Notes: generated from the letters alone by a model not told the origin. Numbered from the stretch's first letter, positions 1 through 64,000 are shown. The stretch is DNA of 64,000 nt from Bacteroidota bacterium (GCA_039819065.1 JBCBSS010000018.1:1-64000); one strand, 5' to 3'. Program-made: numbers and translations.

Positions 1-182
1 TTCTTCAAGCAAATCCTAAGCCTCAAGAAAGGTACGGACAGGAAAGGTACTATAGAGGGTATCAAGAAGGATATGCCGATATGATCAGCAACATTTTTGT
101 TTTCATTTGAGGTTTGCGATTTGGTTTTTTCTGTCATATTAAGGTTTAGGTGTTTTGGTTAATGATAGGAATAGAAAGTCAT

Positions 183-551
183 TTATTCAAAAATCGACAG
201 GATCGATATGAAAATGATGGATATCCCGCCTTTTCTCATACAGTCTAATACTTTTCCTCTCACGTTCTCCTTTTTTTCAACAGTTTTTTTCTTCTCTTGT
301 TGAGTAAAAACCGTCTCAGCCGAATCTTCACGATTAGCGATAAGCGCCAATGGTTCGCTTTCAGCTGATGCAAGTAATTGTGGAGGTTCGTTGGTCAGAT
401 TTAAGGCCGCCTCTTCTCGTATCACACGCACATGTTCTGCCGTACCACTATTTAAGATGATGAAGTTGGCTGTTATGCTGAGTGTCAAACAGACAGTAAG
501 AATCAAAAACAACCTGATAGAATTATCGATTTTGTAAGTCTTTTTTTTCAT
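183..551 (-). CDS. hypothetical small exported/membrane protein
   Basis: 122-aa ORF with an N-terminal hydrophobic segment (LFLILTVCLTLSITANFII) consistent with a signal peptide or membrane anchor; no recognisable domain. Confidence 0.35.
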   Translation of the reverse strand: MKKKTYKIDNSIRLFLILTVCLTLSITANFIILNSGTAEHVRVIREEAALNLTNEPPQLLASAESEPLALIANREDSAETVFTQQEKKKTVEKKENVRGKVLDCMRKGGISIIFISILSIFE

Positions 552-713
552 AGCAATGGGTTGTTAATGTTGAAAGTCACTAAGGTCAAGGTGTTAACTA
601 CTACCGGTAAACTTGATTACCAGACCGATTGCTCTTTTAGAATTGGGCGTACTTTGCCCGTGTAAGTTCATAACCCTCTATTTATGAGTGAATTATAAAC
701 TTTTGATTTGTGA

Positions 714-762
714 TGAGATGGGCTTATGCCCATCTCGGAAGCTTGGGACTAAAGACCCAAGC
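714..762 (-). other. two tandem GC-rich stem-loops at and just downstream of the flotillin stop codon
   Basis: AGCTTGGG-N8-CCCAAGCT at 739-762 overlaps the stop codon, and GAGATGGGC-TTAT-GCCCATCTC at 715-736 follows it; there is no T-run on the minus strand, so this is not a canonical intrinsic terminator. Confidence 0.3.
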
Positions 763-2914
763 TAGACACAGGGTTATTTGAAATACCTAAGGCGTCTGAA
801 ACTGTCGATAGCTGCTTGAGCACGTTTTTAGTTTCACTATCCTTGGTTTGTTGAGTTAACTTGAGCAGTAAAGCTGATATACTCAGGTTCCTTACATCTT
901 CACTCGATACACCGAACTGGTCTATGAATTGACGGATACGATCTTTGAAGTTGTCTCCGTTGGAAGATGAAAAGAATGTGTCTTTCACCTGGGTCAGTAC
1001 ATCGCTGTTATTCATCAGCTTATCGACAGACTTACCTTTGGTTATTGAGCCTACGATCTGATCGAAGAACATGGTTTCTCCTCCTACGATGTCGATGTTG
1101 GCTGCTTTGAGTGCTTCTGAGATGACACTGGCTTGAGACATAGCGATCTCTTTCTGGATGGATATTTTTGCCAATTCAATCTCTTTGTCTTTCTCAAGTG
1201 TGAGTTTGAACTCTTCGTGTGCTCTGCCTACACCATCAAGGGCTTGCATCGCTTCGGCTTTTTGCTTGATGCCTTCCGCGTCAGCGGCGAATTTCTCTGC
1301 CATAACTTTGGCCTCTACCAGTCCACGCTTCTCTTCAGCGTCAGCTTTGGTGGCTATGACGTGAGCTTCAGCCTCACCTTGCTCTTTGGCTATTTTGGCC
1401 GCTACCAGACCCAATTTCTCATCAGCCTGTGCTTGGGCAAGACCTTTCAACTCTATTCCTTTTGCTTCAGCCTCAGATTGTGATTCTATTACACTTGCTT
1501 CAGATTCTCCTTGCTTCTCTCTGGCGGAAGCTTTAGCTTCCATCACTTGTGCTTCTGCCATACCTATGGCTGCTGCTTCAGCTGCTTTCGCTTCAGCCAA
1601 TGTCTTTTTGGCTTCAGCCTGGTGCGTAGCAGATGACTCCTCAGCTTGGGCATCGATCATGAGCTGCTTGGCTTTATGCTCAGAAGCTTGCTTCTTTGCT
1701 TCTGCACTTTTGATTTCTTTTACAAGTGCTTCTTCCGCATCTTTTTCAGCTATGGTGATTGCCACTTTCTTGGTTCTGTCAGCCTCGGCATAAGCCTGGA
1801 TATCCTTCATACGCTCCTCTTCTTCCACTACCGTCTTCTGGATAGCAACCCTATCTCTAATCACATCCTGGATATTCTTCTTCTCTTCCTCAACTGCTCG
1901 TTCCTTTTCTATCTTGGCCAGTTCAACTATCCTTTCTTTTTCGGTGGCTTCAAGCAACTGAGCCTGTTGTACTCTCTCCGACTCTACCGCATCGGTACGT
2001 TCCTTATTCTTTTGAGCGACCAGAATTTCCCTTTGCTTATTTTCTTCTGCCACCAATAGCTCTTCATCCGTGGCTATTTTGGCCCTCTCTGCTTTAAGGC
2101 GTTCTTCTTCTCTGATCTTTTCAGTCTCAGCTTCTTCGCGTGCCTGGATGCTTTCTACTTCTCTCTTTTGTTTGGCTTCTGTTTCAGCCAACTGCCTTTC
2201 TAGTTCCAAGACCGTTTCTTTCGCCTCAACGTCTTGCTTGGTAATGGTCTTTTCTTTTTCTCGTTCTATGTGGTTAGACTGTATTTTTTGTTCTGAAGTG
2301 AGGTCTATGATTTTCTTGATACCCTCAGCATCGAGAATGTTGTTTTCATTTAGCTCACTGATAGGCGTTTGCTCCAGGTAGTCAATGGCACAGTCATCTA
2401 GTACATATCCGTTCAAATCCGTGCCGATGATGTTTAATATTTCACGCTTAAAGTCGTCCCTGGAATTGTAAAGCGCAACGAAGTCGAAATGCTTACCCAC
2501 TGTTTTCAACGCCTCCGAGAATTTGGCATCAAATAACACTTCTAATGCTTCTTGATCCGAAGCGCGGTGGCAACCAATAGATTGGGCTACTTGCTTGACA
2601 TCCTCATGGGTCTGGTTTACACGAATAAAGAATGTCACTTTAATATCAGCGCGCATGTTGTCCTTACAAACAAGCCCTTCCCTACCTGTTCTGGAGATCA
2701 CTACTGTTTTGAGTGTAATATCCATCACCTCCAGTTTATGCAGGACAGGAACGATGAACATTCCATTAAAGGAAACTCTCGTGCCGCCAGCTCCTGTTTT
2801 CACCAGGGCCTCGCCTTGTACGGCTTTGCGGTACATTTTGATGATGAAAGCGGCAATGCCAAAGAAAAATATTACACTGCCTATTATAACTATTATTAAT
2901 ACAGGTCCTTCCAT
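749..2914 (-). CDS. flotillin / SPFH (band 7) family membrane protein with a very long Ala/Glu/Lys-rich coiled coil
   Basis: N-terminal TM helix, SPFH-like region (…GGTRVSFNGMFIVPVLHKLEVMDITLKTVV…), then about 400 aa of EAEAKK-type heptad low complexity; adjacent to an NfeD-like gene. Confidence 0.85.
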   Translation of the reverse strand: MEGPVLIIVIIGSVIFFFGIAAFIIKMYRKAVQGEALVKTGAGGTRVSFNGMFIVPVLHKLEVMDITLKTVVISRTGREGLVCKDNMRADIKVTFFIRVNQTHEDVKQVAQSIGCHRASDQEALEVLFDAKFSEALKTVGKHFDFVALYNSRDDFKREILNIIGTDLNGYVLDDCAIDYLEQTPISELNENNILDAEGIKKIIDLTSEQKIQSNHIEREKEKTITKQDVEAKETVLELERQLAETEAKQKREVESIQAREEAETEKIREEERLKAERAKIATDEELLVAEENKQREILVAQKNKERTDAVESERVQQAQLLEATEKERIVELAKIEKERAVEEEKKNIQDVIRDRVAIQKTVVEEEERMKDIQAYAEADRTKKVAITIAEKDAEEALVKEIKSAEAKKQASEHKAKQLMIDAQAEESSATHQAEAKKTLAEAKAAEAAAIGMAEAQVMEAKASAREKQGESEASVIESQSEAEAKGIELKGLAQAQADEKLGLVAAKIAKEQGEAEAHVIATKADAEEKRGLVEAKVMAEKFAADAEGIKQKAEAMQALDGVGRAHEEFKLTLEKDKEIELAKISIQKEIAMSQASVISEALKAANIDIVGGETMFFDQIVGSITKGKSVDKLMNNSDVLTQVKDTFFSSSNGDNFKDRIRQFIDQFGVSSEDVRNLSISALLLKLTQQTKDSETKNVLKQLSTVSDALGISNNPVSSLGL

Positions 2915-2926
2915 ATAGATTTAAGT

Positions 2927-3601
2927 TTAATTGTGATAAGGTTCGATTAAATAAAACTTTCCTTCTTTGTTGTAGTCAATTACCAGCCCTGTTTCTCCCT
3001 TTTGTAATTCAATGCCTTCCGCGGTTTTGGCATTGATGCGTATAGAAGTGCCACCGTCATTGATTTCAACTTGCCCAAGACTGTTGTGATCTACCCTAAG
3101 TAAGACTTTGCAGACTTTACCTAAAGGATCAACCGCTTCATCTTCTGCCCTGATTTTGTCATAAATCTTGGCGATCGGCGTAGTAAGTGCTTTAGCAATA
3201 AAAAGGCTGACGATGAGATTAGGTATAAGTAATCCCAAACTGACTAAAAAAGCTGAATTACCTAGGTAGTCATTGGATAGAACGGATATCACCCACATTG
3301 GGAATACCAGGAAACTCAGAAAAATCATGAAGGGTACTCTTCCGATGTTGAAGAAAGCCATGATTGAGCTAAATCCTGCACCTCCTGAAACATCACCGTC
3401 AGGTGCGTCCACATCGGCATCTACGTCTACGTCAGCATCCACATCGACGTCAACATCTACATCTGTATCCAGATCAAGGTCCAGCGTGTCCATGTCTATG
3501 ACACCAACTATTACGATAAGCCAATAGACCATTACAAAAGCCAGCAGTATGGTAGGAATGATGTTGATCGAGGAAACGGAAGCGTCTAGTAGTTCTTTCA
3601 T
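2927..3601 (-). CDS. NfeD-like membrane protein (short form with C-terminal OB-fold)
   Basis: N-terminal TM helices, C-terminal beta-rich segment (GKVCKVLLRVDHNSLGQVEINDGG…) typical of NfeD; immediately upstream of and co-oriented with the flotillin gene; contains an acidic (DV)n repeat. Confidence 0.7.
   Translation of the reverse strand: MKELLDASVSSINIIPTILLAFVMVYWLIVIVGVIDMDTLDLDLDTDVDVDVDVDADVDVDADVDAPDGDVSGGAGFSSIMAFFNIGRVPFMIFLSFLVFPMWVISVLSNDYLGNSAFLVSLGLLIPNLIVSLFIAKALTTPIAKIYDKIRAEDEAVDPLGKVCKVLLRVDHNSLGQVEINDGGTSIRINAKTAEGIELQKGETGLVIDYNKEGKFYLIEPYHN
3392..3496 (-). repeat. in-frame imperfect hexanucleotide (GACGTN)n tandem repeat encoding DLDLDTDVDVDVDVDADVDVDADVDAPDGD inside the NfeD-like gene
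   Basis: repeated ACGTC/ACATC units are directly visible at 3400-3480; the antisense ORF 3273-3527 is the mirror low-complexity translation (STSASTSTS). Confidence 0.6.
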
Positions 3602-3777
3602 AAAGTTCGATTTAAGATTGAGACATATTTGTCCTGTTAGCGGAAGAGAATTTCATCCATAAGACCGCATAATCAACTTCGCAAGAAAGGCTCTTCTAGA
3701 AACTTAGTGTTGGAACGGGGCAAAAGGTCATCAAAGCCAACCTGGTTTTTTCCCTCAGGAGGGGGGAAGAAGGAGAA

Positions 3778-4500
3778 TTACTCTCCTTCTGGTTTATTCA
3801 TGCCCATTTTAGCTTTCAGGGCAGCAAGATCATCAGAAGCTTTGGCTTCGGCAGTACCGCTTTCCAAGGCTTTGTCAATTTCTTCATCAACGCTTTTGGA
3901 TTCATTGGCAATTTCGCCATAAGATTCTGCCAACGCTTCTTGCTCAGACACTTTGTCTTTCATCCTTTCAAGCATTGTAATTGTGCTTCCGGAATCAATT
4001 TGCGCCATTTGCTTATTCAACTTTTGAGTAGTCTCACTCACTTTGGCCCTTGCCTTAAGTGTCTTGAGCTCATTCTCATAATGGCTGATGTTTGATCTCA
4101 GCTTTTTAACGTTTTGATCGATTTGAGATACGTTCTGATCGAACTTCTCTTTTTCTGTTTGGGCGCGGGCGACTTGCTTAGCCGCTTCTTCTTTTTTAAC
4201 CAAAGCTTCGCTGGCTAGCCTATCCGCTTCTGAGGCGTCCATCTGTCCATCTTGGGCCCTTTTCAAAAGCAACATCGCTTTTTGCTCATAGTCGGCCGCT
4301 TTGTTCTTATGTGTTTCGATCTCATTTTTTGATCTTATTGCCATGGCTTTTACTTCCGCCAAGGCTTTCAAGCCGTTGTCAAGGTCTTTTTTCAGATCTC
4401 TGATACCCTGCTCAGTCATCTTAATAGGATCCTCCAACTTGTCTATCGCTGAGTGCGCTTCTGCTTTTCCTATATTAAACAATCTCTTAAATACGTTCAT
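3778..4500 (-). CDS. pspA: PspA/IM30 family protein (phage-shock protein A-like coiled-coil ESCRT-III-like membrane remodeller)
   Basis: N-terminus MNVFKRLFNIGKAEAHSAIDKLEDPIKMTEQGIRDLKKDL plus a long coiled coil; the length and architecture are typical of PspA/IM30. Confidence 0.8.
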   Translation of the reverse strand: MNVFKRLFNIGKAEAHSAIDKLEDPIKMTEQGIRDLKKDLDNGLKALAEVKAMAIRSKNEIETHKNKAADYEQKAMLLLKRAQDGQMDASEADRLASEALVKKEEAAKQVARAQTEKEKFDQNVSQIDQNVKKLRSNISHYENELKTLKARAKVSETTQKLNKQMAQIDSGSTITMLERMKDKVSEQEALAESYGEIANESKSVDEEIDKALESGTAEAKASDDLAALKAKMGMNKPEGE

Positions 4501-4511
4501 GATCTAAAATT

Positions 4512-4904
4512 TTATTTTGAAAGTTGTATTAGTTCTTCTGAATATTCTCCCAGTAGTAAGGACAGCGAATTCAATGTAGCTTCCAGTTCGTTCAGGTCAA
4601 GGTTCTGGAGTTCGTGTGTATTTCGGAATATTACTTTGCGGCCTGATTCGTCAAGTACGAATGCGCCGTGTATAATATCCCTACTTTTTTGCAACAGTTT
4701 TCTATAAACGTCTACTGTAGGGTTGCTGACCTCGAAAACGAACTGTTCGACTATGAGTAGTGGATCGGCAACTCCGATAACGAGATTCGTTATGCCGTTG
4801 GCCTCATTCTCTACTACAAACACACCGTCTTCTTCGCTTTCCTGGACGATGAGATAGTCCAGTTCCAAAAGGTAATCCTTCACTTTGTCGAAGTAACTAT
4901 TCAT
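4512..4904 (-). CDS. YbjN-domain protein (putative sensory-transduction/chaperone-like), co-transcribed with PspA
   Basis: about 130-aa acidic alpha/beta protein, 11 nt upstream of pspA; start re-set to the internal ATG at 4904 (MNSYFDKV…) because the ORF-track start is upstream and non-ATG. Confidence 0.55.
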   Translation of the reverse strand: MNSYFDKVKDYLLELDYLIVQESEEDGVFVVENEANGITNLVIGVADPLLIVEQFVFEVSNPTVDVYRKLLQKSRDIIHGAFVLDESGRKVIFRNTHELQNLDLNELEATLNSLSLLLGEYSEELIQLSK

Positions 4905-5120
4905 AATTGATAAGCGTTTTTGATTTTTATGGTGAATAGAATCAAATTTAAAAAATAATGTCATTGGCTGACAGTAATTTTCAAATTATAAAAGAGCCTT
5001 TTGGAGGTGCTCTGAATCTCATAGTTTTTTTCATATTTCTGATTGGTTACATTTGTATTTACGAGCAACTGTGACAAAAGTTTTAGATTGGCTCAAAAAA
5101 TTAGCAAAAATTTTAAAAAC

Positions 5121-5921
5121 ATGTCCTACATAGGTAAAAACATCAAAAAAATAAGAACTGTCAAAAAGCTTAGCCAGGCTCAATTCGCTGAAATCTTCAG
5201 CTTGGCAAGACCTAGTGTAGGGGCTTATGAGGAAGCAAGGGCAGAGCCTAAAGTGGATACGATCATACAGATTGCTAACTATTTTGGCCTTTCTGTAGAT
5301 GTGCTTCTCAATAAGGAGCTTTCGGTCAATGACCTTTACAGCTTCAATTTATTTAATCAAAAGCTAACACAGGCCCATGAACAACTGATGCCATTGAAAA
5401 AAGCGCCTGTGAAAAGCGGAGGCATTGGCTTGGTTCAGATTAAGAATTACCTCGAGTACATAGTGAATTATCAGAACAGAGATTTTATCTCGAATCTGCC
5501 CTCAATAGATTTACCGGTGATATTCAGAGGAAATGCTCGAGCTTTCGAACTGAATGGTAGTGAAATGGAGTACTATCAAAACGGGCTGCATCATGGAGAC
5601 TTTTTACTTTGTAGCAAATCCGATTTGACCAAAGTCAATAAGATCAGAGAGGGTGGGGTTTACGTTATTATATCTGATGAGCGTATCATAGCGCGCCGTG
5701 TTAAATCTGTAGATAAGAAAACATTGATTTTATCATCTGATGACCCTAACTACAGTTTGCTGGAAATTCCACTAAAAAGTATATTGGAGTTGTGGGAAGT
5801 AAAAGGAGCATATAGTACTTATCTTAACCCGCCTAAAACCATTGATGAAAAAGTGCTTGTATTGGAGAAGCAGTTGAGAGAGCTTTCCGAAAAAGTATCA
5901 CAATTAGCCAGTAAAAAGTAA
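5121..5921 (+). CDS. XRE-family HTH + S24 (LexA/UmuD-like) peptidase-domain transcriptional regulator
   Basis: N-terminal HTH_XRE (LSQAQFAEIFSLARPSVGAYEEARAEPKVDTIIQIANYFGLSVDVLL). C-terminal S24-like beta domain with GDFLLCSK aligning to LexA GDLLAVHK, a Ser candidate in NGSEM and a Lys candidate in IARRVKSV. ATG at 5121; the ORF-track start at 5043 is TTG. Confidence 0.75.
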   Translation: MSYIGKNIKKIRTVKKLSQAQFAEIFSLARPSVGAYEEARAEPKVDTIIQIANYFGLSVDVLLNKELSVNDLYSFNLFNQKLTQAHEQLMPLKKAPVKSGGIGLVQIKNYLEYIVNYQNRDFISNLPSIDLPVIFRGNARAFELNGSEMEYYQNGLHHGDFLLCSKSDLTKVNKIREGGVYVIISDERIIARRVKSVDKKTLILSSDDPNYSLLEIPLKSILELWEVKGAYSTYLNPPKTIDEKVLVLEKQLRELSEKVSQLASKK

Positions 5922-6631
5922 TGCAAGATATCATAGAGTTGTTCGAACAGAGTATCGAAGATACCTGTATGTCGCGGGCTGAAAAACGTACAATCAAGCA
6001 GATAGTGCAAGAAAAAGGCCTGGATAGAGACCAGAGGAATTTCCTGCGTAGCAAGATATTCGATATCGCCTCAGCAAGGGCTACAGACGAAAACTATTCC
6101 CAGGTCTTACAGTGGTTAGAAGAAGCCAATAAGGCCCTTATACCAAAAGACCATCAGCATGTACAAACCGAATCATATTTCAGTCCGGGCGATGAATGTT
6201 TGAAGACCATCAACGGCCATTTGAGATCAGCCGTTTCTTCTATTAAGATTTGTGTCTTTACCATCAGTGACAACCGTATTTCAGATACTATAGTTGAGAG
6301 CTACCGAAGAGGTATAGACATCAAGATCATCACCGATGACGACAAGGTGTTTGACAAGGGTTCAGATATAGACTACTTGGTAAGAAAGGGCATTCCCATC
6401 AAGGTCGATGACACCAGGTATCACATGCACCATAAGTTCTTGTTGATCGATAAACAAAAGTTAATAACCGGTAGTTATAATTGGACGAGAAGTGCAGCCG
6501 AGTATAATCATGAGAATATCATTGTGACGGACGACCAAAGTGCCGTGAATGAGTACGTCAAAGAGTTCGATAGGCTTTGGAAAACCATGTGTGCTTACGA
6601 TCAGCTAGGCGGTAAAAGTTGTCCAACTTAA
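5921..6631 (+). CDS. PLD-family (single HKD motif) nuclease, Nuc/Zucchini/BfiI-like
   Basis: HKD signature YHMHHKFLLIDKQKLITGSYNWTRSAAEYNHEN (HxKx4D…GSxN); a single copy implies a dimeric active site; extra N-terminal helical region of about 100 aa; start overlaps the upstream stop as TAATG. Confidence 0.8.
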   Translation: MQDIIELFEQSIEDTCMSRAEKRTIKQIVQEKGLDRDQRNFLRSKIFDIASARATDENYSQVLQWLEEANKALIPKDHQHVQTESYFSPGDECLKTINGHLRSAVSSIKICVFTISDNRISDTIVESYRRGIDIKIITDDDKVFDKGSDIDYLVRKGIPIKVDDTRYHMHHKFLLIDKQKLITGSYNWTRSAAEYNHENIIVTDDQSAVNEYVKEFDRLWKTMCAYDQLGGKSCPT

Positions 6632-6642
6632 AAAGCGATTTA

Positions 6643-6948
6643 ATGATTCTTTACAACGTTACGATTGGAGTAGATCAAGACATTGAGGGTGAGTGGCTGC
6701 AATGGATAAAAGCCAAGCATATTCCGGATGTAATGGAAACGGGTATGTTCATAGAATATAAGATATTCAAGGTACTCAGTCAGGAAAATGAAGGCAGTGT
6801 TTCTTACTCCATTCAATACTTTGCGGAAACGGTAGATAATGTCGTCAAATACCTGGACGAGTATGCCCCGCCTATCATTGAAGAGCATCGGAAACGCTAC
6901 AGGGAGAAACATGTGGCTTTCAGGACACTTCTGGAAGAGGTTTCGTAA
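6643..6948 (+). CDS. small conserved hypothetical, DUF4286-like
   Basis: 101-aa protein starting MILYNVTIGVD…, which is the N-terminal pattern I recall for DUF4286; start re-set to the ATG at 6643 (ORF-track start 6619 is TTG). Identification is from memory, not a search. Confidence 0.45.
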   Translation: MILYNVTIGVDQDIEGEWLQWIKAKHIPDVMETGMFIEYKIFKVLSQENEGSVSYSIQYFAETVDNVVKYLDEYAPPIIEEHRKRYREKHVAFRTLLEEVS

Positions 6949-6968
6949 TGTGCTCATAATATTAGCAT

Positions 6969-6987
6969 AGCCTGTTGAATACAGGCT
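6969..6987 (+). terminator. short stem-loop AGCCTGT-tgaat-ACAGGCT between the DUF4286-like gene and the helicase gene (possible weak terminator/attenuator)
   Basis: 7-bp perfect inverted repeat 20 nt after the stop codon; no strong downstream T-run. Confidence 0.3.
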
Positions 6988-7086
6988 TATAATTGGCTTA
7001 ACAATTCTCTAAACGCCTCGGCATTCTGCTAACCACATTTACTATCTTTCCGGTTGGCGACCATTAATGTACAGCAACAAGGCACG

Positions 7087-9843
7087 ATGAGCATACCTAA
7101 TTACATTAAATTCCTCAAGAGTTGTTATCAGTCTGACAACCGGCAATTATCACTTTCTAGCATCTACCATGACAAGGTAGAGAATCGGTATTTTTTCTCT
7201 GGTAAGGAGGAGTTGCTTAACGAGCACCTCCCTTACGTTGGTATTGAAAATAAATATGCCGAAGAGGTAAATAAGAACTTGAGCCTTTTTGCCAGAGAGA
7301 AACAACTTTTTCACTTTTCATTCTTTCTGCTGGTTCGAAGTCAGGGTTTTCAAAAACGAGTTCAGAACCTGTGTGTACCACTTTTCTTGCACCCAGCAGA
7401 AATATTTGAAAAGGATGGGCAGCACTTTGTACAGATCGACTTCGCAAGGAGAATCATAAACTACAATGTGCTGGCTTCGTTACGAGATGACCAGACACTT
7501 TCCACATCTGATTTAGTGGAGCAATTGCACAAAGAACTACCACCTGGAATTGTAGATTTTCAACGAGTAGGTAATATTGTAAGGGTGTTGAAAAAGCACA
7601 TATCTTCTATAGATACAGAAAGTATGTTGCTCTATCCTGACCTCACCAGTGAACAGGCAATCAAAACTAAACTCAAGGCATACAAGGCTAATCAATCTCC
7701 AACTATACTACCTGGCTCTGCACTTGGCGTAGTCAAAAAATCTACCAATACACGGGGCATTGTTAATGGACTCACGGCTTTAAGCGGGGCTTCAAGCTAT
7801 CCCGCCGCATTTAGAAAGCTCTTTTTGGATGATGATACAAGTATCGCGAGTAAAGAAAAGATAGGTATGGTACCTTCTATTCTGAGTAAAGCGCAAGAGC
7901 AGATTTTAGAGTCTGTGGCCGAAAATCATCAGACGCTGATTATAGGGCCGCCGGGTACGGGTAAATCATATACCATCGCTTCGCTCGCTGTAGAACAAAT
8001 GAGCAAAGGAAATACCGTGCTCATTGCTGCTCGAACCGATCAGGCGCTTGATGTAATTGCTGACAAAATAGAGAATCAACTAGGCCTAACGAACCTGGTT
8101 GTAAAGGCTAGCCAGAAAGACTCAGTTAAACGATTAAGCCATCGCATCGCGGTGCTATTGTCAGGTATCAAAGGTGATTTATGGAAGATGGCCCATAGAA
8201 GGTCAGATCTTTTAAGGAGCATCGAAAAGACCAAATCGAAGATAGCTTCGCTTGAAAAGGCTTTTAAACAACAGGTAGAAGATGAGATAGATTGGGGAGG
8301 ACATTTCGTTGATTATAAGAAAGATCCGGGTTTTTTCAAGAGCCTGAAAAAGCATTACATCAATTTCAGAAATTCCAGGCGAGAGCCCCATTGGGTGATA
8401 GCCAATGAGCTTTTTGAACTGTTCGAAACCCAACAACGCGAAATTAAAGAATACATCAGCTTAACTTTAGAACTTCAGGTTGATAGGATTTTAAAAGAGC
8501 ATCGAAAAGACTTAACCAATTTTCAAAGTGCCATAAAGGCCAGAACAGGACTTAAGGCAGAGGCACTTTTTGAGCAAGTAAATTTCAAGGCAGTATTGAG
8601 CATACTTCCTATATGGTTGGTCAATATGTCAGACATTCATGATGTATTTCCACTCAACGCTGAGTTGTTTGATGTGGCTATAGTCGATGAAGCCACTCAA
8701 TGTGATATAGCCAGTGCACTCCCCATGCTTTATAGGGGCAAAAAGCATGTCATTGCTGGGGATCCTCAACAGCTCAGGCATATTTCATTTCTTTCCAGAA
8801 GCAGGCAAGCACAACTGGCGAAGTCATTTGAAATATCAGCGCTGGATACCGCCAAAATGGATTTCAGAGAGAATAGCTTACTCGACTTTTTCAATAAAGG
8901 TATCGCTGACCAAGCACAGGTGGCTTTTCTCGATGAGCATTTTCGAAGCCGACCTAGAATTATTCATTTCAGTAATCAACAATTCTATGAGGGAGCCCTC
9001 AAGGTGATGACCCAAAGGCCTGGAATTGAGCATTTGCCCAACGCCCTTGAGATTATTGATGCAAAAGGGAAGCGGTTGAAAAGTGGATATAATAAAAGAG
9101 AAGCAGAAGAGGTCATTACCGGAATAGAAGGTTTGATTAATGCTCAAGCCGATTTTAAGGCTGATATGATCACCTCGATTGGTGTTATCTCACCATTTCG
9201 TGATCAGGTCGATTACATAGCCAGGCAGATAGAGTCTACGTTCTCATTGACTGATATTCGCAGGCACAATATAATGATAGGCACGGCTTTCGCATTCCAA
9301 GGTGAAGAACGAGATATTGTATTTTTGTCATTTGCTGTTGACGGGCAAACGCACAGCTCCGCCTTTGTTCATTTGAATAAGCCAGATGTATTTAACGTAG
9401 CCATAACCAGGGCCAAATTCAAACAGGTTTTGATCAAGTCTATCGATAACAAAGAATTAGATTCCAATAGTTTATTCAGGAAATACCTTGATTTAGCAGG
9501 GAATGCGGATGCTTTCTACCGTGAATCGCATCAATATGCTCAACCTGATAGCAAAGATGACTTTCTCAAGGAGGTTATCGAAGAAATTGAAGAAGCTGGA
9601 ATTGAGCATTGGGTGTCCTATCATATAGGAGGCCTTGAAGTGGACGTTATGATGCATCATAAAAATGCTGCGTTTGCACTTGACCTTATTGGTTACCCCG
9701 GTGAATACCAGGATGCCTTTTCGATCGACCGCTATAAAATGCTTCAAAGAGTGGGAATTGATGTTTTTCCATTACCCTATACACTTTGGGTCAATTCAAG
9801 GACAAAATGTATGGAAAGCATTAAAGATCTTATTAAGTACTGA
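7087..9843 (+). CDS. SF1B Upf1/DNA2-like helicase with an uncharacterised N-terminal domain of about 290 aa and a C-terminal DUF559/Vsr-like (restriction-endonuclease-fold) domain
   Basis: Walker A LIIGPPGTGKSYT, motif II IVDEATQCD, motif III AGDPQQL, and motifs V/VI (FQGEERDIVFLS, VAITRAKF). C-terminal about 110 aa (…WVSYHIGGLEVDVMMHHKNAAFALDLIGYPGE…) resembles DUF559/Vsr-like endonuclease modules. First ATG at 7087; the ORF-track start 7054 is TTG. Confidence 0.8.
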   Translation: MSIPNYIKFLKSCYQSDNRQLSLSSIYHDKVENRYFFSGKEELLNEHLPYVGIENKYAEEVNKNLSLFAREKQLFHFSFFLLVRSQGFQKRVQNLCVPLFLHPAEIFEKDGQHFVQIDFARRIINYNVLASLRDDQTLSTSDLVEQLHKELPPGIVDFQRVGNIVRVLKKHISSIDTESMLLYPDLTSEQAIKTKLKAYKANQSPTILPGSALGVVKKSTNTRGIVNGLTALSGASSYPAAFRKLFLDDDTSIASKEKIGMVPSILSKAQEQILESVAENHQTLIIGPPGTGKSYTIASLAVEQMSKGNTVLIAARTDQALDVIADKIENQLGLTNLVVKASQKDSVKRLSHRIAVLLSGIKGDLWKMAHRRSDLLRSIEKTKSKIASLEKAFKQQVEDEIDWGGHFVDYKKDPGFFKSLKKHYINFRNSRREPHWVIANELFELFETQQREIKEYISLTLELQVDRILKEHRKDLTNFQSAIKARTGLKAEALFEQVNFKAVLSILPIWLVNMSDIHDVFPLNAELFDVAIVDEATQCDIASALPMLYRGKKHVIAGDPQQLRHISFLSRSRQAQLAKSFEISALDTAKMDFRENSLLDFFNKGIADQAQVAFLDEHFRSRPRIIHFSNQQFYEGALKVMTQRPGIEHLPNALEIIDAKGKRLKSGYNKREAEEVITGIEGLINAQADFKADMITSIGVISPFRDQVDYIARQIESTFSLTDIRRHNIMIGTAFAFQGEERDIVFLSFAVDGQTHSSAFVHLNKPDVFNVAITRAKFKQVLIKSIDNKELDSNSLFRKYLDLAGNADAFYRESHQYAQPDSKDDFLKEVIEEIEEAGIEHWVSYHIGGLEVDVMMHHKNAAFALDLIGYPGEYQDAFSIDRYKMLQRVGIDVFPLPYTLWVNSRTKCMESIKDLIKY

Positions 9844-9931
9844 TCATGAAACTTATTTAGGTGATTTTCTGTAAGAACTTTACTTTCAAGTGATCAGAGA
9901 AGATATTATCTTTTGACCATAATTGCTTTCA

Positions 9932-10315
9932 ATGGAGAAAATTGCACTAGAAGGAACTGAAGAACGTCCTTCTGTTATACTAGATAAGACTACCGGTAAG
10001 TTTGAGATAGCTGGGAAATCTTATATGGAGGATGTAGCGACCTTCTATCACGAAATTATAGACTGGCTCGAGGATTATGGCAAGGAACCCAATGCGCTGA
10101 CCGTTTTCGAGTTTCGACTGGACTATAGGAACACTTCATCATCCAAGATGATCATCGATGTCATTGAGATTTTGCATAACATCAACAAATCTGGTCATGA
10201 TGTTTTAGTCAAATGGTGCTATTATGCAGATGATGAGGACATTAAACAAATAGGTAGAGACTTTAGTGAGATATACCAGTTACCTTTTGTTTTTGACTGT
10301 ACCGATTCATTTTAG
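9932..10315 (+). CDS. DUF1987 (SiaC-like) domain protein
   Basis: about 127-aa protein (…FEFRLDYRNTSSSKMIIDVIEIL…KWCYYADDEDI…) matching the DUF1987/SiaC partner-switch target family; ATG at 9932 (ORF-track start 9923 is TTG). Confidence 0.6.
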   Translation: MEKIALEGTEERPSVILDKTTGKFEIAGKSYMEDVATFYHEIIDWLEDYGKEPNALTVFEFRLDYRNTSSSKMIIDVIEILHNINKSGHDVLVKWCYYADDEDIKQIGRDFSEIYQLPFVFDCTDSF

Positions 10316-10782
10316 CTCTTAAATTGCTGAATCTGTTCCGTACTAAGCGAACAGTTAATCCATTCTCCGTCTAAATCTGATCCATACTTTATGTAGAAGT
10401 TGATCGCCGGCTCATTCCAATCCAGCACCTGCCACACCATGCCCGCACAATTATCTTCTTTTGCTCTTTCTATGGTACGATCGAAAAGTAATTTGCCGAT
10501 TCCCTTACCTCTCTGGCTTTCGGTCACGACAATATCTTCCAGGTAAAGGCGCTTTCCTTTCCAGGTAGAATAACGATAGTAGTATATGGAGATGCCCACA
10601 ATCAGCCCTTCGGATTCCGCTACGAATAAACCGTAAATTGGATTTTCACCAAAGCCATCTTCTTCCATGCGCTCCACCGTATTCTCCACTTGATCAAGCC
10701 CTTTTTCGTATGCTGCGAGCTCTTTTATCAATTCCAGTACCCTGGGAAGATCTTCTTTTTTGCCGTATCTGATTGTAGCCAT
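10312..10782 (-). CDS. GNAT family N-acetyltransferase
   Basis: acetyl-CoA binding motif …VTESQRGKGIGKLLFDRTIE… (Q/RxxGxG/A). Confidence 0.8.
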   Translation of the reverse strand: MATIRYGKKEDLPRVLELIKELAAYEKGLDQVENTVERMEEDGFGENPIYGLFVAESEGLIVGISIYYYRYSTWKGKRLYLEDIVVTESQRGKGIGKLLFDRTIERAKEDNCAGMVWQVLDWNEPAINFYIKYGSDLDGEWINCSLSTEQIQQFKS

Positions 10783-10810
10783 ATGAGTAATAATAAACCT
10801 ATTCAGTATG

Positions 10811-10864
10811 AAAACAAAAGGCTGTCGCGAAAGCCTATCATTTCGATCGGCTTTTACGACAGCC
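10811..10864 (-). terminator. rho-independent terminator downstream of the prolyl oligopeptidase gene
   Basis: 16-bp imperfect inverted repeat GGCTGTCG-CG-AAAGCC / GGCTTT-TA-CGACAGCC (14 of 16 paired) followed on the minus strand by TTTTGTTTT. Confidence 0.55.
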
Positions 10865-10884
10865 CTATATGCATTTTTATCAGC

Positions 10885-13032
10885 TTATTGTTGCGTTTTG
10901 GCTAATTCTGGTATCACACCCATGTTGAACCAGGCAAAAGCATATCGATCTGCTGTTTGTTCTATCACCTTGGAAGTAGGTGTTCCGGCACCGTGACCTG
11001 CATCTGTTTCGATGCGTATCAACACTGGATTATTGCCTTTATGATTTTCCTGTAAGGTAGCTGCAAATTTGAATGAATGTGCAGGGACCACTCTGTCATC
11101 ATGATCAGCAGTGGTGACCATAGTGGCAGGGTAGGCCGTTCCAGGCTTAAGTGCATGCACGGGAGAATACTTATGCAAGTAATCAAACATTTCTTTAGAA
11201 TCTTCCGATGTGCCATAGTCTGATGCCCAACCAGCACCAGCTGTGAATTTGTGATATCTCAACATGTCCATCACGCCTACGGCCGGGAATGCTACTTTAG
11301 CCAAGTCAGGTCGCTGAGTCATAGTAGCTCCTACCAATAATCCTCCGTTAGAACCTCCGGCGATCGCCATATAATCACTTGAGGTATATTTCTCATTAAT
11401 CAAGTATTCACCAGCAGCGATGAAATCATCAAACACATTTTGCTTTTGCATTTTTGTACCTGCCTTATGCCACTTCTCACCATATTCACCACCACCGCGA
11501 ATATTTGGCTGGGCGTATATTCCGCCATTCTCTAACCATACAATTCTAGAAGTGCTAAATGAAGGCCTAAGACTGATATTGAACCCACCGTAAGCATATA
11601 GGTAGGTCGCATTCTTGCCATTCATTTCCAGCCCTTTCTTATGCACGATGAACATTGGCACTTTCGTGCCGTCCTTACTTTCGTAGAATACCTGCTTGGT
11701 TTCATAATCTTCGGGGTTGAAATCAATTTCAGGCTTTATATATAGCTCAGATTTACCACTGGCGATATCATACTTGAAAATGGTAGTAGGGTAGGTGAAG
11801 GAAGTAAACGAATAGTAGAGCTCAGTGTCTTCTTCTTCACCACCAAAACCTCCAGCTGTTCCTATTCCAGGTAACTCTACCTCTCGCTCCAGTTTCCCTT
11901 GCATGTCAAACTGCTTGATCTGTGTCTGGGCATCTACCATATAATTGGCGAAGATCTTACCACCCGCAGTACCGGCGTTCAGTACATTGTCATTTTCAGG
12001 AATAACATCCTTCCAGTTCTCTGGAACCGGATTAGCAGCATCAACCTCAACTATTCGATTGTTTGGTGCATCCAAGTTGGTTTGGATAAGCAGTCGAGAC
12101 CCTTCCGATGCCAGAATGCTATGATCGTTATCATAAGACTCTGTAATTGGGACAATCTCACCTCTAGGGTCATTTAGGTCCTTGATATAGAGCTGATTAC
12201 CACTAGTACTTTGTGCAGCTGTAATGACGAGGAATCTTTGGTCTTCAGTTAAATAAGCGAATATGTATCTTCTTGGCTGCTTTTCTCCGCCGAAAATAAG
12301 CTTATCTTCACTCTGTGGAGTACCTAACTTGTGGTAGTAGAGTTTGTGATATTGCGTTTTAGCTGAGAGTTCACTTCCTGCTTCGGGTTTATCATAGCTG
12401 CTGTAGAAGAAGCCCTCGTTGCCTTTCCACGAGAGACCACTGAACTTGATGTCTTTCAGTGTATCACCAACCATCTCTTTGTTTTGGGCATTAAGTACAA
12501 TCGCTTTTCTCCAATCAGATCCACCTTCAGAAATTAGAAACCCAAACAATGAGCCGTCTTTAGAAAAGCTGGTACCCATCATTGATATTGTGCCTTCTTC
12601 ATTGAAAGTATTGGGATCTATGAAGACTTCAGCTTCTCCATCTTCGCCTTTCTTTCTGTAAAGGACATTTTGGTTTTGAAGTCCATCATTCTTGGAGAAA
12701 TAGTAATAATCTCCATGTTTGCTGGGTGCAAATACCCTTTCATAATCCAGCAACTCTGTGAGTCTGGATTTTATGTTATCCCTGAATGGGATATCATTGA
12801 GATAACCAAAAGTCACTTCATTTTGAGAGGATACCCATTTGGCAGTTGCCTCTGAGCGATCGTCTTCCAACCAACGATAAGGGTCAGGTACTTCCGTACC
12901 GAAATAGACGTCTGTGGTATCTACTTTAGCCGTTTCGGGATATGGGAAGGCAGCTTTATTTTCATCTGCTTTTTCACTACAAGCATACATGGTCATGGCT
13001 GCTAACAGAAATAATAATGATTGCTTCATCAT
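10885..13032 (-). CDS. prolyl oligopeptidase (S9A family) lipoprotein
   Basis: N-terminal lipoprotein signal (…AMTMYACSEK), beta-propeller region, and a C-terminal alpha/beta hydrolase domain with GGSNGGLL (GxSxGG) nucleophile motif. Confidence 0.9.
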   Translation of the reverse strand: MMKQSLLFLLAAMTMYACSEKADENKAAFPYPETAKVDTTDVYFGTEVPDPYRWLEDDRSEATAKWVSSQNEVTFGYLNDIPFRDNIKSRLTELLDYERVFAPSKHGDYYYFSKNDGLQNQNVLYRKKGEDGEAEVFIDPNTFNEEGTISMMGTSFSKDGSLFGFLISEGGSDWRKAIVLNAQNKEMVGDTLKDIKFSGLSWKGNEGFFYSSYDKPEAGSELSAKTQYHKLYYHKLGTPQSEDKLIFGGEKQPRRYIFAYLTEDQRFLVITAAQSTSGNQLYIKDLNDPRGEIVPITESYDNDHSILASEGSRLLIQTNLDAPNNRIVEVDAANPVPENWKDVIPENDNVLNAGTAGGKIFANYMVDAQTQIKQFDMQGKLEREVELPGIGTAGGFGGEEEDTELYYSFTSFTYPTTIFKYDIASGKSELYIKPEIDFNPEDYETKQVFYESKDGTKVPMFIVHKKGLEMNGKNATYLYAYGGFNISLRPSFSTSRIVWLENGGIYAQPNIRGGGEYGEKWHKAGTKMQKQNVFDDFIAAGEYLINEKYTSSDYMAIAGGSNGGLLVGATMTQRPDLAKVAFPAVGVMDMLRYHKFTAGAGWASDYGTSEDSKEMFDYLHKYSPVHALKPGTAYPATMVTTADHDDRVVPAHSFKFAATLQENHKGNNPVLIRIETDAGHGAGTPTSKVIEQTADRYAFAWFNMGVIPELAKTQQ

Positions 13033-13110
13033 AAATATTGGTTTCGGTTTGTGCCAATATTATGAAGAAGCTTATGTGGGAGCAATTATTATTTTACAGA
13101 CGGAAAGTCG

Positions 13111-14385
13111 TCAGTTTATAATATCAAACCCTGTATACGGAACCAGTACTTCAGGTATTTTGATACCCTCAGGTGTCTGATTGTTTTCGATTATGCTGGC
13201 TACTATTCTAGGTAAGGCTAGCGCACTTCCATTAAGGGTATGCAGTAATTTCTTTTTGTTATCACTGTCCTTAAAACGTAGCTTCAGTCTATTGGCCTGA
13301 TAAGTCTCAAAATTACTGACCGAGCTTACTTCTAACCATCGCTTTTGTGCTGAAGAAAAAACCTCCATATCATACGTGATGGCAGACGTAAAACCAAGAT
13401 CACCACCGCATAGATTAAGTACTCGGTAGTGTAATTCCAGTTTTTCCAACAGCCCTTGCACATGATCGCACATTTCTTTTAAGGCATCGTAGGATTTGTC
13501 TGGGTGCTGAATCTGCACTATTTCGACTTTATCGAACTGATGCAACCTGTTGAGTCCGCGAACGTGAGCCCCCCAAGAGCCTGCTTCTCTCCTGAAGCAA
13601 GGTGTGTACCCAACCTTTTTGACCGGCAGTTCACTTTCGTTAAGAATGGTATCTCTGTATATGTTAGTAATAGGTACTTCGGCAGTAGGTATCAAATAAA
13701 GGTCATCCTCACCTACATGATACATTTGCCCTTCTTTATCTGGTAATTGACCCGTACCGTATCCTGATGCTTCATTGATCAGTATGGGTGGCTGAACTTC
13801 GGCATATCCTGCCTTTGCGGCTTCATCAAGGAAAAAGTTGATCATAGCACGTTGTAGTCTGGCTCCTTTACCTTTATAGACAGGAAAACCAGCTCCGGTG
13901 ATTTTATTGCCAAGATCGAAATCGATAATATCGTATTTCTTGATTAGCTCCCAGTGGGGTAATGCATCCTCACCTAATTCGGCAGGACTACCCTTTTCCA
14001 TAACCACTACGTTATCACCTGGGGTATTGCCTACGGGTACGTCTTTATTGGGCAGGTTAGGAACCGTATATAACAGTTCATTCAATTGTTGCTCGAGTTG
14101 ATCAAGTTTTTCCCCTAAGGTTTTGCTCTCTGACCTGAGTTGTCCTGCCTTGGTTTTTACGCCCTCCGCTTCTTCGCGCTCACCTTGTTTCATAAGTTGG
14201 CCGATTTGCTTAGACAGATTGTTTGACTCGGCTAGCACTGAATCTCGATTGGTCTGCGTATTTCTACGTTCCTCATCCAGAGAGATGATTTCGCTTATGA
14301 CACTATTCGCTTCAGAAAAACCTCTCTTTTCGAGTCTTTCTATAACTGTTTGGCTATTTTCCCTTATGTAAGTTAACTGTAACAT
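13111..14385 (-). CDS. serS: seryl-tRNA synthetase
   Basis: N-terminal coiled-coil tRNA-binding arm plus class II core motifs (…FRREAGSWGAHVRGLNRLHQFDKVE…, …GSALALPR…); start set to the ATG at 14385. Confidence 0.95.
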   Translation of the reverse strand: MLQLTYIRENSQTVIERLEKRGFSEANSVISEIISLDEERRNTQTNRDSVLAESNNLSKQIGQLMKQGEREEAEGVKTKAGQLRSESKTLGEKLDQLEQQLNELLYTVPNLPNKDVPVGNTPGDNVVVMEKGSPAELGEDALPHWELIKKYDIIDFDLGNKITGAGFPVYKGKGARLQRAMINFFLDEAAKAGYAEVQPPILINEASGYGTGQLPDKEGQMYHVGEDDLYLIPTAEVPITNIYRDTILNESELPVKKVGYTPCFRREAGSWGAHVRGLNRLHQFDKVEIVQIQHPDKSYDALKEMCDHVQGLLEKLELHYRVLNLCGGDLGFTSAITYDMEVFSSAQKRWLEVSSVSNFETYQANRLKLRFKDSDNKKKLLHTLNGSALALPRIVASIIENNQTPEGIKIPEVLVPYTGFDIIN

Positions 14386-14713
14386 GGTTGCGGTGTATTT
14401 GGGCGTCAAAAATAATCCAATTTGCGACTAATCACTGTTATTTCAGTCTAAGAATGGTTTTTGGAACATAAAATTATTTTTTGCCCTTGACTATTACACC
14501 ACCTTAGCATATTATTGCACTATCAATTGACATTAAGGCAATTCCTGAAGGTCATATCTTTTTTACGATAATCATTATCCATATATATTTGTTGAGTCTC
14601 TAAAATAGCGTGCGGGTCGTACCATTCCCTGGACTCCCACATTTGACACGAAGCAAAAAATTCTAAATTCTCAAATATTAATCCTTTACTATTCCCTTCA
14701 TTATTAAAACTGT

Positions 14714-16276
14714 ATGTATACCATTGAAGATTTGAATGTGAGGCTTCTCTCCGAGTTGAAAGAGATTGCCGAAGAGATGGGCTTGAAAAATTATAAGAAA
14801 CTTGCCAAGAAAGATCTTGTCTACAAAATACTAGATCAACAGGCAGTAGCCCCACAGGCAGGCTCATCCGACAAGAAAGAGGAAGCCAAAAGCAGCGAGG
14901 CTAAAACTAACAAAGCGCCTAGAAAGAGAGAGAATGTGAAGCCAGTAGAGGAGAAAAAGCAAGAGAAAGAACTTTCTTCCGAAGAGCTGCTTGAGTCATT
15001 CAATATTGAGCTAGACGAGAGCATTACTTCATTTCAGAGTGAAATTGCTCCTGCAGAAGCTAAACCAGAGCCTCCTGCTGAAAAACCTCAGAGAAATCAA
15101 CCTCAAAGAAGAGATAGAGAAGACCACCGTAACAAGAAGAAGGAAAACCCTGTAAAGGATTTTGACGGTGTAATTGAGAATGAAGGAGTACTTGAAATTA
15201 TGCAGGATGGCTACGGATTCTTGAGGTCATCGGATTATAATTATCTGGCGAGCCCGGATGATATTTATGTATCACCATCACAAATCAAGCTATTCGGCTT
15301 GAAAACAGGTGATGCTGTAAAAGGTCAAATCAGACCGCCTAAGGAAGGGGAAAAATATTTCGCACTTCTACGTGTGGAAAACGTAAATGGCAAAACGACC
15401 GAGGAAATCAGGGACAGGGTTCCTTTTGAATACCTGACGCCACTTTTCCCGGAAGAGAAAATTAACCTCAGTACTCAACCAAGTAATTACTCTACCAGAA
15501 TACTAGACCTTTTTGCACCGATTGGTAAAGGACAAAGAGGTATGATCGTTGCCCAGCCTAAGACTGGTAAAACGGTTCTCCTTAAGAATATCGCCAACGC
15601 TATCAGCGAGAACCACCCGGAATGCTACCTCATTATATTGCTTATTGATGAGCGACCTGAAGAGGTTACCGATATGGCCAGAAGCGTAAAAGCCGAGGTT
15701 ATCTCATCTACTTTTGACGAGCAAGCAGAAAGACATGTGAAAGTGTCTAGCATTGTATTGGAGAAGGCTAAGAGAATGGTGGAATGTGGACACGACGTGG
15801 TAATCCTTCTAGATTCAATTACCAGGTTAGCGAGAGCTTACAATACAGTTGTACCTTCTTCTGGTAAAATACTTTCAGGTGGTGTGGATGCAAACGCACT
15901 TCACAAACCAAAAAGATTCTTTGGAGCAGCTAGAAATGTTGAAAACGGTGGTTCACTTACCATTATCGCTACTGCACTGATCGAAACTGGTTCTAAAATG
16001 GACGAGGTTATCTTTGAAGAATTCAAAGGTACAGGTAACATGGAGCTTCAGCTGGATAGGAAACTATCTAACAAACGTGTGTACCCTGCGATCGATGTTC
16101 CTGCTTCCGGAACTAGGAGAGAAGATCTTCTTATGTCAGAAGAAGAACTTCAAAGAGTATGGATATTGCGCAAGTTCATGTCTGACATGAATTCTAATGA
16201 GGCGATGGAGTTCTTATTAGAGAAAATGAGAGGGACTAGAAACAATGAAGAATTCCTGATCTCAATGAACGGGTAA
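14714..16276 (+). CDS. rho: transcription termination factor Rho (Bacteroidota type with charged N-terminal insertion)
   Basis: N-terminal helix bundle, about 110-aa K/E/P-rich insertion, cold-shock-like RNA-binding domain, then the RecA-like ATPase (…[15 protein letters not shown]…). Confidence 0.95.
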
Positions 16277-16302
16277 GGATTCTGTTGATATAAAACTTTA
16301 AG

Positions 16303-16338
16303 AGGCCTTGGAAACTGAACGTTTTCAAGGCTTTTTTT
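16303..16338. terminator. bidirectional intrinsic terminator between rho (+) and the isochorismatase-family gene (-)
   Basis: GCCTTGGAAA…TTTTCAAGGC hairpin followed by TTTTTTT on the plus strand. Confidence 0.5.
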
Positions 16339-16342
16339 CTGC

Positions 16343-16909
16343 CTATAGTATCTTTAACAATTCCTCCTTGGAGAGGACGGTAGCAAACTCCTCATGAAGG
16401 CTTGCCAAAGAAATATTATGTACCTCTTCAGCAGGAAAAACTTCTCCATTAAGTCCTTTTCTATCGAAAGTGGCGGTAACATCTGATAGGAGAAATGCTT
16501 TGAAACCGAGGTTACCAGCCATGCGTGTAGTGGTAGAGATGCAATGGTTAGTAGTCAGCCCTACGATTACCAAAGTATCTATTCCTTTTTCCTTCAAATA
16601 CTTTTCAAGACCAGTACCTATAAAAGCACTATTAACCTGCTTTGGAAACATCGGTTCACCATTTTGAGGTACGGCAAAGGCTTTGAGCTTATTACCTTCA
16701 TGGTTCGGGTTTAGTGGTGAGTTCGGTTCAGTAGAATCATGTTTGGAATGGATAACAGGCAGGCCCATTTCCCTCCAAGTGTTCAGGAGCTGCCCAAGTT
16801 TATCTTCTAGATCAGGGTTATTGCGATTTCCGCCCCAATGGTTTTCCAGGTCAAACCCTTCTTGAACATCTATTACCAAAAGGGCTGGATTACTATCCTT
16901 TAAAGCCAT
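16343..16909 (-). CDS. isochorismatase-family cysteine hydrolase
   Basis: N-terminal …PALLVIDVQEGF… motif and overall length typical of YcaC/nicotinamidase-like hydrolases. Confidence 0.8.
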   Translation of the reverse strand: MALKDSNPALLVIDVQEGFDLENHWGGNRNNPDLEDKLGQLLNTWREMGLPVIHSKHDSTEPNSPLNPNHEGNKLKAFAVPQNGEPMFPKQVNSAFIGTGLEKYLKEKGIDTLVIVGLTTNHCISTTTRMAGNLGFKAFLLSDVTATFDRKGLNGEVFPAEEVHNISLASLHEEFATVLSKEELLKIL

Positions 16910-18122
16910 ATAATTTTCCGTTAAGGTAGTTTTCTAAATACATGAAGTATACTGTAAGCCCTCCATTTTCAGTAATGGTAGCTCTCTTGATCATTCCTTG
17001 ATCATCAGGCCCCAATAAATTGGGAAGGACATTGTCGACTAATTCTTGGCCAAAGTCATGTGATGCATCCCTTGGAAGTTCGCATGGTAAATTATCTACT
17101 GCCATCACGGTGATATTCCCCTCATCCACATAGGCAGACTCCACTGTATCTTCACTAGGGTTGTAATCGTAGACAGGGTCTTCTATCGTGCTTGCTTTTT
17201 TGGTAGATGGAATCGACCCTTCAATATCGCAGGTAATATCAGCAACCACTTTAATCTTAAAATCCTCTTTAATGATATCTTCCCTCTCGAATAGCACCGG
17301 AGCCTTGGGGTCCCAAAAAGCACCGGCAATAAGTATATCTGAGACCTGGGCATATTTCAGAAAATCACCTTGATATGTCTCTGGGTGATTATAGAAATCA
17401 TGCCTGACGAATTCCCCGCCATCTTTAGGTCTGTGGTAATCTCTACTGTTCAACTGCGTAAATACGGCCTCTTGGAATTTCTCCTCTAGAAAAGCAGCCG
17501 GTGTTACTCTTCTTAATCCAAGCGCATATAAAACCTCCATTGCGCCTTTTGCGACACGGCCTCCGCCGGTAAGAGCAATCTTTACTTTTGGCAAGTTCAC
17601 CTTAAGGAGTTCCACTTTTAGCTCGTTAAGGTCAAAGCATTCGTGGGCTGGTTTTATTTCGTAAAGATTGTAGCGCTTCCCGAAGGTAAGAATAGCATTG
17701 TATGCCCCTACTAGTCCCGCATATCTACCAAAAGCGATCACACGGTTACCTTCTTCATTAGTGAGTACCTCATAGTCGATTAACCTGATGTTCTTTTGGA
17801 CTATTTCTCTAAGCAAATCGCGATTGTAGGGCTGCTCTTTTATCGTATGTGAGAAGAAGAAATAGGTTTTATCGGCTAAAAGATTGGGGATAGGTACCTC
17901 TTTCACCCCTAAAAGTATTTGACAATCACTTACATCCTCAACGACTTTAACGCCCAGTTTTTCATAATCATCATCTGCGAAACATCTTATTTCACTGGAT
18001 TGACATAGCACTTCTACATTGAATTTTTCCTGAACGTATTTGGCCTGCTCGGGAGTGAGTGGCACACGTCTATCGATGGGGACTTTGCCTTCCTTTATGA
18101 TTCCGATTTTTACTTTGTCCAT
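16893..18122 (-). CDS. alanine dehydrogenase/PNT-family NAD-binding oxidoreductase (saccharopine dehydrogenase / LOR-SDH-like)
   Basis: AlaDH/PNT N-terminal-like start MDKVKIGIIKEGKVPIDRRVPLTPE… and a Rossmann GxGxxA motif (LTGGGRVAKGA); overlaps the downstream gene by 17 nt. Confidence 0.6.
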   Translation of the reverse strand: MDKVKIGIIKEGKVPIDRRVPLTPEQAKYVQEKFNVEVLCQSSEIRCFADDDYEKLGVKVVEDVSDCQILLGVKEVPIPNLLADKTYFFFSHTIKEQPYNRDLLREIVQKNIRLIDYEVLTNEEGNRVIAFGRYAGLVGAYNAILTFGKRYNLYEIKPAHECFDLNELKVELLKVNLPKVKIALTGGGRVAKGAMEVLYALGLRRVTPAAFLEEKFQEAVFTQLNSRDYHRPKDGGEFVRHDFYNHPETYQGDFLKYAQVSDILIAGAFWDPKAPVLFEREDIIKEDFKIKVVADITCDIEGSIPSTKKASTIEDPVYDYNPSEDTVESAYVDEGNITVMAVDNLPCELPRDASHDFGQELVDNVLPNLLGPDDQGMIKRATITENGGLTVYFMYLENYLNGKLYGFKG

Positions 18123-18197
18123 TATGGGTAGATTGAATAGTAGAATCCAAATTTAGCGGATAATTGGCTTAACTTTGGGCAATAAGAGATCATAAAT

Positions 18198-18785
18198 ATG
18201 ACATCTTCATTATTACTTCTGGTACTCATTTGGGTCATTTATTTTTTCTTGCACAGTTTTTTGGCAGCTACGGGGGTGAAGGCTTTTTTTAGTTCCAAAA
18301 TCGGCTTAGAAGGTAAGACCTATAGGTTGATGTACAATTTCATATCCGGAGTAGGCCTGCTGGTAGCCTTGTTTTTTAACAGTACTATTCAATCGGAGTT
18401 TCTGATCAACCCTGATGGGCCTGCCAGGGCATTTAGCTTGATAACTGCCGGGACGGGGGTGTTGATCATCAGAGCGACTTTTAAGTCTTATGATTTGGGA
18501 GCTTTTCTAGGCTTCAGAGAGGAGTCAGATAAGGATTTCAAACAAAATGGGATGCTGAAGTATGTCCGACACCCTTTGTATTCTGGTACTATATTGGTCT
18601 TGATTGGATTTTGGTTGTTCATACCAAATGTACCAACTGCGGTCACGGTTGTTTGCCACTTCGTATACCTTGCCATAGGAATAAGGTTAGAAGAGCATAA
18701 GTTAATCAGCCTCTTTGGAGAGAAATACCTAAGGTACAAGCAAGAAGTACCTATGCTTGTACCAAGAATCCGGTTATTTAATTAA
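18198..18785 (+). CDS. isoprenylcysteine carboxyl methyltransferase (ICMT/PEMT)-family membrane methyltransferase
   Basis: multi-TM protein with C-terminal …NGMLKYVRHPLYSGTILVLIGFWLF… motif characteristic of the ICMT/PEMT family. Confidence 0.65.
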   Translation: MTSSLLLLVLIWVIYFFLHSFLAATGVKAFFSSKIGLEGKTYRLMYNFISGVGLLVALFFNSTIQSEFLINPDGPARAFSLITAGTGVLIIRATFKSYDLGAFLGFREESDKDFKQNGMLKYVRHPLYSGTILVLIGFWLFIPNVPTAVTVVCHFVYLAIGIRLEEHKLISLFGEKYLRYKQEVPMLVPRIRLFN

Positions 18786-18790
18786 TCGAT

Positions 18791-19054
18791 TTACTTATCT
18801 TCTGGGCTTTTGTCATCCGATTTATCGTCTTCCTGATCATCGAATGAGCCGGTATCTTTGATATTATCGTAATCCTCTCTTTCTAAGAGTTTCTTATCCT
18901 CGACGTTCTTGTTTAAAAACTCATTGATTTTATCAATGTCGTAGTTAGTCTTTATCTCGCCGAAAGAGTCGATTTTGATGTTGAAACCGTCAAGCTCTGG
19001 ATTTACCTTAGGCTCGTCTTTCTTTTCGTCTTTTTTATCGTCTTTATCTGACAT
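18791..19054 (-). CDS. small highly charged (D/K/E-rich) hypothetical protein
   Basis: 87-aa ORF 2 nt downstream of gltX on the same strand. Confidence 0.35.
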   Translation of the reverse strand: MSDKDDKKDEKKDEPKVNPELDGFNIKIDSFGEIKTNYDIDKINEFLNKNVEDKKLLEREDYDNIKDTGSFDDQEDDKSDDKSPEDK

Positions 19055-19056
19055 AG

Positions 19057-20595
19057 CTAGCTTTGTTTAACTTCTAACTTTTCTATGGCTATATTGATTC
19101 GATCTATAGCCTCTTCTTTTCCTATGATTTCTATAGTACTCATAAGGTCGGGCCCTGAACCTAAACCAGTAATGGCAAGCCTTACTGCTGGCATAACCCT
19201 TCCCAGGCCAATTTCGTTCTTTTCGACCGCTTGATTCAATGCGTTTTTTATGGTTTCCGCTGTAAATTCCTCCATGCTTAATAATGAACTCGCAAAATCC
19301 TCCAGCACTGCCACTGCTTCGCCGGTCCACTTTTTCTTCATTACCTTTCCATCATATGTCTCAGGCCTTTGAAACAAGAAAGAGCCGCTTGTCCATAATT
19401 CTCGAGGGAATGTAATGCGTTCTTTCATCAATTCGCAGGCCTTTAGAATTTGAGATTCACTAGCAGAAACGCTCGCGTTAGCGATGTATTGCTTAAGAAA
19501 TCCACTAAGCTCTTCAGCACTTTTTTGCTTGATGTACTGCTGATTAAACCACTTGGCTTTTTCTATATCGAACTTAGCTCCACCTTTGTTAATACGTTCA
19601 ATAGAAAATGCTTCCGCCAGTTCTTCTAAAGAGAATATTTCCTGCTCTGACCCCGGGTTCCATCCCAATAAGGCCAGGAAATTGATGAAGGCATCAGGTA
19701 AATACCCTGCTTTTTCAAAGCCTGTAGATACGTCTCCTGATTCTGGATCAGGCCAATCCATTGGAAATATAGGGAACCCATGTTTATCCGCATCACGCTT
19801 GCTAAGCTTACCGCTTCCTTCTGGCTTGAGTAACAATGGTAAGTGGCCAAATTGAGGCATACTATTTTCCCAACCCAAAAACTTATAAAGCAGCACATGC
19901 AAAGGGGCTGATGGCAACCATTCTTCTCCTCGTATCACATGGGTGATCTTCATGAGATAGTCATCTACAACATTGGCTAGGTGATAGGTTGGCATCCCGT
20001 CAGACTTCATTATTACTTTGTCATCAATAGCGGAAGAGTGTACCATTACCCAACCTCTAACCATGTCATTTAATCTTACCTCCTCCTTTTTGGGTACTTT
20101 CAAGCGTATGACGTATGGCTCGCCCGATTCAATTCTTTTATTTACTTCCTCTTCGCTCAAGGTGAGCGAGTTTTTCATTGTATTTCTTGTGATGCTATTG
20201 TAGGTCTGAGCCGCAACTTTAGCTTCCTTTAGTTTTGCTCTCATTGCGTCTAGCTCTTCAGGCGTGTCAAAAGCATAATAAGCATTGCCATCCTGAAGCA
20301 GCTTCTCAGCATATTGCTGATAAATGTCTTTTCGCTCAGATTGCCTGTAAGGCCCATAAGGTCCACCTAGGTCAGGGTTTTCATCCGTTTCGATTCCTAC
20401 CCAGGCGAGTGAATTTTTTATATATTCTTCTGCACCTTTAACGAATCTGGTCTGGTCCGTATCTTCTATTCTAAGGACCATTTTACCGTTGTTCTTTCTC
20501 GCAAAAAGATAATTATAAAGTGCTGTGCGCACGCCCCCTATATGTAATGCTCCGGTCGGGCTTGGAGCAAACCTTACTCTAACTTCTTTTTCCAT
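19057..20595 (-). CDS. gltX: glutamate--tRNA ligase
   Basis: class I motifs: HIGH-like (PSPTGALHIGGVRTALYNY) and KMSKS-like (KLSKR). Confidence 0.95.
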   Translation of the reverse strand: MEKEVRVRFAPSPTGALHIGGVRTALYNYLFARKNNGKMVLRIEDTDQTRFVKGAEEYIKNSLAWVGIETDENPDLGGPYGPYRQSERKDIYQQYAEKLLQDGNAYYAFDTPEELDAMRAKLKEAKVAAQTYNSITRNTMKNSLTLSEEEVNKRIESGEPYVIRLKVPKKEEVRLNDMVRGWVMVHSSAIDDKVIMKSDGMPTYHLANVVDDYLMKITHVIRGEEWLPSAPLHVLLYKFLGWENSMPQFGHLPLLLKPEGSGKLSKRDADKHGFPIFPMDWPDPESGDVSTGFEKAGYLPDAFINFLALLGWNPGSEQEIFSLEELAEAFSIERINKGGAKFDIEKAKWFNQQYIKQKSAEELSGFLKQYIANASVSASESQILKACELMKERITFPRELWTSGSFLFQRPETYDGKVMKKKWTGEAVAVLEDFASSLLSMEEFTAETIKNALNQAVEKNEIGLGRVMPAVRLAITGLGSGPDLMSTIEIIGKEEAIDRINIAIEKLEVKQS

Positions 20596-20674
20596 TTTGG
20601 GATTGACAAATTACAATCTTGATGATTGGTTATTATTGTGTTCTAGTTGCAAAATTACAAAAACTGGGCATAGG

Positions 20675-21163
20675 TTAACAGGAGTCTTTTGGCTCCTTTA
20701 AAAGATTTGAAAGGCTCTCTTTACTTCTGTTGACAAGCCGATTAAAACTGGCAATGGTGAAAGCATAATTGAAAAGCCCTATAAGAAATGCTATCAGTGC
20801 ATAATCGTTTCGTTTTACCAAGAACAAAGAGAAAATAACAGTCAGGAAAATAACGGTAGACCAGAAGTAGAGAAAAACTTTTGAACTGAAGAAAAGGCTA
20901 TATCTGATAAAGACAATTGATCCTTGAGAAGTCGGTTCTATAACGCCATTTATGATTGGAACAAAATTCTGTGCATGTCTTATGATGGGTGAAAGTGTGA
21001 ATTTTTCCTCGTCTACGGTGCCGTTGAACTGATATGCCTGATCAGAATTTTCCCTCGGTTCATCTCTCGAGGGTTCTTTTGTTACTCCGGCGATTATTTC
21101 ATAAACCTTTTTAGCGCTGATAGCTAACACTAATGTTTCAGATTGTGCCGGGAGCAAGTTCAT
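20675..21163 (-). CDS. hypothetical membrane protein (soluble N-terminal region plus two C-terminal TM helices)
   Basis: ORF only; immediately downstream of RidA on the same strand. Confidence 0.4.
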   Translation of the reverse strand: MNLLPAQSETLVLAISAKKVYEIIAGVTKEPSRDEPRENSDQAYQFNGTVDEEKFTLSPIIRHAQNFVPIINGVIEPTSQGSIVFIRYSLFFSSKVFLYFWSTVIFLTVIFSLFLVKRNDYALIAFLIGLFNYAFTIASFNRLVNRSKESLSNLLKEPKDSC

Positions 21164-21544
21164 TTATTTAACGGCAATACAGGATATTTCGACTCTGACA
21201 TCTTTTGGTAATCTGCTTACCTCTACGGTTTCCCTGGCAGGAGGCTCCACTTCAAAGTACGTACCGTAAGCATCATTGATCTTCACGAAGTCGTCCATGT
21301 CTTTGATAAAGATGCTACACTTCACAATGTTATTATAGCTAAGTCCAGCCTCTTCGAGCACAAACCCAATATTCTTCATTACCTGGTGGGTTTCTTCAGC
21401 AATATCACCGCTGATCAACTTTCCTGAAGCGGCATCAAGTGGTATTTGGCCGGAAACATATAGCGTGTCACCCGCCATAACTGCCTGGCTGTAAGGCCCG
21501 ATAGGAGCAGGGGCGTTTTCTGAATTTATTGTGGTTTTGCTCAT
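21164..21544 (-). CDS. ridA: RidA/YjgF family reactive-intermediate deaminase
   Basis: 126-aa protein with the characteristic …APAPIGPYSQAV… start and …RETVEVSRLPKDVRVEI… end. Confidence 0.85.
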   Translation of the reverse strand: MSKTTINSENAPAPIGPYSQAVMAGDTLYVSGQIPLDAASGKLISGDIAEETHQVMKNIGFVLEEAGLSYNNIVKCSIFIKDMDDFVKINDAYGTYFEVEPPARETVEVSRLPKDVRVEISCIAVK

Positions 21545-21591
21545 CTTAATTTGTCTGATTAATAATTACTTTTGACTTTAAACCCGAAGTT

Positions 21592-22251
21592 ATGAAAATA
21601 CTTGTTTTAGGTGAAGAGGAATACATGCAAGAGTTTGATGCAAAGTTCGGAAGAGAAAATGAGTGTACCTATGCCAATCATGATTCCGACTTTGACTTTC
21701 AAGATTTCGATGTAGTTTTTGACCTTTCCATCGATGAAAGCCCAGAGAATATAGAGCGCTACGCAGGAGATGAGTCCTTGACAGTTTTTTGTAATACAGC
21801 TAAAATCAGTTTAGCAGAGATTGGCTTTTTGACCGACGAAATAGCATGTGAACTTTTTGGCTTCAATGGTTTGCCTACATTTATTGATAGGGAAGTTATG
21901 GAAGTGTCATTATACCGGGATGAGTCTAGTGATAGACTAAAAGAAATCTGTGAGGTGTTAGGAACGGATCATTTGATTGTTGATGACCGTGTAGGAATGG
22001 TTACGCCTCGGGTATTATGTATGATCATCAATGAAGCTTTCTATACCGTGCAAGAAGGTACTTCGACCAAAGAAGAAATTGACCTTGGCATGAAACTAGG
22101 GACTAATTATCCCCACGGACCTTTTGAATGGTGTGAGAAAATAGGCGTAAAGCATGTTTATGAAATACTTGAAGCCATTTATGAAGACACCAAAGATGAG
22201 CGTTATAAAATATGTTCTTTGCTAAAAAAAGAATACCTTAAAACAGCGTAG
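21592..22251 (+). CDS. 3-hydroxyacyl-CoA dehydrogenase C-terminal (dimerisation) domain protein lacking the NAD-binding domain
   Basis: C-terminal half (…DDRVGMVTPRVLCMIINEAFYTVQEGTSTKEEIDLGMKLGTNYPHGPFEWCEKIG…) resembles the 3HCDH C-terminal domain; the N-terminal 110 aa is unrelated and has no GxGxxG. Confidence 0.55.
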   Translation: MKILVLGEEEYMQEFDAKFGRENECTYANHDSDFDFQDFDVVFDLSIDESPENIERYAGDESLTVFCNTAKISLAEIGFLTDEIACELFGFNGLPTFIDREVMEVSLYRDESSDRLKEICEVLGTDHLIVDDRVGMVTPRVLCMIINEAFYTVQEGTSTKEEIDLGMKLGTNYPHGPFEWCEKIGVKHVYEILEAIYEDTKDERYKICSLLKKEYLKTA

Positions 22252-22317
22252 TATTTAGCTCAATATTCATGAACATTAGCGAATACTGCAGGGTTATATG
22301 AAGAGAATAATGTCGCT

Positions 22318-22614
22318 GTGATTGTAGATCTTATTTTAGTTGTAGTTGTTTTTTACCTATCCATACCTGCGGTTACTGGATACTGTGCTTATTCCTATGG
22401 CCGTTCCTTCTGGTTTTGGTTTGGTATGGGTTTCTTCCTGCCTATAATAACCCATATCATACTGTATTTCTTAATCAGTTACGATATCAAAAAACAGAAA
22501 ACTACTGATCTACTGACCAGAGATGAAGAGATCATGATGGAACAGAACATTCAAACGGTTGTTGACTCTGAGACCAATAAGGCACGGGTCAAATACATCA
22601 AAAAGAGTCTTTAG
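22318..22614 (+). CDS. small membrane protein, hypothetical
   Basis: 98-aa ORF with two predicted TM helices. Confidence 0.3.
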   Translation: MIVDLILVVVVFYLSIPAVTGYCAYSYGRSFWFWFGMGFFLPIITHIILYFLISYDIKKQKTTDLLTRDEEIMMEQNIQTVVDSETNKARVKYIKKSL

Positions 22615-22616
22615 AT

Positions 22617-24452
22617 TTATTCTACAGTCACTGACTTTGCCAGGTTTCTAGGCTGGTCAACATTACAACCTCTCATAACAGCAATGTGATAAGATAAAAT
22701 TTGAAGTGGGATTACGGATACCATTGGCATAAGCGCTTCGTCTGTAGCGGGTACCTCAATGACAAACTCAGCCATCTTAGGTATGAGTGCATCACCCTCG
22801 GTCACTACCGCTATTACCTTACCTTTTCTGGCTTTAACCTCTTGTATGTTTGAAACGATTTTGTCGTAAGAACTGTCACGTGTGGCTATAAATACGACCG
22901 GCATTTCTTCATCAATCAGTGCGATAGGGCCATGCTTCATTTCAGCAGCAGGATAGCCTTCAGCATGGATGTAGGATATCTCTTTCAACTTGAGAGCGCC
23001 TTCCAAGGCAACAGGGAAGTTGTATCCCCTACCGAGGTAAAGGAAGTTTCTGGCATCCTTGAATAGATCGGCTATGTATTTGACTTGATCATTTAACTCA
23101 AGCGCTTTTTCTACCTTACCGGGTATAGTTTCTAACTCTGTCAAGAGTTCACGATAGCGGCTTTCGGTGATGCTACCTTTTTTGGTAGCTACAATCAGAG
23201 CGATCATACTCAGGACAGTGAGTTGGGCGGTAAAAGCTTTGGTACTTGCTACACCTATCTCAGGCCCCGCGTGAGTGTAAGCTCCTTCATGAGAAGCTCT
23301 TGCAATAGATGAGCCTACTACGTTACAAACACCGAAAATAATAGCTCCTTTTGATTTAGCTAAGTCAATTGCCGCTAGGGTATCAGCTGTCTCACCAGAT
23401 TGAGAAATCGCGATTACAACATCTCCCTCATTGATGACCGGGTTTCTATATCTGAACTCGGAGGCATATTCTACCTCAACCGGTACCCTGCAGAATTCTT
23501 CGAAGAAATATTCTGCCACCAGTCCGGCGTGCCAGGACGTACCGCATGCTACTATGATGATACGCTCAGCATTAACAAGCTTATTAGCATACTCCCTAAT
23601 TCCTCCAAGGACCAAACGTCCGTTTCTTGCATTCAAGCGTCCCCTCATGCAATCTCCAATCGAGCGTGGCTGCTCAAAGATTTCTTTAAGCATAAAGTGC
23701 TCATATCCACTCTTTTCTATGGCCTCTAGTTCAAGGTCTAGCGTATGGATATACGGTGTCATTGGTACATCCTGAGTGTTTTTGATCTTGAGCGTATTAT
23801 TTTCTATGATGGCTATTTCATAATCGTTCAAATAGACCACCTCGTTAGTATATTCAATGATAGGCGTGGCGTCTGAGGCAAGGAAAAATTCATCCTTACC
23901 GAGCCCAACAACCAATGGACTTCCCTTTCTTGCCGCAATGAGTCTGTCAGGCCTATCCTTTGACAAGATCACTATTGCATAAGCGCCAACCACCTTAGTT
24001 AACGCAAGACGAACGGCTTCCTCTAACGTACAATCGTTATGTTTCCAGATGTCTTCAATGAAATGAATGAATACTTCTGAGTCTGTTTCGCTTTCGAATT
24101 GGTGGCCTTTGTTGAGAAGGTCTTGTTTGATGGCACTGTAATTCTCAATGATACCATTATGGATAATAGCTAACTCGCCACTGCCAGAGATGTGCGGGTG
24201 TGCATTAACATCATTTGGTTCTCCGTGAGTGGCCCATCTGGTGTGGCCTATACCTACCGTACTTTCCAGTCTTTTCCCTTCAAGTAACTGCTCCAACTCA
24301 CTCACTTTGCCTTTACGTTTGTAAATATTGAGTTGGCCGTTGAGTAGCGCAATTCCGGCACTGTCGTATCCTCTGTATTCTAATCTTTTAAGGCCTTTAA
24401 TGATTACTTCATGAGCCTGCCTTTGCCCTACATAAGCGACGATCCCGCACAT
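22617..24452 (-). CDS. glmS: glutamine--fructose-6-phosphate aminotransferase (isomerising)
   Basis: N-terminal MCGIVAYVG Ntn-amidotransferase start plus two SIS domains; canonical 611-aa length. Confidence 0.97.
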   Translation of the reverse strand: MCGIVAYVGQRQAHEVIIKGLKRLEYRGYDSAGIALLNGQLNIYKRKGKVSELEQLLEGKRLESTVGIGHTRWATHGEPNDVNAHPHISGSGELAIIHNGIIENYSAIKQDLLNKGHQFESETDSEVFIHFIEDIWKHNDCTLEEAVRLALTKVVGAYAIVILSKDRPDRLIAARKGSPLVVGLGKDEFFLASDATPIIEYTNEVVYLNDYEIAIIENNTLKIKNTQDVPMTPYIHTLDLELEAIEKSGYEHFMLKEIFEQPRSIGDCMRGRLNARNGRLVLGGIREYANKLVNAERIIIVACGTSWHAGLVAEYFFEEFCRVPVEVEYASEFRYRNPVINEGDVVIAISQSGETADTLAAIDLAKSKGAIIFGVCNVVGSSIARASHEGAYTHAGPEIGVASTKAFTAQLTVLSMIALIVATKKGSITESRYRELLTELETIPGKVEKALELNDQVKYIADLFKDARNFLYLGRGYNFPVALEGALKLKEISYIHAEGYPAAEMKHGPIALIDEEMPVVFIATRDSSYDKIVSNIQEVKARKGKVIAVVTEGDALIPKMAEFVIEVPATDEALMPMVSVIPLQILSYHIAVMRGCNVDQPRNLAKSVTVE

Positions 24453-24482
24453 AACTAAAAAGTTGTTGATTGAAGAAAAATA

Positions 24483-25877
24483 CTACTTAGGTCTGGTATA
24501 AAAAAATCTTAGCTTGATATTCTCTTTTTCAGTAATAAACCTATTTACGCTTGCTCCAAATTGGGATGGAACAATAAACACTTGCTGCGTACTATCATTT
24601 CTATCAAGTATATTCTGTAAGAATATGGTAACAGGGATATTGTAACCTCTTGATGCTGTATCATAGTTGACAATTGCAGAGAAGTCATCCAGAATAATAC
24701 TGATTCCCCCACCAACTAAGCGATTGTTTTCATCGGCAAGCAACACACCTATAGACCCAGGTGGTTCTAGGCCTTGTTGAATATCCTGAGCATCATTCAG
24801 TATGATTTGAGCACTGTTTAGGATTGCGTTATCCAGCGTGTCTATGAAGGCATCTTCAGAGAATGACGATAAGTCTAATTTGGTTACTACTGAGCCACCA
24901 GCCTGAACATAGGCGAGGTCACCAGCAGGTTCGAAACTTGTATTAAATGAATTAAGGTCCGCTAAAGCAGTGCCACTTCTATTTGATTCCAGTCTATTGG
25001 GAGTAATTCTATTGAAGTGGTTCAGTGCGATTTGACCAAATGTTGAGGTATTGAGATTGAAATCAAATTCTCTTTGCACACGGTTCCCCTCGCTATCTAT
25101 TTCAGAATAGTAAAGCGTCATTTGCGAATTGGCATCAGAAATATTGAATCCAAGTAGTGCCCCTTCTGTGCCTTCATTCACCACTGAAATTCCGGGGATG
25201 AAGTTTTCAAAATCGTCACGATCTGTCAGAAAGTTATCCGCCGTACTGTCATTTAATGCTTGGTTGAAAATTTCAAGGCCGAAGCTATTATTTAGTTTGA
25301 CATCCATCAGATAAATGAATCTGCCGTTGGTGTCGAAACTGTTTACGATTGTTGTGTCAGCGGCCTGAAATACCCTGTCTACAGAGTCAGGTTGCAATGT
25401 AAATGTAGTTTCGCCTAATTTCTCTCCTCTCTGTGCATCGTGGAAAGTGAAGACAGTAGAAGAATCAGTAATAGACTCGTTTAAACGATACACGGCAAAG
25501 TTCTGAGGTGTCTCTATCTGGTTGCCATAGAAGTATTGGACTCTTAAATGCAATACGATTGAGTCAAAAGCCGCTGTTTCGTCTATGCTCTGAGGTAATG
25601 TTGTAGAACTTAAGAAAAGCTGTGAATAGCCCTCGGCGCTAACACTACCAAATAACGGATCGGTGTAGGAACCAGCCAGAAGGCGTCCTGAGTTTCTTGT
25701 ATTGATGCTGTCCAACCATACTACAGAGGTCGGAATATCTACTTCTGAGAAAAAGACTTCGAAGTTGTCGTTTTCTGTGTCAAATCCGGTATTGCTGAAA
25801 TCGTCTTCACAGGAAATCACAAAAACGGCTATTACGTTGAGTAGTAATAGCCATTTTTTTCTAGCCCACAAGTTCAT
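24483..25877 (-). CDS. Bacteroidota lipoprotein, DUF4270-like (tentative)
   Basis: lipoprotein signal (…VFVISCEDD…), 464-aa beta-rich protein; family assignment is from memory. Confidence 0.4.
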   Translation of the reverse strand: MNLWARKKWLLLLNVIAVFVISCEDDFSNTGFDTENDNFEVFFSEVDIPTSVVWLDSINTRNSGRLLAGSYTDPLFGSVSAEGYSQLFLSSTTLPQSIDETAAFDSIVLHLRVQYFYGNQIETPQNFAVYRLNESITDSSTVFTFHDAQRGEKLGETTFTLQPDSVDRVFQAADTTIVNSFDTNGRFIYLMDVKLNNSFGLEIFNQALNDSTADNFLTDRDDFENFIPGISVVNEGTEGALLGFNISDANSQMTLYYSEIDSEGNRVQREFDFNLNTSTFGQIALNHFNRITPNRLESNRSGTALADLNSFNTSFEPAGDLAYVQAGGSVVTKLDLSSFSEDAFIDTLDNAILNSAQIILNDAQDIQQGLEPPGSIGVLLADENNRLVGGGISIILDDFSAIVNYDTASRGYNIPVTIFLQNILDRNDSTQQVFIVPSQFGASVNRFITEKENIKLRFFYTRPK

Positions 25878-26667
25878 TATATAGATTGAAATAAGAGTCT
25901 AAGTAAGTTTCTTCTTGGTGTTCTATTGTATCTATTTTCTTATCATCATTAAGATCACCTAACTCTTCAATGATCTTATCTTCTCCGGCATTGATAATAA
26001 CATCCGAGAATTCTACGCCGAGTTTGATAAACCCGTTGTAATCAGCTGACTTTAAGTTATTCAGCATATCATCCTCGATGTCGATCATCTTAACCTTACC
26101 AAGAAGATCTCCTTTGAATTTGTGAGAGAACTTGTTATTGTGGATTGTGAAAACTGTCTTAGCATCCTTGAAGATAGGATCATTTTTGTAAGTGGTTTTC
26201 AAGTATAGAGGGATAAGGCTTGTCATCCAGTCATTGCAATGTACAATATCCGGAGCCCACCCTAATTTCTTCACCGTTTCTAATACTCCCTTACAGAAGA
26301 AGATGGCTCTTTCATCATTATCTTCGTAAAAGTTGTTCTCCTTGTCATGAAAGACAGACTTCCTGTGGAAGTAGTCCTCGTTGTCAATGAAGTAAACTTG
26401 GAGTTTTGCATTTGGAATTGATGCAACTTTAATAATGAGGGGTTTTTCCTCCTCTCCAACGGCGATGTTAATCCCCGACAATCTTACAACTTCATGCAAC
26501 CTATTCTTTCTTTCATTGATGAGACCAAATCTCGGTACGAGAATCCTTATCTCCATGCCCCGTTCCTGCATTGCTTGGGGAAGTTTACGAACAAAATTCG
26601 CTACTTCTGAGGTTTGTAAAAAAGGATTAATTTCGCTAGCCACATAAAGTATCCTACACTTCGCCAT
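25861..26667 (-). CDS. glycogen/starch synthase-like protein carrying only the GT5 N-terminal domain
   Basis: start MAKCRILYVASEINPF… matches the GlgA N-terminus; at 268 aa it lacks the C-terminal GT1 half. Confidence 0.7.
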   Translation of the reverse strand: MAKCRILYVASEINPFLQTSEVANFVRKLPQAMQERGMEIRILVPRFGLINERKNRLHEVVRLSGINIAVGEEEKPLIIKVASIPNAKLQVYFIDNEDYFHRKSVFHDKENNFYEDNDERAIFFCKGVLETVKKLGWAPDIVHCNDWMTSLIPLYLKTTYKNDPIFKDAKTVFTIHNNKFSHKFKGDLLGKVKMIDIEDDMLNNLKSADYNGFIKLGVEFSDVIINAGEDKIIEELGDLNDDKKIDTIEHQEETYLDSYFNLYNELVG

Positions 26668-26795
26668 ATCTGAGCTTATTTTTTTTGACTTTAAAAACAG
26701 ACCACAAAATTACAAAATTTTATTCTGTTTTCAAGATTTTGTATTTCTAATAACGTAATTTTAGGCCTACTTATTTCCCATCTTTTCTTTATCTG

Positions 26796-27650
26796 GTGGA
26801 TATTTTCGAAGAAATTCAGCCTCTCAAAAGGCATATTAAAAAAGCTAAGTTTGAGGGCAAAACCATCGGTTTTGTGCCTACTATGGGAGCGCTACACGAA
26901 GGTCACTTAAGTCTTATCAGGGCTTCGAAGAAAAGCAATGATCTCACCGTTTGTAGTATTTATGTTAATCCAACTCAGTTCAACAATTCAGAAGATCTAG
27001 AGAAGTATCCAAAGACGTTGGACAACGATCTAAACTTATTAGAAGAGGAGGGTTGCGAAATTGTATTTTGCCCAAATGACCAGAGTATGTATAATGGGCA
27101 AAATGGGAAGTTAGAATTTAAGTTTGGTCATTTAGAAAGTACGATGGAAGGGAAATTCAGGCCGGGGCATTTCAATGGTGTGGCTTTAATTGTCTCGAAG
27201 TTTTTCAACATTTTACAACCAGATAAAGCCTATTTTGGGCAAAAAGACCTGCAGCAGTTTTTGGTTATCGAACAAGTGGTTAAAAATCTGTACTTTGATT
27301 TAGAACTGGTTTGTATACCGATATTACGAGAGTCTAATGGCTTGGCCATGTCATCAAGGAATATGAGAATAGCCCTTGAAGATAAGGAGAAGGCTTTACT
27401 GTTTTATAAGGCACTTATAGAAGCTAAACGCTTGATTATGAACAAAGTCAGTGTTGCGGAAACTAAATTACGTGTTGAAGAATTATTTAAGGGGTATGAA
27501 AGTGTTCAACTTGAATATTTTCATATTGTTGATGGAGATACATTGGAAGAAAAGCATGAAATTCGCGCTGAATCTTCCGAGAAAGTAGCGTTCTGCATAG
27601 CTGGATATGTGGGGCAAGTTCGACTGATTGATAATATGTTTTTAAACTAA
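26796..27650 (+). CDS. panC: pantoate--beta-alanine ligase
   Basis: …GFVPTMGALHEGHLSL… HIGH-type motif; GTG start. Confidence 0.93.
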   Translation: MDIFEEIQPLKRHIKKAKFEGKTIGFVPTMGALHEGHLSLIRASKKSNDLTVCSIYVNPTQFNNSEDLEKYPKTLDNDLNLLEEEGCEIVFCPNDQSMYNGQNGKLEFKFGHLESTMEGKFRPGHFNGVALIVSKFFNILQPDKAYFGQKDLQQFLVIEQVVKNLYFDLELVCIPILRESNGLAMSSRNMRIALEDKEKALLFYKALIEAKRLIMNKVSVAETKLRVEELFKGYESVQLEYFHIVDGDTLEEKHEIRAESSEKVAFCIAGYVGQVRLIDNMFLN

Positions 27651-27667
27651 GTTTTGGCGAGTAAGCA

Positions 27668-28015
27668 ATGTTTATAGAAGTTCTTAAATCCAAGATTCAT
27701 AGAGCTAAGATTACACAAGCTGAACTTCATTATGTGGGCAGTATTACCATAGATGAAGACTTGATGGAGGCAGCAGATTTAATTGAAAATGAGAAAGTTC
27801 AGATCGTTAACATCAATAATGGTGAACGATTAGAAACTTACGTAATCAAAGGAGAGAGAGGAAGCGGGATGATTTGCCTCAATGGGCCGGCCGCAAGGAA
27901 GGCTCAAGTTGGTGATATCATTATCATCATCTCTTACGCCGCTATGGAACGCGAAGAAGCCAAAGCATATAAACCAGTTGTTATCTTTCCTACCGAAAAC
28001 AATCAGCTTCCCTAA
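27668..28015 (+). CDS. panD: aspartate 1-decarboxylase
   Basis: [29 protein letters not shown]… with the pyruvoyl-forming Gly-Ser site. Confidence 0.95.
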
Positions 28016-28030
28016 CATCCTTATCTGAAC

Positions 28031-29089
28031 ATGTCATCTAAAATCAAGGGGCTTATTAAATTTTTGGTAATGATCCTCGTAGCCGGGCTTTTACTCTGGC
28101 TTTCTTTGAGTAGTATTCAAGTCCCTGAAGGAGAGAGCAGGACCAGCTTTCTACTAGAAAATTGGAACACGGCTGATAAGTGGTTCTTAATATTCTCAGG
28201 AATAATGGCATTAGTCAGCCACGCTGTAAGGGCTGAAAGGTGGAAGATATTATTGGCTCCATTGGGACATCAGATCAGTTTCAAGAAAAGTTTCCTTTCT
28301 GTGATGATAGGATACTTTGTTAACCTGGCCATTCCTAGAGGAGGTGAACTTTCAAGGTGTTATAACTTGTACAAGCTCGATGATGTGCCAGCAGATGAAT
28401 CCTTTGGTACGGTGATCGCCGAGAGAGTGGTTGACTTGATATTTTTAGTCTTGTTGATAGCGATATCCTTTCTAATTGAACTGGACAAGCTCATAGAGTT
28501 CTTCATGGCCATCGATTATTCAGGCGGAGGTAAAGGAGCCGAAGGTCAAGGTTTCCCATGGTTGTATGCCTTGGGAGGAGTGTTCTTTCTAGGTTTGATC
28601 GCCACTGTTTTATACCTGAGAAAGAAGAGGATTCTAAGACTTCGGATTTTATCAAAAGTGATTACTGCCTTCAAAGGCATCAAAAATGGATTAAGGGTCA
28701 TCTTCAAGTTGAAACCAGGGCGCAGAAACTTTTTTATTTTCTATTCTTTACTCATTTGGGTCCTTTATTATTTGATGAGCTATTTCGTTATTCTTGCCTT
28801 TCCTGAAACAGAAAATCTCGGCCTTTTGGCTACGTTGACCATTTTTGTGATCGGAGGTATAGCAATGGCAATTCCACTGCCTGGCGGCACAGGCAGCTAT
28901 CATGTATTGGTTCCTTTAGGGCTGAGCTATCTGTATCAGTTGGCGGATGATAAAGCCAAGGCGTTTACCTTTATATTCCATGGCTGGCAATTGGTGATCA
29001 TCATCATTTTTGGGTTAATGGCACTTATATGGAGTCGATTGTTGTACAAAACGAAATTGAGAAATGCCAACGTCCGAAAAAATACTTGA
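28031..29089 (+). CDS. flippase-like / lysylphosphatidylglycerol-synthase TM-region family membrane protein
   Basis: polytopic membrane protein; assigned by overall resemblance to LPG_synthase_TM-type proteins. Confidence 0.55.
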   Translation: MSSKIKGLIKFLVMILVAGLLLWLSLSSIQVPEGESRTSFLLENWNTADKWFLIFSGIMALVSHAVRAERWKILLAPLGHQISFKKSFLSVMIGYFVNLAIPRGGELSRCYNLYKLDDVPADESFGTVIAERVVDLIFLVLLIAISFLIELDKLIEFFMAIDYSGGGKGAEGQGFPWLYALGGVFFLGLIATVLYLRKKRILRLRILSKVITAFKGIKNGLRVIFKLKPGRRNFFIFYSLLIWVLYYLMSYFVILAFPETENLGLLATLTIFVIGGIAMAIPLPGGTGSYHVLVPLGLSYLYQLADDKAKAFTFIFHGWQLVIIIIFGLMALIWSRLLYKTKLRNANVRKNT

Positions 29090-29543
29090 TCTTAAGAAAC
29101 TACAAGCCACAATAACCAATTGGCAATCTGAGGGGGACAAAGTTGTATTCACCAATGGTTGTTTTGATATCATTCATCTTGGGCATATAGATTACCTTGA
29201 AAAAGCGCGGAATCTGGGAGATAGGTTAATCGTAGCGTTGAATACTGATGCTTCTGTGAGTGGATTAAAGGGACCGAGCAGGCCGGTGGTAAATGAATAT
29301 GCAAGGGCGCGTGTAATGTCAGCACTAGAATTCGTGGATGCGGTGACTTTTTTTAGTGAAAATACCCCTTACGAACTGATCAAAATGCTAAAACCTGATA
29401 TTTTAGTGAAAGGAAGTGACTATTTGGCAGACAATATCGTTGGCGCAGATGTTGTTATAGACAATGGGGGTCAGGTGCTTACCGTAGAATTGGTAGAAGG
29501 TTACTCGACTTCCAGTATTATTAACAAAATCAAGTCAAACTAA
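29064..29543 (+). CDS. rfaE2: D-glycero-beta-D-manno-heptose 1-phosphate adenylyltransferase (cytidylyltransferase-fold)
   Basis: …VFTNGCFDIIHLGHIDYLEKAR… nucleotidyltransferase HxGH motif; about 159 aa; overlaps the upstream gene by 26 nt. Confidence 0.8.
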   Translation: MPTSEKILDLKKLQATITNWQSEGDKVVFTNGCFDIIHLGHIDYLEKARNLGDRLIVALNTDASVSGLKGPSRPVVNEYARARVMSALEFVDAVTFFSENTPYELIKMLKPDILVKGSDYLADNIVGADVVIDNGGQVLTVELVEGYSTSSIINKIKSN

Positions 29544-29554
29544 AAAAGTGAAGT

Positions 29555-30244
29555 ATGTTACTGATTATCATTGTTGGTTTCATGATTGTGAGCTTCGCTG
29601 TGAGCTCAACACTAAAGAGGAAATTCAAGAAGTATTCCCAAATCCCTTTAAATGCTAATTTGTCTGGGGCACAAGCCGCAGAGTTGATGTTAGTAGATTA
29701 CGGCATAAGAGATGTTCGAATTGTATCGGTTCCTGGACAATTGACAGACCACTATAATCCTGCTACTAAAACAGTGAACCTGAGTGAGGAAGTATATCAC
29801 GGTCGTAATGCTGCGGCTGTCGCGGTTGCCACTCACGAATGTGGCCATGCTGTGCAACATGCAACAGCTTACAGTATGTTGGAGATGAGGTCTGCACTTG
29901 TACCGTTGCAAAACGTAAGTGCAAGAATTATCAACATCATATTCATTGCTATGTTTGTTGGAGCTTTTGCGCTACCACAAATCATTCCTTTCAATTTAGC
30001 GCTTATCGTTATCATTAGCTGTTATGCTATTTTCACATTATTTGCTGTGGTAACATTACCAGTGGAATTCGATGCCAGCAAAAGGGCACTCAGTTGGGTG
30101 CAAGAGAGAGGCATAGTTACTGACCGAGAACATTGGATGGCAAAGGATGCATTGAAATGGGCAGCAATGACTTATGTGGTGGCGGCACTTTCATCATTAG
30201 TGATGCTGCTTTACTATCTCAGTCTTCTGACCGGAAACGACTAA
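29555..30244 (+). CDS. membrane-associated neutral zinc metallopeptidase (YpfJ-like)
   Basis: HExxH in ATHECGHAVQHA, with flanking TM helices. Confidence 0.8.
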   Translation: MLLIIIVGFMIVSFAVSSTLKRKFKKYSQIPLNANLSGAQAAELMLVDYGIRDVRIVSVPGQLTDHYNPATKTVNLSEEVYHGRNAAAVAVATHECGHAVQHATAYSMLEMRSALVPLQNVSARIINIIFIAMFVGAFALPQIIPFNLALIVIISCYAIFTLFAVVTLPVEFDASKRALSWVQERGIVTDREHWMAKDALKWAAMTYVVAALSSLVMLLYYLSLLTGND

Positions 30245-30335
30245 AATCCTATCAATAGACGAAATCCTTCATTGTACCATTAGGATAAATGAAAGGTATT
30301 CATCATCATAAATAGGGTTAGAAATTGTAATTTAG

Positions 30336-30367
30336 CGGGGCCTTGAACAGGCCTCGTTTTTTTTTGT
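30336..30367 (+). terminator. rho-independent terminator ending the panC-panD-…-metallopeptidase plus-strand run
   Basis: GGGGCCT-tgaac-AGGCCTC hairpin followed by TTTTTTTTT. Confidence 0.65.
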
Positions 30368-30396
30368 TTAAACTCTAACGCTATTAAATACAAAAA

Positions 30397-31536
30397 ATGA
30401 ATTTCGAACTTACAGAAGAGCAACTCGCGGTTCAGGCTGCGGCTAGAGAATTTGCACAGACCGAACTACTTCCAGGTGTTATTGAAAGAGATGAAAAACA
30501 ACAATTCCCCAAGGAACAAATAAGAAAAATGGGGGAGCTTGGTTTTATGGGTATGATGGTCGACCCGAAGTACAACGGTGGGGGTATGGATACCGTATCC
30601 TATGTTTTGGCCATGGAAGAGATTTCCAAGATAGACGCTTCTGCTTCTGTAAGTATGTCCGTAAATAACTCGCTGGTATGCTGGGGTATAGAGAAGTACG
30701 GTACTGAAGAACAAAAGGAAAAATACTTGACTAGGTTGGCTACAGGGGAGATCATAGGAGCATTCTGCTTGTCAGAGCCAGAAGCGGGATCTGATGCCAC
30801 TAGCCAGAGAACTACTGCCGAGGATAAGGGAGACCATTACTTGTTAAATGGTACCAAAAACTGGATTACCAATGGTAATAGTGCAAGTGTTTATCTAGTG
30901 ATTGCACAGACTGATGCGGAGAAAAAGCACAAAGGAATCAACTGCCTGATTGTCGAAGAAGGTATGGAAGGATTCGTGGTAGGTAAGAAAGAGGACAAAC
31001 TCGGAATCAGAGGCTCTGACACGCACTCGTTGATGTTTACAGATGTAAAGGTGCCTAAGGAGAATAGAATCGGTGAAGATGGTTTCGGCTTCAGTTTTGC
31101 CATGAATACGCTTAATGGAGGTCGTGTTGGTATTGCAGCGCAAGCTTTAGGTATAGCCTCAGGAGCTTATGAGCTATCTTTGAAATACTCTCAAGAGCGT
31201 AAGGCCTTCGGTAAAGAAATCGTAAAGCACCAAGCCATAGCTTTCAAACTGGCTGATATGGCCACTGAAATAGATGCAGCAAGACTACTCTGTTTAAGGG
31301 CTGCGTACCTGAAAGATCAAGGTCAGGACTTTGCGAAAGCTGGTGCGATGGCGAAGCTTTATGCCTCAGAAGTAGCTATGAAAACCACTGTTGAAGCCGT
31401 TCAAGTGCATGGTGGATATGGCTATGTGAAGGAGTATCACGTGGAGCGATTAATGCGTGATGCTAAGATCACTCAAATCTACGAGGGTACCTCAGAAATC
31501 CAAAGGGTAGTCATTTCAAGGGAATTATTGAAATAA
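30397..31536 (+). CDS. acyl-CoA dehydrogenase (short/branched-chain type)
   Basis: 379 aa; …YASEVAMKTTVEAVQVHGGYGYVKEYHVERLMRDAKITQIYEGTSEIQR… C-terminal catalytic Glu region. Confidence 0.92.
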   Translation: MNFELTEEQLAVQAAAREFAQTELLPGVIERDEKQQFPKEQIRKMGELGFMGMMVDPKYNGGGMDTVSYVLAMEEISKIDASASVSMSVNNSLVCWGIEKYGTEEQKEKYLTRLATGEIIGAFCLSEPEAGSDATSQRTTAEDKGDHYLLNGTKNWITNGNSASVYLVIAQTDAEKKHKGINCLIVEEGMEGFVVGKKEDKLGIRGSDTHSLMFTDVKVPKENRIGEDGFGFSFAMNTLNGGRVGIAAQALGIASGAYELSLKYSQERKAFGKEIVKHQAIAFKLADMATEIDAARLLCLRAAYLKDQGQDFAKAGAMAKLYASEVAMKTTVEAVQVHGGYGYVKEYHVERLMRDAKITQIYEGTSEIQRVVISRELLK

Positions 31537-31654
31537 ATTTAGTTTTTCTGCACGGTGCTTCTTTTCTATATTTGGAAATGTCCAATTTTATTTATTAGAT
31601 TTGTACAATTTACTTTTTTAAAGGTTGGGCATATTCTAAATAATTAAACATCTA

Positions 31655-32575
31655 ATGGAAGATTATAATAAAATAATTGAATCATTGGGGGTCAGATTTT
31701 TGAAGGCAAGCAATATCAAAATATTGCAATCTCTGACCGTGCAAAATTACTACGATGTAGAAAACACCATAATTGTACTTAAAAATGGTGTAATCAAATT
31801 TGGTGAAGAGGAAAAGAAAGTGACTGATGGTCAGGCACTTTTTATACCCGGTGGAAAAGCCGTCTCCATTAATTATGGTAACTGGAAAGGTGAGGTAGTT
31901 TCCAATGAAGAATTTGCTTATCGAAAGGACGAGTTCTTTTTGTTAGACAGGGACAGAGATGAAAGAGAGAAAGTAGAATGTCGCATTAGTTATGTCACTT
32001 TCGAGGCAAAAGTTTTTGATACGGTCAATTTCTTCACCTCTCTGGATATACCTCCTTTCGTGGTAGAAAGCTCCAAAATCAACTCTATTGTCAAAGAGAT
32101 TATTGCGGAGAAATCATCTGATCAGGAGGGTAACGAAAGAGTAGTAAAGCTTAAAATAGAACACTTGGCCATTGAGTTGATCAGGTATGTAATTCATAAG
32201 CGCCTGTTCGTTGAACAGATGGCTACTAACAGTACCTACTTCAAGGATCCTAGACTCATTGATATATTCTCATACATTAAAGAGAATTTAAGTGGAGACT
32301 TATCCAATCAGGTGTTAGCCAAAGTAGCTGGCGTATCAGAAGATTATGTTGGTCAGTACTTTAAAATGCTGACTGGTATCAATCCTCAAGATTACATCGA
32401 ATACCAGCGTATGGAGCATGCTGTAAACCTGCTTAGAACTACAAAGAAGAGCATCAGGGAGATTGGTTCAGAGTGCGGTTATAAGGACACAGCTTATTTC
32501 TGTCGCAGATTTAAAATGATGTTCGGTATACCAGCAGGTAAAATGAGAAGAAGAGAGTCTTTAATGAATGTTTAA
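31655..32575 (+). CDS. AraC-family transcriptional regulator
   Basis: C-terminal double HTH (…IREIGSECGYKDTAYFCRRFKMMFGIPAG…). Confidence 0.8.
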   Translation: MEDYNKIIESLGVRFLKASNIKILQSLTVQNYYDVENTIIVLKNGVIKFGEEEKKVTDGQALFIPGGKAVSINYGNWKGEVVSNEEFAYRKDEFFLLDRDRDEREKVECRISYVTFEAKVFDTVNFFTSLDIPPFVVESSKINSIVKEIIAEKSSDQEGNERVVKLKIEHLAIELIRYVIHKRLFVEQMATNSTYFKDPRLIDIFSYIKENLSGDLSNQVLAKVAGVSEDYVGQYFKMLTGINPQDYIEYQRMEHAVNLLRTTKKSIREIGSECGYKDTAYFCRRFKMMFGIPAGKMRRRESLMNV

Positions 32576-33343
32576 AGACTTATTAAAATCATAGACTTTT
32601 TCAGAAACCTCAATCATTAGATTGGGGTTTTTTTCTATTGCATTGCCAATAACTATAACGTCAGCACCAGCCTCTAAGGCTTCCTGGGCTTTCTGCGGGG
32701 TATTAATTCCTCCTCCTACAATTAAAGGTGCATCTACTGATCTTCGCACTGCACTCACCATTTTGGCGTTTACAGGTGCTTCAGCACCACTTCCTGCGTC
32801 AAGGTAAATCAATTTTAACCCCAGCATTTCTCCGGCTAGAGCAGTTGAAGCAGCTATTGAATACTTTTCAGCGGGGATAGGAGTAGTATTGCTAATGTAT
32901 GAAGCCGCAGTAGGCCGGCCTGAATTCACCAGAACGTAGCCGGTTGGTATTACTTCCATTTGACTATTCTTCAGAATTGGTGCTGCTGCTACATGTTGGC
33001 CGATTAGCAGTTCTGGATTACGTCCTGATATCAATGATAAGAATAGAATAGCATCAGCAGACAGATCTATATGCATATTGCTGCCAGGGAATAATACAAT
33101 TGGGATATTTGAGCCTTCCCTGATCACACCAACAATGTCTGGGATGTTATTCTGGGTAATGAGACTTCCGCCAACGAAGAAAAAATCCACACAGCTCTCC
33201 TTAGCCATGTTCAATAGCTCCAACAAGCTGCTATGTTCAGTAACCTTATCAGGATCTATTAAAACGGCAAGCGACTTTTGGCCAACTTTATTCCTCTCCT
33301 GAAGAGCCTTGTATATCTGCATTATTCTTGTTGTTGAGTTCAT
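32561..33343 (-). CDS. pcrB: geranylgeranylglyceryl / heptaprenylglyceryl phosphate synthase (PcrB family)
   Basis: …LAVLIDPDK… start and TIM-barrel G-rich motifs (…VGGGINTPQKA…VIVIGNAIE…). Confidence 0.85.
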   Translation of the reverse strand: MNSTTRIMQIYKALQERNKVGQKSLAVLIDPDKVTEHSSLLELLNMAKESCVDFFFVGGSLITQNNIPDIVGVIREGSNIPIVLFPGSNMHIDLSADAILFLSLISGRNPELLIGQHVAAAPILKNSQMEVIPTGYVLVNSGRPTAASYISNTTPIPAEKYSIAASTALAGEMLGLKLIYLDAGSGAEAPVNAKMVSAVRRSVDAPLIVGGGINTPQKAQEALEAGADVIVIGNAIEKNPNLMIEVSEKVYDFNKSLNIH

Positions 33344-33695
33344 CCAGGTATTCTACCAACTTATCCTTGGCTATGGTCAGTAAGAATATAGTAGCCTGAT
33401 CTAATACTGCACTAAAAATTGAATTGCTTATGCCGGCCGGTTCTGGTTCCGCTTTTTTCTTTTTGCCATTCTGATCTTTTCCTTTTCCCTGAGGTTTCTT
33501 CTGATCGTCCATCAACTGCTTAACGACGTGATAGGCAAATATCATCGTGCCACCAATCACCAGTGCATTCTTCGAAACACCCTCCGCCTTCTTGAGTATT
33601 AATGCTACTTCCTCCTCAAATTTCTCTTTGTTCTTTTGGGATGAATTTTCGAGTTCCTGTTTCTCTTCTGTTATAGTTGGAGCTGACATAGACAA
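33288..33695 (-). CDS. hypothetical protein (possibly YtxH-like), apparently overlapping the pcrB start by 35-56 nt
   Basis: 135-aa ORF with a central hydrophobic segment and a K-rich tail. Confidence 0.35.
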   Translation of the reverse strand: MSMSAPTITEEKQELENSSQKNKEKFEEEVALILKKAEGVSKNALVIGGTMIFAYHVVKQLMDDQKKPQGKGKDQNGKKKKAEPEPAGISNSIFSAVLDQATIFLLTIAKDKLVEYLDELNNKNNADIQGSSGEE

Positions 33696-34076
33696 CTAAT
33701 TTTTATGATGTATTATGCTTAATATATGCTTTTTAATGCCTTCCATTAGTTTGGTATTCCTTCTTAAAAGCATCGCTATGGCAAAAAGTATCAGATAGAA
33801 TAAGGCTATTATGGCATATCCAGCGTAGGTGCTATGGAGTAAATCGTTTAAGAGCGCACTAATGGCCAGGCTTCCAAAAATGAGAAAGACGAACAGTGCC
33901 AAATAGGAAAAAGAAAGTACGATGAACTTTGATAGAATGGTGGCCAGCTCATCTTTGGCTTCCAACTTGTATAGCTCTAAGCGGTCGTTGATATAGCTTG
34001 ATAGGCTATTGGTAATTCCGTCTAGCTTTAAGAAGCTTAGTAATCCCTTCTGTTTACTCACTTTTAGGTTTTTCAC
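33696..34076 (-). CDS. phage-holin-family-3 (Holin-X-like) two-TM membrane protein
   Basis: 126 aa with two TM helices and the topology of Bacteroidota 'phage holin family protein'; no other phage genes nearby. Confidence 0.5.
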   Translation of the reverse strand: MKNLKVSKQKGLLSFLKLDGITNSLSSYINDRLELYKLEAKDELATILSKFIVLSFSYLALFVFLIFGSLAISALLNDLLHSTYAGYAIIALFYLILFAIAMLLRRNTKLMEGIKKHILSIIHHKN

Positions 34077-34224
34077 TAATATATACCTAAAAGTAGAAAT
34101 TTATAGCGAACTATTAATGCTTTGCGTACGGCTACATTCACACCAGGTTCACTTCATTTTAGAATCATGATGTCTTGATAAAGATTTGAAGGAATTAGAT
34201 AGAACAAGGTTAGGCCGTGCCAAT

Positions 34225-35466
34225 TCAGTCTTTGGAGATAGCTATCAAAGTAGCTTTTTCAGATGAAGGTTGCTTAACCTCTATAGACACTTTGGTATTG
34301 GTGATCGATGCCGCTTCCTTATCTTTCATGTTATCCTTGCTGAAGAATATAAGTGTGAAGGGAATGAGGAAGAAAGTCAATATGATGTAGGCGAAACCGG
34401 CTAATCTGTAGTTGATGGTAATACGACCCAAAAAGTTAGCCATGGTTGTCAGCAAGTTTCTAAGGGGAGCTAGTGGCAAAAAGAGAAACACACCTATCAT
34501 ATTGAAAAGCAAATGCGTGATAGCAATGCTCAATGCCGCACTAGAGTCGAAAAGCAGTGCGATAAATGCAGTGATGGTAGTACCAATATTTGCCCCAAGA
34601 ATAAAAGGTATGGCATTTTTAAGCTTGACCTTACCCGTAGCTACTAGTGGTACTATCAAGGAAGTAGTTACAGAGCTTGATTGTATCAAAGCAGTGATAC
34701 CAGTGCCCCACGCGAATGACTTAATGGGTTTTTTGAACACATAATTTCGTAACCTACCCTTTGACTCTCCAATCACAAACTTGTATATCAATTTAGACAT
34801 GAGTTTGATTGAGGCAAACAACAGTATAAATGCCAATACAATAGCTATATAAGGGTTGTCTACAACTTGCGATAAATAAGTATCAACCGGTAAGGATTCG
34901 AATAGATTAAAACCTCCTTCCTGCGTCTGGTCTATGATAATATAAGAAGACAGATTACTGGTAATAGCCTGTGCTGTACCGGAAAGAAAACCGTAAAAAT
35001 ATTCGAGTGGGAATAGGACAATGGTAGTTAAGATATTGAAAAAATCATGTGCTGTACCTGCTGCAATAGCCTTTCTGAATTCATTTCTTTTAGTAATAAA
35101 ACCAAGTGACACAATAGTGCTGGTAATGGTAGTACCAATGTTCGCACCCATTACCATGGGCACAGCACTTTCCATTGATAGAGACCCTGATGCTACGGCC
35201 GCCACAAAAAGGGAAGTACTGGCCGAGCTGCTTTGCACCAAAGCTGTAATGAGTAGCCCTATAAATAAAGAAATAAAAGGGTTGGAGGTAGCATAAATAA
35301 TGGATTCGGCGGCACTGACCCCTAATTCAGAGAATCCACTGACCATCAAATCGAGTGAAAGCAGGAAAACGAACAGCACACCACCAATGGCAAGAATTTT
35401 CTTGGCCACGGATATGTGTACCGTACTATCCTTTTCATTCATAATGTCTTGACTGTCAATGTACAT
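34225..35466 (-). CDS. Na/Pi cotransporter family protein
   Basis: duplicated Na_Pi_cotrans repeats (…QSSSASTSLFVA… / …QSSSVTTSLIVPL…). Confidence 0.85.
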   Translation of the reverse strand: MYIDSQDIMNEKDSTVHISVAKKILAIGGVLFVFLLSLDLMVSGFSELGVSAAESIIYATSNPFISLFIGLLITALVQSSSASTSLFVAAVASGSLSMESAVPMVMGANIGTTITSTIVSLGFITKRNEFRKAIAAGTAHDFFNILTTIVLFPLEYFYGFLSGTAQAITSNLSSYIIIDQTQEGGFNLFESLPVDTYLSQVVDNPYIAIVLAFILLFASIKLMSKLIYKFVIGESKGRLRNYVFKKPIKSFAWGTGITALIQSSSVTTSLIVPLVATGKVKLKNAIPFILGANIGTTITAFIALLFDSSAALSIAITHLLFNMIGVFLFLPLAPLRNLLTTMANFLGRITINYRLAGFAYIILTFFLIPFTLIFFSKDNMKDKEAASITNTKVSIEVKQPSSEKATLIAISKD

Positions 35467-35755
35467 CTGCTCGCCAGATTCGAAAAATATCCGGCAAAGT
35501 TAGCAGAATTATCATTTCGCTCTCGACGAAATATGTGAAGCTATTGTTAAGCTACGATTGTGCGCGAATTGCATTCTGTTGGCTCTTGCAGGCCCGCCTA
35601 TCAAACAATATGCTAAGAAAATATCCAACGTTTTGGGCGCTCTGTAGTTATGGTCATGATGAAAGCTTAACATAAAGGTAACATGAACTAGATGTGATCT
35701 TTTCAATCGCATTTGAATTTATTAATTAGTTTTGTTCGCACTCGATATAGAATAA

Positions 35756-37471
35756 ATGAATATCTTTTTAGACGTACTCACCCTTCTTGGCGCACTAGGC
35801 CTATTTATTTACGGAATGAAGGTAATGAGCGAAGGCATACAAAAAGTTGCCGGTGACAGGCTAAGATCAATCATAGAGTTAATGACTTCGAACCGCGTGA
35901 GCGGTGTGTTCACTGGTTTTTTGACCACATCTATAATTCAATCGTCTTCGGCTACAACGGTAATGGTAGTAAGCTTTGTGAATGCAGGGCTGTTGAAGCT
36001 CAAACAAGCTATTGGGGTGATCATGGGGGCCAACATCGGAACAACAGTCACGGCTTTGCTTATCCTGTTATTTGGCTTTTCAAAGTTTAGTATTTCTACT
36101 TATACGCTGCCTATCATCGCCATAGGTTTCCCTTTGCTTTTTGCTAAAAGTGATAAACTCAAGTATTGGGCAGAATTCTTGATAGGATTTGCCATACTTT
36201 TCATGGGGCTTGATTTTTTAAAAGAGTCTGTACCAGATCTTAAGGACAATCCAGATGTGCTGGAATGGATTACAAACCTTACCAGCTACGGCTACGGATC
36301 AGTTATTCTGTTTGTACTGATAGGTACCCTTTTAACCATAGTGGTGCAATCTTCTAGCGCAGCCATGGCCATTACCCTGATTTTATGCGACAACGGTTGG
36401 ATACCATTTGAAATGGCCGCAGCCATCATACTTGGTGAAAACATTGGCACTACGATCACCGCGAATTTGGCGGCTATAGTGGCAAACGTGCATGCGAAAC
36501 GTGCCGCTCGCGCTCACCTCATGTTCAATATATTTGGTGTAGCATGGATGCTCATTGCTTACTACTTCTACCTAGACGCAATTGATTGGGCTACGCAGCG
36601 ACTTCATGATTATGGGTCACCATTTACCGAAACCAAGGCTGTAAAATATGCCCTAGCCTATTTTCATGTAAGCTTTAATATCCTCAATACCTTTGTTATG
36701 ATTTGGTTTGTTGATCGCATAGAGCGAATGGTGGTCAAGTTGGTGCCAGATAAGAACAAAGAAGGTGAAAGCAGCTTCAAGCTACAATACATCGGTACAG
36801 AGATATCAAGAACAGCGGATTTAGCCATTGTTGAGGCTAGAAAAGAAGTGCATAGATATGCTGAGATCGTAGAAAAAATGTGGGTTACAGTGAAGGAGAT
36901 GTTGTATGAGAACGATACTAAAGTTTCTGCGCAACTTCAGAAGAAAATAGAAGAGGACGAGGAAGTTACTGATAAGTTGGAGGAAGAAGTGGCCAAATAC
37001 CTGGTGCAATTAGCTGAAGGTAGACTAAGTACGGCAGTTTCTCTCCAAATGAGTAGCCTTCTTACTATAGTTAAAGATCTCGAACGAATAGGCGATATTA
37101 TCCTTAGATTATCGCAAGATATAGAGCGACGAAACAGGAAAGAATTCGAATTTACTGAAGAGCAAGTTGATGACCTCCGGAAGATGATTGCCGTTCTTGA
37201 TGAAGCTATAAAGATCATGTTGACCAACCTTTCTGACGATTACGACAAGGCAAATCTTGATGAGGCCAGGAATAAGGAGGTGGAGATTAACAAACTAAAG
37301 AAGAAGCTTCAGAAAAAGCACTTCAAAGCGATTGCCAGCAATGAATATGAAGTTAAATCCGGAATAGTTTATCGTGATGTTTTCTTTGGTTTTGAGAAAA
37401 TGGGAGACCACATCATCAATGTGAGTGAGAACATTGCCGGAAATATGGGTAAGGACGAAGAGGATATGTAG
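35756..37471 (+). CDS. Na/Pi cotransporter fused to a C-terminal PhoU-like regulatory domain
   Basis: two QSSSATT/QSSSAAM repeats followed by about 200 aa of helical PhoU-like domain. Confidence 0.88.
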   Translation: MNIFLDVLTLLGALGLFIYGMKVMSEGIQKVAGDRLRSIIELMTSNRVSGVFTGFLTTSIIQSSSATTVMVVSFVNAGLLKLKQAIGVIMGANIGTTVTALLILLFGFSKFSISTYTLPIIAIGFPLLFAKSDKLKYWAEFLIGFAILFMGLDFLKESVPDLKDNPDVLEWITNLTSYGYGSVILFVLIGTLLTIVVQSSSAAMAITLILCDNGWIPFEMAAAIILGENIGTTITANLAAIVANVHAKRAARAHLMFNIFGVAWMLIAYYFYLDAIDWATQRLHDYGSPFTETKAVKYALAYFHVSFNILNTFVMIWFVDRIERMVVKLVPDKNKEGESSFKLQYIGTEISRTADLAIVEARKEVHRYAEIVEKMWVTVKEMLYENDTKVSAQLQKKIEEDEEVTDKLEEEVAKYLVQLAEGRLSTAVSLQMSSLLTIVKDLERIGDIILRLSQDIERRNRKEFEFTEEQVDDLRKMIAVLDEAIKIMLTNLSDDYDKANLDEARNKEVEINKLKKKLQKKHFKAIASNEYEVKSGIVYRDVFFGFEKMGDHIINVSENIAGNMGKDEEDM

Positions 37472-37475
37472 GGAG

Positions 37476-38666
37476 CTAGTTACCTAGCTCTTGCAGCGCT
37501 ATCCAGGCCATTAATCCTGAACCCAATTCTAGAGCGTCTTCATCTATGTCAAAAGTGGGCGTATGTACAGAGGAGACAATTCCTCTATCCTCATTTCTAA
37601 TCCCTAACCGATAGAAACAACCATCCATGTGATGTGTGTAGAAAGCAAAGTCTTCTGCCGCCATCCATAAATCAAGGTCGACCACGTTGTCTTTTCCTAA
37701 GAACTCTTCAGCCGCTTTTCTAGCTCTTTTAGTAAGCTCAGGATTGTTTTTTAGATAAGGATAACCTTTGACGATATTAACTTCACAGGAGCCGCCCATT
37801 CCTTCTGCGATGCTCTCCGCCATCTTTTTGATCTTTTCATGTGCTTCTGCCCTCCATTCTTCATTCATCGCCCTGAATGTCCCCTCAACTTTTACTTCAT
37901 TGGGGATAATATTGGTTGCCCCATTGGCGATCACTTTACCGAATGACAGCACACAAGGACTTTTAGGGCTGCTATTTCTACTAATGATCTGCTGTAGTGC
38001 AACAATGATATGAGAAGTAATAAGTACTGAGTCTATGTTCTTTTCTGGCATGGCAGCATGGCCACCTTTACCTTTCACGGTAATATAAATCTCATCCGCA
38101 CTTGCCATGTACATGCCTTCACGAAATCCTACTTTACCCACAGGCACAAAAGGCATAACATGTTGACCAATTATTCCTGAAGGCGCAGGGTTTTCCAGGG
38201 CGCCATCTTTGATCATTAGAGTTGCACCACCTGGTGCTTTTTCTTCTCCTGGTTGAAAGATCAGTTTAACCGTTCCTTCAAATTCTTCCTTTATTTCATT
38301 TAGTATTCTGGCCGAACCCAGCAGTGATGCCGTGTGTACGTCATGGCCGCAAGCGTGCATGACGCCTTCGTTCTGTGACTTATAAGGCACATCATTAGCC
38401 TCTTTGATTGGTAGTGCGTCCAAATCAGCCCTCAGAGCAACTATTTTTTTATCTGGATTTTTACCCTCTATGAGAGCGGTAAGACCCGTATCAGCAACAC
38501 CTTCTTTCGGGGCAATGCCAAATGACTTCAATTGATCGGCGACGTACTTGGCCGTTTCGAATTCTTGATAAGATAACTCAGGGTTAGCATGAATGTGCCT
38601 TCTAATACTTACAACATCAGTGGCATAAGTTTTGGCTAATGCCTTTACTTTTTGGGCTAAGGACAT
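37476..38666 (-). CDS. M20-family amidohydrolase (aminoacylase / hippurate-hydrolase-like)
   Basis: …MHACGHDVHTA… metal-binding motif and dimerisation domain. Confidence 0.88.
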   Translation of the reverse strand: MSLAQKVKALAKTYATDVVSIRRHIHANPELSYQEFETAKYVADQLKSFGIAPKEGVADTGLTALIEGKNPDKKIVALRADLDALPIKEANDVPYKSQNEGVMHACGHDVHTASLLGSARILNEIKEEFEGTVKLIFQPGEEKAPGGATLMIKDGALENPAPSGIIGQHVMPFVPVGKVGFREGMYMASADEIYITVKGKGGHAAMPEKNIDSVLITSHIIVALQQIISRNSSPKSPCVLSFGKVIANGATNIIPNEVKVEGTFRAMNEEWRAEAHEKIKKMAESIAEGMGGSCEVNIVKGYPYLKNNPELTKRARKAAEEFLGKDNVVDLDLWMAAEDFAFYTHHMDGCFYRLGIRNEDRGIVSSVHTPTFDIDEDALELGSGLMAWIALQELGN

Positions 38667-38669
38667 CTA

Positions 38670-39215
38670 TCAGTTTTTGTTTATCTGAATTTTGTCAATG
38701 ATGACAATGGCGTTGGGAAAGTTCTTTTTGAGATGGACGTAGTCTTTCTGAGCTTCGAGCCTTGTAAAGTACTTACCAACTTTTACTTTATAATTGGGAG
38801 GGGAAGATTGTATTCTAGGCCTTGAGTTTTCCATCACACTGAACACTTTTCCTCTGGCGATTCTGGCCTCTTGTCTGCTGGAGCCATTATAAACCTGAAT
38901 GGTAAAACCATCCACAGATTTTCTCCCCTTATTGATAATGGCAAGGCTGTCCAATACTTTATTGAGCGGTGCTGTGACGTCGAATTCAGGATCTACATCA
39001 ACCGTTTCTACTGGGTCAACACTATCTAATGTATCCACCGAATCCGTTGCTTCTGTATCGAAAGTAGGGCGATGAGCAGATACATCTTCGTGATAATTGC
39101 CAGTGCCTTTAAGAGAGGAAAGTGATGGGCTACAACCATACAAGAAGAGTAGGCCTAATCCAAGAAGAAGAAATTGTGATTTCATACTAGCTATTTTGGG
39201 TGTCAACTTGGCCAA
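38670..39215 (-). CDS. SPOR-domain lipoprotein
   Basis: lipoprotein signal (…LFLYGCSPS…), C-terminal SPOR-like fold (…FTIQVYNGSSRQEARIARGKV…YKVKVGKYFTRLEAQKDYVHLKKNFPNAIVI). Confidence 0.65.
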   Translation of the reverse strand: MAKLTPKIASMKSQFLLLGLGLLFLYGCSPSLSSLKGTGNYHEDVSAHRPTFDTEATDSVDTLDSVDPVETVDVDPEFDVTAPLNKVLDSLAIINKGRKSVDGFTIQVYNGSSRQEARIARGKVFSVMENSRPRIQSSPPNYKVKVGKYFTRLEAQKDYVHLKKNFPNAIVIIDKIQINKN

Positions 39216-42200
39216 CTAATCTTCAACAAGTACACACTTGTTATTCTTAATATCCTCTTCTACCGTTTTGAACTTAACATCTTTTTTGATGCTGCCATCC
39301 ATGTACTGCACCGTTACGCGTTCGTTTCTTCCTGCCACTTTTTGGGATTTAACCGGTTCAATTTTCTGAATGGGAGGTCTATTCGCACCCGGCTGGCTTC
39401 CACCACTCAATAGTGATCGAGATTCATCCTTTTGCTCTTTGAGGTTCTGACGACTCTTTTGTCTCTTGGCTTCTTGAAGGTTTTCTGTTTCTTCAGAATA
39501 GATGTCTGACTTACTCAAGAAGGAGACAGTATCTTCATTCACCTGAGACATGAAACGTTTGAAAAGCTCAAAACCCTCGAATTTATAAACAAGTAAAGGA
39601 TCCTTCTGCTCATGAACGGCCATTTGAACGGCTTGTTTAAGATCGTCCATTTCTCGCAAGTGCTCTTTCCAGGCCTGATCGATGATTCCAAGGGCAATCA
39701 TTTTCTCCATGCCTTTGATCATCTCCCTATTGTCAGTCTCAACACACTTTTCTAGGTTGACCGCTGCACCAATTTGCCTTTTACCATCTGTAAAAGGTAC
39801 CAGAATGTTTTCAATAACCGCGCCACGGTGCTTATGGAATTCCTTTATGTTGGGCAGTGCTTTTTCAGCAATTGCTTTGTTTTTAGCTCTATAGCGAGTC
39901 AGTGCTTCCGCATATAGCTTTTCTGTTAACTCTTCGGCTGAAATTTCTTTGAACTGCTCTTCTGTAATATCGAAATCCAGCGCCATTACCCCTAGCACAG
40001 TTAACTTGAAGCTGTCATAGTTTTCTGCACCTTTGGTATTGAGTACAATGTCCTCACTGGTTTCGTAGAACATGGTCATAATATCTAACTCAAGGCGTTC
40101 TCCAAATAAGGCATGTTTTCTCCTTTTATAGATTACCTCCCTTTGTGAGTTCATCACATCATCGTATTCCAGGAGTCGCTTTCTGATACCGAAGTTGTTT
40201 TCCTCAACTTTCTTCTGTGCCCTTTCTATTGACTTGGTAACCATAGAATGGGAGATTACCTCACCTTCTTTAAGCCCCATACGGTCCATGATCTTGGCGA
40301 TACGCTCTGGCATGAACATACGCATTAGGTTATCCTCCAGTGATACAAAGAATTGCGATGAACCCGGATCACCCTGACGCCCTGCTCTACCGCGCAACTG
40401 ACGGTCAACCCGTCTTGACTCGTGTCTTTCAGTACCGATGATGGCTAGTCCGCCTGCTTCTTTGGATTCGGGCGTGAGCTTAATATCAGTTCCACGACCG
40501 GCCATGTTGGTGGCAATAGTAACAGTGCCAGGCTTACCCGCTTCTGCAACTACATCAGCTTCTTTTTGGTGTTGCTTGGCATTCAGCACCTGGTGCTTGA
40601 TCTTGCGCATGTTGAGCATTTTACTCACCAGCTCTGATATTTCAACGGAAGTGGTTCCTACCAATACCGGCCTTCCTTGTCCGGTTAATTCCACGATCTC
40701 GTCCGCCACAGCATTAAATTTCTCGCGCATGGTTTTATAGACAAGGTCGTCTCTATCAGCCCTTACGATTTCACGATTCGTTGGAATTACGATTACATCC
40801 AACTTATATATCTCCCAGAACTCACCAGCTTCAGTTTCGGCAGTACCGGTCATACCGGCAAGCTTGTGGTACATTCTGAAGTAGTTCTGCAAAGTAATCG
40901 TCGCGTAAGTCTGTGTAGCATCTTCCACCTTCACATTTTCCTTCGCTTCAAGTGCCTGGTGCAGACCATCGGCGAATCTTCTTCCTTCCATCACACGACC
41001 TGTCTGCTCGTCAACAATCTTGACCTTACCATCAACAATGATGTACTCGGTATCTTTCTCGAATAGCGTATAAGCTTTCAATAACTGATTGACGGAGTGT
41101 ATCCTTTGGGATTTGATAGAATATTCCTTTACGATCTCATCTTTCTTCTTCACCTTTTCGGAATCCTCCATGGTCTCGTCCTTCTCAAGATTGGCGATTT
41201 CACCGCCAATATCAGGTAGCACAAAGAAGCTTTGATCTTCACCTGACTTGGTGATCCTTTCAATACCCTTCTCGGTAAGATCGGTACTATTTGTCTTCTC
41301 ATCTATAGTGAAAAGCAGTGGCTCATCCGCCTCAGGCATAAGCTTGCTATTTTCTGCCAGGTAGATGTTCTCTGTTTTTTGTAGAATTTGTCTGACCCCC
41401 GTCTCACTCAAATATTTAATGAGAGGTTTATGCTTAGGCAAAGCACGATAGGCACGAAAGAGTGACAGCCCACCTTCCTTCTCATTACCTTCAGTGATCA
41501 ATTTCTTTGCTTCAACCAGAAAAGAAGAAGCGATTTTTTTCTGTGCTTCTACCAATTGTGATATTCTGGGCTTGAGATCATGATATTCGTGCTCATCCCC
41601 TTTGGGTATGGGGCCGGAGATGATAAGGGGCGTTCTTGCTTCGTCAATTAACACAGAGTCAACCTCATCGACCATGGCATAGTGATGCTTGCGCTGTACT
41701 AAGTCTTCCGGGTCACGAGACATATTGTCTCTTAGATAATCGAAACCAAATTCATTGTTGGTTCCATAAGTGATATCTGCTAGGTAAGCGGCCCTTCTTT
41801 CTTCAGAGTTGGGTTCATGCTTATCTACACAGTCTACATTTAAGCCGTGGAATTGAAAGAGTGGAGCCATCCACTCGCTATCTCGTTTGGCCAGGTAATC
41901 GTTGACCGTAACGATGTGAACACCTCGACCCGCCAGGGCATTCAAGAAAGCTGGTAGGGTAGCAACAAGTGTTTTTCCTTCACCAGTAGCCATCTCCGCA
42001 ATTTTCCCTTCATGAAGAACGATACCACCAATCAACTGAACATCATAGTGCAACATATCCCAGGTAATCTCATTACCGGCAGCCATCCACTTGTTATGCC
42101 AAATGGCCTGATCATTCTTGATTTCTACATTACTGAATTTAGCCGCAAGTGTCTTGTCATGCATGTTAGCAGTGACGGTAAGCTGATCATTTTCTTTAAA

Positions 42201-42563
42201 CCTCCTTGCCGTTTCTTTGACTATCGCAAAAGCTCTGGGTAGAACAGCCTTAAGTACCTCTTCGAGTTCTTTATTGCGCTTTTCCTCCAGGTCATCTATT
42301 TGCTTGAATGTATCTTCTTTCTCTTGAATATCTAGTTCAGGATTATCATCAATATGCAGGTGAAGCTTTTTTAATTCATCATCAACGTGTTTCAAGGCGG
42401 CGTTTATTTCTTCTTTGATCTTATTGGTAGCCTCTCGCAAGTCGTCATCGCTTATAGACGGCAGCTTGGCAAACTCCTCATTGACCTTATCTACAATCGG
42501 CAGCAGCTTATTTATGTCTTTGTCTGACTTAGTCCCAAATAATTTTGCGATTACCTTAAACAT
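39216..42563 (-). CDS. secA: preprotein translocase ATPase SecA
   Basis: 1115 aa; DEAD-like motor (…MATGEGKTLVATLPAFLNAL…, …VDEVDSVLIDEARTPLIISG…). Confidence 0.97.
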   Translation of the reverse strand: MFKVIAKLFGTKSDKDINKLLPIVDKVNEEFAKLPSISDDDLREATNKIKEEINAALKHVDDELKKLHLHIDDNPELDIQEKEDTFKQIDDLEEKRNKELEEVLKAVLPRAFAIVKETARRFKENDQLTVTANMHDKTLAAKFSNVEIKNDQAIWHNKWMAAGNEITWDMLHYDVQLIGGIVLHEGKIAEMATGEGKTLVATLPAFLNALAGRGVHIVTVNDYLAKRDSEWMAPLFQFHGLNVDCVDKHEPNSEERRAAYLADITYGTNNEFGFDYLRDNMSRDPEDLVQRKHHYAMVDEVDSVLIDEARTPLIISGPIPKGDEHEYHDLKPRISQLVEAQKKIASSFLVEAKKLITEGNEKEGGLSLFRAYRALPKHKPLIKYLSETGVRQILQKTENIYLAENSKLMPEADEPLLFTIDEKTNSTDLTEKGIERITKSGEDQSFFVLPDIGGEIANLEKDETMEDSEKVKKKDEIVKEYSIKSQRIHSVNQLLKAYTLFEKDTEYIIVDGKVKIVDEQTGRVMEGRRFADGLHQALEAKENVKVEDATQTYATITLQNYFRMYHKLAGMTGTAETEAGEFWEIYKLDVIVIPTNREIVRADRDDLVYKTMREKFNAVADEIVELTGQGRPVLVGTTSVEISELVSKMLNMRKIKHQVLNAKQHQKEADVVAEAGKPGTVTIATNMAGRGTDIKLTPESKEAGGLAIIGTERHESRRVDRQLRGRAGRQGDPGSSQFFVSLEDNLMRMFMPERIAKIMDRMGLKEGEVISHSMVTKSIERAQKKVEENNFGIRKRLLEYDDVMNSQREVIYKRRKHALFGERLELDIMTMFYETSEDIVLNTKGAENYDSFKLTVLGVMALDFDITEEQFKEISAEELTEKLYAEALTRYRAKNKAIAEKALPNIKEFHKHRGAVIENILVPFTDGKRQIGAAVNLEKCVETDNREMIKGMEKMIALGIIDQAWKEHLREMDDLKQAVQMAVHEQKDPLLVYKFEGFELFKRFMSQVNEDTVSFLSKSDIYSEETENLQEAKRQKSRQNLKEQKDESRSLLSGGSQPGANRPPIQKIEPVKSQKVAGRNERVTVQYMDGSIKKDVKFKTVEEDIKNNKCVLVED

Positions 42564-42665
42564 AATATGATAGTGCAGTTTTCTTAATTACAACTTTAAA
42601 TTTAGCGCCTTTTAGTCAATAAAGACTAATACGAATCGCCCTCTTGAGTAATTCGAATGTTCAGT

Positions 42666-43445
42666 TTACAAATCAGCTATGTCGATCTCTCCTTCAAAAA
42701 CCTTAACCGCAGGTCCAATAAGGTATACATCTTCATATTGTCCACTTTCGGTGCGCTTAAATTCTACCGAAAGCTGACCCCCTTTGGTGCTAATACGAAC
42801 AGGGCTTGACACCTTTTGTGACATCGAGGCTATTGCAGAAGCCGTTACCCCTGTACCACATGACAATGTTTCATTCTCGACCCCGCGTTCGTAAGTCCTC
42901 ACAAATATTTCACTAGGACTTGTCACTTCTACAAAATTGACATTCACACCGCCCTTTTCCTTGAAAGATTCGTCATATCTAAGCTTTCTTCCGGAAGAGA
43001 TAACGTCAAAATTGTCCACTTCTTTGACAAATTGCACCAAATGAGGTGATCCAGTGTCAACAAATATGCCATCAGCGATAGTACTGACATTTTGTACGTC
43101 TCCCATTTTTAACTTCACCGTATTCCCGATAATTTCGGCCTCATGTGGCCCATCATAAGCCAGAAACTGCGTAGTATTTGAAACCAAGCCCAACGCCTCG
43201 GCAAATTTCACTGCACATCTGCTTCCATTCCCACATAGACTTTGGCTGCCATCGGGATTATAGAATACCATTTCGAAGTCATATTGCGTGTGATTTTCGA
43301 TCAAAATAAGACCGTCTGAACCTATTCCGAACTTTCTATCACATACCTTGCTTACCGATTCAAGATCATCACGATCAAATTTCGCATCCCTATTGTCGAT
43401 CATCACAAAATCGTTCCCTGTTCCCTGATATTTGAAAAACTTCAT
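42666..43445 (-). CDS. dapF: diaminopimelate epimerase
   Basis: MKFFKYQGTGNDFVMIDN… start and two catalytic-Cys motifs (…LCGNGSRCAV…, …LSCGTGVTAS…). Confidence 0.92.
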   Translation of the reverse strand: MKFFKYQGTGNDFVMIDNRDAKFDRDDLESVSKVCDRKFGIGSDGLILIENHTQYDFEMVFYNPDGSQSLCGNGSRCAVKFAEALGLVSNTTQFLAYDGPHEAEIIGNTVKLKMGDVQNVSTIADGIFVDTGSPHLVQFVKEVDNFDVISSGRKLRYDESFKEKGGVNVNFVEVTSPSEIFVRTYERGVENETLSCGTGVTASAIASMSQKVSSPVRISTKGGQLSVEFKRTESGQYEDVYLIGPAVKVFEGEIDIADL

Positions 43446-43645
43446 TTTGATTATGTTTTCGGCTTATTCGATGATTTGTTTAAAGCAAATTTTACTATGC
43501 TAAGGTAAGAACACCAGTTAGACCTTTAAAGGTTTTTATTCATTAAGCGCGATCAAATGGTACATGTGTTTTGTCAGGCCTCATATCAACAAGTATGCTT
43601 GCGAGCAGGGGCCTAACTTAGTGTCATCGTTTAAAAGTTGAAGTT

Positions 43646-43831
43646 ATGAAAAGGTTGGCTTTGTTTATCGCTGTCATATTAGGCGGAGTTCTCACCAGTT
43701 GTTCAAGTACTATACACACCACTCAGAAAGGTCAGACGTGGAGCGAGTATCGTTCTTACAAAAATCAGAATTCTATGATGGTAGATAAGACGAAGCGACC
43801 TAAGACTAAAAGAAAGAAGCAAAACTGGTAG
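43646..43831 (+). CDS. small lipoprotein, hypothetical
   Basis: 61-aa ORF with lipobox LTSC. Confidence 0.3.
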   Translation: MKRLALFIAVILGGVLTSCSSTIHTTQKGQTWSEYRSYKNQNSMMVDKTKRPKTKRKKQNW

Positions 43832-43888
43832 TTAAATACTAATTTTTTCCAGTTTCAGGTTACCATTTTTTTAGTGTAAGTTATCCAA

Positions 43889-43923
43889 ACCTAAGCGCAC
43901 CGGAAGGGGGCTTAGGTTTTTTT
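43889..43923. terminator. bidirectional intrinsic terminator
   Basis: CCTAAGC-N13-GCTTAGG hairpin followed by TTTTTTT on the plus strand; lies between convergent small genes. Confidence 0.5.
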
Positions 43924-44164
43924 AATCCAATTCCTCGTAGTCAACATATTCTCCTCCCCTGTAGTTTTTGGAAGATTTCTTTTGATCCTTTTTGGGAACA
44001 AAATCAATATTTACGTTACCATCGGCGGGTCTTGATTTAGTATTAGCATTGCCTGAAAACCCGTCTCTTTGAGAAGTTGAAGTGCCCAGAAATACCCTGA
44101 AGAAGTTTCCAGCCAATCTAAGCACTAGGAATATGATCAGAAAGATGATTAATATTTTGGACAT
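43922..44164 (-). CDS. small N-terminally anchored membrane protein, hypothetical
   Basis: 80-aa ORF downstream of carB on the same strand. Confidence 0.35.
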   Translation of the reverse strand: MSKILIIFLIIFLVLRLAGNFFRVFLGTSTSQRDGFSGNANTKSRPADGNVNIDFVPKKDQKKSSKNYRGGEYVDYEELD

Positions 44165-44190
44165 ATCTTCTTAGGTTATATCCATTTAAC

Positions 44191-47004
44191 TTACTTGCTA
44201 AGGTATAGGTTTCGCTCAGAGTAAATTTTCAAGAAATAATCGTCCATCAAATCATCTATGAAGTAGATAGCTTCCCCGGTTGATTTCATCTCAGGCCCAA
44301 GCTCCTTGTTCACATTAGGAAACTTATTAAATGAGAATACCGGCTCTTTAATTGCATATCCTTTTTTCTTAGGATTGAACTGGAAGTCTTTCACTTTGTT
44401 TTCTCCCAACATGACCTTGGTGGCGTAGTTCACATAAGGCTCGTCATAAGCTTTACATATGAAAGGTACCGTTCGAGAAGCACGAGGATTGGCCTCTATG
44501 ATGTATACCTTATCATCTTTAATTGCAAATTGTATATTGATCAACCCAACTGTTTTGAGCGCCAGTGCGATTTTCTTAGTATACGTCTCCATTTGCTGGA
44601 CTATAAAATCACCTAGGTTGAATGGAGGTAAAACCGCATAAGAATCACCTGAGTGGATTCCGGCAGGCTCAATGTGCTGCATGATACCTATAATGTAAAC
44701 CTCTTCTCCATCACAAATGGCGTCAGCCTCTGCTTCTATGGCACCGTCAAGGAAGTGGTCGAGTAGAATTTTATTCCCTGGAATTTCTTTCATCACTTTC
44801 ACGATGTGCGATTCCAACTCTTCCTCGTTGATCACAATCTTCATGTTCTGACCGCCCAGTACGTAAGAAGGCCTTACGAGCAGCGGAAATCCGATTTCTT
44901 TGGAAAGATCTAATGCATGGTTGGCATCTTCTGCCACTCCAAATTCAGGATACGGGATATCATTTTCTTTAAGTAGTGTAGAAAAACTTCCCCTATCTTC
45001 AGCGAGGTCAAGAGAATCGAAAGAGGTGCCGATGATTTTCACACCATATCTTTCGAGCTTTTCAGCAAGCTTCAGAGCAGTCTGACCACCCAGCTGTACG
45101 ATAACACCTTCTGGTTTTTCCATCTCAATGATCTCATAGATGTGCTCCCAGAATACTGGCTCGAAGTATAGCTTGTCAGCCACGTCGAAATCAGTAGAAA
45201 CGGTTTCCGGGTTACAATTGATCATGATCGCTTCATAGCCACATTCTTTGGCTGCCAGAATACCGTGTACACAAGAGTAATCGAATTCTATTCCTTGGCC
45301 GATTCGGTTAGGGCCAGAACCTAATACGATGATCTTCTTTCTATCAGAGACGGTAGACTCGTTCTCCTCTCCAAATGTAGAATAGTAATAAGGCGTTTGT
45401 GCCTCAAACTCTGCCGCACAAGTATCAACCAGTTTGTAGACGCGGTTAATACCCATCGACTTGCGCTTGTTATAGACTTCGCTTTCAAGGCAACCCAGAA
45501 GATGACCGAGCTGTCTATCTGCATAGCCCTTTCTCTTGGCTGTCAAAAGCAACTCACTAGGGATATTTTCTAATGTATATTGCTCTATTTGCTTTTCTAG
45601 ATTGAGCAGGTCTTCAATTTGCATTAAGAACCACTTGTCAATTTTAGAAAGCTTTTGAATAGTTTTAAAGGCTACTCCAAGCTTGAAAGCATCATATATA
45701 TGGAAAAGCCTGTCCCAACTCGGGTGCTCTAAGCTTTCTATGATCTCGTCTCTTTCAGTTAATTCCTTGCCATCTGCACCGAGGCCATTTCTTTTGATCT
45801 CCAGTGACTGACAAGCTTTCTGCAGTGCTTCCTGGAAAGTACGTCCGATGCCCATTACCTCACCAACGGCTTTCATTTGGAGACCTAACTTGACATCAGC
45901 GCCTTGGAATTTATCGAAGTTCCATCGGGGAATCTTCACGATCACATAGTCGATAGCTGGCTCAAAGTAGGCAGAAGTAGTGCCTGTAATGGCGTTTTTT
46001 AGCTCATCAAGGTTATAACCGATGGCAAGCTTGGCTGCAATCTTAGCAATCGGATACCCTGTGGCTTTAGAAGCTAGTGCTGATGATCGCGAAACCCTTG
46101 GGTTGATTTCTATACCGATGATATCATCTGTTTCGGGATCGACCGCAAACTGTACGTTACATCCACCGGCGAACTGTCCGATGGCATTCATCATTCTGAT
46201 AGCCATGTCCCTCATTTCCTGATACACGGTATCGGGAAGCGTCATGGCCGGAGCCACTGTGATAGAATCACCAGTGTGAACTCCCATTGGATCAAAGTTC
46301 TCAATCGAACAGATAATGATTACGTTACCCAGATTGTCTCGTAGCAACTCTAGTTCGTATTCCTTCCAACCCAGAATGCTTTGTTCTACCAATACCTCAT
46401 GGATAGGCGACATGTGCAGACCACGAGTTAGCGCTTTCTCAAAGTCTTCAGCGCTGTTTACGAATCCTCCACCAGTACCGCCGAGTGTGAAAGAAGGTCT
46501 GATAACAAGAGGGTAACCAATTTCCTGGGCAATTTCTTTACCCTGTAGAAATGATGTGGCCGTTTTTCCTTTACATACACCAATGCCTATTTCGTGCATC
46601 AAGAGCCTGAATTTCTCGCGATCTTCAGTAGTCTCAATAGCCGTAATATCTACTCCGATAATTTTCACCCCATAGTGTTTCCAGATACCGGCATTCTCAC
46701 AATCTATAGCGAGATTAAGTGCCGTCTGACCTCCCATGGTAGGCAGTACGGCGTCAATGTTATGCTTCTCAAGGATTTCCCTGATATACTTTTTTTCAAG
46801 TGGTTTGAGATAAATGTGGTCTGCAACCACATTGTCCGTCATAATGGTAGCAGGATTGGAGTTGATTAGGATAACCTCGATCCCTTCTTCTCTTAGTGAT
46901 CTGGACGCTTGGGATCCTGAATAATCAAATTCGCAGGCTTGTCCGATCACTATAGGGCCGCTACCTATTATGAGTACTGATCGTATACTTCTATCTCTTG
47001 GCAT
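44191..47004 (-). CDS. carB: carbamoyl-phosphate synthase large subunit (937 aa, lacking the C-terminal MGS-like allosteric domain)
   Basis: two ATP-grasp halves (…[30 protein letters not shown]… and …[21 protein letters not shown]…). Confidence 0.97.
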
Positions 47005-47183
47005 TGAAAGGTGTTATAAAGTGGTGAAGTTTGCTTAAGTATAAATTGGCGCTAAATTATAGCAAATGAACTATAATCAAAATGTAATAAGCTATGGTTT
47101 CTGGTTTTCATGAAATAATAGCGCCTGGTGCTTATTTTTGTCTAGTAACACTGAACCCCAAGAAAAACCATCCTTTGTGAATT

Positions 47184-48146
47184 ATGAATAGAATTGACCG
47201 TCTTTCTGCCATAGTGATTCAGTTGCAAAGCAAGAAGGTAGTGACAGCGAAGGAAATTGCTGATCGTTTTGATATTAGTCTGAGGACGGTTTATAGGGAT
47301 ATCAGAGCGCTGGAAGAAGCTGGTGTTCCGATAGGAGCGGAGGCAGGTGTCGGTTATTTTATCATGGAAGGGTACCATCTACCACCAGTAGTTTTTACCC
47401 GAGATGAGGCCAGCGCACTTTTGTTGAGCGCCAAGTTGATCGATAAACATGCCGATCAATCGGTTAGAAACCACGTTGACAATGCTTTTTTTAAAATTAA
47501 GGCTGTACTCAAAGGTATTGATAAGGAGCACCTTGAAAGTCTTGAGGAACAGGTGGAGGTATTGAATTTACCCGAAGCTGACACGGATCTTTTCCCCAAT
47601 CATTTTTTGACGGACATTCAAAATGCCTTGGTACAGAAAAAGGTATTGAAATTCGATTACTATTCTAACTACAATGATGAATTCAATAGTCGAGAAGCCG
47701 AACCAATGGGCCTTTTATTCTACAGCTCGCACTGGCACTTGATAGCTTATTGCCGGCTTAGGCAGGGTTTGAGAGACTTTAGAATTGACAGAATTACTAA
47801 GCTAACCATATCTGAGGAACAATTTGAAGGGTCACAAAAAGAGGCCTTTCAGCAATTCAAACGTCAATTAATGGTTGGCTCTGATCTTGAGATTGTCAAA
47901 GTACGCTTCACACCAGAAGTAGCACGATATATAGGTGAGAAGCGGTATTTCTATGGGTTTGTTGAAGAGACTAGGACGGATGACTATATAGAAATGACAT
48001 TTATGGTGTCCATGCTCAAAGACTTTGGCCGTTGGTTGTTGCCCTTCGGAAGTACAGTTGAAATCATCTCACCCCTTGCCCTAAAGGATGCCATGCGAGA
48101 ATTAGTCGAAGATTTACTCCATTACATCACTGAAAAGGTCACTTAA
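47184..48146 (+). CDS. YafY-type transcriptional regulator (HTH + WYL + WCX domains)
   Basis: N-terminal HTH (…KEIADRFDISLRTVYRDIRALEEAGVPI…), a central WYL-like domain whose best match to the WYL signature is FYSSHWHLIAYCRL, and a C-terminal extension. Confidence 0.85.
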   Translation: MNRIDRLSAIVIQLQSKKVVTAKEIADRFDISLRTVYRDIRALEEAGVPIGAEAGVGYFIMEGYHLPPVVFTRDEASALLLSAKLIDKHADQSVRNHVDNAFFKIKAVLKGIDKEHLESLEEQVEVLNLPEADTDLFPNHFLTDIQNALVQKKVLKFDYYSNYNDEFNSREAEPMGLLFYSSHWHLIAYCRLRQGLRDFRIDRITKLTISEEQFEGSQKEAFQQFKRQLMVGSDLEIVKVRFTPEVARYIGEKRYFYGFVEETRTDDYIEMTFMVSMLKDFGRWLLPFGSTVEIISPLALKDAMRELVEDLLHYITEKVT

Positions 48147-48411
48147 TTTCAATTTTTTTCTTTTTCAAAAAACCTACTGACATAAGGTTGTCACTAGCTG
48201 CTCTGTTCTTTACATCAAAAAAAGATGTTCAACCTTTATTAGAACCCATCAACAAACTCGGTGTCTGGATCAGAAAGGTTGTCATCAAGGCTTGCGCAGC
48301 ACAAAAAATGTGAGTTCACTGATGTGAATGACCATTTTGAGTGCAAGCGTAACGCAGATGACGGGCTTTATGAACAGACACTAATTAATCATTATTTCAA
48401 CCATAATTATT

Positions 48412-48762
48412 ATGTCAATGGGAAACACCGTATTCGCTCAGAGCAAGAACGTTGAGCACAAAGCAGAAAAACATCCCGTACTGGAGATGGTGGTCTACAA
48501 AATCAAATCCGATGTAGTGCCGCGCTATCAGGAAATTCTCGAACAAGCCAGAGCAGAGGTAAGCAAGTTTGAAGGATTCATCGGCTACCGCACTTTTCGA
48601 TCATCCAAGGATAAAGGCGTATTCATGGACTTGGTAGAATGGGAGAGCCTCGATTTAGCCATGAAAGCCGCTAACCAGCTTGAATCGAAAGAAGAATTCA
48701 AGCCATTTCTGTCAGCTTTCGAAAGCATTACCATCATGGAGCATTTTAATTTTTACAAGTAA
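48412..48762 (+). CDS. ABM (antibiotic-biosynthesis-monooxygenase)-like small alpha+beta protein (tentative)
   Basis: about 100-aa ferredoxin-like ORF; the true start may be the ATG near 48487 (MVVYKIK…). Confidence 0.4.
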   Translation: MSMGNTVFAQSKNVEHKAEKHPVLEMVVYKIKSDVVPRYQEILEQARAEVSKFEGFIGYRTFRSSKDKGVFMDLVEWESLDLAMKAANQLESKEEFKPFLSAFESITIMEHFNFYK

Positions 48763-48789
48763 ACATCAATAACTTTAATTAACCGCAAT

Positions 48790-49398
48790 ATGGAAACTAT
48801 GGAAAAACTTGATTTGGTCAAGTCATTTAAAGAGTATTATAAGGCTAAGCAAATACCCGAATTAGTAGACCTGGCACCAGCTTACTATTTGACCATCAGT
48901 GGTGTAAGCGCACCAGAAGATGAGTTATTTGTAAAGAGCATCGAGTCTATTTATCCTCTGGCTTATGGTATTAAGAAACTAGCTAAAGATCAGGGCAGGG
49001 ATTTCGGCGTGCCGAAAATGGAAGGACAATGGTGGGTGGAAGGGGAAGTTCCATTTGAAGAAACACCTAGAGATCAATGGCATTGGAGAATCATGATCAT
49101 GATGCCTGATTTCGTAGATATTAAGATGGTAGATAAGGCTAGAGAAATAGTGGAGAAGAAGAAAAACCCCGAAAGGCTAGCAGATGTGACATTCGAAAAG
49201 ATACATGAAGGCAAAAGTGTCCAAGCCCTGCACATTGGTTCTTATGAAGAAGAAAAACCTACTCTTGAAAAGCTATTCAAAATGATTGCTGACAAGGGCT
49301 TGAGCATTAACGGATATCATCATGAGATTTATTTGTCTGATCCGAGGAAAACGCCTGAAGAAAGGCTCAAGACCATTATTAGATATCCTGTGAAATAG
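48790..49398 (+). CDS. GyrI-like small-molecule-binding domain protein
   Basis: 202 aa; duplicated beta-alpha-beta-beta halves with …EGQWWVEGE… and …HEIYLSDPRKTP… motifs typical of GyrI/SbmC-like proteins. Confidence 0.7.
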   Translation: METMEKLDLVKSFKEYYKAKQIPELVDLAPAYYLTISGVSAPEDELFVKSIESIYPLAYGIKKLAKDQGRDFGVPKMEGQWWVEGEVPFEETPRDQWHWRIMIMMPDFVDIKMVDKAREIVEKKKNPERLADVTFEKIHEGKSVQALHIGSYEEEKPTLEKLFKMIADKGLSINGYHHEIYLSDPRKTPEERLKTIIRYPVK

Positions 49399-49405
49399 AC
49401 AACTA

Positions 49406-50497
49406 ATGGCAGAACTTTTAAAGAACCAATTCTTTCAACCCGCTTTTCACCAAGCACTTGCGAAAGCGATTAACCGAGTACATCCCAATTTCAGTGAGGA
49501 TGAATTTATGAGCAAGGTCTACAATGACAGATGGGACGGTATGGAACTCAAGGAACGTATGAAGCATACCGCACTGACGTTGCGACAGTTACTGCCTGAA
49601 GACTATCTGAAAGCATTGGACGTACTCAAGAAGGTCTGCCATCATTTCCAGGGTTTTGACGGCATGGTATTTCCTGATTTTGTAGAACAATTTGGTCTGG
49701 ATTACCCGGAGGTATCATTGGATGCGCTGGAGTTATTTACACAATACTCCAGTAGTGAGTTTGCCATTAGGCCTTTCATTGTGAGGTATGAAGACCTGGC
49801 CATGGGACGCATGTTTCGATGGTCGACTGATGAGAATTACCATATAAGAAGATTGTCAAGCGAAGGTTGTCGTCCCAGGTTGCCGTGGGCGATGGCCCTT
49901 CCTAAATTCAAAAAGGATCCTTCTCTCATTCTACCTATTCTGGAAAACATGAAGGCCGACCCTGAAGAATATGTTAGAAAGAGTGTTGCTAACAACCTGA
50001 ACGACATTACTAAGGACAACAAGGAAATCGTGTTAGAGACCCTTGAGCATTGGAATGCTGATAAGGCAAAAAGTACGCAATGGATCATAAAACACGCTTT
50101 AAGGGGACTGCTAAAGGCAGGAGATAAGCGAGCACTTGCGATCCTTGGATTCAAGAAAGCAAATGTCGAGATAGAACATTTGATGCTTGATCGGGACTCT
50201 ATATCCATGGGAGAAGAACTAAATTTTTCTTTCAAGCTGACCAACCAAGGAAAAAGCAAAAAGAAGCTGATGGTCGATTATGTTATTCATTTTGTGAAAT
50301 CTAATGGTAGCACGGCTCCGAAGGTTTTTAAGCTAACCAATATCGATTTAAGTGCTGAAGATACCGTTGAGTTAGCCAAGAAACATGAAATTAAACCCAT
50401 TACCACCAGAAAATATTATGCCGGGGTGCATCGACTAGAAATCCAAGTGAATGGTCAAATGTACGGTGGTGTAAATTTTGAACTAGTGTTGAGTTAA
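49406..50497 (+). CDS. DNA alkylation repair enzyme family (AlkC/AlkD-like HEAT-like-repeat DNA glycosylase) with a C-terminal beta-rich (Ig-like) extension
   Basis: HEAT-like repeats (…IRRLSSEGCRPRLPWAMALPKFKKDP…EYVRKSVANNLNDITKDN…) plus about 120 aa of C-terminal beta domain. Confidence 0.75.
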   Translation: MAELLKNQFFQPAFHQALAKAINRVHPNFSEDEFMSKVYNDRWDGMELKERMKHTALTLRQLLPEDYLKALDVLKKVCHHFQGFDGMVFPDFVEQFGLDYPEVSLDALELFTQYSSSEFAIRPFIVRYEDLAMGRMFRWSTDENYHIRRLSSEGCRPRLPWAMALPKFKKDPSLILPILENMKADPEEYVRKSVANNLNDITKDNKEIVLETLEHWNADKAKSTQWIIKHALRGLLKAGDKRALAILGFKKANVEIEHLMLDRDSISMGEELNFSFKLTNQGKSKKKLMVDYVIHFVKSNGSTAPKVFKLTNIDLSAEDTVELAKKHEIKPITTRKYYAGVHRLEIQVNGQMYGGVNFELVLS

Positions 50498-50660
50498 GTG
50501 TATTATGTCGCATAAGTTGCCGTTATTTTTGTCCAAGACGAGGCAAAAAATATGAGCATAGCTGTAGCTACGTAATTATTTTTTAACGAAGTATTGGGTG
50601 AAAAGAACAACACTTGGTGTGACTAAAATATGCTTAATTTAACACGAGAATTATAAGACT

Positions 50661-50939
50661 ATGAAAAAGGTCAGTTTTCATCATTCCAAGCTTTCAAAGC
50701 TCAAAAATATTGGGAAAACGATAGAAAAAAGACTCAATGAGATTGGAGTTTATTCGAAAGAAGACCTCGAAACCATTGGGCCAGTCAAGGCATATCGTTT
50801 GATCAAGGAGAATTACCCTGACAAGACCATTCCGGTTTGTTATTACCTATATTCCTTCGAGGGAGCACTCTTGAATCGGCACTGGGATGATATTCCTGAA
50901 GAGACCAAGGAAGAGTTAAAGAAAGCGGCTGGTGTTTGA
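50661..50939 (+). CDS. TfoX C-terminal-domain-only protein (HhH-like DNA-binding)
   Basis: 92 aa; …LKNIGKTIEKRLNEIGVYSKEDLETIGPVKAYRLIK… HhH-like. Confidence 0.6.
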   Translation: MKKVSFHHSKLSKLKNIGKTIEKRLNEIGVYSKEDLETIGPVKAYRLIKENYPDKTIPVCYYLYSFEGALLNRHWDDIPEETKEELKKAAGV

Positions 50940-50950
50940 GGAGATGAACT

Positions 50951-52006
50951 TCAGAATAAACTCAGATTGCCACCACGCCTGAACTTGGTAATATCCAGAG
51001 GGGGCACTTTTCTGCCAGACATGTATTTTTTCTTCGCCATTCTAAAAAGAGAGGCTATGCTATTGGCGTAATTGCCTTCTCCACTTTGTCGCCTGCCCCA
51101 TTCACTATCATTGACCTGTCCTCCGTGCATATCACATATTTGATTCCAGACTTTGTTGAATCGGTCTGGAAAGTTCTTTTTCAGCCAATCTTCGAACATA
51201 GGGCCGATAGCACCATTCAACCGCACTACCGTGTATCCTGCGCTTAATGCCCCGTGGTCAGCAGCAGCTTTGATTACATTGGGAATTTCATGATGATTCA
51301 ATCCCGGGATGATGGGAGCATTCATAATACTCACCGGAACACCCTTTTTAGAAAGTGCTTCGATCGCCTTCAATTTTCGGATGGCACTAGCCGTTCTAGG
51401 CTCCATGATCGACCTAAGCTTTTCGTCCAGTGTGGTAATGGAAAAGTGAATGTGTACCAAATTATCACTGGCTAGATCCGTCAATAAGTCGATATCACGA
51501 AGTACTAGCACATTTTTGGTGATCATGGAAACCGGATGCCGATATCGAACCATAACCTCTAAGACACCCCTCGTCAATTTAAACCGTCTTTCGAGTGGCT
51601 GATAGCAATCCGTGTTTCCAGACACCATTATAGGCATGGGTTTCCAGCTCTTGTGAAGGATCTGTTGTTCCAATGTTCTAGGTGCGTTCTCCTTAACAAT
51701 GATCTTTCTTTCAAAGTCAAGACCTGCGCTGAACCCCCAATACTCATGCACATTTCGGGCGTAACAATAAATGCAACCGTGCTCACAACCCTGGTATGGA
51801 TTCAAAGAGTAAACCATGCCCAGGTCGGGGCTATCTACTTTGTTCACGATCTTTTTTGGGTGCTCGAAGAATATCTCCGTCTTCGGAGCTTCCAAGTGTT
51901 TTTCCTCGTCTAACCCTTCTATATGATCAGTGACATATTCCTGGCTCAGGAACTTGTTACGCGTATTTACCTGAGCCCCTCGCCCTTTTAGATAGCCATC
52001 TTGCAT
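50951..52006 (-). CDS. radical-SAM DNA repair lyase (spore-photoproduct-lyase / SplB-like)
   Basis: CEHGCIYCYA (CxxxCxxC) radical-SAM cluster motif; about 350 aa. Confidence 0.8.
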   Translation of the reverse strand: MQDGYLKGRGAQVNTRNKFLSQEYVTDHIEGLDEEKHLEAPKTEIFFEHPKKIVNKVDSPDLGMVYSLNPYQGCEHGCIYCYARNVHEYWGFSAGLDFERKIIVKENAPRTLEQQILHKSWKPMPIMVSGNTDCYQPLERRFKLTRGVLEVMVRYRHPVSMITKNVLVLRDIDLLTDLASDNLVHIHFSITTLDEKLRSIMEPRTASAIRKLKAIEALSKKGVPVSIMNAPIIPGLNHHEIPNVIKAAADHGALSAGYTVVRLNGAIGPMFEDWLKKNFPDRFNKVWNQICDMHGGQVNDSEWGRRQSGEGNYANSIASLFRMAKKKYMSGRKVPPLDITKFRRGGNLSLF

Positions 52007-52127
52007 ACAATCAAAATTACCAAAATAAATAGTAAATACTAATATTTTTAGTAAAAAAGTTTATAATAATTTTAGCCCTTCAAAAAGAGTGGTCAGTTAA
52101 GGATAAGACTTAAAATGTGTGGAGCAA

Positions 52128-52853
52128 TTAAATCTGATGGTCGCTGTTGAGGACAGACAACACCTGATTTTTGTAGTTGCGTCCAATGGGGATTTCTTTT
52201 CCAGGAACCTCTATAGCCGAAGCAGAATAGGATTCTATTTTATTAATGGGAACGATGAAAGAGCGGTGGATACGCATGAAGTTCTCTTCGGGGAGCTTTT
52301 GCTCAAGGTAGCTGATTTTTTGATGCGTGATGACTTCTTTGACCGGCGTTTTGACACGTACGTAGTCTTTCAAACTCTCAATGTAGAGAATATCATGAAG
52401 AGGTACTTTCACCATCTTTTTATCTGCTTTGAGATAGATATAATCGCCTTCTGTATCTGTTGTCTGTGCATCTTGTGCCTTAGCTGAATACTGCTTTGGT
52501 TGTGTTTGATATACCTTGTTAATGGCTTTAAGAAACCTTTCGAAAGAGATAGGTTTCAGCAAATAGTCGATGATATCTAATTCATAACCTTCCAATGCAT
52601 AATCCCTATAGGCCGTGGTGAAAATTACCTTGGGAGGGGATTTCATGGTTTTTAGAAAGTCAATGCCCGTCAGTTTGGGCATTTGGATATCCAAGAATAA
52701 TAAGTCGACCTGCTTTTCCTGTAGTACTTCGAATGCCTCAAGGGCGTTACTACAAGTAGCCATGATTTCCATGCCTTCAAGCCTTTCAACATATGATTCG
52801 ATTACCTCAATGGCTAGAGGTTCATCATCGACTATAAGACACTTCAGCTTCAT
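52128..52853 (-). CDS. LytTR-family response regulator
   Basis: REC domain (…LKCLIVDDEPLAIEV…DLLFLDIQMP…) plus a C-terminal LytTR DNA-binding domain. Confidence 0.9.
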   Translation of the reverse strand: MKLKCLIVDDEPLAIEVIESYVERLEGMEIMATCSNALEAFEVLQEKQVDLLFLDIQMPKLTGIDFLKTMKSPPKVIFTTAYRDYALEGYELDIIDYLLKPISFERFLKAINKVYQTQPKQYSAKAQDAQTTDTEGDYIYLKADKKMVKVPLHDILYIESLKDYVRVKTPVKEVITHQKISYLEQKLPEENFMRIHRSFIVPINKIESYSASAIEVPGKEIPIGRNYKNQVLSVLNSDHQI

Positions 52854-53958
52854 CTGTTTCCTTTATTTTTGGCTGGTGAGTCAGCTTCACATCCGGCTCT
52901 TCATTAATACCCAGCTTAAGTACAATGAGGTACGTTTCATCGGTATCGAAGGTTTTGAGATCATAGTTAGCGCTGTACAATAACTCTAATCTCCTTTTTA
53001 CATTTTTGAGCCCTATGCCCTCCTTGTAGTTTCTTTCATCCTTGGCGCCATTGTCGCTCTTGCTGTTTTCTACCTTCAAGGTCATTTGATCACCCTTTAC
53101 ATTAAGGTCTATGCCGACCCAGGCGTCCTTGGTTTCTCCACTTACGCCGTGTTTGAAGCTATTCTCAACAAAAGGTAGAATAAGCATGGGAGCGATGAAC
53201 TTGCCCGATATATCTCCTTTTACATTAAAGGAAAGATCCAGGCGCTTGCCATATCTTATTTTTTCTAGAGACAAATAATTCTCAAGTAGCTCAATTTCTT
53301 TTTTCAATGGCACCCTGTCCGCGTTACATTCATAAAGCATGTAATTGAGCAGATCAGAAAGCTTGAGCACCATTTCCGGTGCATGGTCGGATTTCTTGAG
53401 GGTGAGAGCGTATAGATTGTTCAGCGTATTGAAAAGGAAGTGAGGGTGAATTTGAGCCTTCAAGAACTTAAGTTCTGCCTCCAATTTATCTTGGGTCAGC
53501 CGCTGAGTAGTTTGCTGGTTTCTGAACCAGTGTTTAATGAATTTGATGACCACCGCAATCGCCACCACTGGATAAATGTAGGTAACGCTCTTTATAATTT
53601 TTGCCGGATGGAGCAAGGTCAGGTTCCAATCTTCTTCAGGAAAATAGATGGGGTGTTCAACGTATATCACCATCACCCAATGCACGAAGCCAAATACCAA
53701 CATAACACCACCGAGTAGAGCGAAAAACGGCGTGTATCTGCCGGACAACAGGTACCGAGGCATTAAATAATACAACGTGAAGTAAGTGACGGCTATTTTT
53801 TCCGGAAGGAAGATGAGCTGCAATTGGAATTGGACAGCATAATCTTCTTTAAAACTGCCATAGAGGATAGAAAAGAATAAAACATACCCAACCCAGAATA
53901 AGATATGTTTAAGTACTCTGGGAACTCCTGAATTGTATTTGTCGAGTTCCATTTTCAT
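52825..53958 (-). CDS. LytS-like sensor histidine kinase (multi-TM sensor + His_kinase/HATPase)
   Basis: …IHPHFLFNTLNNLYALTLKKS… His_kinase motif; overlaps the RR gene; start set to the ATG at 53958 (ORF-track start is TTG). Confidence 0.85.
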   Translation of the reverse strand: MKMELDKYNSGVPRVLKHILFWVGYVLFFSILYGSFKEDYAVQFQLQLIFLPEKIAVTYFTLYYLMPRYLLSGRYTPFFALLGGVMLVFGFVHWVMVIYVEHPIYFPEEDWNLTLLHPAKIIKSVTYIYPVVAIAVVIKFIKHWFRNQQTTQRLTQDKLEAELKFLKAQIHPHFLFNTLNNLYALTLKKSDHAPEMVLKLSDLLNYMLYECNADRVPLKKEIELLENYLSLEKIRYGKRLDLSFNVKGDISGKFIAPMLILPFVENSFKHGVSGETKDAWVGIDLNVKGDQMTLKVENSKSDNGAKDERNYKEGIGLKNVKRRLELLYSANYDLKTFDTDETYLIVLKLGINEEPDVKLTHQPKIKETDEAEVSYSR

Positions 53959-53976
53959 AAGGTGGGGTTTAAAAGA

Positions 53977-54005
53977 CAAACAACCACCCGTTTGGTGGTT
54001 GTTTG
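53977..54005. promoter_or_regulatory. 12-bp perfect inverted repeat (CAAACAACCACC-CGTTT-GGTGGTTGTTTG) in the divergent promoter region between the HK/RR operon and the DUF5916 gene
   Basis: read directly from the sequence; about 20 nt upstream of the HK start codon; followed on the minus strand by TCTTTTAAA. Confidence 0.4.
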
Positions 54006-54271
54006 CGAAATTAACCTTAAAATATAGCTTATAAAAAAGACTTACAATACCACTAATCGTTATTGAGGTCTAATAGTTTCGAATGTTTATATCTTTTGGA
54101 TGAAATACTTGATTTGCAAGATGAACGACCTCCTTATTGCTCTAGAAGCCGAGTGACGAACCTGTTGCAGATTTGAACATCCATACAGCCATTTCTGGCC
54201 GAAAAGCCATTTTGGGCAGAACTTCTTATCAGGCAGGGAGTACAATAACCCATCAACATGCTCCAACGCTC

Positions 54272-56482
54272 ATGAAAAAGTCATTTTTTACTTTGCTTAT
54301 TGGCTGCCTTTTTTATCAGCTGCAAGCACAGGACACCCGGGAAGCATATCAAGTGAGAATTCAAAAATCTATAGACCAGATCGAGTTGGATGGAGACCTG
54401 AGTGAGGAATCTTGGTCGAACGCTGATATTGCCAACAACTTCATAAATCATTGGCCCTTGGATAGTGGCAAGGCTGAGGCTTTAACTGAGGTTAAGCTTA
54501 CCTACGATGATGCTTTTCTTTATGTGGCCGCCACTTGTTTTGATAATGGTGAAAGGATCATACAATCACTTCGTAGGGACAGTGAAAACCACTGGTCAAG
54601 TGATGGTTTTACCATAGCCATCGATCCGATCAATCAACGCACCAATGGTTTTTTATTTGGCGTAAACGCTGGTGGAGCACAGATAGAAGGGACACTCAAC
54701 GTAAGAGGTTCTGATACCGAATCTGATAATAACTGGGACAATAAATGGTACTCGCAGGTAAAACAATATGAAGACCGTTATGTGGTTGAGATGGCCATTC
54801 CTTTCAAAACATTAAGATATAATGGCGGCAACGGAGCCTGGGGAGTGAACTTCATCCGTAATGACATGCAGCGCAACATCTATTCTACCTGGACTCGGTT
54901 TCCTTTGAACTTTGGTGGGATAGACCTCGGATATAATGGCAGCATCGTTTGGGATAAACCACCACAACCTTCTGAAGGTAAGGTCATTCTTATACCCTAC
55001 ACTTCCGGAGGTATTTCTAGAAACCATGAAGACAATGAGCCTACCGAAAGAGATTTCGATGCAGGCTTGGATGCCAAAATAGCCCTGTCTTCTTCACTCA
55101 ATTTGGATTTAACGCTCAATCCTGACTTTTCCAATGTCGATGTCGATCAGCAAGTAACTAACCTGACCAGGTTTAGCGTGCTTTTCCCTGAGCGCCGTAA
55201 TTTCTTTCTCGAGAACAGTGATCTATTTGGCAATTTCGGGGCCTGGAATGTGAGGCCATTTTTTTCGAGGAGAATTGGATTGATTGACGGAGAGCCTGTT
55301 CCTATTCTATATGGTGCGCGTCTCTCAGGCAATATCACTGATGATACTCGCATTGGTATAATGGACGTGCAAACCCGTTCTACCAACGAAGTAGGGGCTC
55401 AGAACTACGCCGTTCTATCCGCCCAAAAAAGAGTGTTAAAAAGATCCAATATCAAAGGCATCTTTATTAACCGACAATCGACAGAAAGCGGTGAGAGCAA
55501 TGATGACATGAGCGATTATAACAGAGTAGGCGGGTTGGAATTTGAATACCTGTCTAGTGATGGGAAATGGAGCGGTACGGCACGTTATCACAAGTCTTTT
55601 AACCCGGAGAAATACGATCAAACCGATTTCTACTCTGCTTTCATTGCCCATAACTCACGCAATCTTTGGTTCGGGACTGCCATGAACCGTGTACAGGAAA
55701 ACTTTATTGCCGATGTAGGTTTTGTTCCCAGGTTGTTCAATAACGATGATGCTCGAGATACAACGGTCAGAATTGGCTATACACAGCTCAATCATTGGTT
55801 AGGCTATAATCACTTTACTTCTCAAGACTCAAAGATCAATTTCCATGGGCCAAGATACTGGACAGCACTGATTTACAATGATGGCGGCGAGTTCAGCGAA
55901 AGACGCAGCAACCTGCGCTATTTCCTCAACTTTAGCAGCGCAAGCGAGATAGAATTCAGGTTCATTGACAGTGAAATAGTATTGCCATTTCCAACTGATT
56001 TTGTGGGTGAGGACAATGACTTGCTTCCATCAGGAAGATACCGTTTTCAGACCTACGGGATACGCTATGCGTCAAATCCTCGGAAAGCTTTCTACGGTGA
56101 GGTATCCCTCGATGTAGGAAGTTTTTACAATGGCAATAGAACAACTTTTGGTCTGAATGCGAATATACGCAGACAACCTTGGGGAAACTTCGGTTTGGCT
56201 TATACCCAGAACAGAGTAGAGCTATCTGAAAACTTTGGAAGTACCGTGTTGCATTTGATTGGCCCTAGAATGGAGGTGTCGTTTTCTAACAAGATGTTCT
56301 GGACATCATTTTTACAATACAACACCCAAGCCGAGAATTTCAATATCAACAGCCGATTCCAATGGCGCTACAAGCCTATGTCCGATCTATTTATCGTGTA
56401 TAGCGATAATTATGCGACGGATGGACTGAACGTAAAAAATCGAGGAATTGTTTTTAAACTAACGTATTGGCTCAATTTATAA
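54272..56482 (+). CDS. CBM9-like / DUF5916-family outer-membrane-associated protein
   Basis: signal peptide MKKSFFTLLIGCLFYQLQA, an N-terminal carbohydrate-binding-like domain, and a large beta-rich C-terminal region; start set to the ATG at 54272. Confidence 0.65.
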   Translation: MKKSFFTLLIGCLFYQLQAQDTREAYQVRIQKSIDQIELDGDLSEESWSNADIANNFINHWPLDSGKAEALTEVKLTYDDAFLYVAATCFDNGERIIQSLRRDSENHWSSDGFTIAIDPINQRTNGFLFGVNAGGAQIEGTLNVRGSDTESDNNWDNKWYSQVKQYEDRYVVEMAIPFKTLRYNGGNGAWGVNFIRNDMQRNIYSTWTRFPLNFGGIDLGYNGSIVWDKPPQPSEGKVILIPYTSGGISRNHEDNEPTERDFDAGLDAKIALSSSLNLDLTLNPDFSNVDVDQQVTNLTRFSVLFPERRNFFLENSDLFGNFGAWNVRPFFSRRIGLIDGEPVPILYGARLSGNITDDTRIGIMDVQTRSTNEVGAQNYAVLSAQKRVLKRSNIKGIFINRQSTESGESNDDMSDYNRVGGLEFEYLSSDGKWSGTARYHKSFNPEKYDQTDFYSAFIAHNSRNLWFGTAMNRVQENFIADVGFVPRLFNNDDARDTTVRIGYTQLNHWLGYNHFTSQDSKINFHGPRYWTALIYNDGGEFSERRSNLRYFLNFSSASEIEFRFIDSEIVLPFPTDFVGEDNDLLPSGRYRFQTYGIRYASNPRKAFYGEVSLDVGSFYNGNRTTFGLNANIRRQPWGNFGLAYTQNRVELSENFGSTVLHLIGPRMEVSFSNKMFWTSFLQYNTQAENFNINSRFQWRYKPMSDLFIVYSDNYATDGLNVKNRGIVFKLTYWLNL

Positions 56483-56499
56483 CACTACAGTATGACGCT

Positions 56500-56601
56500 T
56501 AAAATAGCATTTACATTGATTTTTGTGGCCATCTGGATATGGCAGATAGGAATGGACGTCCGCACAGCAGTGAGAACTAAAGGGAAGAAGTAGAACCCTT
56601 A
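56500..56601 (+). CDS. possible 33-aa hydrophobic small peptide (MTLKIAFTLIFVAIWIWQIGMDVRTAVRTKGKK)
   Basis: short ORF below the ORF-track cut-off, ending inside a terminator hairpin; purely ab initio. Confidence 0.2.
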
Positions 56602-56616
56602 CTTCTTTCTTGTTTT
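56582..56616 (+). terminator. intrinsic terminator after the DUF5916 gene and small ORF
   Basis: AAGAAGTA-gaaccct-TACTTCTT hairpin followed by a T-rich tract. Confidence 0.45.
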
Positions 56617-56733
56617 ATAGGTTTTTATCGCCTCCGTGAGTGTCTCACACACGGATTTTATCGGTTTAGTCATTTGTGAGGACACAAACGACGGCGAAAG
56701 TTTTATAGATTTCTTTTCAGTCGTATCTGACCA

Positions 56734-57633
56734 TTATTCAGCTGTCAGGCTTTCGTGCACTACCATAACGAAGGTTTCAGATTTGATGAAGTTATTATTC
56801 CACCGTTCATCATAGTCAGACAATGGCTTAGCTGAGATAATATCATCAAGGCTTTGCCCTTTAGCGATCCTTTCCTTTACAATATCCCTTACGCTGATCA
56901 GCATATTTCGAAATTCGATCACATCTTTTTTGGTTGACATCTCACCATGACCTGGGATGACTCGTGTTTCGTCATTGATAAGATCTAGTGCTTGGCCTAA
57001 GAAAGCAATGATGCCGTCTATCGAGCCTCCGCTTGACGTGTCTATAAACGGGTAACCGTAGCGGACGAAAACATCACCCATGTGGATGACATTTGATGCT
57101 GGGAAATATACGATGGCATCTCCGTCTGTGTGGGCACGACCATTATGGATGATCTGCACTTCTTCTCCATTGAAGTGAAGTTTGAGGCCTTGATCAAAAG
57201 TGATAACTGGTAACGCTTTCTCAGGAAAAGCGGGAACCTCCCTCTTCAATAGTTCAATTACCTGCCCTGAGGCCATTCTTTCCCTTACTTTTTCCTGGGC
57301 TAGAATGGTAGCACCAAAGCGCTCAAAATTCTCATTGCCACCTGTATGGTCAAAATGCCAATGCGTGTTGATCAAGTATTTGATGGGAGAATCGCTGATA
57401 GTTTGGATGGCTTCTTTGAGCTTTTCTGATACCGGAGCGTATTGTGCATCAATGACCAATACGCCATCTGGACCAGCGAAAACGCCGAGGTTGCCGCCAC
57501 GGCCTTTCAGCATGTACAACTTATCAGTAAGCTTTTCCGTTTGTATTTTGATTTCATTGTTCTGCGCAAATAATGTTGTTGGTAGAACGAGCAATAAAAT
57601 AAAAGTCAGTTGCGACCGTAGTAAAAGAGTCAT
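56734..57633 (-). CDS. MBL-fold metallo-hydrolase (subclass-B3-like) with signal peptide
   Basis: HWHFDHTGG (HxHxDH) motif and an N-terminal signal sequence. Confidence 0.85.
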   Translation of the reverse strand: MTLLLRSQLTFILLLVLPTTLFAQNNEIKIQTEKLTDKLYMLKGRGGNLGVFAGPDGVLVIDAQYAPVSEKLKEAIQTISDSPIKYLINTHWHFDHTGGNENFERFGATILAQEKVRERMASGQVIELLKREVPAFPEKALPVITFDQGLKLHFNGEEVQIIHNGRAHTDGDAIVYFPASNVIHMGDVFVRYGYPFIDTSSGGSIDGIIAFLGQALDLINDETRVIPGHGEMSTKKDVIEFRNMLISVRDIVKERIAKGQSLDDIISAKPLSDYDERWNNNFIKSETFVMVVHESLTAE

Positions 57634-57818
57634 AGCAGTGCGAGGTGAATCAATTAAACCTAATTATAGTTTGATTTTTTTGATGGTCGGGTGCTAAAAA
57701 AGTGTTTTTAAAGGTAACATTGCAACAATATGCCCTCTAGGGCGCTTATTACTGCGTAACATGTAATTTCTACACAGCCTGCTGTCCGAAAGTTCAGTTT
57801 TCCCGTTAAAAAGAAAAT

Positions 57819-59918
57819 ATGCAAAACGACATATTCACTTTTGAGTCCTCTCCACTGTTCATTATTTTTTGTGTAATCCTGGGAGTCGGCTATGCATTTC
57901 TACTCTACACCAAAAAAGGACCTTGGGGCAAATCAACCAGATACGTACTCTCTGGACTACGCTTTCTACTGGTGAGTTTTCTAGCTATACTACTTTTGAG
58001 CCCCATTCTAAAGCAGATAGAAAATACGATAGAAAAACCTACCATCATTATTGCGGTGGACAATTCTTCGTCAGTAGCGCAGGTACTTGACAGTACTCAG
58101 CTAGAAGAAATATCTACTAAAATTAAGACCTTGGAGTCTTCTCTCAAGCAAGCAGACTATGAGCTCGAATACAGGGATTTGAACGGTGTCAAGCCAGACG
58201 CTACGTTTGTACCGCAGGATTTTAGCGCACAAGAAACAAATCTCGGAGAATTACTCAAGAGCGTACAAAACGAATATGAAGGAAGGAATCTGGCCGGAGT
58301 GATCATGCTCTCTGATGGCATTTATAACACTGGTTCATCCCCTGTTTACTCTTCTTTCAACTTTCCCGTCTACACCTCTGGTGTAGGTGATACCATACCT
58401 AAATCTGATTTATCACTGAAGAATTTATTGTACAATAAGATTTCTTATCAAGGCAATAAGTTTCCTTTGATCGCAGAGATATTCAACGAGGGTTTTGTAG
58501 GTGAGACCTTGAACGTATCGGTGAGAAAAGGAGGCGAGCTGCTCGACACCAAGAGTGTAACATTAGCCAGAGACAAGCAACTGACCAGGCTTGAATTTAC
58601 ATTGGAAGCAGAATCAAGCGGCTTGCAGCGGTATCAAGTAGAGGTAAGCCGGAAGAATGGTGAATTTACTTATGATAATAACATCAAGCAGGCTTACATA
58701 GACATAGTGGAAGGTAAAGAAAAGATTCTACTTATCGCACCATCTCCACACCCGGATATTAAGGCCATTAAGTCTGCGATCGAGACCAACTCGAACTACG
58801 AATTTGATATGTACATTCCAGGTGTGAGTAAGAGAGAAGATGAGCCCAGTAATGTCAAGGATTATGACCTGGTCATTTTTCATCAAGTGCCGGATAGGAG
58901 GTCTGTTACCCAAAGTCTGATGCGCAAATTCAACCAGGAAGGTACTTCTACCTTGATACTGATGGGCAATGAAACCAATATTCGCGCTTTTAACGCTACC
59001 AACGGTCTGCTTAGAATTGATGCCTTGCCCAATGAAGTTGACAATATCACCGCTGTTTTCAACAATGGTTTTTCCAGCTTTGATCTTTCTAATGATTTAC
59101 AAGAATCGTTCGTTGAGTTTCCGCCGCTCACCGTTCCTTTCGGTAGAATTAATCTGGTAGAAGGCGTCGATGTACTGCTTTATCAAAGAGTAGGAAGTAT
59201 TGAGACTAAGAAGCCGTTGCTTCTGGTCAAATCCAGTGCAGAAGGAAAAAGAGCAGTGATGATGGGAGAGGGGATTTGGCGATGGAGGCTGAACGAATAT
59301 GCCAGAACCGACGATAACAAGCACTTCAATGAACTCATGGTCAAGATTGTACAATACCTGTCATCTAAAGAGGACAAACGAAAATTCAAGGTTTATCCTG
59401 TTGATGATGAGTTCTTTGATAATGAAGGCGTCGTATTTGACTCGGAGGTATACAATGACTTATACGAAAGGGTTTACGGCAACAAGATTGACTTGACCAT
59501 TACGCCAGAAGAAGGGCAATCACAGAATTATTCATTTGTCACCAGCGAAAGCAATACCCGTTATCGCATCAGCGGGTTGCAAGAAGGCGTCTATAAGTTT
59601 AGTGCTTCTTCTGAAATCAATGGTCAGATAGAAAGAGTGGGTGGAGAGTTTTTGGTTAAAAAGCAGCAGTTAGAATCTGTCAACCTTACCGCAGACTTTG
59701 ATTTGCTCCGAAGGTTATCCGATAATTCAGGTGGTAAGTTTTACCCCTTTGAACAGCTTCAGGATATTAATCAAGAACTGACTACAAAAGAAGCCAAGGG
59801 CATCATTCATAGCAGCGAGAATTACTTGCCACTCGTGAACCTGAAATGGATATTTTTCCTGCTATTAGGGCTGATCTCAGCCGAGTGGTTCATACGTAAA
59901 TTCAGTGGTGCCTATTGA
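57819..59918 (+). CDS. conserved hypothetical membrane protein with an N-terminal two-TM anchor, a MIDAS-like DxSxS motif and a C-terminal TM helix (BatA/vWA-like)
   Basis: …TIIIAVDNSSSV… (DxSxS) after two TM helices; C-terminal …WIFFLLLGLISAEWFI…. Confidence 0.45.
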   Translation: MQNDIFTFESSPLFIIFCVILGVGYAFLLYTKKGPWGKSTRYVLSGLRFLLVSFLAILLLSPILKQIENTIEKPTIIIAVDNSSSVAQVLDSTQLEEISTKIKTLESSLKQADYELEYRDLNGVKPDATFVPQDFSAQETNLGELLKSVQNEYEGRNLAGVIMLSDGIYNTGSSPVYSSFNFPVYTSGVGDTIPKSDLSLKNLLYNKISYQGNKFPLIAEIFNEGFVGETLNVSVRKGGELLDTKSVTLARDKQLTRLEFTLEAESSGLQRYQVEVSRKNGEFTYDNNIKQAYIDIVEGKEKILLIAPSPHPDIKAIKSAIETNSNYEFDMYIPGVSKREDEPSNVKDYDLVIFHQVPDRRSVTQSLMRKFNQEGTSTLILMGNETNIRAFNATNGLLRIDALPNEVDNITAVFNNGFSSFDLSNDLQESFVEFPPLTVPFGRINLVEGVDVLLYQRVGSIETKKPLLLVKSSAEGKRAVMMGEGIWRWRLNEYARTDDNKHFNELMVKIVQYLSSKEDKRKFKVYPVDDEFFDNEGVVFDSEVYNDLYERVYGNKIDLTITPEEGQSQNYSFVTSESNTRYRISGLQEGVYKFSASSEINGQIERVGGEFLVKKQQLESVNLTADFDLLRRLSDNSGGKFYPFEQLQDINQELTTKEAKGIIHSSENYLPLVNLKWIFFLLLGLISAEWFIRKFSGAY

Positions 59919-59986
59919 TTAAATCTCTAATCAGGTTAGGCTCTTAATCAAAATTCAACTAAGTTTATAGTTGAAACAACGCCCTT

Positions 59987-60793
59987 ATGTTAAGAACCAC
60001 CTTTATCAGCCTTTCTTTGGTACTCATTATCTCTGCTTGTTCGAGTAATGGAAAGATGGCTTTTGAGTATTTTGAGCAGGGAGATTACGAGAGTGCTGAA
60101 ATTCTGTATAAGAAAGCCATTGCCTACAATCCTAATAACGCCAGCTATCTTTATAATTATGCGCGTACAAAGGAAGAATTGGGCAAATACCGAGAGGCCT
60201 TAAAGTACTATTCCAAGGCCATGGATTTGAAGTATGAGTTCGTTGATGCCTTCGTCGGTAGAGGAAGATGTTACTTGAAGCTGGAAGACCTACAAAGTGC
60301 GATCATTGATTTCGGTAATGCCTTGGATCTTGACCCAAAAAATTTCGATGCGCTATATTACAGAGGACAAGCATACCTTAAGGACTTACAATATTATTCT
60401 GCCGCTGGAGACCTTAACGATGCGATTAAACTAAATCCTGACCATTACCTGGCCTATTACCACAGAGCCATTGCCAGGGGACAGATTGGTGATTCTTACG
60501 GCGCATTAAGAGACTTGAATAAGGTTTTGGAGGAAGATGACAAGTTCAATAGGGCCTATTTCAATAGAGCCATCATTTACCAAAGGACGGAGAAATATCG
60601 CGCTGCCATTAGCGATTTCTCCAAAGCAATCGAATTAAAGTATGAAGTGGCCGAAGTATACGTTCGTAGAGGGTTCTGCAAGTACGAACTGAATAACACC
60701 AACGGGGCTTGCGCTGATTTTCAAAGGGCCTATCGCATCAATAAGAAAATGGCATCCAAAATAATCAATAAGTATTGTACGGTTGCCTCTTGA
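59987..60793 (+). CDS. TPR-repeat lipoprotein
   Basis: lipobox (…LIISACSS), then at least 6 TPR-like units (…AIAYNPNNASYLYNYARTKEELGKYREALKYY…). Confidence 0.8.
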   Translation: MLRTTFISLSLVLIISACSSNGKMAFEYFEQGDYESAEILYKKAIAYNPNNASYLYNYARTKEELGKYREALKYYSKAMDLKYEFVDAFVGRGRCYLKLEDLQSAIIDFGNALDLDPKNFDALYYRGQAYLKDLQYYSAAGDLNDAIKLNPDHYLAYYHRAIARGQIGDSYGALRDLNKVLEEDDKFNRAYFNRAIIYQRTEKYRAAISDFSKAIELKYEVAEVYVRRGFCKYELNNTNGACADFQRAYRINKKMASKIINKYCTVAS

Positions 60794-60896
60794 TTGGCAG
60801 GTGAAGATAGTAGTTTGAGAAGGTAATTTCAGCCATAATTACATAGACCAAAACTACCTTCTGCATTTTAGAAGACGGACGTATTAGATTCCTTAA

Positions 60897-63845
60897 TTAC
60901 TCTTTCCTGAACTTTTGAATAAAGACTTCATCCTGAGTGGCAATTCTAATCAAATAGATGCCTGGCCTAAGCGCCGAAACATCTATTCTTTCTGATGCTT
61001 CACTAATTTGGACGTTATCCACAGTGACACCCGAAAGCGTGTAAATCTTTATGGATTGAATGTCCTCTTCCTGTGCACTGATGTTCAAGTAGTCGCGAGT
61101 AGGGTTAGGATATAAGATAATATCCTCACTTATACCTTCAAGATCGTTGTTGATGCCAGTTATGCCTTGGTTAAGTGAACCTACCCACCTTGGTTCAGTA
61201 CTGCCACTACTTCCTGCTATCAGGCTCGTATTGGATGAAGCGACTATGGTGACCTCGTCTATGTAGACCTGATCCGCGTTGGCAGAGGCGTCACACTGGA
61301 ATCTGAACTGTGCATTGGACGGGAAATTGTAATTCGACCTGTTGATAGTCACAGTAGCTGTATAAAAGTTGCCATTACTAAAGTTTGAACCACCGGCATA
61401 GGTGGCGACGGTATTCCATGAAGATCCGTCAAAATAACGCACCCAAAAGTCTTCTCCAGTTTCCATGCTATTTGGATAGAAGTAGAATGTGATATCGACC
61501 TGGTCAAAGCTAGTCAAATTATAAGCTCCAGAGGTCATTGAAGAAGCTACTCCGGAATTGTCTCTAAGCCTGATAGAATAGCTGCCTTCCCATGAAAACG
61601 AGCCGGTATACCTGAAAGCATCACTTCCACCATCTGTCCAGCCGTCCCAGCCTGTCTCGAAATAGCTTTCCAACAAAGTGGTGGTACTTCCACCACCTCC
61701 ACCAGTGCCACCGGTTGTCAGGTCTACATTATCTACAGCTACATCTCCTTGCCAGGTATCATTGGTAGTCGCAATAAACCTGAGTTTCACGACAGAGCCA
61801 AGGTAGCTGCTCAGATCGATATTTGCGCTGAGCCATGAGTTGCCCTGATTACCACTTCTCGACCAAAGGGATGTCCATCCGCTGGCCTCGGTCGACGCTT
61901 GCAGCTCAAATCCACCCATAGAAGCTGCTCCGTACATGTGATAGTTGAAAGAGAATGTGGCTGAGCTTTCTCCGGATAGATCAAAGCAAGGGCTTTCCAA
62001 GATGGTGGTTTTTGAAGGGTAGTTCGGACTAGAAGCTTCTGCATACACATAATAGCTACCACCTGCTGCTGATGTAGGCCCAGTATTGTTGGAAGGAGTT
62101 CCTCCTGATTGCCTTGACCAATTGAAATCATCACCACTGGCTTGTGTCCAATCCCCAAGACTCGACTCAAAACCTTCTGAATAAGGGAATGATGATACTG
62201 TGGTGGCACAACTGAAAGAACCTCCACCACCGCCTCCGAATGCTGAACCTAAACCTACAGCATACCATGCATCTTGAGTAGCAATGGCCTCGGCCGAGCC
62301 GGCTCCATATAAATCCTCTGCTGCCTGAATTCCGAAATTTCTGGCATCGATAAATTGACTGTTAGCAGATAGATACACACTTTCTAACCGATAAGCGATT
62401 TTGGCCGCTTTAGTGATGCCAATACCTGTTACACTGTAGCTATCCCCGTTGTCGTTGGAGCCGGTTTTTCCAACGGTCAATATGTAGAACCAATGATTCA
62501 TCACGCCAGAGTTAGTATGTACACCACCATTATCACTCGATCCAAATTCCCAATTCGTGCCTTTGTAAGTATCTGGGTCACCCTTTGATTTAGGATCGCT
62601 CATAGAACGAAGACCGGTTCCATTAGCCAGATCAATGTCCTCTCCAATTTGCCATATTTGCTTTTGAGGGGCGGCAAAGCTTTCTACACATGCTGCCCAT
62701 ATGTCACTAAATCCTTCATTCATGGCACCAGACTCGTAGCGATATACGAGATTGGCTGTACTGGTTGTAATGGCATGACCAATCTCGTGGGCAGCTACAT
62801 CCAACGAGGTAAGTGCGTCAAAGTTATTGCCGTCACCATAAGTCATTACAGAACCATTCCAGAAGGCATTATCATAGTTTGAGCTATAATGAACATAGGA
62901 TCGGATTCTGGCGCCATTGCCATCCCAGCTGTTTCTATTGTGTTCTGTAATCCAATAATCGTAAGTCTGAATAGCACCCCAGTGTGCGTCCAAAGCAGCA
63001 TTATCTTTATTGGAATTGTTCCACTCACCGGCAGTCCAGTTGTTGTCGTTGTCAACAAAATCTATGGCATTGCTGTAACTGGTTGACCTGTTGAGATCAT
63101 AAGTTTCTACCCCCTGACCTCTAGTATAGTCTCTCAACCTAAACCCACTGATGAAGCTGTCGGTAGCTATTGTTTTGGAACCGCTATACCGGGTGGCCGC
63201 AGTGCCTATTGCATGGGCGTGATGGATGATAGAATTGGTGTGAATGACATCGCCATTTTTGGCATCAACATATATGTAATCCCGACTTAAAGGCTCGATA
63301 GCGAATACATCAAATTTGTACGCCAGTTTATTCTCTACAATAACCAGTTTACCTTGCGGTTTGTCATATTCTAATACCTCTGCCTGACCTACATCTTCCC
63401 ACATGTATTTATTAGCCCCAACATAGTCTATAGCTCGCTGTAGTGCCACGGCATTGGACAACGAAGGCCTGACATCGATTTCAGGAATGTCATAGAATTC
63501 CCCATTCATTGAGGTTACCCTACCAACCCGGTCGAAGTGAGCTTTGTATTGGCCGTATTCTACTTTTACATCTTTGTAGAATTGTTGGAAACTTTGATGG
63601 CTCAGCCCGAGTTCATCAGTTGATGTCTTAACCAGCTTAAAATCATCCTTCGTGTCAATTTTTAGCTGGGCTTGTAATAACCTCTGGGGAGATTCGCTTT
63701 GCGCTTTTGTGAATACAATGGCTTTTGGCATGCCATTTTGATCTAGCGCTTTCAACTTGATTTGTGCTTCCTGTGCGTACAATGAGGCAGAACCTACCAG
63801 ACACACGAGCACAAGTACTCTAATCGTAAAAGTTACGTCTTTCAT
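60897..63845 (-). CDS. secreted M4 (thermolysin-family) zinc metalloprotease with two MAM-like domains and a T9SS C-terminal sorting domain
   Basis: signal peptide; HEIGH + …NEGFSDIW… (HExxH…ExxxD); Gly-rich linkers; two MAM-like beta domains; C-terminal …ILYPNPTRDYLNIS…IKIYTLSGV… Por/T9SS CTD. Confidence 0.9.
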   Translation of the reverse strand: MKDVTFTIRVLVLVCLVGSASLYAQEAQIKLKALDQNGMPKAIVFTKAQSESPQRLLQAQLKIDTKDDFKLVKTSTDELGLSHQSFQQFYKDVKVEYGQYKAHFDRVGRVTSMNGEFYDIPEIDVRPSLSNAVALQRAIDYVGANKYMWEDVGQAEVLEYDKPQGKLVIVENKLAYKFDVFAIEPLSRDYIYVDAKNGDVIHTNSIIHHAHAIGTAATRYSGSKTIATDSFISGFRLRDYTRGQGVETYDLNRSTSYSNAIDFVDNDNNWTAGEWNNSNKDNAALDAHWGAIQTYDYWITEHNRNSWDGNGARIRSYVHYSSNYDNAFWNGSVMTYGDGNNFDALTSLDVAAHEIGHAITTSTANLVYRYESGAMNEGFSDIWAACVESFAAPQKQIWQIGEDIDLANGTGLRSMSDPKSKGDPDTYKGTNWEFGSSDNGGVHTNSGVMNHWFYILTVGKTGSNDNGDSYSVTGIGITKAAKIAYRLESVYLSANSQFIDARNFGIQAAEDLYGAGSAEAIATQDAWYAVGLGSAFGGGGGGSFSCATTVSSFPYSEGFESSLGDWTQASGDDFNWSRQSGGTPSNNTGPTSAAGGSYYVYAEASSPNYPSKTTILESPCFDLSGESSATFSFNYHMYGAASMGGFELQASTEASGWTSLWSRSGNQGNSWLSANIDLSSYLGSVVKLRFIATTNDTWQGDVAVDNVDLTTGGTGGGGGSTTTLLESYFETGWDGWTDGGSDAFRYTGSFSWEGSYSIRLRDNSGVASSMTSGAYNLTSFDQVDITFYFYPNSMETGEDFWVRYFDGSSWNTVATYAGGSNFSNGNFYTATVTINRSNYNFPSNAQFRFQCDASANADQVYIDEVTIVASSNTSLIAGSSGSTEPRWVGSLNQGITGINNDLEGISEDIILYPNPTRDYLNISAQEEDIQSIKIYTLSGVTVDNVQISEASERIDVSALRPGIYLIRIATQDEVFIQKFRKE

Positions 63846-64000
63846 GGTTTTAATTATGGTTTAAAAAATATAAAAAGTGCTCTATTGAGCAGAGATACTA
63901 ACCATCATAAGGCGAGGAGTACTAGCGCCTTACTTACTCTAAAAAATTGCTTCTTCGCGGATTGTTAAACAATATAGCAATTTCCAAGCAAGAAAACTTT

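Follow-up and report, generated by a model that had tools for sequence, protein, structure and literature searches.

A WYL-family regulator, a conserved palindromic operator and an ABM/GyrI-like/AlkC operon in a Bacteroidota bacterium: a candidate local anti-genotoxin unit

Gene organisation of the locus

The window, that is the whole 64-kb stretch of DNA analysed, carries four co-directional open reading frames on the + strand between positions 47184 and 50497. ORF1 (47184-48146, 320 aa, named 'YafY family protein' by NCBI) encodes a WYL-family transcription factor, ORF2 (48412-48762, 116 aa) an ABM-fold protein, ORF3 (48790-49398, 202 aa) a GyrI-like protein assigned to the CCH subfamily as a Lin2189 homologue, and ORF4 (49406-50497, 363 aa) an AlkC protein. 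All four score above the Pfam gathering thresholds. Thus, the coordinates and the WYL, ABM-like, GyrI-like and AlkC-like domain calls of the sequence-only reading, an earlier interpretation of this DNA made without database searches, are confirmed exactly by the ORF list and the HMM comparison. The intergenic gaps are of 265 nt between ORF1 and ORF2, 27 nt between ORF2 and ORF3 and 7 nt between ORF3 and ORF4. No internal terminator was seen on the sense strand of the ABM, GyrI-like and AlkC genes, and these three genes form one operon (48412-50497).

The adjoining genes are carB and those for a TfoX_C protein, a PA0069-family radical SAM protein and a LytTR two-component system, and the place beside carB is common to three of the loci compared. 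According to the ORF list and Pfam, no biosynthetic genes are present within 44-54 kb in the window; a self-resistance cassette of a biosynthetic cluster (ytk/CC-1065 type) was ruled out, since the neighbours are not toxin-biosynthetic. Furthermore, the gene adjacency recurs, in rearranged form, in Cytophagales, Rhodothermaceae and Bacillaceae, and given this recurrence the adjacency of the four genes is more than chance.

The WYL regulator

On Pfam, ORF1 displays an HTH_11 domain (3e-17, residues 6-58), a WYL domain (3.5e-21, residues 141-208) and a WCX domain (1.3e-13, residues 238-312), which is the wHTH-WYL-WCX architecture of PafBC/DriD/SiwR-type WYL factors. Its closest solved relatives are PafBC, PafB/PafC, DriD, CapW and BrxR, the similarity to PafBC being modest (E = 1e-16). 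R34 and R38 align with R46 and R50 of PafB, the GTC-reading pair of helix 3 (the recognition helix), while R170, R193, R197, R200 and R203 align with the ssDNA-binding R181, R204, R208, R211 and R214, of which the last two are the arginines of the WYL beta4/beta5 loop. Hence, all five ssDNA-binding arginines of PafB are kept. None of these seven arginines varies in 22 orthologues; R34 and R38 are invariant from Bacteroidota to Bacillaceae, and of the ssDNA-binding five R170, R197, R200 and R203 are invariant across these regulators. Domain architecture, GTC-reading pair and ssDNA-binding arginines are features shared with both PafBC of Actinobacteria and DriD of Caulobacter. The Tyr of the W-Y-L motif, which is Y196 in PafB and needed there for ssDNA binding, is replaced by His185.

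On PADLOC, the only regulator matches were to generic WYL models; the ABM, GyrI-like and TfoX_C proteins gave no match and those of AlkC and the radical SAM protein were marginal (E = 0.003-0.01). As PADLOC recognised no defence system beside the regulator, membership of a BrxR/CapW-type anti-phage defence was rejected.

Operator, promoter and leader

A palindromic operator of the form TGACA-N6-TGTCA, TGACATAAGGTTGTCA (family consensus cTaCTGACATAgGGtTGTCAc), is located at 48178-48193 on the + strand and is the sole perfect copy within the 64-kb window. In related loci totalling 2.05 Mb the exact core was found 74 times, against an expectation of about 2. When scored from -30 to +450 nt relative to the WYL stop codon, the operator is observed just after the WYL gene in 48/78 orthologous loci; nine of the WYL-orthologue loci display two copies ~ 54 bp apart, and the spacer bases T-A and G are 98-100% conserved. 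Of 78 unrelated AlkC loci, 10 also have it directly before AlkC or the operon containing AlkC, the exact motif lying 6-62 nt before AlkC in six of these, before a DUF1801-AlkC pair in two, and before ABM-AlkC and GyrI-RibD_C-AlkC in one each. Most of the AlkC loci bearing the exact motif are without an adjacent WYL gene. In three Firmicutes loci the WYL gene is divergent from (ABM-)AlkC, and between them lie (G)TGACA-N5-TGTCA(C), 12 nt and TATAGT; this N5 operator of Bacillaceae is an independent replicate in Firmicutes. The TGACA-N6-TGTCA operator is a new, previously unreported element that is conserved in many bacteria, and the fact that in many genomes it accompanies WYL orthologues and also precedes AlkC or other cargo genes bears out the linkage to a WYL regulator that had been proposed for the genes of the window.

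A putative Bacteroidetes-type -7 promoter box, GTTCTTTA (48205-48212, + strand), is found 12 nt past the operator TGTC. Position-specific counts over 56 operator instances give the family consensus T[T/A]nnTTTG, and the TTTG stands at one constant distance from the operator in 31/57 instances. The box of the window is a weak variant with G at position 1 and A at position 8, among the weakest of 56. The spacing from the operator right half to the -10-like box, TGTC-N12, is the same as that of the PafBC -26 element (consensus tGTCgg(N10)tA(N3)T), and it is kept on two promoter types, namely the Bacteroidetes -7 box and the Bacillus TATAGT. Neither a -33 TTTG nor a -35 element is apparent at the expected spacing in these promoters. 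The operator resembles the TGTC-N12-TAnnnT geometry of PafBC as well as the GAC-N7/8-GTC palindrome of DriD, the target of which is ATACGAC(N7)GTCGTAT.

Between the promoter and the ABM gene lies an unusual leader of ~ 200 nt. RNA folding predicts in it a long imperfect hairpin (48260-48382, + strand) with a minimum free energy of -60 kcal/mol (z = -5.2), which holds a second AAGGTTGTCA copy at 48275-48284. The hairpin is unique to this organism and displays neither an Rfam match nor a relic coding sequence. Given the weak -7 box and this leader, regulation in this particular genome may be altered.

Products of the operon

ORF3 matches the Pfam GyrI-like family (4.8e-13), and over its full length it aligns with Lin2189 (PDB 3B49/5X5M; E = 1e-36, 38% identity). 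By its sequence, it is a Lin2189-type cyclopropanoid cyclopropyl hydrolase (CCH), the subfamily definition and residue roles being those of PMC5684135. Indeed, E155 and E179 correspond to the buried acidic pair E157 and E185 of Lin2189, and Glu is found at these positions in 23/23 and 22/23 WYL-linked orthologues respectively. The aromatic cage, formed by F47, W81, W97, Y152 and Y181 together with Y55 and Y59, is aromatic at all positions, with two conservative swaps (Y46F and F154Y) relative to the Lin2189 reference of Y46, W85, W99, F154 and Y187 with Y54 and Y58 (PMC5684135). A few conservative substitutions aside, the catalytic and cage residues are kept throughout the 23 WYL-linked GyrI-like orthologues. 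The absence of the catalytic Glu and aromatic cage had been named as an observation that would speak against the earlier interpretation; both are retained, so that the GyrI-like protein withstands this test. The protein shares the Glu pair and cage with CCHs of the Lin2189, YtkR7 and C10R6 type, but is not part of a biosynthetic cluster.

ORF2 matches Pfam ABM (PF03992; 1.5e-7, 31.9 bits for a cut-off of 23.1), a ferredoxin-like dimeric alpha+beta barrel fold, and no close solved relative was found for it. ABM orthologues are located directly after the operator and/or before GyrI-like/AlkC genes in nine loci.

The Pfam DNA_alkylation match of ORF4 is 1.1e-5 (25.6 bits, cut-off 21), and with phmmer its residues 10-360 align with residues 9-359 of P. 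fluorescens AlkC (PfAlkC; PDB 5VHV_A, also 5VI0; E = 2.4e-77). This alignment identifies ORF4 as a full-length orthologue of the structurally solved P. fluorescens AlkC; like the P. fluorescens and B. cereus proteins (PDB 5VHV, 5VI0), it combines HEAT-like repeats with an Ig-like domain and keeps the catalytic Glu pair. The HEAT-like-repeat glycosylase domain, placed by the 5VHV alignment, spans 49406-50152, and the C-terminal Ig-like domain with the stop codon spans 50153-50497, both on the + strand. The latter, ~ 115 aa long (about residues 250-363), had been regarded as a beta (Ig-like) extension of about 120 aa, but it is the canonical AlkC Ig-like domain, as the PfAlkC alignment is unbroken to residue 360 of 363; among the matches listed (n=120), all AlkC homologues are ~ 360 aa long. 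E118 (in SSEFAIR) and E153 (in SSEGCRPRLPW), which with W161 are invariant in 21 homologues, align with Glu121 and Glu156, the catalytic residues of PfAlkC as reviewed in PMC11514114.

AlkC is a narrow-specificity HEAT-like-repeat glycosylase targeting the small cationic methyl lesions 3mA, 3mC, 1mA and 7mG (PMC11514114). Given these small methyl substrates, and since B. cereus AlkC did not excise bulky trioxacarcin (TXNA) or hedamycin (HED) adducts, the excision of bulky adducts that had been ascribed to ORF4 is not supported. Shi et al. are also said to have described, in 2018, AlkC as much narrower in specificity and directed at small lesions. With AlkC confined to such lesions, any protection against bulky alkylators would therefore fall to the GyrI-like hydrolase alone, and the GyrI-like and AlkC proteins may not share one toxin. 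No report on the regulatory context of AlkC was found in the literature.

Breadth of the regulon

AlkC is adjacent in only 3/78 close WYL-orthologue loci and the operator is carried by only 10 (+3) of the 78 AlkC loci; AlkC is hence a facultative member of the regulon. AlkC genes linked to the operator occur in Bacteroidota (at least five families), Rhodothermaceae, Ignavibacteria, one gammaproteobacterium and Bacillaceae. Often a GyrI-like gene or an AlkC gene stands under the operator without the other, and further cargo of the WYL regulon comprises VOC/bleomycin-resistance-like, SRPBCC/AHSA1, RibD_C, DUF1801 and DinB proteins and an MFS transporter. Across phyla, the operator is thus repeatedly linked to WYL genes as well as to cargo of the AlkC, GyrI-like, VOC, SRPBCC and RibD_C kinds, and what had been proposed as a dedicated module is not a fixed unit but one of the forms taken by a variable WYL regulon with mixed cargo. 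Taken as a whole, the sequence-only reading keeps its domain calls, the WYL linkage and the GyrI-like residues, and loses the bulky role of AlkC, the C-terminus as a distinctive extension and the dedicated module.

Comparison with known systems

A close parallel in organisation is the SiwR/dinS operon of Mycobacterium smegmatis, where a local wHTH-WYL-WCX regulator likewise stands beside a short operon whose products are small proteins of the detoxification type. SiwR, a local activator of the WYL family, has its operator at the -26 region, which it requires; its WYL domain binds ssDNA and genotoxic agents induce the operon (PMC10693628). The two systems belong to different phyla and differ in promoter type, the one described here being of the Bacteroidetes -7 kind, as well as in cargo, which consists of DinB-superfamily proteins in SiwR/dinS and of ABM, CCH-type GyrI-like and AlkC proteins in the window. 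In addition, the SiwR site shows a conserved GGA triplet only, whereas the operator of the window forms a complete palindrome around GAC/GTC cores. PafBC and DriD act globally, on recA, uvrA, didA and similar genes, while the targets seen so far for the window regulator are local detoxification and repair cargo. Moreover, PafBC acts as a heterodimer on a single half-site, whereas the window protein is presumed to be a homodimer on a palindrome of two half-sites.

Yatakemycin self-resistance (YtkR7 + YtkR2) follows a similar two-tier logic with the same two superfamilies, the alkylator being destroyed and the lesions excised. However, the glycosylase is of the AlkD type in the yatakemycin cluster and of the AlkC type in the window, and the WYL regulator of the window is a further difference from that set.

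Proposed mechanism and alternative explanations

We consider it probable that the locus is a local SiwR/PafBC-like WYL unit, made of a regulator, its operator and a damage-triggered ABM/GyrI-like/AlkC operon, and belonging to a modular anti-genotoxin regulon. In such a unit, the WYL protein would be made constitutively and bind TGACA-N6-TGTCA at 48178-48193 as a homodimer, with the operator taking the place of the -33 element in the operon promoter. Its WYL domains would bind ssDNA arising from stalled forks or repair gaps, and the activated regulator would recruit or adapt the housekeeping RNA polymerase in the manner of PafBC, SiwR and DriD, so that the operon would be induced by DNA damage. 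The Lin2189-type GyrI-like enzyme may then hydrolyse or sequester electrophilic DNA-alkylating small molecules before DNA contact, perhaps with help from the ABM protein in small-molecule neutralisation, while AlkC would remove replication-blocking cationic alkyl bases of the 3mA, 3mC and 1mA type and thereby start base excision repair.

The operator overlaps the -24 to -40 region of the putative promoter and would be centred near -32, a position that suits a repressor as well as an activator. A WYL protein that occludes the promoter like CapW/BrxR and is freed by a ligand, making the operon inducible by derepression, would also find room for cooperative binding or looping in the nine loci with paired operators, and CapW is described as a wHTH-WYL-WCX repressor sensing ssDNA (PMC11662680). 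We nevertheless regard repression as unlikely: the TGTC-N12 spacing on both promoter types is the one found in promoters that PafBC activates, the -33 and -35 elements are not evident, and, according to the SiwR paper (PMC10693628), WYL regulators of genotoxic stress are activators and those of phage defence are repressors. That the regulon answers generally to xenobiotic or small-molecule stress, with the WYL domain or a partner protein sensing a small ligand (toxin or nucleotide second messenger) instead of DNA damage and with AlkC as a passenger, appears rather improbable. Most of the cargo does consist of small-molecule-binding folds (GyrI-like, VOC, SRPBCC, ABM, RibD_C, DUF1801), His replaces Tyr in the W-Y-L motif, and one WYL regulator senses c-di-GMP, not ssDNA (PMC11880434). 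However, the five ssDNA-binding arginines are all conserved, and the repeated linkage of the operator to a DNA glycosylase gene across many lineages is difficult to account for unless DNA damage is involved.

The complete CCH signature, the hydrolysis of yatakemycin or CC-1065 by Lin2189 and other non-producer CCHs, which protects cells (PMC5684135), and the presence of both a GyrI-like CCH and a HEAT-like-repeat glycosylase, as a pair, in the ytk and CC-1065 clusters would all fit a module devoted to bulky alkylators with a cyclopropyl warhead (yatakemycin, CC-1065, duocarmycin class), a non-producer counterpart of YtkR7 + YtkR2 in which the hydrolase would inactivate the drug and AlkC would cut out its bulky adducts. 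We find this doubtful, as the glycosylases for such adducts are AlkD, YtkR2 and C10R5 rather than AlkC, which removes small methyl lesions and failed on TXNA and HED adducts, and as the GyrI-like and AlkC genes are often separate under the operator. Fortuitous adjacency of four independent housekeeping genes, with the palindrome as an unrelated terminator-like or repeat element, could draw on the wide WYL-ABM gap and on the unrelated repeats in intergenic regions of several orthologous loci, but is strongly disfavoured and highly improbable in view of the large excess of motif copies, their constant spacing to the -7/-10 box, the motif directly upstream of AlkC far from any WYL gene, and the recurrence of the WYL-ABM-AlkC arrangement with a matching operator in Firmicutes.

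Beyond the local WYL unit that we favour for this locus, a wider reading may be put forward tentatively, with a little less than even confidence. Together with its cognate WYL regulators of the 'YafY' type, TGACA-N5/6-TGTCA would define a cross-phylum, LexA/Ada-independent and ssDNA-triggered anti-genotoxin regulon, extending over Bacteroidota, Rhodothermota, Ignavibacteria, some Proteobacteria and Bacillaceae. Such a regulon would join a toxin-neutralising arm, composed of CCH-type GyrI-like, VOC/bleomycin-resistance-like, SRPBCC, DinB, RibD_C and ABM proteins, to an AlkC repair arm, and would employ PafBC-style sigma adaptation even on Bacteroidetes -33/-7 promoters.

The locus and its proteins

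The ORF listing of the window shows four genes of one direction at 47184-50497, exactly where the sequence-only reading had placed them and, by Pfam, with the domains that it had stated, each above the gathering cut-off. On the forward strand these are ORF1 (47184-48146), with HTH_11, WYL and WCX domains, ORF2 (48412-48762), an ABM protein, ORF3 (48790-49398), which is GyrI-like, and ORF4 (49406-50497), a DNA_alkylation/HEAT protein. An NCBIfam scan of the four ORFs gave nothing specific beyond Pfam. The ABM, GyrI-like and AlkC genes are separated by gaps of only 27 and 7 nt. The window is part of a Bacteroidota MAG; among named organisms, Fulvivirgaceae and Cyclobacteriaceae (Cytophagales) are nearest to it, at ~ 60% protein identity. 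Base composition is flat across the region (GC ~ 0.40), hence no island signature is seen.

ORF4 was aligned over residues 10-360 with Pseudomonas fluorescens AlkC (PfAlkC; PDB 5VHV/5VI0, E = 2e-77). Given this span, residues ~ 250-363 represent the AlkC Ig-like domain, so the C-terminal beta extension that had been pointed out is present and Ig-like but is a known part of AlkC and not an oddity. All 120 AlkC homologues among the matches listed are ~ 360 aa long, and an alignment of 21 sequences shows no variation at E118, E153 or W161. Shi et al. 2018 (EMBO J) reportedly found a much narrower specificity for AlkC, towards small lesions, relative to AlkD; the B. subtilis AlkC-like yhaZ is said to be under LexA control (Au et al. 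2005), which is not used as evidence here. The PfAlkC counterparts of E118 and E153 are Glu121 and Glu156, which are named as the residues for excising 7mG, 3mA, 3mG, 3mC and 1mA (review PMC11514114). Among HEAT-like-repeat enzymes, yatakemycin- and CC-1065-type adducts are excised by AlkD, YtkR2 and C10R5, and B. cereus AlkC did not remove trioxacarcin or hedamycin adducts (two primary papers). The "bulky" adducts that had been assigned to AlkC are therefore not borne out.

Over its whole length, ORF3 aligns with Lin2189 (PDB 3B49/5X5M; E = 1e-36, 38% identity), a GyrI-like cyclopropanoid cyclopropyl hydrolase (CCH); yatakemycin and CC-1065 are hydrolysed by CCHs, which protect cells (PMC5684135). 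This subfamily is recognised by two acidic residues, E157/E185, together with an aromatic cage formed by Y46, W85, W99, F154 and Y187, plus Y54 and Y58 (PMC5684135), with E155, E179, F47, W81, W97, Y152 and Y181, plus Y55 and Y59, as the counterparts in ORF3. Both the catalytic Glu and the aromatic cage, on which the sequence-only reading had made its claim depend, are thus present in ORF3 compared with Lin2189, and the same residue pattern is kept in 23 WYL-linked GyrI-like orthologues. ORF2 is a generic ABM-fold protein for which a PDB search gave no close solved relative; its top matches there, to designed PPR proteins, were discarded as repeat-summing artefacts with zero stretches passing.

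A conserved putative operator at a fixed distance from a promoter-like box

When the spacers found 3' of WYL genes were lined up, a motif that hardly varies, cTaCTGACATAgGGtTGTCAc, became apparent; as a search pattern the operator is written CTGACATAnnGnTGTCA, with N5 in Bacillaceae. The exact core TGACA-N6-TGTCA is present in 74 copies in the 2.05 Mb of sequence fetched for these loci compared with ~ 2 expected, and 48 of the 78 orthologous loci have the operator in the interval from -30 to +450 nt relative to the WYL stop codon. Within the operator, the spacer has T-A at positions 1-2 in 100% and G at position 5 in 98%. The window displays one perfect copy only, at 48178-48193, and matches with up to 2 mismatches are as numerous as expected from shuffling. 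A second site with one mismatch, at 6268-6283 (-), was attributed to chance since it falls inside a PLD-like gene of the + strand with no gene downstream on the - strand. In this part of the window an HTH_3 + Peptidase_S24 (CI/LexA-like) protein (5043-5921) abuts the PLD-like nuclease-family protein (5921-6631), with one base in common, and is followed by a 929-aa ORF with Walker-A helicase-like motifs (7054-9843); the whole, 5043-9843, may be a mobile-element or defence cassette.

Downstream of the operator, TTTG is found at one fixed distance in 31 of 57 instances, giving T[T/A]nnTTTG starting 12 nt after TGTC. We take this to be the Bacteroidetes -7 box (TAnnTTTG), and the palindrome would therefore sit at the place of the -33 element. 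In Bacillaceae, the spacer between divergent WYL and (ABM-)AlkC genes carries (G)TGACA-N5-TGTCA(C), 12 nt and then TATAGT or TATACT. Thus, a TGTC-N12-(-10-like box) arrangement is common to two promoter dialects.

The operator is also found away from the regulator. Indeed, 10 of 78 AlkC loci carry an exact copy just ahead of AlkC or of the short operon that contains it (L002, L015, L027 from Ignavibacteria, L044, L045, L056 from Halothiobacillaceae, L061 from Flavihumibacter, L063 from Aquimarina, L064 and L079), most of them with no WYL gene nearby; nine of these belong to the ~ 30 loci of the Bacteroidota-related group. In L056, a gammaproteobacterial MAG, the exact TGACA-N6-TGTCA at 9938-9953 is immediately upstream of AlkC, hence the link between operator and AlkC reaches beyond the Bacteroidota-related phyla.

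Several loci show further arrangements of the operator. It is doubled, ~ 54 bp apart, in nine of the WYL-orthologue loci (L142-L144, L146-L148, L156, L158 and L159), with starts 53-55 bp apart, or ~ five helical turns (4751 and 4805 in L159), an A-rich tract after the first copy and the -7 box after the second, which hints that one sub-clade uses cooperative binding or looping. L015 (3084-11089) has two operators, one before VOC-DUF2461-AraC/GyrI-GyrI-WYL and one before a tandem double-ABM fusion (216 aa) and AlkC, the two units being separated by a chemoreceptor gene; the copy ahead of the WYL-containing unit would allow autoregulation. In L154 (6035-7366) an IS110-family transposase gene lies between operator and AlkC. 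Unrelated direct or inverted repeat arrays, such as CAAACCTTACAGGTTTTC units and GTGAA-rich inverted blocks, are observed upstream of the operator in the WYL-cargo spacers of L089/L091 (353-nt spacer), L151/L162 and L141/L165.

The leader of the window has its own features. Its -7 box, GTTCTTTA (48205-48212), is among the weakest of 56 instances, and the putative promoter is ~ 200 nt from the ABM gene compared with ~ 30-90 nt in most orthologous loci. A hairpin of ~ 120 nt at 48260-48382 (minimum free energy -60 kcal/mol, z = -5.2) is unique to the window organism, and the 10-mer AAGGTTGTCA of the operator right half recurs in its left arm (48275-48284). The hairpin may dampen expression, may make the mRNA more stable or may be a palindromic insertion of no effect. 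An Rfam search of 46900-51100, hairpin included, returned no RNA family at E <= 1. The WYL-ABM spacer was also considered as a decayed gene, RibD_C being found there in L098, the locus that matches the window most closely; tblastn of all locus proteins against 48147-48500 matched ABM alone, and this reading was rejected.

Gene neighbourhoods

Among 80 AlkC loci taken from species-representative genomes of many phyla, a WYL gene adjoins AlkC in five: L002 from Cyclobacteriaceae (carB<, then WYL, GyrI-like, RibD_C, AlkC), L015 from Rhodothermaceae (VOC ... GyrI-like, WYL, MCP, ABM-ABM, AlkC), and three from Bacillaceae in which WYL is divergent from ABM-AlkC (L060, L069) or from AlkC (L078). From the WYL side, four named genomes display SRPBCC-WYL-GyrI-AlkC (twice), WYL-ABM-GyrI and SRPBCC-WYL alone (once each). 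Co-directional downstream genes were further scored for 78 metagenomic WYL orthologues (48-56% identity), and direct matches to window or reference proteins were Lin2189-type GyrI-like in 17 loci, RibD_C in 11, ABM in 5 and AlkC in 3. A Pfam scan of 80 previously unlabelled cargo proteins added 17 more GyrI-like and at least 14 glyoxalase/bleomycin-resistance (VOC) proteins, the other families including AHSA1/SRPBCC, CxxCxxCC, PhnB-like and DinB. In L098, the order is carB<, then WYL, RibD_C, ABM, GyrI and AlkC. Given that the cargo varies around one orthologous WYL regulator, the window represents one configuration of a modular cargo set.

An anti-phage defence role for the cargo received no support from PADLOC. 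The two genes beyond AlkC were rejected as module members, with no homologue in the 165 related loci: a stand-alone TfoX_C-domain protein of 92 aa (50661-50939, +) and, convergent with it, a PA0069-family radical SAM gene (50951-52006, -). The latter was identified by NCBIfam (E = 8e-149) and also resembles spore photoproduct lyase weakly, below threshold. The two proteins are DNA-related in flavour.

Comparison with known WYL regulators

The closest solved relatives of ORF1 are PafBC, PafB/PafC, DriD, CapW and BrxR. The PafBC consensus tGTCgg(N10)tA(N3)T, that is TGTC-N12-TAnnnT, has as its 5' part a -26 element. The PafB wHTH binds this element and PafC touches region 4 of sigma, a mode called "sigma adaptation" (PMC8635444). 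PafB R46 and R50 read the two G:C pairs of the GTC triplet and correspond, in a phmmer alignment, to ORF1 R34 and R38, which do not vary among 22 Bacteroidota orthologues or among the Bacillaceae regulators, the latter sharing only 23-25% identity overall. This invariance fits the GAC/GTC half-sites common to Bacteroidota and Bacillaceae. The DriD site, ATACGAC(N7)GTCGTAT, resembles the window operator as a GAC/GTC palindrome, and SiwR, a WYL regulator of Mycobacterium smegmatis, requires the -26 region of its promoter.

Binding of ssDNA by PafBC requires PafB R211/R214, R181, R204, R208 and Y196. The arginines are matched by ORF1 R200/R203, R170, R193 and R197, none of which varies in the Bacteroidota set, whereas the Tyr is replaced by H185. 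The closest functional precedent is SiwR, a local activator of two adjacent DinB-superfamily genes; zeocin, H2O2 and mitomycin C induce SiwR, and it binds ssDNA (PMC10693628).

Discussion

From the part identities, the conserved catalytic and ligand-binding residues, the operator with its geometry and the genomic associations, we infer that ORF1 would bind the palindrome at the promoter of the ABM/GyrI-like/AlkC operon and turn the operon on when ssDNA builds up. The GyrI-like hydrolase, and possibly the ABM protein too, would then clear electrophilic genotoxins, and AlkC would take out replication-blocking cationic alkyl bases. Comparative evidence argues for the general idea that a WYL regulator controls an inducible defence here. 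A GyrI-like hydrolase paired with a HEAT-like-repeat glycosylase recalls YtkR7/YtkR2 of the yatakemycin cluster, but one toxin common to both proteins is not required since the two genes are often found under the operator separately.

The protein families and the regulator type are all already known. WYL control of DNA-damage responses has been characterised in Actinobacteria, Caulobacter and Acinetobacter, and local WYL regulons are of a known kind; what is new here is the operator and the cargo gene set. Our literature search, of incomplete coverage and so giving absence of evidence only, found no account of a WYL-AlkC or WYL-GyrI-like regulon or of the operator, no WYL DNA-damage response for Bacteroidota and no regulatory context of AlkC.

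AlkC is now placed in a recognisable and directly testable regulon. The operator and its fixed -26-like geometry offer a handle for genome-wide regulon mapping, for asking if the Bacteroidetes sigma factor allows sigma adaptation and for discovering new genotoxin-neutralising proteins. Furthermore, finding a cyclopropyl-warhead hydrolase paired with a glycosylase in non-producers is relevant to the environmental resistome that counters DNA-alkylating natural products and drugs based on them, such as duocarmycin-type payloads.
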